64,000 nt of DNA, taken from contig NW_003526941.1 of the NCBI RefSeq assembly GCF_000181795.1, positions 62,001-126,000 of the forward strand, given 5' to 3'. Numbering within the stretch: the stretch's first letter is position 1; every line of letters begins with the position of its first letter. This DNA is from Trichinella spiralis (lineage: Eukaryota). The position numbers and the translations under genes were made by a program. Positions 1 through 64,000 of the stretch are shown here, one piece after another. Below the pieces are notes generated by a model. That model worked only from the letters and a program-made list of their open reading frames with translations, searched no databases and was not told the origin of the DNA.

Positions 1-152
1 AAATTAATAAAAACCATAGTATGTCACAAGAGCCTCTCCTTTCTTTTCAACGTTCGATATTACTACTGTTGAAGAAAAACAAACCACAAAATCTGATAAA
101 TCTTTAACAATTTTAAACATAACAGTACGTGCAAAACAAAACTTTATTTTCA

Positions 153-922
<770 letters not shown>

Positions 923-3900
923 TTACAAAAACTAAAATAAAAGGTTCAATCAATTTGATTGATAATGAAACCCGTTTCTATTGTTATTTCTCAATAAATG
1001 TCCAGTTTACAACATAACACATCTACCCATGGTTGTAACTGAAAAATATTAAGACATATCCACGCACGCGCGTAAAAAAAGCAACATAAAATTGTTATAA
1101 GAATCAATTAAAAAATATTTCTGCTAAAAAACTAAAAATAAAATTCGCAGGAATTAAAAAATATCAAATAAAATAACAGCAAAATAAAACAAAACAAGCG
1201 ACACAATAAGCAAAGTGATTAGACGAAAACCATACACTTTTATAAATTTAATCGTTAAAAAAACACGCCTAGCACACATACAAATTTCACGACAACACTC
1301 ACCGCGACACACAGAAAGATAAACGTCAAACTGATCGACATACAGTAAACTGACAAATAACCCTGTTTAAGAGAACCTGACTTACATATACACATCAATT
1401 CATACTGTTGTAATACGGTAGCTATAAATCTAACAAATTTAGAATAAAATTCAATAATAAAAATTAATAAATTTATAATAAAATTTATTTCAATAAAAAC
1501 AATTTTATTATTTAATAATTATCTATTTTTACCTTTTATTTTCATATCAGAATTATTAATTTTGGATACAAACATAATGATAGCAAATGAATAAATTAAA
1601 AAGAAATAATATTAATTAAAAAATATTTTAATATCATAATAAATTAATTTAATTGAAATTATATTGAAAATTCATTACTCATAACATACACTTGTTAAGC
1701 CGAACATTCATTTTAATAAAGCCATGAAGAAATTGAAAGTTTTAAAATAAATGTTAAATTAAAATACTTTCAAAATATTCTTTCTTTAAAACATATAGAC
1801 ATTATTACAATTCATTATTTCTTAAATTACAGTGAGATAAATATCGAAGTAAAACACAATGAAAAAATATTTTAAGCATGTCTTCATTGTATAATATTTT
1901 ATAGTAAAAATTGTTTGAATAGATCATTAAATTTTTTTATTGAAATAAATATGCTTTAGCTGAATTTTTAGAAAACCTGAATTTTCAATTGTGTATACTG
2001 TAGTATCCATCGAGCTGACTATTTGGTGATGCCAACTGTTACGTTTTAAACATCTCATTCAGATAGTATTTTTCATCAAATGTCAAATACTTGTTTCGAT
2101 TGAATTTTCCAGTTTTCACTTTTTTGTAAGTTTGAATACAAAATTTTGATATGTAATATAAACTAAAGAATACTATCCCGTAATGAATCACTTCTGTCAT
2201 GCTGAGCTTGTACTTGCTTGTAGCTTTTCCTTTTATTTACCTATTTAGCAAGTGTATACAGACTAGTTTATTGCAAAGTCAACATTTCTTTTCATAGCGA
2301 AGCGAACGCTGGCTAGAAGGTCTCATCGCACGAATCACATACACTGCTTTGGTTGAAAAGAGTTTTAAAAAATGTTTCCTGATTGCTAGCTGTGTCTTTC
2401 ATTTATTCTTTTCAAATATAAACATAATGAAAGGATCCATTATAGTATTGGAAGAATACGGGAAACAGTTTTTATGCGAAAGGCTTCAATTTATTTCACA
2501 CAACAGTTCATTAGTCGAGACGAAATTATGCATCCTGTGAAAATTTGAAAGTTCGTAATTTTGGCCGAAAATTATTCATACTTTACAATGCTCCATTGCG
2601 TTAGCCTTTCAAAAATTGATTATCATTTACTGATTCCCATGGTGAAGTCAGGTTAGGTACCTTTTCTACATGAATAAAAATATTGGCCTTGAAGTGATGC
2701 CAATTTAAAACAGTTGTTAGTGAAAAGCTGTTAATTGAAGTGGATGGAATTGGAAATTGGAATTTGATGAATGAAAATTCAAAATGAAATTCTTTTCTTA
2801 TAACGGTTATTGATAATTAACTCAATTTTTAGCTTATTAAACACAGTTGTATCAGTTTCACTGTTCTGGACTGAATGTGAAGAAAGTGGCAATTTTGCGT
2901 ATAGAATGCAATGGCAAAGAAAATAAGAAAAAAAAACAGTTTCATCGAAATATTTTCAAAATGATAATGTTTGAGTAACGTTGAAAAAAATTTTTTATAC
3001 GTATTTTTAAAACATTTGAAAATTTTAATGTAACAGTAATAATTTTTATGTATGTCAGATATTATTTGAATAGAAGAAGAAGAAGAATGTAAAAAGCAGT
3101 TGATTGAATGAAAGATTATCTGTATTTCTTGATTATGTTAATTGATTTTTGGAAAGGTGGAACAAGAAATAGAAGTTACAGTGAGAGAATTCTACTGATT
3201 GTCTGTCTATTAGTAAACGGTACGGATCATTGTCCACATAATCGTTACGCAGCACATTGACCGGCCTAACGACCTTAGTGTACAGTAAAATGAAGAAATG
3301 AGATTACAATGATGGGTCGATCGGTCGTCCGGTCGAGTCTTGCTCACGCGCCTCTCTCATTTCCCGCTTTTGCCGTTGTCCTTGCTTGCTTTACCTGTCC
3401 GCGCCCGGTATTAAAGATACCACCCGGACGACGACCCCAAACAGCAACAGCTGAAATGCTTTGCTTTGTTGACATTTTCCTTGCTATTCTTTAAATCACA
3501 GCTAGTCAGCAGTTGCAGTTACATCAGATGGATACTTACATCCGATGATCCGCTTTTTCTCATTTCCATCAGTCAGTTTTGTAAAGCGAACTGTGAAATT
3601 TTGCCTCACCAAATGTACTCAGCCAGTCAACACATCACGGTCTGTTTGTTGCTAGGCTTCTGGTTTCGGTACCTGTCTGTGTTTGTTATAAATTTTTGTG
3701 TCACTGGGGCATCTATTTTACTACTCGTCCGCATTGGACCCTCTTCACTGGATACTAGTAATCTATTAAAAATACTATTCAACATTCTTTCAATATCTCT
3801 CTCCCAATGAAATAATGTAAGTAGTAAATATTTAATGAAAAAACAGATTCTTTTATAAAAATAATACCACAGCATAATAATTTGTATAAATTTTGTATAC

Positions 3901-4345
3901 AAAGTTTTGTTCTTTCATCGTACATTGTTGATTGATAATTTGGCTTATTGTTCAATAATTTCCAATTTTTTTGTACAACTTAAAATTGGAAATTGAGTTA
4001 TTTTTGTGAAAATGTGGTGGTACAGCTGAATTTTTTTTCTCCGTGTCATTGCTATTTGATCGTCCTCGGCATCGTTAATTTCTCAATTCTTGAAAAGTAT
4101 TTCAACCTTGAAAATTATTTTCTACATTATGTTAGAAAAAAAAAACACCATACGCATTTTATTTCCTTAATCAGTTGTGTGTGTGTGTGTGCGTGTGTGT
4201 GGTGGTAAACTATCTTGATTATAGCTAAACTTGATTTCGTTGCTATTTCATTTATCGTATGCTTGAAATTTTTGTAGAGTTGGTTGGAGAAGAGACGTGT
4301 TATCAGTATTGTTAGATTAGTTGTTTTGTATTTTTGAAAAGTGGA

Positions 4346-5650
4346 ATGGAAGCAACAGCTTTGGAAAGTGATTCAGGCAATACGAATATGGCAGTAATCC
4401 GAGTAGCTTCACCATCTTCGGTGATGATGAACAGTGGTGGTGTCAGCAGCGTTAGTAGTCAACTATCATCGTCGGATTGTTGTACAAGTGGTGGTGGTGG
4501 TGGTGGTGGTATTGGAGTTGGTAGTGGATGTGGTGGTGGTGGTAGTGGTAATGGACATCCGTTTGCGGAAAATTGGTGTTTCACACAAGTGAAAGTTATA
4601 AAATTCAGCTACATGTGGACAATAAACAATTTCAGCTTTTGTCGTGAAGAGATGGGTGAAGTGTTGAAAAGCAGCACATTTTCAGCTGGTTCCAATGACC
4701 GATTGAAATGGTGCTTGCGAATCAATCCGAAAGGTTTGGATGAAGAAAGCAAAGATTATTTGTCGTTGTATTTGTTGTTGGTGCACTGTTATAAAAATGA
4801 AGTCCGAGCGAAATTCAAATTCAGCATTTTGAACGCGAAACGCGAAGAGACAAAAGCTATGGAAAGTCAGCGGGCTTATCGGTTTGTCCAAGGCAAAGAT
4901 TGGGGTTTCAAAAAGTTCATCAGACGAGATTTTCTATTGGACGAGATGAACGGCTTACTTCCGGATGACAAATTGACAATATTCTGCGAAGTTAGTGTCG
5001 TTTCAGATACGGTGAACGTGACCGGTCAAAGTGCTGTGTCCCAGTTCAACGTGCCGGATTGTCGTTTAGCCGACGATCTGTGCGAATTGTTGGACTCGCA
5101 GAGGTTCAGCGATTTTTGTCTTTTGGTCCATGGACAAGAGTTCCGCGTGCACAAAGCCATTTTGGCAGCCAGGAGTGCCGTGTTTGCGGCAATGTTCGAA
5201 CACGAAATGGAAGAGAGAAAATTGAACCGTGTGGTCATCACTGACGTCGACGCCGAAGTGATGGCCAACATGTTGCGCTATATCTACACTGGTCAGGCGC
5301 CGCCGAATCTCGAATCAATTGCCGACGATCTGCTGGCTGCGGCCGACAAATATGCATTGGAAAGGTTGAAGGTGATGTGCGAGCAAGCTTTGTGCGCTGG
5401 GCTTACGGTGGAAAATGCATGCGACACACTGATTTTGGCCGACTTGCACAGCGCTGATCAGCTCAAGCAACAAGCTATCCTATACATCAATACCAACGCC
5501 GCTGAGGTTATCGAATCGACCGGCTGGAACACGCTTGTCAACAAATATCCTCAACTCCTTGCTGAAGCTTTCAAAGCTCTGGCTACTCAGCAAACTCTGC
5601 CTTTGTTGATGATGATGGGTCCCTGTCGAAAGCGCTCAAAACAAACCTAG
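4346..5650 (+). CDS. SPOP: Speckle-type POZ protein (MATH-BTB-BACK Cullin-3 adaptor, SPOP/roadkill), intronless CDS
   Basis: [36 protein letters not shown] domain, [29 protein letters not shown]-terminal [12 protein letters not shown]; first ATG at 4346; N-terminal GGT-encoded poly-Gly tract. Confidence 0.95.
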
Positions 5651-7993
5651 TTTCTCTCACTCCCTCACCCACATCCACATCCACACACACACACACTCTC
5701 ATTCCCTCCCTCTCTGCTTGTCACAAATCACACTTTTTTCACTGTTTCTTCATTTTTTTCTCTCCTCTGGATACTGTTTACAATCTTTTATTACATTCAG
5801 ATCTTTTTTTTGTTGTTGTTTCATTGTTTTTTTCAACCAACGGTTAACTAACGGACAGAAAAAGGCTTTTCGTCTTCTTCTTTTCAAATCACTATTTACA
5901 ACTTCAACATGTACAAATTGCTTTTCCATTTTTCCCTGGCATATTTTTGAAATCTATTTTTACATTTTCCTATTTTTTCAATTTCTTTTCGGTGCTACAC
6001 ACATTTTACGACTATTTTTCCATTTTAGCTTTTCAAATGTTCTGTGCTAGAGACATATAAAATAAATCATGTCTTTTTAATTTCAGTACAATCGATCTTC
6101 CTATTTATTCATTTATTTTCAAAAATACTTGCACTTCATACTAGTAATTCGTTCAAACTACTACTACTGCTACTACTTAACTGCGACCGAAATCTCTACA
6201 TAATTTGAAAATACATACATAAATAATATTCTATTATCACATTTCACTCCCTCACTCTCTCTCCCTCTCTTTCTCTCACATCATCAAATAATTAATTGTG
6301 CACATAATATAAGACATTCGCTGTCTTTGTTTTAAATAAAACAACAATACAATTAAAATTAATAAAATTGAACGCAATAAAAATTTCCAATGATCATCTT
6401 TATAAAATTACAATTCGCTTTGTCTTTATATACATTGTACAAAGTAAGAAGAGCTTATAATTCATTTCGTAATTTGTAACAAATATGAAGTATAAAAAAT
6501 AATGACAAATTACATTGAATTTTTAATTTATGCTATTCAACAGTTAATAGCTCAATCATTTACATTTCGTTTCTAAAACAACAAGTACCGGATTTAGAAA
6601 TTCACATTGGTCATCTGTTATTTTGCTCTTTCTACCATAAAATTATGCTAACTATTTATGAATGAAAAATATTCTTGTAAAAACGAACCAACTTCTATTG
6701 TTCCGTGACTTAATACAGAAAGCTGATACGACAACAAAATCAAATTAAGTTCGTCCGTTAAAAGCATAACTTTGTCACCATAATTTCATCTCAGAGAACA
6801 ACACGGATGATAAAACAGTTAAAATTAAAAAGTAACCGTCATCAATTTCAAGTGTGCAGCATGGGAATTATATCGAAAGAAAAAAACAATATGAGGTAAA
6901 TAAATACCAGAAATATTAGAAGCTGTGTAAAACCACATAAACTGTATGATCAGTTACAAACGAATTGATGCAAATCACATTTTCAAGATTCTTAATTAAT
7001 AAAGTGATTACTAATACTGAAATCATTCTTAACAAATAAAAAATCTGTCACACAAACACTTCTTCAATTAATATAATAAATTTTAACACAACTTGAAATT
7101 ATTCTACTGTACTTAACAAAACTTGAGAATCCACAAAATACAGTAATACAAAAGTATTTTCCAATTAGACAAAATTATTTGCAAAGATATTTAAAATATT
7201 CCTTTATTAATTTATTTCTAAAACAAAAATGAACTCAATTTAAAACTAAAACTTATAACACATCATACGTACAATATACTTTTTCCGATCTGGTTTTATT
7301 GATTGATAAATACGTGTGCACCTATTCACTACATGAAGTGGGAAGAAGCTCGTTGAAAATGACTGAACGTATACATGGAAAAGTTTAAACGTAATAGCAC
7401 AAACTTTTTAAAGCAGATTCCAATTCTAAACTGAGAAAACGTATATTTCGTTTCATTTCTCACTACTGATTTTTCATTAGCAAAAAATTCCTATACTAGA
7501 TTCTACGCAAATAATAATCTCTTCATTTTTAATTCAAATAAATTGGAAAAACTTGTTTTCTCATAAGAAATAAGAAAAGCAAACAGCTGTTAGGAAACAA
7601 CTGCACTGAAGCAGATGCAATTGACGCATATATTTACTAAAGTTTCAGACAAATACGCTGGATAAAGCACATACTTCTCTGCGTGTTTATTCGATTTCCA
7701 TTATGAATATTGCCCTGACAACACAAGTTATATGAAAACTGATAAACTCGACTGATATTCTACCTTTATTGAACCGATTCAAACATACCCTGAAACATTC
7801 ACTGGAATCTAAATATCGACAAATTTGAAACAATATCAAAACTAAATACTAAAAAAATTCGAACGCACAAAATAATATCACTGAATTGGGAAATAATTCT
7901 TCTGATCATCATGCGATGCTCTGAAAATTTAAACCAATACTAAATTTATGTAAAATCTACCCTAAATATACGAACGGATCTTTTTCAATAATT

Positions 7994-9118
<1,125 letters not shown>

Positions 9119-10957
9119 CTATTGATTACCTCAGCTCAGCTATCGTACATTGATGAACAGGTTCAAATTGAATTTTATGAGTCAACACAAAATTAGGACA
9201 AATGTATAAATTAGTAAAGCATTTAAAATAAATTACAATTATAGAATATTGAACAAAATATACATATCAACCCACAGTAGGGAAATTTTATTTGTAAACA
9301 AGATGCTACCGTACGATTGTTTACGCATACTATATTGTTTTTCTGAAATATATTGTGAAAAATTGAAAATTTTAAGAAACAGAGACGAAACCAGCGCAGA
9401 TAAAATTATTTTCTAATCACACTAAAACTGAATTTTCACCAAATAAATAATATCACTTGGATACTATTTTTTAATACTATGCACACAATAACTTCTCAAA
9501 AGTAGAAATGTTTTATAAATAATATCGCCAATTTTACATTAAAAGTGTCTCATGATCCATTTATTTCATAGATAACTAAACAAATTCACGATGATGGCTG
9601 TCAGTTTTTAAATACTGTATGGAAACCCGTAATGTTCAAATTAGCCAATTTTCAAGTAAACTTGTTTTCATTTGCAAAACGAGTTTTGTTGAATTTTTTG
9701 TATGAAATGCTTAACAAATGTAATTTTTTACTGCAGTTACGATGTTCATACTACTAGGCAAACAAAACTGAAATAAATGCATATACAATGTTTTCATCAC
9801 AACATCCGTCAGTGAAATCAAGAAACAAAGTTTAAAACAATAATAATAATTCTTATTAACCAGCTAATGAAATAAAATATTTTGAAGAAATCTATTCTTT
9901 TTCACCTTATTTGTAAACCATCAAACTATGTTATTGTAAGTTCACTTACACTGCAACAACACTTAATAAACATCATTAGTAAAGTATATTTGAACATTTA
10001 AAATTTCATTTACCTGTTTCAGTAGTATCGATGAAACTTTGCGTGTCTGATGTTGAACTAGGAGAAAACTGTACGTGCTGAACGCATAACGATGATTAAA
10101 CAAATGAGAATGAAATTATTTATCATGTAGATAAGACGATGAATATCATGATTGATGAGTTAGTTCAATATGCATCATGGTCAGGGCACAATTTAGTTTG
10201 TGCAATACAACTGTTATGAATGAACTCATATTTTCTAAAAATTACACACACATTCATCACATTCCAATTGTGCTAAATGATCATTTCATCTTTTGCGAAT
10301 ACTTGTTATAATTATCTTACCTCTTTTATGCAAATTTTACATACTTCATTATTTTCCATTTGCCTACTTCATGCAAATTTTATTTCGTAGATGTTATGTA
10401 AATTTTCAATCCATTTGTACAAACTGTGATGGACGTTTATGAAAATTTCAATTCATTTATACATACAGAAATCAATATAGAAAAATAATATTAGCCGAAG
10501 TGCATGAACATTAATGAAACAGCCTAAAATTATAAAACATGAAACAAAAATGTAAAAAGAGTGATGTAAAAAGTGTACAGATTCAAAAGTTTAGTTGGAA
10601 TTGCATCTAATAATTCATTTAAAGAATATTGGAAAAGAACATTCATTTATTTACAATGAAATATGAAAATTTTTAATGATTATTTTTTAATGACTTCTGA
10701 AATTAATCAATTAATTAATTTTTCTCTTCTGTCAAAACAAATCCAATCGTCTATCTGTTTGCTAGAATTTTTCAATGGCAGAAACTAATTATAAAAAATT
10801 TTAATTATGACAATTTTTTGAAATATTTAAGCATATTTTTTATTGATTAATTCCATTAACAAACATATGACGTTCTTTATAATTGTTGTACTTGAATTTT
10901 AAATTTTTATTACAGTGTTTGTTATCAGCAGAATTTATTTTCCTTGTCTAACGCAGA

Positions 10958-13247
10958 ATGTCTAGGGTTTTTTGGCAGGTGCCCAAATACTTTTCTGCCT
11001 CTTCACGAATTCGAGAAGAAATTGTAATGTATTGAATTAATTTTGATTCGGTCGTTTATCGTTTTCTATTTTAGGCACTCTCACAACGAGGCATATTTAG
11101 TTGGAAATCTTACTCTGTATGTTTATCAATCTATATCGTTTGCTTATATTTTTTCAATTCATATATTCAGCTTACATTTTTGCACCTGATTTGTTTTCCT
11201 TTCTTTTAGAACATGACATCTGATTTTCGTATTGAGAGAGACACTTTTGGAGAGCTGAAGGTACCATCTGATAAATATTATGGTGCACAGACAGCTCGTT
11301 CGTTGATGAATTTTGACATCGGTGGTTCAAACGAACGAATGCCAGTAAGCTAATACAATATATATCTAAAAGTAAAACAAAAACATTTAGTTCAACAGAC
11401 AGCTTCTATTATTAATTTTCAGTTTTACATAAAGTTTTGTAACTTGTTGTAGAAATTATTCTACTTTTCAGATGCTTGATTTATTTTACTATTTGTTAAA
11501 ATTTATGTTACATAAGTTTTTTGTTTTGAAAACTGAAATGATTACCTATTGATGAATATTGTAGTTGCCGATAATTCATGCTTTTGGCGTTTTGAAAAAA
11601 GCAGCTGCAATTGTGAATAAAGCTCGCGGTTTGGATGCCGTGCTATCCGATGCAATTGTTAAAGCTGCAGATGAAGTTATTGAGGGAAAACTGGACGACC
11701 ATTTCCCATTAGTGATCTGGCAAACAGGATCAGGTACACAGTCCAATATGAATGTCAACGAAGTAATTTCCAATCGAGCTATTGAAATACTGGGTGGTCA
11801 GCTTGGATCCAAAAATCCGGTCCATCCCAATGACCATGTCAACATGGCACAGGTAGGGATTTTTTACTAATACATGCACGACGTTTTTTGTTCCGTTTCT
11901 ATGGATGAGTTTATAATTTTTCTCAATTTGACTGTCTATAAAAAATTGTAGAGTTCTAATGATACGTATCCAACAGCCATGCATATTTCTACAGCTGTGG
12001 AAATCCATAAATTGCTCTTGCCAAACTTGAAGAAGCTGCATGAAGCATTGGAAAATAAAGCAAAAGAATTTGCTAGCATAATTAAAATTGGGCGTACGCA
12101 TACGCAGGTAAACAATGGTTGCTTCTGTGTTTCTATATTTTGTTACACAGAATGGCGAAGATTTGCAGGATGCAGTACCGCTTAGTTTGGGGCAAGAATT
12201 TTCCGGTTACGCACAGCAAATTGCATACGGAATAGAACGTGTTAATGCTACTTTGCCTCGTCTTTATGAACTAGCATTAGGTGGAACTGCAGTTGGAACT
12301 GGACTTAATACCTACAAAGGTAAAGATGTTCTTGGAATAAAAATAATAACAAAACTGAAATGAAGTATTCTTAGTTTATTTAAAATTATAATGATGGAAA
12401 ATGGATAGTGTAGCTATTATGCTCACGTGAAATTTATAAAATAAAATAAAATAAAATAAAAACTTTTATAGCATTCTAATAATAATTTTAATGTATTATG
12501 CAGGATTTGCTGAAAAAGCTGCTGCAGAAATTGCCAAGCAAACCGGATTACCGTTTAAAAGCGCTCCAAACAAATTTGAAGCTTTGGCAGCCCACGATAC
12601 GATGGTTGAAGTGCATGGAGCTTTGAATGTGATCGCTTGTAGCTTGATGAAAATTGCGAATGATATCCGATTCTTGGGATCAGGACCACGATCAGGCCTT
12701 GGAGAACTGATTTTGCCGGAAAATGAACCTGGAAGTAGCATCATGCCAGGTTGTAGTTTTTAATTATTTTTACTTTTATTCATCGTTGTTAGGTGCATTT
12801 TGTTGATTCTGTTGCATTTTAGGAAAAGTCAATCCAACTCAGTGCGAAGCAGTGACAATGGTTGCTGCTCAGGTGATTGGCAATCAAGTTGCTGTTAGTG
12901 TCGGTGGTTCAAATGGTCATTTCGAATTGAATGTGTTCAAACCATTAATTGTATCCAACGTATTGCGATCGATTCGACTGATTTCTGACTGTAGTCGATC
13001 ATTCACTGATCATTGTGTCATTGGTATTCAAGCAAATCATGGCCGTATCAAGAAGTTAATGAATGAATCACTGATGTTAGTTACCGCGTTGAATCCACAT
13101 ATTGGTTATGACAAAGCTGCACAAATAGCCAAACTGGGTCACAAAGAAGGAATTACTTTGAAAGAAGCAGCTTTGAAATTGGGATTTCTTACTGCTGATC
13201 AGTTTGATCAATGGGTGAAGCCAGAAGAAATGTTAGGCCCCAAATGA
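10958..13247 (+). CDS. FH: Fumarate hydratase (class II), multi-exon, with N-terminal presequence-like exons
   Basis: Exons 10958-11023, 11075-11116, 11210-~11344 (RIERDTFGE...YYGAQT), then [28 protein letters not shown] and [15 protein letters not shown] across further GT-AG exons. Confidence 0.96.
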
Positions 13248-14348
13248 CTGATTGACAACAATAACGGCTTTGCGTATTATTTATATTTAGTTAGGTTATT
13301 TTATTTAAGCTGTCAGTTTACAAGTTCACCATAGTTGAAAGAATATTTACAAGGTTAATGGAACAACATTTCATATTACTTTCGTTCTTTTTTCGACAAA
13401 ACATTATAATAGCAGTATTATTATTATTATTATGGGAATGATAAGTGCAAGTACAAAATGAAAAATATTTTGACTTGGAATAAAACGTTTGCATTATATA
13501 AATAATATATTGTCGTAATGATGAATGTTCTGGTGATACTGTGTTGCAGATACACCAAAACTCTGTTCAAAGTGCTAAATAATCAAACATAATGAATGAT
13601 GATGATGATGATGATAGATAACGAGTTACATTTTTGTTATTTATAGTATAATTTTAGGGAAAAAATTTTCTCACATCAGTCAAACATTAATATCAAATGC
13701 ATAGTTTAAAAAATATCAAAAAACAAAATAATTGTAATAATGCATTTATGCACGATATGAAAAGCTTGTTTATTATGAAAAAAATTCTCTAACCTGATAA
13801 CATTTGCAGACACTGTTCGTTAATAATGCTGTTTGTACAAACAAATTGACGTTCATTGCGCTTCGGTGTTGCTTTGCTGCTGCTTGCTTTCCGACTACAC
13901 ATTGTTCACAACATTACAGTGCAGTAATAAAAGTCGAATTAATTATCACCGCTTCAATTTCTCAAGCAGACTAGATAAATATTAAAATTTGCATATATGA
14001 AAGAATGAATGAATATAAATCAAGTGCAAAATGTTGGTTATGAACAACAATAACAATGATAATCAAATTTCATTTTAATTTACTCGAACACCGATAATGA
14101 AAGTAAACAATAAAATGCACACCTCAGAAATGGCTGAAAATTGGATAAGTGAAATTAGTGGATAAAATTTAATGAAATGTAAATAAATGTCTTTAATGTG
14201 TTTCATGAGCTGAGCTTCAAAAATTTACCTTAAATTACACGCTATAAGCATTTTCATTTTCATGTGCAAAATAATATAAAAATACTTTCAGAAAGGCATC
14301 AGAAACACCAAAAGAAAGAAAGAAAGAAAGAAAAAAAGAAAGCTAAAA

Positions 14349-17300
14349 TCAATCTTTTGGCATTATACCAGTGGATATTTTTTCTTCATATTCTGTTTGC
14401 AAATTAGCCATTCTCTAAAAACAGAAATTACTAAATTATTACTAAATTCACTTATTGCAATAATGGTAAAATAATAAAGAATTTTCAATAATGAACACGA
14501 TTGAACTTGTCAATTATTCATTGTTTTGATGAACTTTTAAATTGAAGTGATGAAACTGAATAAATTTTAAAAATTAAAACAACAACAACAATATAGCTAG
14601 CTATCGTATAAAATTATAAAAATTGAATAGCAAAAAATACCGTTTCAAATTGCTTAATGCAATTTCTTTTCAATTCATCATGTGAATTGACAATTTCATC
14701 AGCACGAGATGCACGAATAGATTCCAATCTTTTACGCAATTCCACGCCATTTTTAATAAAACGTTCTTCGGTTTCTCGTTTCAGTTTACCCAATCGGCCA
14801 TCCACATTGGAATTTGATGAACCGATCGACTGAATTAAATTTTCCATTTCCATTTTACGCTTTTCCTGCAGTGCATTCATTGAATCTTCCACAGTTCTGA
14901 AAGTGCTTGAATTGAAAAAAAAGAAGCATCAAAACATCAATCATCCATTTACAACCAACCTTTCATATATAACATTCAACATTTGAATATTCATTTTGCA
15001 AGAATGGCCTACAAGTTTCATCAATTGATCAAACAGAGCAATTTCCATATTCTTCATCAAAAGCCACTGCTGCTTCCAATGTTTCGAACACAGCATCTCC
15101 ATAGGAGTCAAATTTGGACATTTCGAATCTGCCAGCTGAAGAAAAGTACTCATTAAGCTCAAATTAAGCAAAAACATACAACTGAACTGAATTAAAGCAA
15201 AATTAAATATGCAGCATTGATTTTCAAATAAAAAACACAAACGCAAGGTAAATTTTTTTATACTAAACTGTTTCATTTGAAGCACCAGATGATCGACTGA
15301 CAAAATGTGATTCTTGGGAACCCGTTGAAAGTTTCCTGAGATAAAATTATAACCGTCTCTGACAACAACAACTGAACAATTTCATCATCAAACATACCTG
15401 GGAATGCAAGCGAAAGCTTTTTGCAAAGTAGACACATCTACTTGACGAGAAAAAGACGACTGAATATCACCTTCCCCTTTATTAGTCTTCTTTTGCAACG
15501 CTGACCGTTCCTGTGTACAAAAAAGCAAAAATCAATATTGCAACCGCCATCAGTGAAAATATAGTTCTATATATATATATATATATATATATAACATTAT
15601 AAACAAACAATTTTTACCATTGCAATTAAAAAATAGTCTCATTATATTATAATATAACAGAATGTTTCGCTTTTCGTTTCTAATAATTAAACATTTTAGC
15701 ATGTAAATATAAAATATAATTAGAAAATTCAACAAGAGTACATAGTTAGAAGCGACAGTTACTTTAGCATGCTTGCTCTGCAGATTCTCTAAATCTTTTC
15801 CAAACTTTTTCCGAAGTTTAACATATTTCGCATTAGCTTTGAGCATGTCTTCCGTAGGAGTTTGAATTGTATAACTTTTTAATAGAAGACTAGGTAGGGG
15901 TGTAGAAAAGTCAAATTTTCGATCAGAGGATGTCGGCAAATCAGCCAACATTTTTGTCAAGTCTGAATAAATTCGATGGTCTAAAAAAATTACTCAAAAT
16001 GACACTGCTCATACATTGAAAAAATGTTTCATCTCAAATGGTGAAATATAAATTTCAATACATAATCATATTCACTGGAAAAGATTAATAATTGATCATA
16101 CGTTTCAGAATAATAGCCCCTGATGAGCGACTTCTTTCTAAAACGGGGCTTGGAATCATTTTGGACAAAACCGGCATGCAGTTTTTTCTTTTCGCTTCTT
16201 CGAAAACATTCGAAACACCACCATTGAAAGATTCTTAAATTAAATTACATATATTATGTTAATTCTCTTTTTTTCCATATTATTTTTTTATATTAACTTA
16301 CTTTCATGAAACACATTGGATGACACTTTGGAAAATAAAAAGCATAAACATTCGTTATCAGTTTACAGATATTATTCAAATAGAAAAATAATAACCAAGA
16401 AGGATAAATGTTTTCACTTTTACAAAACAAATATCATCATAACATAATTAAATACATCCATTATTCAGTCAGTTTTACAAAAAAGTACAACAATAGAATT
16501 TATTGTAAAGTTTACATAAATCATAAATCGATATTAAAGGTTAAATTCGCTTCATTTATCCACAAAATGAACAATTCATCATCGCCTGATGCAATATGTT
16601 GCAATGGGATTATATTTCTAATGAACTAAGAAACAAGAATTTTTTTTAATTTGTAGATATATACAGGAAAAAATATTATTAACTAAATGAACAAAGAAAA
16701 ACAAAACTAAATGTAAATTTCATAATTACCCATTTCCTCATCTTCGATCATCTTTTTCAACAGGGATTCTCGATTTATCGCTGCTTTGGAATATTGAATA
16801 GGGTTCGAAAGGGCATCAGCAAAAGCTACAAAAATTCTTTTAACACACATTTCAGGCAATAATAAATAAACATTAAAATAAATAAATAAATAAATTAATT
16901 AATTATTAATTAATTAACAACAAAATATACAATAGCCAAAAAAGCGGTATATTTAATCAAATATGCATTATTCGAATTTGAAATTGCAAATAACAATGAC
17001 AAAAATGTTCAGCTCACTGTATTACATGTTATAGGTATTTCATCATGTTAATTTTACATTTAAAAATGTCCAGATAACAACACTGCATGCATGCTTCATT
17101 CAAATTACAAATTTCCATTTAAAATAAATCAGAAACATACACACAAAAGTAATATTGAAAAAAAACAACAATAGAAAATAAAATATTTATGATTCAATTC
17201 CTTTTCATATTTTATCTACGTACCCAAATGAATAACAGGAACAAAGTCAGTAACTTTGATATGTACAAATAACGTTGCCATTGACAGAGGTTTGTTCATT

Positions 17301-20300
17301 GCAGATTTCAGACCAATATGACGATATCCTGAAACAAAACTCGTTCATCATTTTATATCATTGATCATTTTTACTTTTAAAGGTATCAAAATTGATTGTT
17401 ATTTATTTTCAATTTGGCTAATTCCACTAACAGTTCATTCACCTGGTCTAAGGCCTACAACTGGTATCATACTGTGTCCAAGAAATGTAGCTCGATTGCT
17501 GTATTCGAAAACAACAAATCGAACGGAAGCAGCTTCTGGTAATATAACCTATAAGAACATTTAATTAGTTAATACCTTTTCATCAATTATCATAAATAAT
17601 ATAATAAATATAAAATAAAAAATTAGGCAAAAAGAAAACCTTCTGAAATTCAAAAGGCTTCGTATCAGCATCTAAATAAACAGGATTGATTCCATTATTC
17701 TCAACCAGCTTTGTGCGATATCGTTTACGGACGCAATCAGATGGAATTCCACACATTTCTACTTCAACAAAAGTATTTATCTTGGATAAAGACAACAACT
17801 GACCAGATATTATCTAAAAATTGAAAAAGTTGAATAATTTCATTTTCTGAAATTTCATTAACACTGACTAAAAAAATATTCCATTGATGATGTTCTCATA
17901 AAAATGGTATACACAACGACAAAACCTTGAGTTATAAAGTTGTCATTCGTTTATACAAATTATTTAATTGTACACTTTTTCATATGTCTCACTTGGATAG
18001 TTACTGAATTTGTAACAACATTTTCAATGGCACCCTCTTCCAATGGATCAAATGTTTTTCCAAATTCACGCATACATTTCGGCTTCAACAGATATCCACT
18101 ACGACCGTTCATTTCGAATTTTCCCAAGTTTATTTGCATTGGAGGTGTATCTAAAAGATGCAATGAAAAAATAAAATGAATAAAATACACACTAAAATAA
18201 AATAAATGTGCGTCATAAATTACCCAAAGTTTGAAAATTAAGAGCAACCAACTGGCAACCAACACTCCAAAATATTTGCGGGGCATAATTGCTAGAGTTC
18301 ATCCTATTTCCACGTGGATAGATTCGTGTACAACGATGCTTGTTGTAACTGTAAATGTGTGAATATGATACAATTACAAAATGTAACACATAAAGTCATC
18401 TTAACTCAAGTTTACCACTTATATAGCACTTATACACTTATACAACAGCAAATTGTCAATATACAATTGCAATGCAACTTGTAATTCTTTTTAGTGTAAA
18501 AAACGGATAAAAGTCATATCAAGTACATTGTGTGTGCTTACTTTATAAAGCTAGTAACATCTTTTTGCATCATTTCGTATCCTTTCACCTCTGAAAACGA
18601 AGTAACCTCATTGCTAAAATTTCTGCCTAAATGCAAAAAATAATTATTTATTTAATAATAAACTGAACTCATCAAATTCAAGCATTAGAATAGTAATGCA
18701 TTATCAATTACCAGAATAATTATTTTAAAGAAAATTCATTCCGCTTATTAATTGATGAAAATATATATTTTAGTATTTAAATTTGCGTTTCATTTAACTA
18801 TCTTTTATTTCATTTAAAAAAAGATAATAACTTTTTGCTTACTAGCACTGTCTTCAAACGATTTAAATTTCGTTGCTTTCATGTAATTTACTAACGCTGA
18901 TAATTCTTCAGATACCTCTAAATTTTTCTGAAAACCATTAAGCAACATATATATATATATATTGTTGATACAGACACAACACACCATATATATATATATA
19001 TATGTCAAAAATAAAAAAATGACCAACTTAACCAATTCATTCAACCAATTTATACCTTTGGTTTACCGGTTCCAAAAGTGTAGTCTTCACTCTCCTCATC
19101 ATCAGATATTGATTCCGTGTTGGATACTGCACTTTCGGTTGATTTGTCATCATCAACACTAAGTTGTGTACGTGATAAATTGCCAATTTTGTTCAGTGTC
19201 AAGGTGCTTGCTGATAATATAAAATCTCGGTCGACACTGGTAGCATTAGCTTTACTTCGACGACCTGGAATGCAAATTTATATGTCTCTGAAAACAATGA
19301 TAAATTTCAAACATATATATTAAAGCAATTGCAATAATCACGACAAATTTACAGCTCGATCATTTCATTCGTCAACAGTACAGCTGCGTGCGCATAAAAA
19401 ATAAATCTGCCACCATCACAATTGAAGCAATTATATACTAATCATATATATATATATATATGTTAAGTTATTAAAATGAAAAATGAAAACTGCTATAATT
19501 TAAAAACAAACTCTTCAAATATTTTAAAAATCAACTGATTACGCTTCACTTTCTGTAGAAAAACACACTTTTCAGTTCCAGTTGTTCATTTAGAATCGCA
19601 TTCTGAACAATTCTCTTGCTTAGTATTAAAAATTATTCTATATTGATCAAATTCCTCTGTGTTGTAAAAATTTCACTTCATTTAAGTCAAATTACCAATG
19701 CTTCCTTTTCCATCTGCAACACTTCGTCGACATTTAATCAATATCTTCCCTTGAAGAGCATTCGGTGAAGGCAACGGAACACCTGCTTCAATCTAAACAT
19801 ATCACTTTTCAAAACAAAATTATAACAATGATATAGAACAACAAACCTTATTACTTGAAAGTGGTTCCATTAGCAGTCGATCTCCAAAAATCTCCTTACA
19901 AATTTCAGCAACTTTTTGTTGATTTTTCAAACTGATATTGCAAATATATAAAATTAATAAAAGCGTTGAACAACAATGCAAAATCAATTCCATATTACAT
20001 AAATTCAATTAAATTTACAATAACAGAGCACAGTTTTATGAAGAACTATTCAACATTGAATACAAGTGAACTAATTCATAAATAATTACAGTCAATTATA
20101 TACATTTATCATTTCAATATCAAATAAATTGAAAATGAAATTTCTACTAAGTTGAAATTATTTTCACTGTATACCAAAGTATATCATTAGAGAACTTTTC
20201 ATTTTTACCAATAAGTATCAAGCACAATAACAAAGTTATTCAATAATAAACTGTTCAACTGAAAAAAATAAAAAACAGTTTACCTGCATCGAATTTCCAA

Positions 20301-23114
20301 AGAAAGAATAACGGGATACAAAGATGTCTTAAAAGCAGAGTCGGCAATAGCTTCCAGTACATCCTAATTTTAAACACAGTTCAGTAAAGCTATTTTCAAA
20401 AATCAGAAGCATCGACTTGAACAAAGTCACCCTTATCGGTATTTCTGGAACCATTGTAACCAACGGGGGACCATGAGTTATTACAGGATCTCCGTTTTTT
20501 CGATCCCATATGTCCAATTCCACGCATCTGCAGCCGGAAATCAAAACTTGCCTATACATTTCAGCACTGCATTTAGCTTGAAGACCAACTTGCGGACCTA
20601 ATTTTAAATAATAACCATATATTTAATTTAAAAATGTAAAATTTTTTATAAGCAGCAACATAAGATTTTTATAATAATACATGACAAGAGCAACGAATTA
20701 ATTCAGTATCACAAAAACAACTGCTGAAAATACAGTAAACTTCATAAACAAAAAAAAACAAAAACTCAAGTAAAAAATTTACCTGTTAAATAAGTATTAT
20801 GTGAACTGTTGATCATGTAATGCGCAAGTGGCTCGTTCATTTGCTTCTCTTGAACAACTAAACAATCTTCATTACATGGCAGACTATCTTCACTGAGTAG
20901 AAAATGTAAAAATCCCATAAATGACAAACGTCCTTAATAAACAACAACACAAACAAAAAAATTGTATCTGATAAAACAATATCCACTATTGTACTTACTG
21001 GTTGATTTAAGATTCTTCTTGATTTCATATTTTTCGATCAACGTCCGTGCATTTTCCAATGTAAAAGGAGGAAACAAAAGTTCGTTCAATCTTGGATCAC
21101 GTTGATGCCTATTTAGAAAGGCACAAAATTCTCTATCATTCAACGTAGACATCACCTGCTCGTCTTGGCTAGTCAGATTTCCTTTCACTTCAGCGCAACT
21201 AAAACAATTTCACTATGATTTTAAATAATAATGTGAACTTCTTTTTCCAAATCTCAACTTTAAACTGCAAATTCTACACTATAAAAATTAAGGTTCAATT
21301 TTATACTTTTTTATTTCACACTTTAATAATTCTTTTTATAAATATAATCAATTTCAAGCACTTTTCAAGTACAATATCAGTTCTTCATAATGTTATCATT
21401 TGAATTGTCTGTTAACTGTCAAAATGTATTAAAAAATTTTTAATGGAATTCAAGAATTATTTAAATTTTCAATCCTTGTAAAGGAATAAAATTTAACTTT
21501 GTCAATAAAATGCCGGCTAATTTAAGAAACAGTTTAAGAACAACGATCCTAATATAAAATTATTTTCACGCAAAAAACTTAAAACTAAACAAACTGAGAA
21601 AAACTGTAAAGCTATTTTAATCTTATTTATTTATTATTTATTTATATTTATGAAAAGTTATTTATAAAGTCAAATTAAACTATTTCAAAACATATTCCCT
21701 TAATATCACCAAACTCACATATTGGAAAATACTTCGTCAACTTCGCGTCGGCATGTTAGACAAGTGTAAAACAGAAAAAACCGCTCTTTGCTCAAATCAT
21801 CCATCTTCATAACCGTCAAATTGATGTTTTCCAATAATCCACTGTCCACCATAGCTTTTTCAACAATCTTACGATCATCTTTGTTTAAAGCAAATAAATT
21901 CAATACATCTTTAGTAGGAATTTCATTCGTGCCAAAACAATAACGCATTTTCGCATATGCAACGTTCAAATAATCCAAAACGCAGCCATTACGAAACAAT
22001 ACATTGCTAGCTCGGCGAAACAATTCTTCAGCCCAATTCTATGTAGAAACAAGAAAAATTAAATATATTCCAACATAATTATGCTATTTCTACATATAAC
22101 TGATAATATATCGCAATTATGTTGGACATTTTTTAACGCACAAAATATAAATTTATTACCTCTGAAATTCTTTAATTTATAATAAAATCGCTTACTTTAT
22201 TTTGTCTCAACTTTAATATTAAGACTGAAAATTGAACAAAATAAACAAAATATTATTATTATTACCTGAGCAGATTGTGAAGATGAAGCGAGAAAAATGT
22301 GAAATCGAAGATCGATGAACGTGTCGCCAGTAACAATTGTTAATAAACAGTCTTCAAAAGATGAATTCGTATTCAAAAGTGACAAAACAGCTTTGTGATT
22401 TTTCCATTTTTCCATTTCCTGAAAGAATCATTTTGTCCTTCGTTATTGATAAGCAAAAGTAACTCTAAGCAAATTATTAATATATGTAAAACAAATAAAT
22501 ACCAAACACATAAACATATGTATTTACACGGTTGATAGCAATAAAATTACAATAAATAGCCATCAAAAAAGTAAATAGTTGAATAACTACGCGTGAAATA
22601 TGTAATTTAACATCGATACGGCTTTCAACATCGTAATTATGTATAAAACTTCAAATTAAATTAAATTAAAATTAAACTGAAACATCGTTATCATGCAACT
22701 GCAATCTGAACCAGCAACAAATACACTTGAATGCACGGTATGTTTTATCATACCATACAATATGCGCATACCTTTATTACTTTTGCGCTTTTCCCATGTC
22801 TGCTGTCCAAAATATCCAGAATCTCAATGCATTCAATTTCCTACAAGTAAAAATATTTCACTGCTATTTATCAAAAAGTTAACAAATAAAAAAATTAGAA
22901 AATTAACAGGTTTTTATTAACATTTTTCAATTTGTTTCAAAAAATTTCTATACTGGCAAAACTTTTAATTTCAAATATTCTCAACAACTAGCCCATTCAT
23001 CCCGTAGCCCTTTCTGATTTTTATTCCACATTTTACGTTTTTATTATATATCAAATAATCCCATTGCTTTTCATCAGCTGACTAGCATACTGTACAATAA
23101 TAATAATAATAATA

Positions 23115-23206
<92 letters not shown>

Positions 23207-24247
23207 TGCCCATTTACTTGTAAAATGTGATTATGATATTATGATATTTTTATTATTATTATATTCGCCATTTTGCATGAATATGCATGAATTTAAATTC
23301 AAAGTCATTTCACATGCATAGATTGAATAAAAACAAATCGAACCGTTAGTTGAATCTCGAATGAAAACATTTATTGAAAATGAAGTCGATTTATCATTCC
23401 AGATGATGAACTTTATTATAAGCTATGGAAAATATTACATTTAAATATCTTCCACATCAATGACAACGCCTTCATTTTTGTGATTCATTCAATATTGTAT
23501 AGTAAAATTAATTTAAAAAACAACACACATTTACAACAAATAGAAATTAAGGAAAACAATATTTGATTATTAGTAAGAAAAAAACTTATAACTTTACCAA
23601 AGTAGTCGTATCACAAAAATACATGATAACACCATCTGGGTCGAGACGCATTAATTGAGTTGATTCGTTTGCAAGACATCCAGTCTAAAATATAAAAATT
23701 AAACTACAATATCATAAATAATAGCATTAAAGTATGGAGTTATTACATACTTTTTCATGTAAATAAATAATTTAAATATTACTATACCTGCAATATGTTC
23801 TGTTCTCCTTTGGTTAGTTTCACATGCAAAATTTATTGTAAATCAAAAATATTATAAATTGTTGAATCTTGAGAGTAATTAATTTGCAATTTGCAATTGC
23901 CCAACACTGAACTCTGCTTCAAATCAATTCACTATTTATTCTTACCTTAATTAATCATCAGTAATATTTAATATACGCTAAACAGTCAATCACTTTTGAG
24001 TATTCTTTTTCATAAAAATATACTAAAATTAAAAAAAAAGAAAGTTAAAGAAAAATATATTTAAATACATTCAAAACGGCTAAAATAGCTAAAAACATTC
24101 TCATGTAGAAAATAATAAACTTCAACTTTTAATACTGAAATACGGAAAACGTGCTGCTCCATAACAAACCTCGTCGAACTTTAAAAACAGTTCTCCTTTT
24201 ATAAATTTTTCATCGACAGTTGCAAAACTCCTTCCAATCATGGTCAT
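14349..24247 (-). CDS. Phosphoinositide phospholipase C, beta-like (PH, EF-hand, X/Y catalytic, C2, C-terminal coiled coil), many exons
   Basis: [99 protein letters not shown]; start MTMIGRSF at 24247; probable last exon ...GIMPKD* at 14349; internal exon boundaries partly approximate. Confidence 0.9.
23096..23206. repeat. (TAA)n microsatellite, ~110 bp, in a PLC intron
   Basis: Near-perfect taa repeat run with one interruption. Confidence 0.95.
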
Positions 24248-25555
24248 TTCAGTAATATTTGCTGAAAAGAAGAAAATTTAAAATTCAACAATTAAAACAT
24301 TTTAATAATATTAATAATAAATTTAAGATAAATTTGTATACTTACAACGCAGACAGGTTAATTTTCACTTTAGACATTGAACAGTGAAAATTAGTTAGTC
24401 AGTTAGTTGTCTCTGCTTTTGAGTGGCAAGCAAGAAAATGGAAAAATTATTAAAATGTCACGTCTAATTTTTAACTCAAAATCGTTGATGACAAAAGGAA
24501 AATTTTAAAGCAAAATGATCGTTGAGATGGCTAATTACAAGCTGAAAATTTCATGCAGTGTTGGACACGCCAGGCAGCTGAGTAGGAGAAAATCTTTTAC
24601 TGGCTTTCAATTGGCTAACTACCACTGACGGCTTCTGCTCACTATTTCTCTCCCCCCCCCCTATTTTCTCTCTTTATTACTCTGTTTTTTTCCATTTTAC
24701 TATACCATTGGCATTTCACAAATCCTGTATGAACATTCAAATGCTATATCCAAAAGCCGATATAAATTCAAATGCAGACAAACACTGACGCCTGTTTTGC
24801 ATGAATAGAAGGCAAATTAGCCACGATCACCAAGGCACTTACTTGAGTAATAAGCATACTGCTTTGTACTGGCATTGTCAAAAATAATGAACATTGTGCA
24901 ACAAATGCACTTGTCGCTTTACGTCATGTTCCTCTTCTTCTTCCTGCTCTTTTTTTATTCTTCTTCTTCTCCTCTGATGTGCTATACATCACGAACTCTC
25001 TGTTGGGATGTGACAAGCTTTTTCTTTTTCTTCTGTGTCTGGTCACTCTTTAAATAAAATAAACGAAAAATAAAAATTCAATAGCAATGTCAGCTTAACT
25101 TCAAATTATCTATACAATTTATAAACAATAATAACATCACTTCAATAATATTTCAAATTTAAATAAAGAGAACTAATAACTTGCCATACATACATAGAAA
25201 AATATAATTCAATCAATTTTATACTACAGACTGAATATATGCTGCATAAAAAATGTAAAAAATGATTTTTATTTGAAATTTTCACTCCCAAATGCTTTCA
25301 ACAAACAACAAATCAACATGACAATATTTCACTGATTTCCGCTGATAATGAAATGAAATAATAAATATGAATTTTCACTGCCAAAACTTTTTTTCTCTAC
25401 TACACTGACAGTTCAACACGTTACAACTCTGTTTTCTTCTTTTTTCTTCTTAATAAATACTTTTCCAATTATTAAAAATAATTAACTTCAAGAATATCAC
25501 ACTGCCAGTATAATAAGTAAAACAAAGCAAAGCACAAAAGCAAAATAAACATTAC

Positions 25556-25594
<39 letters not shown>

Positions 25595-28150
25595 ATGTAA
25601 GAACTTCAGCTGGACCAATTTTTCACAGATAGCCTTCGCATATTATTCGAAAAATACAAATGCAAACAAAAGCAGTACTTTTTCATGTTTCCTGTTATGA
25701 GTTTTCAATTTCAGCATTTATTTATCATAAAAAGAATAACTTACATTATTATTCATTTATTTGTAAATAACTTTTTATAATATGATTTAAACCTGCAAAA
25801 AAACCAGTAAAAATTTAAATTTAAAATCAACTACAATTACTACAACAGTTTCAGAATTTCTCAAAAGTTTTACTTTATGAACAATTTACATTATTCATTC
25901 ACAAAGCATATAATAATATTCTCGATTTGGAACAAATTTACAAAACTTAACAGCTACGAAATGTTCGAATTCACGCAGTTATTAACAGAACAAAACAGCT
26001 TTACGGGAGATTATTTAAGGTAAATAATAATAATAAATCATCACTTCCACTCATGAAAACAAATATAAAGCAACAAAACGTAAAATACAATAATATTTCT
26101 TTTCTTTTTCTGTACAACAAAACAACACCTCATTTATGCAAAGAGAACTGAACCTCCACGAGTTATCATCATCAGAATAAATTAATTGACATTTGGTCAT
26201 TACTGCATTTGTGGCACTTGGTCAACAGTTAATGTCGTGCCACTTGATGATGAACAAAAAATTTCATAAAATTACTTTTCATAATAGTGGAACTGTTAAA
26301 ATAGATTGTTCAATTGTGCGCATGCAGTACAACTTTTACGCTAGTTAGACACAATTCAACAAATAATGATTTTTCATACATGAAAAGAAAGGATTTCTTC
26401 AATGTCAATCAAAGCAGAAAAATCTTCACATTCCAGCTTCTTGTTTTTTTTTAAATTCATGCTTTAATTAAAAATTCAATCTTCAGAATTCATCTTCACA
26501 TTATGACAGCAATAAATTTTCTAATAGGAAACCAACAGTTGTCCATTGCAAAAAATTGAAATGAAAATCAGCCGCATATTCAGTCAAAAGTTAAACATTG
26601 ACAATCGATAATCTGCCAAGCATTTTAAAATCCATATGATTATGCAGCTGTTTACTTTTCGAACAATAAATGAAATATTACTACTCCTCCATCAATGTTC
26701 ATTTCATTTGCAATTACCCGTCATACAATGCAAATATCTGATTAGTGTAAAAATTAACATGTATAAAAAAATTTTTCATTTATATCTTCAGAAAATTAAA
26801 TCAATGTTTAAATAAACTAAATGAACGTTTTTGATCTCTCGACAACACAAACTGACAGTGGGAAATATTGTAAAAACTGTCAAAATTATAACATCTCATT
26901 TTTTTACAAATATAACAACACTTCAATTTCAAAATCGATCAACACCTGATAAGATTATATTAAATATTACAGCTTATATAAATTCATTCAGCGTTCTGTT
27001 CTGCATTAACCCCCTCATAGGATAGGACATAATTATCGATAACCGTGTAGAAAATATTGGTAAAGAAAGTTATTACAAAACAATTTGTCAATATTTAATC
27101 TTATTTTAAGTTATTTTGTAGATTTAATTGATAACTTGTTTTCAATGACTTGCTTTTCACATCCGTCATGCGCTAGCTACTGCTATTAAACATCTCCGAC
27201 CGTTGAATATTATATCCCTGTTTCCATCATTTACGAGAACCATATATTTGATTATTAGATTTATAATTCAATAAAAATTAAAGGCTACTTCAGATCAGTT
27301 AAGTCTATCAACTTTATAAGATAAATTATTATCGTAAAAAGAAGCTGCGTATCAGTTTTATCGGCACTTCCGACTGCGTCAGCAAATAAAAACGCAAAAT
27401 TTATATTCAGGCAATGAAAAATATCAGTTACCAAATTTGCACTTCACGATAACACAAAACCCCCTCAATCAGAGAACAACACATCCAAGATAATTTCAGC
27501 TAAAGCACAATTTTTAAATTTATTTCCATTTTCAAATGGCTGACTTCACAATGAAAAATTTTAATCCCACTAATGAACAATCTACATTTTAATGAAAGTT
27601 ATTCAGGTTTCTTGTATTCAAAAAGAAACTGCAATTAGCTTCCGATTATGATTATTATTACTTATTAGTGAAATTCACCTTCATATAAATATCAGCGTTG
27701 TAGAGACTGAATTGGTGAAGGGTTGTTGTGAAAAATTTTGAAGTAAATAAAAGTTAATTTAAAAAACTAAAATATAATGCTTATAACTCATAAATATAAA
27801 TATAAATATAAACCTAATTTCATATATACTTAAGTGTCGCAAGAAATAAATATAATTTTAAATTACATAAATCCAATTTGCCATTACAGACTTTACAGTA
27901 TGAAAAATAATGCTTAAATAACTTTAAGCAATTACTGTATCGGTAGTTTCTCACATAAAAGTAAACTGCTTGAAATTGTGCTTTCTAACCGCTAATTTTA
28001 AACAGAAGTATTATTCAGAATTTGAAATAATTTACTTCCAAACAGTGAAATTCTTTCAATGAACCACAACCACTGCCTCGAGCCTTGCTATAGATGGTTT
28101 GTCAAAGCTGTCAATCTTATGTTCTACTTATAATCTGCCTTTTAAGAGAT

Positions 28151-28757
28151 ATGCTATATTTACTCAGACCCGCATTTGCTCGATCAAAGTGCATTCTTTT
28201 TGACTTTTCCAACCATTTCTCGTAACTAATGAAATTCAATCGGACGTGGAAACCATATTTCAACTGTTCGTGTGTTTTATTTATAGGCTCTCTGCACTGA
28301 GTTCTGAAGGAATAATTGTCGCTTATCATCCTCGAAAACCTTTTCCATACGAACACAGCAAAGTATAATTGTTTATTATGATTGAATTTTCATTCTCATG
28401 ATTTTGATCCTTTCAGCCTGTTCTGCTGAACGCTACTGCAACTGAAAAGGTATCTTGCGCAACGAATTAGTTAGATATATAGTAGATACGTAGATATTTT
28501 CTTTTATTTAGGAAGACGACAGCATTTTATCTGAAGAAGTGCAAGAACGCTATAAAACAGTCCATTACCCACGTGGTCCCAGTTTGCCTGACTGCCAAAA
28601 TATGTTTTACACAAACAAGCATGTATTTCACATTAAGTAAGTTTTTATTATTTTACATTTATTTATAAGGTAATTATTATATTTAAATTACAGACCTAGA
28701 AAAACAAGAATTGCCAGTACTCTGCCTGAAGAACCTACTGTTCGAAAAGGATTATAA
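28151..28757 (+). CDS. MRPL42: Mitochondrial ribosomal protein mL42 (MRPL42/MRPS32), five exons
   Basis: Exons 28151-28221, 28287-28362, 28417-28449, 28512-28636 and 28694-28757 join in phase at GT-AG introns: MLYLLRPAFARSK...ALSSEGIIVAYHPRKPFPYEHSKP...RGPSLPDCQNMFYTNKHVF...RKGL*. This resembles the mL42 motifs IVCYHP..PYEHTKP and GP...MFFTTKH. An alternative in-frame ATG is at 28094. Confidence 0.85.
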
Positions 28758-29500
28758 TGCATGTCTCTTCAAGTTGCAAAAAAATTCCAATTTATGCAAA
28801 ATGGTTGGGCAAAATATCATATGTAGAAGGTTTACGTTGGCAAAGTATTTATGAACAGAAACTATCTGGGCATTTTACGCATTTGATTGTTAAGAAATTC
28901 AATGAAGAAGACATGATCTGTCATACGATATTGCTGTTAGAACATTTTCCAGTTTATACTATAGGACTACGTACAAGAAGTTATCCGGAAGAATTGAAAA
29001 AAAAATTAGAATGTTTAGGCGCTGATTTCTACAAAACTAATCGAGGCGGTTTGATCACATTTCATGGTCCTGGACAACTGGTGGCTTATCCTATTTTATA
29101 TCTTCCTGAATTTCACTCGCGGCCATTCAGCAAATGGTATGTAAATCAACTGGAAAAGTGTTTGATTGAAGTTTGCTCTAGTTTTGATGTGAAAGCCTAC
29201 GCCCCTGGATCACCGTTGACTGGAGTATGGGTAAATGATCGTAAAATAGCTTCAATAGGGCTTCGATTGAAAAACGACATCAGCACTCATGGAATCGCAT
29301 TGAACTGCAACATCGATTTGAGTTGGTTTGAACACATTGATCCTTGTGGCCTGATTGGGAAACAAATGACATCTTTAAGTTCAGAAACAGAAACCGACGT
29401 TACTGTACACGATGTTATTGAACCTTTCCTGAAAGCTTTCAACAAATACTTTGGACGAGAAGTTATTCTCAAAAATAAAGCTGAATTGGCCGCGTCATAA
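28757..29500 (+). CDS. LIPT2: Octanoyl-[ACP]:protein octanoyltransferase (LipB/LIPT2), intronless
   Basis: LLLEHFPVYTIG, RGGLITFHGPGQLVAYPI, TGVWV..RKIASIG, HGIALN, HIDPCG motifs. Confidence 0.95.
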   Translation: MHVSSSCKKIPIYAKWLGKISYVEGLRWQSIYEQKLSGHFTHLIVKKFNEEDMICHTILLLEHFPVYTIGLRTRSYPEELKKKLECLGADFYKTNRGGLITFHGPGQLVAYPILYLPEFHSRPFSKWYVNQLEKCLIEVCSSFDVKAYAPGSPLTGVWVNDRKIASIGLRLKNDISTHGIALNCNIDLSWFEHIDPCGLIGKQMTSLSSETETDVTVHDVIEPFLKAFNKYFGREVILKNKAELAAS

Positions 29501-30727
29501 TCGTCATCATCTCTTATTTAATGTGCATGCTAATTTCTATCATTGAATTAAATATATGCAAATATGGTATAATTATTGTTCTTCATGAAAATTAAAAACA
29601 TTCTGAATTGCAGAGTGCACATTATTTAAAAATATAACCATAATTCTTCATGATGATAAAATTCTAAATTAAGCATTACAGTACAAATTGAAAAAAAAAA
29701 CTGGAGCTTCTTAACCAATTTTATAGCTTTGGTATGCAATGTAAATACAGTTAGTTAGATAAGAATAACACAAGATGCTCCCAAGCAAAACAACGTGAAC
29801 TGCAACAAAACCAATGTTTTCATAACTAGGCAAATTGATGAGAATGTGATAGTATAAGCGTTTTTATGGCCACTTTTAGAAATAATGATTCAACTGAAGA
29901 GAATAAATGACAGTTACTTAAAAATGATATACTTTCCGTTTCGTTGCTGTTTCACACACTAAAACTCTTAACGTACAAACAACGAGTGCCTAAGTGTGAC
30001 AAATAGGTGAATATCAACATCAAATACATATGATACTAGTACTGAAGCGCTTTGCCAATAAAAGACCCTTCATTTGCTACTATGCTCACTAGTACCCGAG
30101 AAATTATTTTTTTTAATAAAAAGTTCCATTATCCGATTATTCAAATTAAACTTTTAAATTATTAAACATTAAAGCACTACAAAAGAGAACAACCTATTGA
30201 AATTGCTCAGCTCAATCGGTTGAACTGTTTAAAAAAACAATAATATTAATTATGTAAACAACTTACTAACAAAGAACGCCCAATCATTGGATATGAAACC
30301 ATTTTGTCGGATGCCAAGAAGGTATTTGAGATCTGCGGCCAGTTCCTTCAATTAGATATTCATAATAAACCTATTTATAAATGTAATGTAAAAAATATAG
30401 TAATGTAAAAAACGGGGCTCCGATAAAATGCATATAGCAAATTCATTACAGAAATAAACATTTTATTATCCCGTAATATATATTACAGGAGTAAGTATGA
30501 CAAAATGATATGAAACCACAAGAAGAGAAGCAACTATAATGATTAAAATAATGAAGAAAATAAATACTACACACAATAAACAAATTTCAAAATCTAATAT
30601 AACTGCAACAATATATAATATAAATTGTATATTATATATACAAGATAGAAACTGCAGTATAAAAGTGCCTTCTTCGTGTATATAATTTCCTCATGCTGAA
30701 AAAAATTCATAAACCAGATGTAAAAAA

Positions 30728-30758
<31 letters not shown>

Positions 30759-30802
30759 TCTGAAGGATATATTTCGGAATACAGATAACTATTATAAAAA
30801 CA

Positions 30803-33790
30803 CTAATAGCGTCGACTGGCAGAACTTGACGCGTACTTGTTGTAGTTAGTAAAACGATCACTGCTACCATAGCCAGAATTTGCTGGTGGTCCATAACTAC
30901 CGCCTGGTTGCCAACCACCACCCCCACTGGTACCGGGTGGTCCGCCACCGCCACCACTTCCACTGCCTTGAGTCAATGCAGAACGATTCCAAGGCATTGC
31001 ACTAGAACTTCCAGCAGAGCTAGACCATGCTTGACCACCATGACCACTAGACTGTGCATAACCATTTCCACTGGTTCGACTCCCAATTGTCCAAGATGAA
31101 TTATTACGAGACGCCGAAGGATGCAAATCATTTCTACCTCGACGTGGAGACGGTGGTCCGCGACGTCCATCCGCAGTACGGCCAACGTTCATTTCACCTC
31201 GAGAGGGTCGATGATCCCCACGGCCGCTGTAAGACGATCGGTGATCCGGTCGATAATCGTACCGTTCAGCAGCACTGCGACGGATATCACGTTCAGTATA
31301 TTCAAGACGTCTGCAGATATAATAGAATCAAATGCAATGTGTTGTGAAAAACAAATGAAAACAAAAATTAATTATTTTAAACACATATCTATCAAATTTA
31401 TTACTTTCCTCCAGCAGGCCTTTCACGCTGCATCATTCGCGAATCATACACAGGGCCCGAACCATAAGCTGGGCGCTTCGTTGGAGAAAACGACTGTTCA
31501 AATGATCGCTTCACAGACATTGCCGTATTTGAAGGAGGTGGTACTCTGAGAATTTATTTAACAAATAATTATAAAAAATTCATACTAGAAAAAATATTCG
31601 CTAACCTTTCATATGCTATACGCATTTTCTGTTGCTGTAATTCTAACTTCTCTCGTTCTAAACGCTCCCGATCTGCTCTAAAATCAGTAAAACAACTCTG
31701 ATTGATACACATGACCAAAATAAGAACATGATATTGAAATTAACAATTAAGCAAAAAGTAAATAATTTTATAAATTTCAAATTAAATACTATCTATATTA
31801 ATTAATAAATAATAAAAAACTAACTAACTAACCTTAAACGAGCTCTCTCCCTTTCAAGCCGCAAATGTTCTTCACGCTGAATATGCTCTCGCTCACGCAT
31901 TCGCATTTTCTCAAGCTCTGCTTCACGATTATAATGTTCGTCAAAAAATCTCGGACGTGCGTTCACAAAACGTGAAGAATAACCTCGAGACGCATAACGT
32001 CGCGAATACATCCCACGCACTGGCCTTCGAAAAACACGATCCACTCCTGATCGGGTCCTTGCTTTGTAATCTCTATCCTGATTGCGTTCATCATGGGAGT
32101 AGTTTCGACGATGCTCGTTGCGCGTATCTTAAATATTGAAGAAAAAATAAATTGAAACGAAATTTTATCCATAATTTAAGAGTCATTATCATTATTATTT
32201 AATCGCATTACAGTCTCGTTTGGAACGCTTTTCGTCTCTCGACCGTCCTCTCGATTCAGAGCGAGATGCGCGAGATCTTCCATCTCTTTTACTACCTAAG
32301 AGTGATAAGACAGTATTTAGAGAGTAGAGTAATAAGACATCCATCATTTAATCACAAATTTCAACATAATTCTGCTAATCGTAAAACAATGCTACAAAAA
32401 AAAGCACAAAATTATTCAACTTGTCATCTGTATTATATACTTGTGAACTGTTTTCTTAACAAAGTAACTCAAATCATGCAGTATAATTCATACCTGCGAC
32501 AGATTCATTTGTTCCAGTTTCTCCTTTACATGCGGAATTGGTGTCTCTATTTGCTGACGATTCACTCGACGCAGCTTTTTTGTCATTTTGCCCAACTGGA
32601 ATTTTCACAGGCATTACTTTTTCATTTACAGCCTAAATAAATTAACATTAAACGTTCAAAGCAGAAACTGAAATTATTATCCCTGTTTACTTACTTCATC
32701 GACAGATATAACTTTTCCCATAAATTCTGATAGATGGAGACGCTGAATACATTCTACCGCTTCGCCCGCAGATGCCATTCTAATGTAACCAAAGCACTGG
32801 GAACCTGGTGATTTCGCGTGTGTTACTATTTTCGCTAATTCTACTGTCCCGTATTGAGAAAAAAGTGTCTAAATTATACAAACATATAGATATATATATA
32901 TATATATATAGCCTTATATGTGCATAATGATGAAAGGTACGCTAAACACAATAAAAGTAAGATTATTGAACAGTAAGAAAGAGGAAAAATATTACTGACA
33001 TTAAATTACCCAGAACTAGATAGGGAAAATCAACATCTACTATAAAGATGTAATGATGTAAAAAGCAAAAAAATAATCGAAGAAAGACCTTACCTTTAAA
33101 TCTGCTGCACGAGTAGTGTTGGAGATTCCGGAAACCCACAGACTTCTAATAGAAGAAACTTCTAAAATATCAAACTTGTACTTCTTAAAATTCACTGCAA
33201 ATTCAATAAGAAAACATTACTCGATGGTTCATTCGCAGTATCACGTTCATTACTTTCTTCTCCTTCTTCTTGAACATCCCTAAATATTTCAAAAATGATA
33301 ATATAAATCAATGTAAACAATAAAACACTGCAAAAAAAGTAACCACTTAAAACGATAAAACTAAAAACGCTGCTAATAAAGTAAATAATAAAAATAATGC
33401 CTCACGCTTATGCTTGAAATCTCTAAAAATAACAACATCTTTAATTCAGGGATATCCTAAGTGACGACGTACATTAGTAGACTGATTCCAATAGTCAAAC
33501 TATATTTTGAATTCTAAATTTGGTATAAGACAAAGAGAGAATCAACTCAAACATAACACATATTCTCTATTATTAAATGACGTAAAACGTAATAAAAAGA
33601 AATAAATTATTATTGTAATATTCATGCCAAGCGTTCATGTTCACTGATGTTCAACCGAACGCCAACAAGCCGGCTGGCCATGAGCAGATTTTTTTTCTGC
33701 AGGTTCCTCCTTTTTGAATTATATTATTTTTAGTCGCATCCAAATGCTGCTGAGAGGGGAAGTAAGACCGACAAGAAGAGGGGGAGCGCA

Positions 33791-33825
<35 letters not shown>

Positions 33826-36096
33826 GAGCGAGCGAGAGAGTGGGAGAGAATTTACAAAGTAGTCAATGTCCAACAATTGTCCACAAAGTTGCATACAGAA
33901 TGCTCTTAGATGGAATTGGAAACTCGAAGAACTGAAATAAATTTTCATATACTTTTCAACAACCAACCTCTGGTGAGCACTGTCGGCTGGTGATTCCTCC
34001 ACGGCAGGTTCGCCACATGATCGTTCATCTGCTTCAAAGCATTCCGCTGACGCGTCGACTTCAATACTATCAGCGTAAAGACGTTCATCGTCATCTGCAA
34101 CGAGCTCCTCGTCATCTTCGTAACCTCTCTCCTTCTCATCTTCTTCTTCATCAATCTGCCCGTGCTGCATAGACATTTCGCTAAACAGCATACCATCATT
34201 TTGTTCTAAATCTACGACTGTGGACTCTTCTGCGTTGACGTCAGTTGACAGTGTATCTCCCAAAACCACAGGATGGAGAGAATTATGCAGGGTGATGGTG
34301 TCTTCAGCCGTGAATGGACATTTAGGTTCCACTTCTTCAGGACTAGGCACTTTGAAAATGCCAGTCACACTAGTGTCAACTGTAAATCAAGGAAATTAAC
34401 ATTTTAGCACTGCAACAGCAAAAAAACAATTTTGAAGACAAAGGCGCCGAATGCAATATTTAAAACACAAGTATCTTTTAGTATTGCCGTTCGATGTACA
34501 AAGAAGCATTCGAACATATTACAGATGTGATGACTGCGATGGTTCTGAGAATTCAAAATAATATACAATGCAAAATAAACTTTTCCATCACATCTGTGCT
34601 GCTTAAATCTTCTTAACAACGGACATTTTGTTCGGCAATCAAAATTATAACAGTTTCAAAAGTGCATTTCAAACTTGCTTCACAACAAGTCCTACCCATT
34701 GCAGTATGTCTTCAAATGACCACTTCGTGACAATTTTGCAAAACGGACGTCAAAATTAAAATTTTCATCTCAGATCCGTCGATCAATTTTTAAGTAAAAA
34801 AACATGCGCAAATTAAACTATTAAATTAAAAAACTACCAATTGAACTTAGAGTAGTATAATGAAAATTATTCATACCTAGTTGCTCAGATTTCACTGATG
34901 ATACATCACAAGTCTCCATCGTTTCCATCTGCAAAAAACAAAAGCTAGCAAAACGTTCACATATTCATTCAAAAAAAAAACAAGTTGAAAAAAAAACAAA
35001 TTCACACTTAAGAATGTTATCAACGAAACATTTAAGAAAAGTTCGAAAACTTTAAAATAAAATACTCCAAAAAAGTTCTCATTACATTCATATTGTCTTC
35101 ATCTTCTTCGTCATCTTCCTGTTCGGCAATATCTTCTTCACCTAAACAATTTTGTTCAAAAAATAGTAATAATTTTAAAAGCGCAAAAACTACATACGCT
35201 CTTTTTTCAGTCTTCTAGCAGCATATTCGGGAACATCAAAGCTGAACATTTCTGGATCCTGACCTTCATTTAACAAAGCCTGCAAAACAAAAAATTTAAA
35301 TAGAAACGCAAAAACAAAATACTTATTATAAAATTAAAAAATAATGTAAGAAATAAAAATCTTCCCAATAAAAGCTAGTTTTATTAGAAAATAATTATTT
35401 CATTTCATATAGACCTGATAATGACCACATAACTGTTAACAGTCGTTGGCTTCGAAACAGGTCATGCATGATACGATACAAACAGAAAAAGATATCATAT
35501 GCACAAAAACAGAGCGCGATGTTCAATTTTAGAAATCTAACACAGACTACATGAATAAATAAATTATAGATTTAAAAGTTAATTGAATTTAATCATAAAA
35601 ATTTAATAAACGATAAACTAGATAATGCAATGCTGAAAAAAGATCAAAATGCACTGAGGTAAGAAATAAAGAAATTTAAGAAAAACAACTGAAACCGTAA
35701 AACCTCATTTCAAATTATTAACCATAAACGTACGCCTAACTTTCGATAAAATCAACAAAAATAAATACTACACTTTTTCAATAAACAATGAACAATGAGG
35801 CGTCTAAAACGAACGATGAAAAAATTATTAAATAATTGTTTTTAATGAAGCAAAAATAAAATTATCAATGACTACTTTTCTCTAAAACGTATATAACGCA
35901 TTAAATATTAAGTATCAACTTCTAGCAAACGTACAAAACTGTAGAAAAATGAGATAAAACATACTGCATGTAAACGGGAATACAATGTCGCTTTATTGCC
36001 GTTTTTATCCAACTGACGCTTGTCCAATTCGTTTTTGAGATCCACTACACGCAACTCAGTTAACCGACGCGAAACAGTACTGCGACTCATATTCAT
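30803..36096 (-). CDS. Scaffold attachment factor B / SLTM-like RNA-binding protein (SAP, acidic region, RRM, RE-rich coil, Gly-rich tail), multi-exon
   Basis: SAP domain LTELRVVDLKNELDKRQL; RRM SLWVSGISNTTRAADLK...CFGYIRM...LHLSEFMGKVISVD; RLERERARLR; Gly/Ser-rich tail ending SSRRY*. Confidence 0.88.
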
Positions 36097-36919
36097 ACGC
36101 CACGAGCTACCAAAATCGCTAGCGGAAACAAAAGATCACTGTTAACAATTACCACAGGGCAACAAAGTTCAACCTGCATACATCTTACTGTAGCAATACT
36201 TGGAGCTTGCTATCGAACAATTAAAGCTTCATAAATTATTTATAATATTAAAAAACCTTTTATAATATATTAATTTATTTTTAAAACGTTTTCCAAAAAT
36301 TATTTACATTCCTAAAGAGTCATGCAAAATTACTACTTCATTACCGTACATTTCATTTATTACGTATTCCTACAGTAATTAAATCATGTTTTATAAATTG
36401 TTGAAATGAATGTACTTGCATAATTTAATATTGCTTTAAAATAAATTTAATTATAATTTTTTTCTACTAACGGCATATGAAAAATAATTATTAACAATGT
36501 CGAATTTCTGAAACCGATGCCGAAACCAAAAATTTGTTCAATAAGCAAGTTTCTTAATAGAAAACTTTATAATTTCAAATTCAGAGATAAAATTAATTTT
36601 TTCCAATATATATATATATACATATATATGCGCATAACTAAAAAAGATCACCTTTCATTCGTCTTTCTATGCAATGTCTTCAAAAATTGAACGATACATA
36701 AATTCATTTTTAAAATCGGAACTACACTATCCGAGCTTGATATTTCAAATTTTCATTAATCAATACGCCAAAAAATTATTTCTAGTGAACTGCATTGCCT
36801 CATATTTCAATTTTTATTATGCCTACTTTTCATTTTGTTTCACCAATGCTGTGAAGTTTACTGTAGCAAATAAATTGCCGAAGATTCTTTTCGTTGGAAA
36901 TTTTTGCAAAATTGGAAAT

Positions 36920-38181
36920 ATGGCCAACTACACAGGATCAATTGCTGATGCAGGTCGTTTAATACACATTGCTAAACGGCGAGAAAGACACCTAGAAGAT
37001 ATTGAGAAGCAGAAACAAAAAATCCAAGCGGAGAAGTCATCTATATTAGGAATAGAGGAAAAATTTAAAGCCCATTACGATGCAGTAGAACAAAAGTTAA
37101 AGTCTAGTACAGTTGGTAATTTTTAAACCGATCACTTTCTGTTAATAACTAAAAATTTCAAAAATTGACTACAGAGAAATAAGTTTCTCGTACTGCATTG
37201 CACGTCGCTCTTTTTCAGGGCTGGTAACCCTAGATGAAATGAAAGCCAAACAAGAAGTAGTTATCCAAGAACGTGAAAAGCTACTTGCTCTAAAAGAAAT
37301 GGAATTAAAACTTCAAGTGGAACAAGAAGAGAATGAAAAAAAGAAAGCACGCGAAGACTGTCAAAAGGTACTTTGCACCGCAAGCCCTGCTATGTCGTAA
37401 AAATATTGCCTGAATCAATTCATATGAAGTGAATATAATTTTTGAATTAAAAAAAAATTATGTAGAGATCCACTTTGTCATTTGATCCTGATGAAGAAGC
37501 AGACGATGAAGAAGTGGACTCTCCTTCTTCGTCAACATTATTAAAGAAAAAGAAAGTTACCAAAGATCCAACAGTTGATACAAGTTTCTTGCCCGATAAA
37601 GAACGAGAAGAGGAAGAGAATAAGTATTTTTGTTGCTTCTTGCATATTATGAATTTGTTTAATGTAATCAAAAGCATTGTAGAATACGCGAACAGTTGCG
37701 TCTTGAATGGACTTCTCTGCAAGAAAATATTAAAAATGAAGAAATCAATATAGCATTTAGTTACTGGGATGGATCTGGTCATCGGCGCGATTTGAAAATG
37801 AAAAAGGGAAATTCAATTCAACAATTCCTGCAACGTGCTTTGGAAATGCTACGGAAAGATTTCAATGAATTGAAAACTGTGTCATCGGACAGTTTGATAT
37901 TTGTAAAAGAGGATTTGATTATTCCGCATTTTCATACATTTTATGATTTCATTGTAACGAAAACGATGGGAAAAACTGGTCCACTGTTTGAATTTGATGC
38001 CGCTGGTGAACTACGTATACGTCAAGATGCTTTGGTAGATACAGCTGAATCTCATCCTGCAAAAGTTGTTTTGAGAAGTTGGTACGAACGCAATAAACAC
38101 ATCTATCCTGCAAGTCGATGGGAACCGTTTGATCCGAACAAAAAATATGAACGAAATGTTGAAGATTTAAGAACATTGTGA
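36920..38181 (+). CDS. FAM50: FAM50/XAP5 family spliceosome-associated protein, four exons
   Basis: [68 protein letters not shown]. Confidence 0.95.
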
Positions 38182-38584
38182 AATACTATGCATTTCCTGA
38201 ATGAACTTGTGAAAACAATTTTTCCTCACCTGACTAGAAATTATATTGTTAAAGCTCATGTCAATAAATGTACTAAATCTTTTACATTAACACGCTGCAT
38301 TATAAATATTATAACAATTCAAGTTTTCCATCAAAATTAACATGAAAAACAAGTTAGAACATTTAATTCAATGCCTAAAATTTATACTATGCAATTCTGT
38401 GACCACTGGTAGAATTAATTCCTCACAAAGCACCGAATTTTCAGCACAAGTTATCACTGAACATCAATCATTGAACATTTTGACGGTACAAAAATTTTGC
38501 GGTATTGTTCGTTCAAAATAATGAAATTAACACGAACACATCGATTCAAATAAAATATAAAACAAAAACTCTCTAAAATTTAGG

Positions 38585-39150
38585 CTAAGATGTTCGCCAA
38601 GCTGTTTTCATATATCGTGCAGTTGTATTTTGATAAACCGGACCAAATAATGGATTCATCTGATGTAAAAACGTTAGTAGCCAAAATGTATAACAGCAGA
38701 CAGCAGTCAGAATGAGCATTACTTGAATGAGACCTAAATTAGTACAGAAATATCGCATCAAACTGTTTTTATATTGCCATTTGACTCAACAAAACGGCAA
38801 ATCATCATTCATGTTAACAAGCTCAATGTTACCAGTCAACAGCATAGACAAATAAATACAAATTATTAATAAATAATCACAAACTTGTTTCAGACGAGTA
38901 ACGTTAGATTATCATGAGTTAGAAATGATAAAAAAAACCTATTTCAAGGGAAATGAAAGGTATCAAAAAAATATGCATTACGGTGAAACTATAAAGTAGA
39001 AATGAATACATTCGTATTTTGAAAAACTTGCTATTAACAAACTCATTCATATTTACCTCGATTTGGCCCTTTAGGTGCAAAAAAACTGCTACATCCAACA
39101 GCAAACCAGAACAACGTAACCACAGAAAGCGCAACCTCATTTCCAGCCAT
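38585..39150 (-). CDS. V-type proton ATPase V0 subunit e (ATP6V0E/vha-17-like), two exons, 80 aa
   Basis: Exons 39150-39057 (MAGNEVALSVVTLFWFAVGCSSFFAPKGPNR) and 38733-38585 (GLIQVMLILTAVCCYTFWLLTFLHQMNPLFGP...AWRTS*) join in phase; PKGPNRG and CCY.FW....QMNPLFGP are subunit e signatures. Confidence 0.93.
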
Positions 39151-40107
39151 TTTCTTGCAACAGCTAAAATAAAAGTCATACCACGACTATTGCAATACAC
39201 GACCATGATAAGTAAACTAACTAAAACGTTAAATCTTGATAATAATTAACTATATCACTACTGCATTTCCACGCTAGAACGTGTAAACGTAGTAAAATTT
39301 TAAATTAACTACCTTATTAAAGATCAAACTGAAAAGTGATGTTGACTGAGATCAAATATTATTAATATGCCAAACGAGAAAATGCAGTGCTTTATTCTTT
39401 CTTCACTGGCTTTGGAATTAATTAAAATTTCCAAATGAACTGAAATCTAAACTAAAATAATTGATTGCTATGAAAGCAAAACTCAGCAGTAAACAACATA
39501 CTCGTCAACGATGAAAACAATACAGTAAATGATCGTCAAGAACAATATGTATGTCAATAAAGCAGAATAGGGCTGCGATATTTTTGACGAGGAAATTCTT
39601 GGTGCTGTTTATTGCTTCGGGATGTATATACGAATAAGTAAATTAACAAATGAAAATATTTATACAAATGATACGATGCATACATAAGAGAACAGACACG
39701 AAGTAGAACACGCGTAAATTACAACTGCTTCACATTACCTACAGGTTTATTCATACGCTAAACTACTTTCTCTTTTATTTACCGTATCATTTCTGACCAG
39801 TAGGTGTAAACTGGAAATACTGCCTCTAATATGTAAATACCGTAGTGCTAAATGAAAGATACTGGAGATCGCAACTTTTTCTGTATTAATTAAAACTAAA
39901 GCTGATATGAAGAACGAAAACATTTTAATATAATATAAGAATTTTAAAAATAAATTTCCTTTGAATAAGCAAAAAGATAAAATATGTTGGCAGCACCACA
40001 AAAACTAGGAAGCTCGGTAAATAAATAAATAAATAAATATATAAATATATACGCAACTTCCCTAATAAAGCAGTTGGTTATGTAAAATGAATAATATATT
40101 CAAGTGA

Positions 40108-43100
40108 TCAATTCAGCTCTTTCGATGATTCAGCTTGAAAAATTCCAACTGGAAAATATTTGACGTGCGTTTGCCAAAGTGCTGATATCTGGAAAAATTT
40201 CACATCGCTCCATTCGACTCCGTCTATGAAAACTGAAATTAAAAAAAGTTATAAATATTAAACAAATAATAAACAATGAAATCAATTTTTTCATACGATT
40301 CATTCTTGAATTCTGTCGAGAACTACAAATCAGTCGACTAATTCCATCAACTGACTGACTCTTTTGTTCAACTTCAGCTCGATCTTTATTTTTCATTCCA
40401 AGTTTTTGAAGCACTATAGAAAAGAAAATACATTTCTAAATAAATCAATTGAAATAAAATGAAACAATTAAAAATTCAAAAATAACTTCAAACTTCATCA
40501 CTTACTACGTCCACATTAATTGCAAAATATGAAAATAACTGCCGCTTAATTTTCTTCATTGAACATAACACACAACAACAAAATATAAAGCAAATTTTTG
40601 AAGTCAGAACTTATATTTAAAAAATAATAATAACAATAAAAATTATTCTTATTAATTAATAATGATGACCAATTTTGATTATGTCGAAATGTTGATAAAT
40701 TACTTTTGTCTTTCCGTTTTTCTTTGACAAACTGCAGTGACAATGTATGAGGCGAACTAATAAATGGCTCAATGAGGCAAACCAACGGATCAGAAGGGCT
40801 CTTCGATATTGTCAAAGAACGGAACGTCGTTTTCAACGAGTATTTTGCAAGTGTGCTAGTGGCAAAGCACTGAGAATCTTTTTTTGTTGCAACGCCTTCT
40901 GTTGTCTTCAAGCCTGAACTACCAACTAAAATCAAAAGCAAACAATTATTAATTACATAATAATCTACATGTTGCATTTCTTTTTATGTCTAGTACAAGC
41001 AGTGATAAAAACATATCCACGCTTAATTAGCAGATTGAAATAATTGTGAATTGAAATAAGCTTTACCAAGAGAAGAAGGTCCTGGAACAGAGTGAACATT
41101 CGGAGGAGCCCAATATTCGATTTGCAATTCTTTGGCATCAGAAGAACTGAAGAAGAAGAAGAAAAAAAATATATATATATATACATAAACGACGAATTAA
41201 AATAAGTCTACAAGTTGAAATACCCTGAAGTTGTGATTAGATTCGATAAACGATCAACCAGTGGCTCGTTGTGCGGAGAACCTGGTGGAGATGAGTGGCC
41301 AGCAGAGGATACGTCTGCTGCACGCGCGTTGATTAAATTTGTCGACATATTTTGAACGGAAGAAGCTTGACCAGAAAGTGATGATGAATTGTTGGAAACA
41401 ACTTGAGCAGAAGAAAATCCAGATGATGATGAAGGCAAATCTGGCAAATCACCTGAATTTACAGCAGCTGAATGCACAAATAAGAAAAATCAATCAATGA
41501 ATCATCTCCAAAAACGAAATAGGAGAAAACAATGCCAAACCTGATAACGGCTCAGCAGATGCTAAGCGAACGTTCACTACAAACGGTACAAAAATTTGCT
41601 TAAATGCACTAGATGCACTAAAACATCGTTTCAATCAATCAATAGCAAAGTAGCAATAAAAAAGTTATTTAAAAAGTATAATTACTTTTCAGATTTCAAA
41701 TGAATCATCGCTTCGGAAATTGTCAAAGGAAGCATCAATTTAGCAGAGCTCAAATATAACTGCAATCGGCGAACAACTTCATTGACATCTATGAAAGAAA
41801 TATAAAAAAATTGAATATTTTCTTTCGTCAGTCAAATCAGACATTTCAGCAAATGATTGAATACCATTCTCAGATAAATTTGCTTTTTCCCATACTTCAC
41901 GCCAAAATCCATCTCCAAACAAACTGGAATATGTTCGATCAGTAGTCACTAAATAGCGCCACAAAACACAATACTCTATTTAAAAAAATAGAAAGATGAA
42001 AATTGATTCAAATAAAAAAAATTTCAATAAAAACTTACGACAAGCGACGGGGTAAAATCGAATATAATTTAACCAATCGTTTGGTTTTTGCCCAAAATAT
42101 TCAGTATAAAATTCTAAACAGTAACTGAAAAAATGATCTGCACCAATCAGGCATAACTGTATCATTCGTGGATTGGAAGCATTTTTGTTTGAGCTAAACA
42201 ATGCTTTTATTTAGTAAAAGTAAATATATTTCACACCTATCATCAAATCCCCAAATAAAACACTTACAAACGTTGAATCTTATTAACCAGAGTAAAAAAC
42301 AATGTTTTCACATCTTTTTTACTTTTTACCACAAAGTGAATCATATTGTGCTTTTGCAATGCTAATACAACAGCCTAGATTGCAATGAAAAAGAAAATAA
42401 CAAATTAAATGATAATGAAATATAAAATAAAATAAAATAAAATTCAAATTACACTTCTTACTGAACAGTGAAATATTTCCGTGGAAGAAATAAGAAACAA
42501 CGAGTTGGGCAAACTTTCATCATCGGCAGGAAATACACACTGTATCTGTTCAAGTATGCTTGGAATGTTTACTGCAGATGCGGATGCTGCAGCTTGACGT
42601 TGTTTCGAAGCAGCGGAAGTTAAAACTGCGGACGATGAACTGGCTGTCACAGATCTAAGCAATTTTGGACTGTCAAATAATGGAGCGCTGTTTTGATGCA
42701 AAACAGGCTTCAATCTAAATACATTTGGGTTCAATAAAATAATGTATATAATTTAGATGATGAAAACAAAATTGAAATAAAAAAATTCAATGAACCTCAA
42801 TTCTGAACTTTCTGAACCTGATTTGATACTTCTTGCTGATGACGGCTTTCTTCCGTCAGAAATTTCGCTTTGGTAATAAAGTGAAGAAGAAATTTGCTTT
42901 TTCTGTTCCGCATCTGCTGACGCACTTGCAAACTGACCAACATCCACCACTACAACATAATTTACATGCTTGAAATAAATACTAATTAATCTATTAATTT
43001 ATTAAAAACGAACATACTATGCGAATCGGTTGTACCGTTACCAGTGAAAACATTCTCAACGGAATCTTTACTATCATCACTACCAACCTAAAACGATACA

Positions 43101-45178
43101 TTGATTTTGATTTTTCCAATTTTCATCTTAATGCAAATTATTTAACAAAAAATAATTAAATTTAAATAAAATTGACCAAATATTACATGTTTATTTAAAC
43201 CTACATCTCTTAGTGTCGGTAATGTTTCACGAGATGGAAAATAAGGTCTGAGTGAAGGTTTCGGAGTTGAACGCAAACTAACAGCATCATTTTCTTGCTC
43301 CGCTCCAGAATCTGTTAAACTTTCCAATTCTTCAAACAACGCTTCCAATTCTTGCTGTGCGGGTTTTTTGCCAAAATCAACCCCAGAAGACTGAAATAAA
43401 CAATGAATAAATAAATAATTAATTAATTAAATAAACACCTCACACAACAACGAGTATACAGTATTACCTCTTCTTCGGGTATTTTGAACTTTTTCAACAA
43501 AGCGATAAATTTTTGTTTCAAATTTTTCTGATGCAATGCAAATCGAACAGGCATCTGTTGTTGCTGCTGTTGACTTCCAAATCTTGGGGAATGTTTCAAT
43601 CGTGATAAATTTCCAACAGATGGATCGTCAACTATTGGCTCTGAATCAGATGCACCTCCTTCTTCATTACCGGTCCAATCTTCCTCTTCATCATCAGACA
43701 AATCGCCCCCTGATTGATCTACAGAAGTACACACATTAGAACTGCAAAATCCATTCCCAATTGATATTGCACAAGTGCTCAAATATATTCATTATTACCT
43801 TTGGCTTTCGAATCGTCTTGGTCAAGTGGTTGACTACTCAGAGATAATATGTACAATTTACCGGCAGGCTTGGATGCGCAATTTGGATCGTCACTGTAAA
43901 GCGTCAACTCTCGCACAACAGCATTTTGAAGTATCTAATAAAATAATTCAATGCGTAAGAAAATATTCTAAATCTAAAAAAACATATATATATATATAAG
44001 TATACATCTGTTAAATTTATTGCACCCGCAGCAAGAGTTTTATAGCCAAGCATCGGTCGATTTTTATACTTCTTCCTTCTTTGAAGCATTACAATCAAAC
44101 GATTGCTTTGCTTTTTCACAAAATGTGGATACTTAATAAAACGTAAAATCAAAAACCAATTCAAGTTTTTCATCAAAATCAATACTGCAATGCTTTACTT
44201 GAAGAGTAAACGAAATATCCAGATCCACATCAACAATACCGTTGACCGGAAGTACTGCCACGTCATTGGAGCGTAAAGTTCTCTTGAAACCCTTAAAAAA
44301 CATTATCACTGAGCCATAAAGTTTAAAAATTTATTAATATTTAAACAATCACTTGCCTGCAATTTCACTGCAATGACTAAATAACTTAACTCTTGCTCAA
44401 AAGGTCGCAAAATCGTCAGACGATTCAATACAATACAGCAGAGCCTAAATATCAAATTAAAACTATTTACATTTCATTCATTTAATGATCCGAATGCAAT
44501 TTCAAACAACTTAATTATAAGCTAAAAAAAAGCATTGCTACTATGACATCGCATATGTTAAAACTTCGCCTCCGTCTATCTATTGATCAAGATATAATAC
44601 AAAATTTATCAATAACAAATAAGAAAGATTTTTCCAATCAATATACAACCACAAGCACTTTTCGAATATACTTTCACATGTAAACCAATCATATTTATCA
44701 TTCAACAGTGCACCTCCAAAATCTGTTTGTCAGTTTAATTTTGGGAACTGAAAATCGATCTTACACTTCCCCTTAGCACAATGTGCAGTCAATAAATGAA
44801 AATTTTAGCTGGCATTTCTGCAATAATCAATTCTTCAACTTTCATTTTCAAAAAAGGAAAATAACAACAACAATAATACTAATAATAATACAATTTATTT
44901 AATAGTTCAAAGAAGTCAGACACAATTGGAAAAAATTTTCATATTCATCTCCAATGGATGTTGTTCTCTCATTCTGCATTCTGCGCAAATACGAAAAAAT
45001 TATTAAAATATAAACAAAAATTACTAAATTTAAAAATGCAATTATTCAGAAATAGTAAAATTAAAAACGTATAGAAAAATAAAAAGAAAATCTCTTACCG
45101 TGGAACAGAGCTTGAACAGGCTCGATCAATTTCCCACGTCGCAAACAGACGCATCGGAACTACACGGCCTTTTTCCAT
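40108..45178 (-). CDS. Phosphofurin acidic cluster sorting protein (PACS-1/2 family), many exons
   Basis: [109 protein letters not shown]. Confidence 0.93.
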
Positions 45179-47799
45179 ATTAGCAAATTACAAAACTGCA
45201 AGACTTCCTGAACAAAAAGAATTCATAATTACTCATCAAAAACTTTCACATTAAACATAACAGTGCATAACTGAACTTTAACGGCTGTTTAATTTTATAA
45301 AATGTAAAAATGTGATAATAATTCTAAAAATGCTCTAATTGAAATAAACGTTCCATGCGGCAAAAGCACTCATATAGAATAGAATTAAATAAAAAACATT
45401 TAATAAGCTGAATTAAAATCAAATCAATCCCCTTGAAAAATTGAAATGATTGATTAAGAAAAACATCCACTTTTTGAATTAAAAATGATATTAAAATTTC
45501 AAAACATATTTAAATAAAATAAATAAGTATAAATTATCAAAAATATTTAACAGCATAAATCGCATAAGTGAATAATAAAATCAATGATCAAAATATCAAC
45601 AGTAACATCAAACTTCAGGATAAAAAACATTGTGTGCCTATATGCATATATTACATATGAATATGCAAAACAGTGAGAAAAATTTTCAAACCTACTACAG
45701 TATGATCATCACAATTTTCATTAAATATGACAACACCTGTACAGAAACAAAATTGCACAATAGAAAGTGTCCATTTAGCAGATTTGCAAAGATATTTTTT
45801 AAAGTTTAAGTAAATTAACAAAATAAAAAAAAGCAATAAATGAAAATAAGTAAACGTTTTACTGATAAAAAGCAGCACAGTATTGAAGTGCAACCGAATC
45901 AAATAATGGCCACTTCGTCTTTTGGCCTGTGATCAATTTGATTTGATGTTAGAATTTTATTCGATTCGAACTGAACTCTAGCAAATTTTAAATACGAACA
46001 TCAAAAGCAAAGATAAGTAACGCTAAATGAATTACTAAAAAGTTGTAAAATTCATCCGATCTTGCTCAATAAAGACGATTTCAAATGTTGCACCATTTCA
46101 TTTATTCATTCAGTTTTCAATTCACCCTACTTCGAGTAACAAAACATATGGAAGCCAAAAACAAAGGCCTGCACTCAGCAATTATATATTAATACAAAGC
46201 AATGCACAAACACTGATTATTTATTTAATTCTAATTCTCTCTTCTATTTTTAAAATATTAATTCTTGAATAAACTATCTCATAAAGAACAATTTAAATTT
46301 AAAAGTAAGGAAAAATCTTTTAAAAGCATTTTACCGTTGACCTGATAATGGAAGCATTTTGAAAACAGCAGATATTAAAATTACCCGGCTAAATATTAAA
46401 TTAAACACCAAAAGCATTTACTTGAACAATGAAACAAAACCGCTTCACTTTAACATGTTTTCGGCAACAATGCAGTCATCAGTCAGTTCCACTTCCGCAT
46501 TAATAATAAATTTAATCATCAAATAAAATGAAACAATAAAATGATTAAAGATACAATTCAATTACTACTCAGATGAGCATTCTTTTAAATTCACTTCAAA
46601 AGTTGTAAATTCAAATTCGACAACTGCCGATATTCGAGCTTCTTTTTAACATAAATGAAACAACAAATAAATGTCAATCTACGTTTTGTAATATTGATTA
46701 TAAAGCAATTTCACCTCCCTTTGTATATATGGCGGAAAAATGTTTGATGAATCATCACACCGCAAAAGCGTTCATCCATGAATTATTACATTACCAAATC
46801 ACAATGCAATCTGAATATCAAAATTGTAAAATTGCAACTATTCATCAAAATCAATTTTTTCTTCAATGGCCAAATCATATAACAAAAATGTACTGAAAAT
46901 CTCAATTTATATTAAATTTCCATTCCATGGAAAAATTTTCAAATATATAAGAAAGAATACGTTGATGATGGTTTATTACTTCAAAATTAGAAAAAGCTAT
47001 ATTTAAAAATAAATGTGCAATGACAAAAGTGAAATTCTTGAAATGGTAAAACCATACTCCGAATAATTATCATTATGTGTATTTTAAATAATTATGACAA
47101 AGAAACATTCTCAAACAGATCTTACTATTCATTCACCTTTGCATATAGTCAGATTTATAAAAACCCAACATAATGAAGCAGTGGCAGATAATGGGCGATT
47201 TTGCAGGTGTTAGCAGAGATTCATCCAAGTAAATGAACGGTCAGCTTATTTTACAAACCTTTCAACTGTTAAACAATCAAAATAAAAAAAAGTATAGACT
47301 TTCGAGTTTCGTTTTTTAATTAGGCTTCACTCTTATCTTCAAAATTAAATCAACAAACAAGTGGAAAAGCACATACATAAATTTTAATTTACATTAAAAG
47401 AAGAAATTGAAATCTGTGAAGAATACACAGTCTAACACAAATAAATAAACGCAAACGAATGTTATATCGAAATATGCACATATTTTGAAAATTAAATGTA
47501 GACATTCAAAAAACAGCAGAATAATTTACAGTTAAAAAATAAACAAATAATGCAATATTTTAAAATCAGAATCAAACAACTTACCTAATCAGCTATTATA
47601 GATTTTTAAGTTCAAGCGAAAGTATGAAAATACAGTACCTTAGTTGACAAGTAAGTATTAAAAAATTTTAAGGTCAAACAATTTTTATTAACACAGCATT
47701 CTTAAAGGAAACATTTAATTAAAAATAAATTGTGCATCTTTCACCGGAAATCACACAGATTATTTATAAAGTAATCATTTAATATAAAATGCTTCTTCA

Positions 47800-49590
47800 A
47801 TAGCTAGTCTGAGAGCACTCTGTTAACTATCCAGCAAAAAGAGCACTGCTGTTTGTATGGAGTTGACTAAAAATTCGTCACATAAACATGGAATTTATGA
47901 ATGGAATTTCTGAGAAAACTCTGAGGCGCGACTCAACAAAAGGTCAGCAAACAGAACTTACGTGTAGGACATTGATGACCTCACATTAACTCGCTTTGAA
48001 CCCATATTAAAGTCATTAAAGTATCATTCCAAAACCTTGCTTTTCGACCTTGCCACATTGCGGTCCACTATCTCACATGTTATCCTCCAGATTTCACCAG
48101 ATGACCGGCGTAGTTGATGAGCAACTTCACATTCAGTGCGAAGTAATCCATGTTCTTGCGAATTTCTTCCACCACACCGATTGTTTCGAGCTGGTTCTGT
48201 TCCACATGCGTGCGGACCGTGTGGATTATCAGAAAAGATGAAAATGTAAAATACTCTTCAGATACGACCATCGAAACCAAATTGCGCATACATGGCAGAC
48301 GTCCCTGCCTGCTTCATGTAGTGAAATCGGAAAATACAGTTTGCCCATGTCTGTCTGGACACTGATGCGGAAATGCTGAAACCAGACTGAAATCAGTTGG
48401 ACTATTCAGGCTAATCTGTCGAAAACCATCTGACATTTCCGTGATCTTTGTGCTATTTGGTAGACGGCGTTATGCGGCGACAGCTCGCCCGCCCCGGGGT
48501 GCCTTTCATGTCATTCATATTCTACTCCAAAATGCTTTCCATAGAATAATGATCGTCTTCAACTGTTCGAGAGTCAGTGCTCCAACGCTAGCCACTGATG
48601 TCTAGCCTTTTTGAAGTTGTTCAGGGCATTGGACCCACGTCAGTAGTATTCCATGGAAGCCTGATTTCACGCCTTCTAATGCCGCGGAACCTTACAACCG
48701 CTCTTAAGCGGGGTATGCAAACGTTCCTGCTTTTGGCCTAATGTCAAGTCAGTCCTTCTCGACACTAATGTAAAGAGCGTACAGTTTCCCAGCTGTGCTC
48801 ATAAACGACATAACTCAATTTGGAGCTGATTGTCACTGGCTGTGGTCGCATTTTTCAAGAATCAGCCTGCCAAGGAAAGATCTAACCGAATAGTAGTCGA
48901 ACGGAACCGTATCGAAAGGGCAGCAAGTCTCTACCACGCACAGAACATCGATGAGAACCTTCGTACCCTGGCGACGATGGTCTCAGATCAGATCTAACCA
49001 AATTTTCACTGATCGAAATTTTTTACCGCTGTTTAACCGCTTCAGCCAACGGTTTCCAGCTATTTTTCTTCAAAAAGACTCTTCAAACCGGCAGCACTGC
49101 TGACGAAATAATTTCAGATTAAGATTTTCCACTCACAGCCACTGCTAAACAGACAGTTCACAATCATGGAATTTCCATTCGAGCAGTCTGAAAGAGAATG
49201 GGCCAACTGATATCAATCACGTTGGGGATCTTATTCTCAGTAGTTCGAAGTACGGCGGACAATGAAGTCACAAAGTCAAGAATGTAACGAGTCCACCCTG
49301 GCGACGTCCTATTATGGCGCATTCAGGTATCAGTGGATTGCCCTGTTTCACCGGTGGCGTTGTAATCTCCAGGGAAAGGCAATTCCAGTACTGCACAGCG
49401 CACATATATGCAAATGATTCCGTTGCACAGCGCATTCAAATGGAAATGAGTTCAAGTTTGCCCATTGCAGCACAAGGAAGGCGCTTTCCTGCCGAAACCG
49501 TAATGAGTTTGGACCGCGGTCAGCCTCCAGGCATTACAGATCCATTAAAGTATATCGAATATACTGTAGTTGTGTCGTATGTTTCGTAAA
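47800..49590 (-). mobile_element. Degenerate BEL/Pao LTR-retrotransposon gag-pol remnant; boundaries approximate
   Basis: GC-richer island. Minus-strand fragments resemble BEL/Pao motifs: PILFQTARM (protease lead-in), HNAVYQ...KCQMVFD (PHHAV..RIVFD) and SSFLIIHTVR...EEIRKNM...LVKSGG (RT region). Many stops and deletions; no LTR pair recognised. Confidence 0.7.
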
Positions 49591-49727
49591 ATTCATTCGT
49601 TATTTTCATAAAAATGACTAAATTTAAAAGTAAATAACATCACACGTCAAAACACAAAACTGTCATATATTTCATTCGTTCATTCACATTCATACATCAG
49701 AGATTCATAGAATATTAAATAAAGTAC

Positions 49728-51658
49728 CTGTGCTGAAATGAAATGTTTCCAACAACTGTATAAATGAAAGCACATCACTTTTTGACAAATTAAAAATTGC
49801 AAGCTGAAATTCTCTGATGATAAAATCTGCGCAACGCGAACGACAGAAGGCATAAATTGTACGTAGAAAAATTTATTTATTTTATTTTACTTATATTTAT
49901 TTTCACAGAGTTGACAAGTTCATCGTCAGCTGAAATCAACTGCACTCGTCGACCATAACTATTTCCTGAATGCATAGTAAATTGACAATTCGACCTGCCT
50001 CCATATGGATAGTATAAGTGCAAATTATAAAGGATCACAAAATCTCCAGGCTAAAACACTTTTTTAAAATAATTTTTCATCATTGAATGCAAATAGTATC
50101 ACCTTCAAAGCCTTCGCAACTGTGCAGTGTTCATCGTACAAAAATACATCGGCAGCAAAATTCTCTGCTTTCAGAGATAGCTCTTCATCCGCAGTAAACC
50201 CATCAATATTTACACTATCCAATTTAAAAGATGTTCTAAAATAAAATTTCAATTCAAAGTATACAAAGAAAATTAAAAAGATAAAACAAAGTTCATAAAT
50301 ATGCATATTTTATAATAGAGTTCAACAAAAAACAGACTTGAGGAATTTTTTAAAGTAAAAAAATAACGACAAAGAAAACCGCATACGCAGGGGAAGAACC
50401 ATCCCAGACTCGAAGAATCCAACCGTTATTCTTTAGTGATGGTCCTGAAGCGACGATCTGAACAATAACGTTGCCATAATTTCCTGCAGAAAATTCATTC
50501 AACGTCTTAAATGATTCCCTGCTGTTTGATACAACAGACGACCGATCTGCCAACTGCTTTGCAAACGTTTTGTACCATTCATGCAATTCTTCTATCTAAC
50601 ACAAAAGTACACAGAAATTTAGAATTTAAATTTCAAAATATAAAATCTATTCATACCATTTCCAGTTCAAACTCAGATTCTGGACAATAACCATGCCAAC
50701 AATTAGCTTTTGACAGTGACTGTTCACAATTTTCACTCCATACATCCACAGAAAAACCAAAACTATCAGTACTGCCATATAAATACAATTCAGTATCACC
50801 ATCACACTAAAAGTAAAAAATGGGCATACTTATTCTTTGCAAAAGAAAAATTCTTTTCAGATATCAAAAATAAAACAATTTGTACCTGAAAATCAATTAT
50901 TATGCATATGCCATAACACAGTCTTGATGAAATTGAAAATTAATTCTTCTACATCAATAATAATTAATATAATTATTTCACGATTATACAAAATGTACAA
51001 AAATGACAACAGCAAGTATTTACAATTGCATACCATCACTTGGAAAAATTATTATTTCTTATTGAAATTCTTTTTATTACATCGAAATTTTAAACAGATT
51101 TAATTTCAGGAATGGAAACGCAAAAATGTCACATAAACAATATTAATATAATTACCCCAATTCGTCGCAGTCGAACAACATTTCCCTTCGAAGCTGTAAA
51201 CTTTCTTGACTCACTCATTGTAATGTAGCACTGAACTGGATTATCCCAGCCAATTTTCCAATCAACGATGCTCATCTTCACTGAAAACCAACCACCTAAA
51301 ATTATGTTCCTTAAACAAAATAAACTTCAACAGCGGAAACGATAAACTAACCTTGCTGCTGTCTGCAAACAAAAGATTTTACCAAGCCAAAAACGTTCAA
51401 ACATCGCGTTTTGTATATATCGCTTAACAAAACATAGCCAACCTAAACAGTACACTATGCAACTGCTAAACCACCAAATGATGTTGCATTATAAAATTGC
51501 TGTAACAAAATTCTGTTTTCAATAGAAAACCATGCATTAAGGAGGAAAAGATACTTTTGATTTAAATGTGCAAATTATTTCACAATGAAGCAAAATCAAC
51601 ATTATAAATAGCATACATCTTGCAGCTTTGCTTCGTTTATTTCGGTCATAAAGTTCAT
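49728..51658 (-). CDS. POT1: Protection of telomeres 1 (POT1)-like protein with tandem OB1 and OB2 folds; 3' end unresolved
   Basis: In-phase exons give VGYVLLSDI...LNVFGLVKSF, VKMSIVD, GNVVRLRRI (OB1), then EELHEWY, VIVQIV, ILRVWDGS, DVFLYDEH, LKPGDFVILYNLH, MHSGNSYGRRVQLI (OB2). Confidence 0.75.
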
Positions 51659-54626
51659 CAAATCGGGCGAATGAGATTTCACTAAAAATACAAAAAGCTA
51701 AAGAAAAGTTCCACGTAGTAATGAATCATTTCTTGCTACATACAGAAAAAAGTTTTTAAAAATTCTTAAATTAAACTTTAAAAATTTCACTTTAAAACAT
51801 ACTACTTTAAATGAAAAAGAATCGTCATTCATTTACATTACAGTACGATTACTACTTAAATTTTTTGAAGTATACTATACGAAAATATAAATAATAAGTT
51901 TAAAAAGCTTTTGCTGAAGTGAACAATCATTCGTACATTTTATGTCATGAGCCAATGGTGTTTTTAATTTAATGATGACTTTTTCAACAAAGAACAAATA
52001 TATATATAAGTGTAACATACAATGCTTATTAACTAAATGGACAATTATATTGTTATCGTAATGACAATCGCAATGTTACAAAAAATAAAACGCATAAATA
52101 TTTAAAGTTCATTACATAAACTAAGCAAACTTTTTGGGTTGAATAGAGCGAAAGCTTTATGATCGACTTTCGCCTCGGTGAATGAATTCACTGTTCAGCA
52201 AGTCAAGCAATGCAGTCACAGCTTCGTTGCACGCACCATCATCCAATCACTTAATTTTTCTAATGATAAAAGCCATATTTGTTCTTTGTCAAAATAAGTG
52301 ACTATTATTGGATTAAAAATAGCACTGCCATATAACCTGAAGTAAAAATATGTGAATATTTACTTCAACAAAACTGTTGAAACTTTTCAATGCCATTCAT
52401 TTCATCATTTACATATGCGAAAAAAAAATCAAACAATTATTCAAAAGAATACCTATAAGTGAATGATCGTTCAATAAAGCAAACAGAACACATGATTTCA
52501 GTGTGCATCATTTGGAAATTAATAAAAAACCAATGCAATCATCAGAAAGTGATTTGCAATTGAATGAAAATATTCAAGAAAAAAACTTTTGAATAAAAGT
52601 AAAACTATGCTGCAAATTGATGCTATTCAACGGCAATATTGATTGTTCATCATTAAATTGAAAAGCATTTTATTAGCAAAGTTGATCCGCATTTTAAGCA
52701 ACAGTGACTAAACAACATTATGCAAATACTAGTAACATTATTTAAATTGATCAAATTGTGTTAATAACATAATTTGATATATTATACGTATAAACTTAAT
52801 AAACAGTAAATGCTTCGCGTGAATTATGATGTCTTTTAAACATTATTTGCATAAATATTCAGTAATTCAAAAAATACAATTTCCTATTTTGAAATACTCG
52901 TATAAAACTTTGAAACTAATAAATCAAAAGAGAATGATTAAAAGAGGCAGAGAAAGAGAGAGAGAGAGAGAGAAAGAGAAAGAAAAAAAGAAAGAAAGAT
53001 GAATGAGGTGGAGAATCAGAAGAATAGACAAAAAAGTGCTTGTCGTACATGAGGATTATGGTATGTGTTCATGCGCTAATTTGTGAACAATCGTATCAAT
53101 ATCGTTGAAAGCTTTGCTCGAAGAAAATCATGTTAACATGTGTTTCTATTTAACGGTAAAGCTGTCAATGACAATAATAATTTTATCAGTTGATTATTAT
53201 TAATAAAACAGCAAGAAAAGAGGATGAAGAAAAGAATGACCAAGGAAAAATAAAAAATAAAGAATGACAAATAGCTCTTGACTTGACTTAGCCACCACCA
53301 CTTGACCGTGACTTAGCGTACAACCGTGAACAGTTTGACTTCGCAGATTTAAACGACATCCGACAATAGTAGTTACAACAGCGGAACAGAATGGATGTGG
53401 GATAGAACAAAAAAGAAAAAAAGAAAGAGAAAAAATGGAGACATGTTTTTTTCCATCATCGACATCCAGTGAATGAAGAATAATGTCCGACTGGGAGAGT
53501 GCTTGACGACTAGCAAAGATTAAATAATCAACATCAAGCCAATTCATATTGTACTTTCAATCTTCTTCACATAAGACGACAAACAATCAATCCATACACA
53601 TCCATTGCATACAGGGCTAGCCATCTGTGTACACTTCTCGCCTGATCCGACTTGTCTGTTACTGATTAGCCGACATCAAAACCATTTGCCTGCGGTGAAT
53701 ACATTCTGGTCAAGTGGTCTCAGCTTCATTTTCCCCATACTCAAAATCAAAAAACCACAAGTATACCTACAAACCACAGTCTTCAAAAGCCAATAATCAC
53801 ACACTGTCTAACAATAAATCATCAATCAACACTATTTCTCTCTCTCTCTCTCTTTTTCTTTGCCCTGCTACATCAATATATATATACATTAAAAAAAACT
53901 TGTCCTTCTCTTCTAAACTTACTTACCATCTCAAATTTTCATTATCTTCTTTGTTTTATCTTTTTCTTTTGTTTCTTCTCTTATATTCAACTTCACATCT
54001 CAACAATACAATCAATGATAATAATTTATGCAAAAATAAACATCTCATCAAACTTCATTTTATTCTCGTCATATTCATCAATAAATTAAATAATAAAACC
54101 ACCTTCGCAAAATGTACAACATAACTTTATTATTATTATTATTATTTAGCTATTACTTTACATTTATTTAGTTATTTATTATAAAAAATTACAATCTTCC
54201 AAAAAATTTCATTGCATTTATTTTATTTTCATACAATACTACTTTATACAAGTTGTCATTAAATTTATTCTAATTCTACAGAAAATAAATACTGATACGA
54301 TTCTAAATTATTACACTTTCGAATTATACGAATAAGAAAACAAAAAAAGTTGTTTTTAAAAGAACAGAAAATTGTACTGTTAATTTTTCTGCTTAAACAT
54401 AAATTAAAAAGAAAATAAATAGCTCATTATAAAAAGATATATTGTTACTCTTTTTTAAGCCAATCATCTTCTTACTTGGATATTATTGTCCACATGAATT
54501 GGCTGAGACGATAGATGATTGGTCCATTTTCACTGGTGACCGTTCAGAATAGAAATAAAAGTGTCCCGATGATCATTTTCATGACAAAAAGTTAAAAGTA
54601 ATTCACTTGTAAAGGAAAAGTGATCG

Positions 54627-55451
54627 ATGAGTGAAGAAGCTCAATCTCAATCGTTGCAAGTTACGAATACCAACGCAGACGAGCAACAAAGTGAACGCAG
54701 CACTTCATCAATGAATTCCGAATATCTTGAACCTTACATCAGAAAGCGCTGTCGCACAAAAAATTCACAAAAGCATACAAAAGATGATAATAATAATGAC
54801 GACGATGATGAACTGCAGGTAAATTAAACTGTTGATTAACAGAAATAATTTCCGCTAAAAATTATTCGTATAAATATTGCCACAATTCGTTATTTCACTG
54901 AATTTTTGCTTATTAACGCATTATTATTACAGGATAGTCGAATACGTATAAACAGTCGAGAGAGGAAGCGTATGCATGATTTGAATCGAGCAATGGAAGC
55001 GTTGCGTCAAGTGATGCCCCTCAGTCAAGGTCCAACAGTGAGAAAACTTTCCAAAATTTCAACCTTGCTCTTGGCACGCAATTACATCATCACGCTAAAT
55101 CAAGCATTGGAACAAGCTCGCAAAATGGCCATCATACAGTTCCAGTCCACACAACACTGCACCAATACGTCGTCACCTCCAACAGTGCTTGCATTGCACG
55201 GCTTACCTTCAATTATGTCCCAACAACAACAGTCGTGCACAATTCCCGTGCAATTGGAAAAATTACAAAATCAATTGCATGCATCAAGTAATAATATGAA
55301 TATTGCCAATAGCAATAACTTGTGGCCGTCGTTGCTTCTTACAAATAATTTGCCTGCATCAAATTGGCTTCCTATATTCCAACCAACAAAAGGAACATTG
55401 AACACAGAACTATCATCCTCAACTTCCACCCCGTGTTATCATCACTTTTAA
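54627..55451 (+). CDS. Olig/Beta3-family bHLH transcription factor, two exons (54627-54818, 54933-55451)
   Basis: [50 protein letters not shown] closely resembles the Olig bHLH; GT-AG intron in phase 0. Confidence 0.9.
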
Positions 55452-56584
55452 CTATTTTTGTTTATTCTTTCACTTTTCATTATTGTCGTTGTTGTTGTTG
55501 TTGTTATGCTGTTGAATAAGCAATAAAAAACACTTTACAACAGCAGTCAGTGTACATAATAGATAATATGGGAAGATTATAGAATGGAATCGATGAAAAA
55601 ATTACATTTTTCCTCCTCATCCAGCACAACAGCTCCAAATGTGCCCAATGTAGAGCAATCAATTTCGAACAGTTTTGAACAATGCAATGCACCGGTCAGA
55701 GGCGTTGATAAGAAAGCCAATTTCCAAATTGGCAAGCTTGTGCGAGCAAAAGGTCGGATGGTCGGTTCATTAAGTGAACAATAAGCGGTATCGTTGTCGT
55801 TTGAATACGACCAGCTGTCGACGATGCTGACCGCACAGTGGGCAGTCTCCTTATTTCTCTTCTTCTCCTTCTTTGGCCAGTGTATGTCGCTGTCTTGGAC
55901 GGTTGTTTGAAAACGAATCGAAGAACAAACCTCCACACTGTGTTGAATGACACTTGGCACTTCACACCAGCTAATGAGAACATTGGCGCGCAATTTTCTC
56001 TCTTCCTCCCCACCACCCCCCCACTATCCCACCATCTTCCTCCTTCCCCCACTCCCCCCCTACCAAATTTTCCAAGTGGTTTTCCACTGCCAAACCAGGC
56101 CAGGGTCGTGGAAAAAAAGTCCACACGACAACAGTGAAGGCAAAGCGAACATATGCTTCAATAAATGAGATCAGTTTACAAGCCAGATGGGTGTGCAGAC
56201 TGTATTTTGAAAAGTTGAAAATTCACAGGTAATATGATAGAAATTCACCACCAATCCGAAACAAAAAAAATACAAACAAACTGTACGAGTAGAAGAATAA
56301 ATATTCCCTTGAAAATAAAAAAAAATTCACACCCATGCATTGAAATATGCTGCTGCTGAGCTGTATGCTTTGTTCGTTTGTTACATTTTGTGTTTGAATT
56401 TCAACTGTCACAAAATGAAACAAAATACAAGAAAGAAAAAAGATACATTTTCATTTCTGCAATCACTACTGAAAACACAAATAAAAACGACAACTGCTTA
56501 ACTGATTCAGTATAATTTTTTAAATTGAAAATCCCATAACCCAAAACAGATTGTATATGTATATATATATATGATAACTATTCT

Positions 56585-56615
<31 letters not shown>

Positions 56616-56843
56616 AGAAAAGGTTGTACTACATGCCACATAAATAATAATTATTTATGATGGATGCAATTCGCACAAGCCATTTCCAAACCATAGGTGC
56701 ATCTTTTGATACTACATCAATAAATAGGTAGATGTGTTGGTGATATACGCTTTTCCAAATTGAACCTCGAAACCGAAATGCCTCTACAAAATTTAACCTA
56801 TTTACAAGATAGCAGCATTGAAAAGTGCAACTATTTTACCATT

Positions 56844-59800
56844 TTAATCACTGGACTTGCTGCAAGAACGAAACACATACTTGATGTAAGGGAGCTCAAT
56901 ATCTTCACCATGTTCATCAGTACACATCGTCTCGAGAACAATAGCATTGACATAAGATGGAATTTTTTGCCCAGTAATCGATTCAACCAAATCAGTTACC
57001 CTTGAATAACAAACATATTATTGTCCAATATAATTAACTAATATCAATCCTTATTATTATAAATTTTTAAAAATTATTTGCACTCAATTAAAATTCACTT
57101 CATTCAACATACTTCATGTTCATTCGCTGTTGCTGCTTCGCCAGGGGAAGAAAAAACGAGAACAACATGCTAACTCCTTGAGAAAGCATAGTGACTTCCA
57201 CATTAAATTTTTCCTAAACATGTATTTCACAAAAAAAAATATAGTGCATACAATAATAACATGCAACCACAAATTTCACATCTCCAGTTTTACCTTCATG
57301 TACGACAAAAATTCTTTCAATGTCATTTCTCCTTTCAATTCCAAACAATCCCACAATGTCCATTCTTTATCATAAAACTAGAAATATTAACTCATTTAAG
57401 AAAAAATAATAATAAAGAAACCGCATAATCATTTGCATAATAAATATAATTTCACTTCTTAAATATCAACTGCAAATCTTGAAAACGACTATCATCATCT
57501 AAAAATTTTATATATTACTTTTTTCACTGGTGTTCTGATAGGTTCGGCAAAGCCAAAAAATGGCAAAGCAAGATTCATGAAACTATTCTTGAAACGTTCC
57601 AAATTCGCTTTCTTAGACGAAGAACTGACAATCTTAAATACAAAAGAGACTCTGAGCATATCAATGAAAAGTCAGTCTGTCAGTCTGACTGTTGGTGAAT
57701 CTCTTGGCGTATGCGCATACCTTGTAAAATTCTAAACCAACCAAACCAGCTACTGCAGCCGTAGTTGTAGCAATCGCTGGAATAATGCGACCAGCAATCT
57801 GTTTAGTCTAAATAAGACAAATTTAATGAATGAAAGAAAAAATGTGAAGCAAAAAAGAAAAAAACTAATATACAATACCTTCATAAAGTCAGCTTTTTCA
57901 ATTTTATAATTTTCTGCACGCAAATTGCTTGCCGCTGTTATGAATTCCATATGATGATTGGTATCGTCGTCTTTTTCAAAATCGATCGGTACCAAACGGG
58001 AAGTTTTTTCCGGCTTCAACTTTGCCAACATCAATTGCAAATCTTGAAAACGACTATCATCATCTGAAACGATGGAAAAAAAAACATGGATAATCTTTGC
58101 AAGGTGCAGTGGTGGTGTTCAAAAAACACAAATATTCACCGGATGTCGCTCCAGCAAGTTCAGCCGCTTCTTCGTCCGTTGTTGGAATTTTCAAACCAAT
58201 CTTCGGTTTAAACGGTGGCGGTTTCACTTCAGAAGCCAATTCGACAACTTTATCCATGTCGTCGATCGGCTTCATTGCGTACATTTGGGCACGCAAAAAT
58301 GCACTGGCAAAAATGAACTGTCTATGCTCAGGGTTGGAACTGTCGAAATAAATTGCATGTGGACAACGTTTGCTGCCGGACCAAAATTTCGTTCCAAATG
58401 CGGTCAACTGATCTTCTGGAAAACTGTAAAGCAACTGTTGGATTTGAAAATTAAAATGCTGCTCAAACTGGAGTCGTGCCCAGCGAACACAAGCTTCAAC
58501 TGTTGCTGGACGATCATCCGACAAATAATGATAAACATTTTCAAGCAGTTCAAGCTAAAAAAAATAACAATAATAACACTCATATCTATCAGTGTATATA
58601 ACAACAATTATATATTTGTTTTACTTTCTGAGAATCGTGCATCTTATCAATTCTATCAAAAAAACCCCTCGGATCATCCAAAAATTGATTAGCCAACTCA
58701 GCAGGAATGCTAAACGCTCCTTCGAACAGATCGCGAGCCCACTTGAAAAACAATCAAATTAAAAAACATACACACACACACACACACATAGAGAGAAAGA
58801 AAGAGAAATAATAATTAGAAATACTTGAATTGTATGTTCGATAGTGTTGGGAAAGTTCCGCAACGTGCATATAGGAATAGACTTTTCCGGTGGATCATGA
58901 GAACTACTGTATGATTCAGTTAAAAACGGATAGACCACCTGAGTGCTACCTTTGGGACCTTGAGTACCGGAATCAAGCAAAGGCAGTCGATAATAAACAC
59001 ACCGTCGATCCACATAAGTACCTTTTTAAAAGTAATTAAATTTTTTTTGGAAAAAAAGAAATAAATAATTCAAGACAACAATTGCTTACGAGCTTCAATA
59101 TTATCTAAAGCATTTGCAACACCGTCCAGTTTTTCAAAAAATGCATCATCAAAAATGTTTTCCGTCCCCGTGCCAACTCGTTCGCACATCGCCACTACAT
59201 TCAACTGCGAATTAAAATTTTTCGCCACTTTACCTGCCACTTCAGCCTTTTTAGCCTAAAGTTCAGAAATTTAGAAAAAAAAATTCCACAACACTCACCG
59301 ATCGATGACCGTGATAATTAAAATTTATACTCAAATCAAGCATCCGCAAGCAAATAAATCAACGATTAAAAAAAAATTTTTTTTTCAAATTATAATTACA
59401 GTTAGTTAACTTACTCCAACATCTGATCTACGAAATAAAAACTGGCGATTCAAATTTGACAATTCAATATTATCCATGTCGGTGATTATTAAGCAGCCGT
59501 CTTTTCCACAGGCAACACCCATCATTGCGAAATTTTTCAACAGCTCACAGCCAATTGCTCCAGCGCCCACCTAAATAAAAATAAGAAAAATAAGTTATCA
59601 TAAAATACAAAACATCCAATACTAGAAGGAAAAGTTAATTATTACAATCAACCACTTCTGCTTGGCCAATGCTTCTTGAAAATTCCAACCAAACACAGCC
59701 GCTTGACCGTCGTAACGACTGCCTTGCAGACGACATGCTCCTTCATCGCGCAAACCGTAAGCACTATCTGTTTCTGGCAAACATTCCAGTGAATCAAAAT

Positions 59801-61593
59801 ACAGCCATTGGTGTATAGGTGTAAAAATGCCTGTCACTGCCTGGAAAAAAAAACAATTCTGAAAATCTGCTACGTACACAGATGCAAATATTTTCTACTT
59901 TCATAGCCTCTTGAGCAGCTATTCCTCCAATGAATCCATTCATTGCTACCAAATTTCCAACAGCTTGAAAACTTAGCATCTTGGCTAATCTCGCATCGAC
60001 TTTCTCTAGTTTTATTTTCGCAGGAAGCTGAGTGTTGATTTCCTCACAGTATTGAAGCATTTGCTCGGCGTCAGCCTTAAAAAAATGCATTTTCATTTTT
60101 AAAAATACAACTGACATAATATTCTGACCAAATTCTGCGGTCGTGGTAAGCGCCCTTCTTTTTCGAAAAACATGTGCAAACCTTGCCAAATAACATGCAT
60201 CTGTTGGGGTCGGTCCAATTTAGAATGATCAGAAACTAAAATTTCCGGATCCAGCAACGCTTCATTGAGAGATACCTAAATACAATTTCATATATTAAAG
60301 ATTTGGGCTGATAGTTTTACTTATTTATTCATTTATTTAACTTATACGAATAAAATGGTGCAATTTCTTAATAATATAAAACGCACAAATAAATAAATAA
60401 ATAAATAGACTTACAAATTCCATTTTCACCGGAACTTTCACCGTTTTCGCTTTGCCACCTTCAGTATGCTCAGAATATGTAGAAATATCACCAATATTGA
60501 ATTCCATAGTATCTAAAATAAACCAAAGATCTGAAATACTTGCTTCACGAAAAAAAAGTATACATATATAAACTTACTGATAACTTTCACTTTACGAGGG
60601 GGACAGTCGTTCAGTTCAACCATTCCTTTCACTTCACGAAAAGTAACATAGTCACCGTCTTCCAAATTATGCTTCATATCTTCCAAAACAAAAACATTTC
60701 CAGTTTCCTAACAAATATTAATTTAAAAAAATCAACAATAACTATAAACTTTTATGTATAGAAAAAAAAACCAACTCTGTCAATGTGATTAATAATAACT
60801 TCAGTGCACGGTTCACCATTCGAATCGTCGATAATGTGATTCGAACCAAAATCATTAAACAAAACACCGAACAAGCCGCGGCAATCGGCTGCAATAAATT
60901 TTTTCCCATACTTTCTGGTCCACAAATTAATCTGCTTTTGTTCTGCTAAAGTTGCCTCAGTAATTATGACAAGCTACAATTAAAAAGAAAAAACCACGCT
61001 ATATTTGACAATTCTGCGCTGCTGCTGTGACTGGAAAAGAAACTGAAAAAAAAACTTGCATCGAACTGCTTTACTAAATTTTCATTCAATTCTTCAGTAA
61101 TGCATCCAACAGTAACGCTGTCATTAAGTTCCTCCAAGTGGGGCCACGATTCCACGGCCCGATTTTTCCCCAAACACTGTTCGTTCAAATAGTACTGAAA
61201 CAGTGAAATCAATCTATCATAAAATGTCGCTTAGATACGAAATTGTGCACTAACCTGAGCCGACAAGTCCAACCAAGTTGCAGTTTTCGTATCGTGAATA
61301 GTGACGTGTCGAATACCTCCAAGTATGAGATTTTTAGCAATTTCCACACCAACTCCACCAATGCCACTTATTAAAACGGTTGAAATTCTCAAACGCCGCA
61401 TGGCAACTTCCCCCAAAGCATATCTAATTAGTTCAATAATAATTTATAATAGACCGTTCCAGTCAATTAATTTCACTTACAGTTGACGAAAATACAGCTG
61501 TGGATCAAAAGAGCCCTAACTTTTGATCGCCCCATTACCCATGTCTGTGTTAGAAGATTTTTCAGAATTTCCTTGAATCGGACCTTCAACCAT
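56844..61593 (-). CDS. UBA1: Ubiquitin-activating enzyme E1, multi-exon; in-frame TAG at 61516-61518 near the N-terminus as assembled
   Basis: [56 protein letters not shown], catalytic [26 protein letters not shown], last exon [10 protein letters not shown]...*. Confidence 0.9.
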
Positions 61594-61635
61594 ATCCGTT
61601 CGAGACCTTTGATATCTTAAATATATTTCCAAAAC

Positions 61636-61645
61636 NNNNNNNNNN
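61636..61645. other. Assembly gap (10 N)
   Basis: Run of n characters. Confidence 1.
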
Positions 61646-64000
61646 AAAAATTCTTTAATGTCCTTTCTCCTTTCAATTCCAAACAATCCCACAATGTCCA
61701 TTCTTTATCATAAAACTAGAAATATTAACTCATTTAAGAAAAAATAATAATAAAGAAACCGCATAATCATTTGCATAATAAATATAATTTCACTTCTTAA
61801 ATATCAACTGCAAATCTTGAAAACGACTATCATCATCTAAAAATTTTATATATTACTTTTTTCACTGGTGTTCTGATAGGTTCGGCAAAGCCAAAAAATG
61901 GCAAAGCAAGATTCATGAAACTATTCTTGAAACGTTCCAAATTCGCTTTCTTAGACGAAGAACTGACAATCTTAAATACAAAAGAGACTCTGAGCATATC
62001 AATGAAAAGTCAGTCTGTCAGTCTGACTGTTGGTGAATCTCTTGGCGTATGCGCATACCTTGTAAAATTCTAAACCAACCAAACCAGCTACTGCAGCTGT
62101 AGTTGTAGCAATCGCTGGAATAATGCGACCAGCAATCTGTTTAGTCTAAATAAGACAAATTAAATGAATGAAAGAAAAAATGTGAAGCAAAAAAGAAAAA
62201 AACTAATATACAATACCTTCATAAAGTCAGCTTTTTCAATTTTATAATTTTCTGCACGCAAATTGCTTGCCGCTGTTATGAATTCCATATGATGATTGGT
62301 ATCGTCGTCTTTTTCAAAATCGATCGGTACCAAACGGGAAGTTTTTTCCGGCTTCAACTTTGCCAACATCAATTGCAAATCTTGAAAACGACTATCATCA
62401 TCTGAAACGATGCAAAAAAAAACATGGATAATCTTTGCAAGGTGCAGTGGTGGTGTTCAAAAAACACAAATATTCACCGGATGTCGCTCCAGCAAGTTCA
62501 GCCGCTTCTTCGTCCGTTGTTGGAATTTTCAAACCAATCTTCGGTTTAAACGGTGGCGGTTTCACTTCAGAAGCCAATTCGACAACTTTATCCATGTCGT
62601 CGATCGGCTTCATCGCGTACATTTGGGCACGCAAAAATGCACTGGCAAAAATGAACTGTCTATGCTCAGGGTTGGAACTGTCGAAATAAATTGCATGTGG
62701 ACAACGTTTGCTGCCGGACCAAAATTTCGTTCCAAATGCGGTCAACTGATCTTCTGGAAAACTGTAAAGCAACTGTTGGATTTGAAAATTAAAATGCTGC
62801 TCAAACTGGAGTCGTGCCCAGCGAACACAAGCTTCAACTGTTGCTGGACGATCATCCGACAAATAATGATAAACATTTTCAAGCAGTTCAAGCTAAAAAA
62901 AATAACAATAATAACACTCATATCTATCAGTGTATATAACAACAATTATTATTTGTTTTACTTTCTGAGAATCGTGCATCTTATCAATTCTATCAAAAAA
63001 ACCCCTCGGATCATCCAAAAATTGATTAGCCAACTCAGCAGGAATGCTAAACGCTCCTTCGAACAGATCGCGAGCCCACTTGAAAAACAATCAAATTAAA
63101 AAACATACACACACACACACACATAGAGAGAGAGAGAGAAAAAATAATAATTAGAAATACTTGAATTGTATGTTCGATAGTGTTGGGAAAGTTCCGCAAC
63201 GTGCATATAGGAATAGACTTTTCCGGTGGATCATGAGAACTACTGTATGATTCAGTTAAAAACGGATAGACCACCTGAGTGCTACCTTTGGGACCTTGAG
63301 TACCGGAATCAAGCAAAGGCAGTCGATAATAAACACACCGTCGATCCACATAAGTACCTTTTTAAAAGTAATTAAATTTTTTTTTGGAAAAAAAGAAATA
63401 AATAATTCAAGACAACAATTGCTTACGAGCTTCAATATTATCTAAAGCATTTGCAACACCGTCCAGTTTTTCAAAAAATGCATCATCAAAAATGTTTTCC
63501 GTCCCCGTGCCAACTCGTTCGCACATCGCCACTACATTCAACTGCGAATTAAAATTTTTCGCCACTTTACCTGCCACTTCAGCCTTTTTAGCCTAAAGTT
63601 CAGAAATTTAGAAAAAAAAATTCCACAACACTCACCGATCGATGACCGTGATAATTAAAATTTATACTCAAATCAAGCATCCGCAAGCAAATAAATCAAC
63701 GATTAAAAAAAATTTTTTTTTCAAATTATAATTACAGTTAGTTAACTTACTCCAACATCTGATCTACGAAATAAAAACTGGCGATTCAAATTTGACAATT
63801 CAATATTATCCATGTCGGTGATTATTAAGCAGCCGTCTTTTCCACAGGCAACACCCATCATTGCGAAATTTTTCAACAGCTCACAGCCAATTGCTCCAGC
63901 GCCCACCTAAATAAAAATAAGAAAAATAAGTTATCATAAAATACAAAACATCCAATACTAGAAGGAAAAGTTAATTATTACAATCAACCACTTCTGCTTG
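61646..64000 (-). repeat. Near-identical second copy of UBA1 segment ~57308-59660 (tandem duplicate or unmerged haplotype), runs off window
   Basis: Offset about 4338 bp; exons and introns almost identical apart from a few SNPs and microsatellite length changes; begins immediately after the N-gap. Confidence 0.95.

What the first reader, a model, noticed from the sequence alone, without database searches (positions are those of the whole stretch)
28637..28759. Last MRPL42 acceptor could double as a trans-splice site releasing a monocistronic LIPT2 mRNA
Seen: the U-rich intron 28637-28693 ends TTACAG, and the following 63 nt contain no ATG before the LIPT2 ATG. Established: nematodes add spliced leaders at sites that look like 3' splice acceptors. 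Inference: cis-splicing here yields MRPL42, while SL trans-splicing at the same AG yields an mRNA whose first AUG is LIPT2. That would be a splice-choice switch between two unrelated proteins sharing one terminal exon, and is the main alternative to reinitiation.
Basis: inference. Interest (0 to 1): 0.7.

Follow-up and report, generated by a model that had tools for sequence, protein, structure and literature searches.

The report
Nematode two-protein mRNA with overlapping stop-start
In the parasitic worm Trichinella the stop codon of a mitochondrial ribosomal protein gene overlaps the start codon of an unrelated lipoic-acid enzyme gene within one spliced exon, so one messenger RNA likely makes both proteins; the proposed leader-splicing switch was not seen, though a minor share of it is not excluded.

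Summary
The window is Trichinella. Intron 28637-28693 is real and cis-spliced (10 raw reads; contigs of three runs). The next exon carries the conserved last 20 residues of mL42/MRPL42 and all of LIPT2; the mL42 stop overlaps the LIPT2 start (TAATG). Spliced contigs run from the 5' leader to one 3' end near 29569, and depth does not rise after the acceptor (about 15 before, 12 after). No spliced-leader ends were listed at 28694, but with 106 reads and no positive control this is a weak test. A published T. spiralis SL2 operon table does not list the presumed C. elegans homolog. The intron is short and has a perfect donor; its very high AU content is the one point for SL use. mL42 followed by LIPT2 also appears in fused gene models of Trichuris, Necator and Meloidogyne, so the pairing looks phylum-wide. 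Best reading: a dicistronic mRNA, LIPT2 likely made by reinitiation or leaky scanning (0.55); a minor SL-spliced isoform as the main LIPT2 source 0.25. Translation was not tested. New member of a known kind; interest 0.5.

The parts
27941..28096 (+). 5' exon of the mRNA (non-coding for mL42); holds uORF1 AUG at 28059 and uORF2 AUG at 28094
   Evidence: contigs begin at 27941 or 27990, no loose 5' letters; joint in 14 raw reads; AUG map
28097..28146 (+). intron 1 (50 nt, in the 5' leader)
   Evidence: joint in raw reads and 3 of 3 contig runs
28151..28221 (+). mL42 coding exon with start ATG 28151 (exon begins 28147)
   Evidence: product equals stored protein P0122
28287..28362 (+). mL42 coding exon
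   Evidence: PF10210 match
28417..28449 (+). mL42 coding exon
28512..28636 (+). mL42 coding exon; holds AUG 28602 (in-frame Met) and AUG 28621 (other frame)
28637..28693 (+). last intron, 57 nt, 88% AU, perfect GTAAGT donor, TTACAG acceptor (the proposed trans-splice site)
28649..28654 (+). Ur-like hexamer TATTTT, 44 nt before the acceptor AG; expected by chance
   Evidence: present in 69% of shuffles of the intron interior
28694..29569 (+). shared terminal exon: mL42 tail, LIPT2 ORF, 3' UTR
   Evidence: contigs of runs X1 and X2 cover it in one piece
28694..28757 (+). last 20 codons and stop of mL42, conserved in Trichuris muris and Plectus
28755..28759 (+). TAATG: mL42 stop overlapping LIPT2 start
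   Evidence: sequence
28757..29500 (+). LIPT2 (octanoyltransferase) ORF, 247 aa, no intron
   Evidence: PF21948 E 4.5e-38; homologs; start at the usual place for the family
28730..28773 (+). three weak AGs (ending 28731, 28749, 28773) that would fuse mL42 in frame to LIPT2; used by database gene models, no joint listed in RNA
29547..29569 (+). likely poly(A) signal ATTAAA 29547-29552 and 3' end near 29569
   Evidence: contigs of 3 runs end at 29567-29569

Best explanation
The locus makes a cis-spliced RNA whose last exon holds the mL42 stop overlapping the LIPT2 start (TAATG), and this likely dicistronic mRNA is likely the main source of LIPT2, by ribosomes that would reinitiate at the overlap after finishing mL42 (or its short internal ORF), with some leaky scanning. 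Shown: five introns, the cis joint at 28694, both intact conserved ORFs, the overlap. Inferred: that single molecules span both ORFs with one 3' end; that LIPT2 is translated from them; that reinitiation rather than scanning does it. The expected outcome is much mL42 and little LIPT2. The mL42-then-LIPT2 order is inferred to be old in nematodes.
For: Cis joint in 10 raw reads, at least one with 71 letters on the shorter side, so reaching past TAATG; contigs of X1 and X2 span 27941/27990-29569 in one piece, X6 to 29149; no begin or end piles; depth 13.7-17.4 in upstream exon bins and mean 11.6 over 11 LIPT2 bins. The intron has the only 6-of-6 GTAAGT donor of 5 introns, 57 nt from the acceptor. 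mL42 tail conserved; LIPT2 Met sits where homologs start. Stop and start touch here; in the T. zimbabwensis model compared with T. pseudospiralis mL42 they are inferred to lie 1 nt apart (all 8 compatible codings of 128), which an SL route would not need. Out-of-frame AUGs in mL42: 1 against 3.3 expected (P 0.04, weak), none missing in LIPT2. No ZC410 entry in Table S6 of PMC7668243, 20 operon sets from 201 million read pairs, where other lipoylation-gene names do occur. Fused mL42+LIPT2 models in T. nativa, T. pseudospiralis, Trichuris muris (inferred from its cluster), Meloidogyne javanica and Necator americanus. Precedent: 45 Drosophila pairs made only from dicistronic mRNAs, stop-start distance -34 to 319 nt, mRpL53 among the polycistronic-only genes (PMC4528330).
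Against: No translation data. Five AUGs precede the LIPT2 AUG, two with A at -3, so scanning alone should be poor. No UGGGA core (motif recalled) and no unusual fold upstream or downstream of the overlap, whereas reinitiation after long ORFs usually needs such elements (PMC10275272). A contig across two genes does not prove one transcript, and the raw depth is only about 12. The S6 negative rests on my recall that C. elegans LIPT2 is lpl-1/ZC410.7 (only its place beside ZC410.5 was seen) and covers SL2-type leaders only. Fused models show order and strand, not distance.
Confidence: 0.55

Rival explanations
1. One reading: a minority of pre-mRNAs receive a spliced leader at 28694, giving a monocistronic mRNA whose first AUG is LIPT2 and which supplies most LIPT2 protein; the cis-spliced RNA makes only mL42.
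For: Usable acceptor followed by 63 AUG-free nt; most AU-rich of 5 introns, top 2 of 88 crude candidates; Ur-like hexamer 44 nt upstream, in the published 24-49 nt range; C. elegans SL2 sites peak about 50 and 100 nt after the previous exon (PMC5741048); 43% of SL sites in Schistosoma lie at cis acceptors (PMC5832876); weak case for scanning or TURBS. A C. elegans class of gene pairs sharing one exon is recalled from the WormBook operon chapter (not held).
Against: No loose end or 5' pile listed at 28694 against 10 cis reads; no depth step (rough upper bound 21% with assumed fragment counts and no coverage bias); perfect donor 57 nt away; Schistosoma internal SL use favours long introns; Ur hexamer expected by chance (0.69); only 19-31% of T. 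spiralis genes are trans-spliced; not in Table S6; does not explain why stop and start touch.
Confidence: 0.25
2. MOCS1-like splice fusion: rare use of a downstream AG (28731, 28749 or 28773) skips the mL42 stop and gives an mL42-LIPT2 fusion that supplies the enzyme and a targeting peptide.
For: All three AGs are in frame with LIPT2; databases hold such fusions (P0127, P0130, P0132, P0193, P0210, P0222); MOCS1A/B precedent seen as a reference title and figure legend.
Against: No such joint listed in raw reads or in 3 of 3 contig runs; the models join at different places in different species and drop the conserved mL42 tail, as gene finders do; LIPT2 has a family-length N-terminus of its own.
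Confidence: 0.07
3. An internal promoter inside mL42 or the last intron makes a LIPT2-only mRNA without trans-splicing.
For: Common for downstream cistrons of Drosophila dicistronic loci.
Against: No 5' pile, no depth step, little intronic depth.
Confidence: 0.07
4. KSHV ORF35/36-type bypass: ribosomes take uORF2 (AUG 28094, 19 codons, overlapping the mL42 start out of frame), skip mL42, and resume scanning to LIPT2.
For: Two uORFs, the second overlapping the first cistron's AUG, as in PMC3561293.
Against: Two AUGs with A at -3 lie 218 and 237 nt after the uORF2 stop; in KSHV an AUG 246 nt after uORF2 nearly abolished downstream output; both uORF AUGs have T at -3; total upstream AUG count is not unusual (5 against 7.8, P 0.19).
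Confidence: 0.06

Closest known systems
Drosophila dicistronic mRNAs (FlyBase; PMC4528330), e.g. mRpL53 locus, Mocs2
   Same: Processed mRNA with two unrelated ORFs, stop-start distance near zero, a small mitoribosomal protein as partner
   Different: Here in a phylum that can split polycistrons by SL trans-splicing; neither mRpL42 nor Lipt2 names were found in the FlyBase files searched (11 of 12 files)
UAAUG termination-reinitiation (influenza B M1/BM2, caliciviruses, CHV1, SART1; PMC10275272)
   Same: Same pentanucleotide overlap after a long ORF
   Different: Nuclear housekeeping genes; no TURBS core and no unusual structure found; coupling untested
Nematode SL2-type operons (T. spiralis; PMC7668243)
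   Same: Co-transcribed same-strand housekeeping genes; Ur-like hexamer before the acceptor
   Different: No intercistronic region: the mL42 coding sequence runs 63 nt past the acceptor, so mL42 cannot be polyadenylated upstream of it; no SL reads listed
Cis/trans dual-use acceptors (Schistosoma alternative trans-splicing, PMC5832876; C. elegans shared-exon gene pairs, recalled from WormBook)
   Different: Known cases favour long introns or internal promoters; this intron is 57 nt with a perfect donor and SL use is not shown
KSHV ORF35-36 bicistronic mRNA (PMC3561293)
   Same: Two uORFs, the second overlapping the first cistron's start
   Different: Two favourable AUGs stand between uORF2 and LIPT2

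Membership tests
Dicistronic mRNA (FlyBase sense) | A processed mRNA carries both ORFs | tested here: met
   Joint reads reach past the overlap; spliced contigs span both ORFs, one 3' end, flat depth; full-length single molecules not seen
Dicistronic mRNA (FlyBase sense) | Both ORFs encode separate conserved proteins | tested here: met
   PF10210 and PF21948; conserved mL42 C-terminus and LIPT2 N-terminus
Dicistronic mRNA (FlyBase sense) | Downstream ORF is translated from that same mRNA | not testable with these tools
   No ribosome profiling, proteomics or reporter data
SL2-type operon | SL2-type leader on the downstream gene's first exon | tested here: inconclusive
   None listed in 106 reads, no positive control; no ZC410 entry in Table S6 (gene name recalled)
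SL2-type operon | Upstream gene ends and is polyadenylated 74-213 nt before the trans-splice site | tested here: not met
   mL42 stop lies after the acceptor; one TATAAA at 28551 is inside the mL42 ORF, such hexamers precede 219 of 290 acceptor-like sites, no end pile
SL2-type operon | Ur element about 50 nt upstream of the acceptor | tested here: inconclusive
   TATTTT 44 nt upstream, but in 69% of shuffles
SL1-type operon | Upstream 3' end coincides with the trans-splice site | tested here: not met
   The conserved mL42 tail lies downstream of the acceptor; definition
Cis/trans dual-use acceptor, shared-exon pair | One exon ends one gene and begins the next | tested here: met
Cis/trans dual-use acceptor, shared-exon pair | SL-bearing mRNA starts at that acceptor | tested here: inconclusive
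   At most 2 unlisted reads against 10 cis reads; bound 44-94% by capture assumption
Cis/trans dual-use acceptor, shared-exon pair | Long intron or internal promoter that frees the acceptor from its donor | tested here: not met
   57 nt, GTAAGT donor; no 5' pile; promoter not mapped directly
TURBS-dependent reinitiation | Stop and start within about 20 nt | tested here: met
   TAATG; criterion
TURBS-dependent reinitiation | 18S-complementary core in a structured element upstream of the stop | tested here: not met
   No TGGGA (recalled core) anywhere upstream in the spliced mRNA; fold z-scores -0.2 to 0.4
KSHV-type uORF bypass | Short uORF overlapping the first cistron's AUG | tested here: met
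   uORF2, 19 codons
KSHV-type uORF bypass | No favourable AUG between uORF stop and downstream start | tested here: not met
   AUGs 28602 and 28621 with A at -3 (criterion)
MOCS1-type splice fusion | Splice joint that bypasses the upstream stop | tested here: not met
   In-frame AGs exist; no joint listed in 4 of 4 runs, low depth

The most novel reading that the evidence does not exclude
Nematodes have kept, since before clades I, IV and V split, a nuclear mRNA in which mL42 and LIPT2 share an exon and LIPT2 is made by termination-coupled reinitiation after a 122-codon ORF without a TURBS, tying lipoate attachment to mitoribosome supply; C. elegans would then offer a genetic handle on cellular reinitiation after long ORFs.
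Probability: 0.3. Interest if true: 0.75.

Novelty: new member of a known kind. Interest (0 to 1): 0.5.

Why it matters
Animal mRNAs that make two unrelated essential proteins are uncommon, and nematodes normally split polycistrons by trans-splicing. A stop-start overlap between two housekeeping genes whose order seems kept across the phylum is a clean test of whether cellular mRNAs use reinitiation after a long ORF, an open question in PMC10275272. If instead a leader is added at the cis acceptor, it is a splice switch between two proteins in a clade I nematode. Either way it explains a recurring annotation error: six database models in five species fuse the two genes, and others miss one of them.

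Tried and rejected
No whole genome is held, so no genome-wide splice-site statistics. The run search gave 'no RNA holder listed' on record; the three contig runs laid are RNA by guess, but their contigs lack all five introns. Only 4 of 24 listed runs were laid, one of them raw reads at about 18% of the run. No positive control for leader detection at neighbouring genes was obtained, so the absence of SL ends is weak. The only loose end (4 reads at 28636) is the same cis joint followed by what I recognise from memory as a library adapter. Metagenome scan for LIPT2 loci: 80 loci kept of 593, apparently mostly bacterial LipB, 0 of 80 with an mL42 hit: uninformative. Longer-protein search with T. 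muris mL42 found nothing although P0210 exists, so that search is insensitive. Programmed frameshift or read-through: rejected, since the frame offset is inferred to differ between Trichinella clades and the fusion is not needed. RNA structure around the overlap: none beyond shuffles. C. elegans lpl-1 has 7 poly(A) rows in four groups that I could not map to cistrons; its SL junction table was too large to read. C. briggsae TEC-RED supplements: 0 hits for the recalled names. BLAST did not extend to the N-terminal likeness between uORF1 and T. muris mL42. Papers not held: Pettitt 2008 and 2014, Morton and Blumenthal 2011, Allen 2011, WormBook operon chapter; they may bear on novelty. Earlier scan findings: nothing relevant in 5 look-ups.

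Full report
Identity. The ORF 28757-29500 is LIPT2 (PF21948, E 4.5e-38); its best homologs are Trichinella proteins at 96-97%, and it clusters with T. spiralis, T. nativa and others. The five upstream coding exons give a 122-residue protein identical to the T. spiralis mL42 model P0122 (PF10210 above cut-off). No whole genome was held.

Observation. Intron 28637-28693 is 57 nt, begins GTAAGT, ends TTACAG, and is followed by 63 nt without ATG; the mL42 stop and LIPT2 start overlap as TAATG. The AUG-free stretch is ordinary (P about 0.33). The intron is the most AU-rich of five (88%) and has the only perfect donor.

RNA. I laid 4 of 24 listed runs on 27900-29900. Raw run X18 (about 18% read, 106 reads laid) shows five joints with 14, 3, 2, 2 and 10 reads; the last is 28636 to 28694. 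The same five joints stand in contigs of X1, X2 and X6, three studies. X1 and X2 cover 27941/27990-29569 in one piece. No other joint, no pile of starts or ends and no loose end at 28694 is listed. Depth on the sense side is 13.7-17.4 in the two nearly full upstream exon bins and averages 11.6 over 11 LIPT2 bins. A large LIPT2-only class would raise the second figure; a rough bound with assumed fragment counts is 21%, and coverage bias could loosen it. The direct leader test is weak: with at most 2 unlisted reads the bound is 44% if leader reads are caught as well as joints and 84-94% if caught at 15-5%. Contigs cannot show a 22-nt tip. There is no positive control from neighbouring genes.

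Both proteins are real and separate. The exon after the acceptor encodes the mL42 tail, conserved through the last residues in Trichuris muris and Plectus. The LIPT2 Met lies 15 residues before the first conserved motif, against 9-15 in 53 of 120 homologs where the pattern was found. Fused database models drop the tail and join at different places, and no such joint is listed in RNA.

Conservation. Of 212 stored proteins, 5 matched both an mL42 and a LIPT2 profile: T. nativa P0127, T. pseudospiralis P0130 and P0132, Meloidogyne javanica P0193 (named) and P0210, unnamed but clustered with T. muris mL42 and sharing the kinesin of T. muris P0137. Necator americanus P0222 is a sixth; it leaves mL42 at the column of the Trichinella last intron, which would fit skipping of one shared exon. 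All six are nematode; clade labels I, IV and V are from my own knowledge. These models show order and strand, not spacing. Comparing T. pseudospiralis mL42 with the T. zimbabwensis model that reads the other frame into LIPT2, all 8 compatible codings of 128 put one base between stop and ATG: the spacing is inferred to have shifted by 2 nt while staying adjacent, which argues against a fixed frameshift.

The SL hypothesis. For: a usable acceptor, high AU content (2 of 88 crude candidates), a Ur-like hexamer at -44, an SL2 peak about 50 nt after the previous exon in C. elegans (PMC5741048, section read), and frequent SL use of cis acceptors in Schistosoma (PMC5832876, passages). Against: the hexamer arises in 69% of shuffles; Schistosoma cases favour long introns; that a nearby donor suppresses trans-splicing is stated there as the usual premise and otherwise recalled; only 19-31% of T. 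spiralis genes are trans-spliced and downstream cistrons take SL2-type leaders almost only (PMC7668243, Results and parts of Methods read); its Table S6, which includes sets split at SL-receiving internal exons, has no ZC410 entry while C45G3.3 and M01F1.3 occur. That negative depends on the recalled name and misses SL1-type use. A regular operon is impossible because mL42 ends after the acceptor.

Mechanism. The spliced mRNA is 1341 nt with five AUGs before LIPT2: uORF1 (12 codons, ending 3 nt before the mL42 AUG), uORF2 (19 codons, overlapping it), mL42, an in-frame Met giving a 32-codon ORF that also ends at TAATG, and an out-of-frame AUG that overlaps the LIPT2 start. Pure scanning should be inefficient, and the KSHV-type bypass fails one defining feature (PMC3561293, passages). 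The contact of stop and start points to reinitiation, though no TURBS core or structure was found (PMC10275272, passages and one section). I put LIPT2 made from the dicistronic mRNA by reinitiation or scanning at 0.55, a minor SL isoform at 0.25, fusion 0.07, internal promoter 0.07, uORF bypass 0.06. That the dominant RNA is cis-spliced and carries both ORFs I hold at about 0.85. All statements on translation are inference.

Known kinds and novelty. Drosophila has 159 dicistronic pairs, 45 with no monocistronic form, including near-zero stop-start distances and mRpL53 as a polycistronic-only gene (PMC4528330, passages and supplement rows). C. elegans dicistronic operons and shared-exon pairs are recalled from a WormBook chapter that was not held, and it may already mention this pair. 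Searches for LIPT2 with bicistronic (3 papers), ZC410.7 with elegans, lpl-1 with dicistronic terms (1 listed, unrelated) and MRPL42/mL42 with LIPT2, nematode or lipoyl (unrelated) found no description of the pair in the held library. Other papers seen as passages only: 10.1101/642082, PMC7986045, PMC5817353, PMC9258526 (52, supplements searched in 78), PMC3045954, PMC1657053; PMC5476274 as a listing. Unseen supplements that bear on the verdict: the C. elegans SL junction table.

Verdict. A real shared-exon, stop-start-overlapping mL42-LIPT2 pair on a likely dicistronic mRNA, apparently old in nematodes. The SL switch is possible but unshown and at most a minority in the one raw sample. New member of a known kind; interest 0.5.

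Noticed in passing
window 28059-28150: uORF1 (12 codons, stop formed across intron 1) is kept at 10 of 12 residues in the T. pseudospiralis model P0132 and resembles by eye the N-terminus of T. muris mL42 (P0140); skipping exon 28147-28221 would put it in frame with mL42. It may be the ancestral mL42 start. BLAST did not pick up the likeness and no skip joint was listed.
   Followed up: partly
window 28621: The out-of-frame AUG that here opens a 58-codon ORF across the LIPT2 start is in frame with LIPT2 in the T. zimbabwensis and T. papuae models (P0002, P0133), where it could give an N-extended LIPT2.
   Followed up: partly
P0003 (Trichuris suis LIPT2 model): Starts Met-Thr five codons before the Met used in other Trichuris models; Met-Thr codons necessarily hold a TGA in another frame, so an AUGA overlap with mL42 is possible. 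DNA not available.
   Followed up: no
window 28101-28435: Raw reads of opposite orientation at depth 2-4, covering introns, with C>A at 28237 in 4 of 4: antisense RNA or DNA carry-over.
   Followed up: no
window 57463-60219 and 61801-63361: Near-identical repeat of a gene that looks like ubiquitin-activating enzyme E1 (label by eye) on both sides of the N run at 61636-61645: likely an assembly duplication.
   Followed up: no
P0137, P0210 (Trichuris muris models): LIPT2 is fused to a downstream kinesin, suggesting a same-strand neighbour or operon there; in this window the next gene is on the other strand.
   Followed up: no
P0062, P0109 (two cockroach models): LIPT2 is fused behind a 3'-5' exonuclease domain: LIPT2 may be a downstream cistron in other animals too, with another partner.
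   Followed up: no
P0216, P0194, P0218 (Meloidogyne): An RRM gene lies directly upstream of mL42 in fused models, hinting at a longer cluster in that genus.
   Followed up: no
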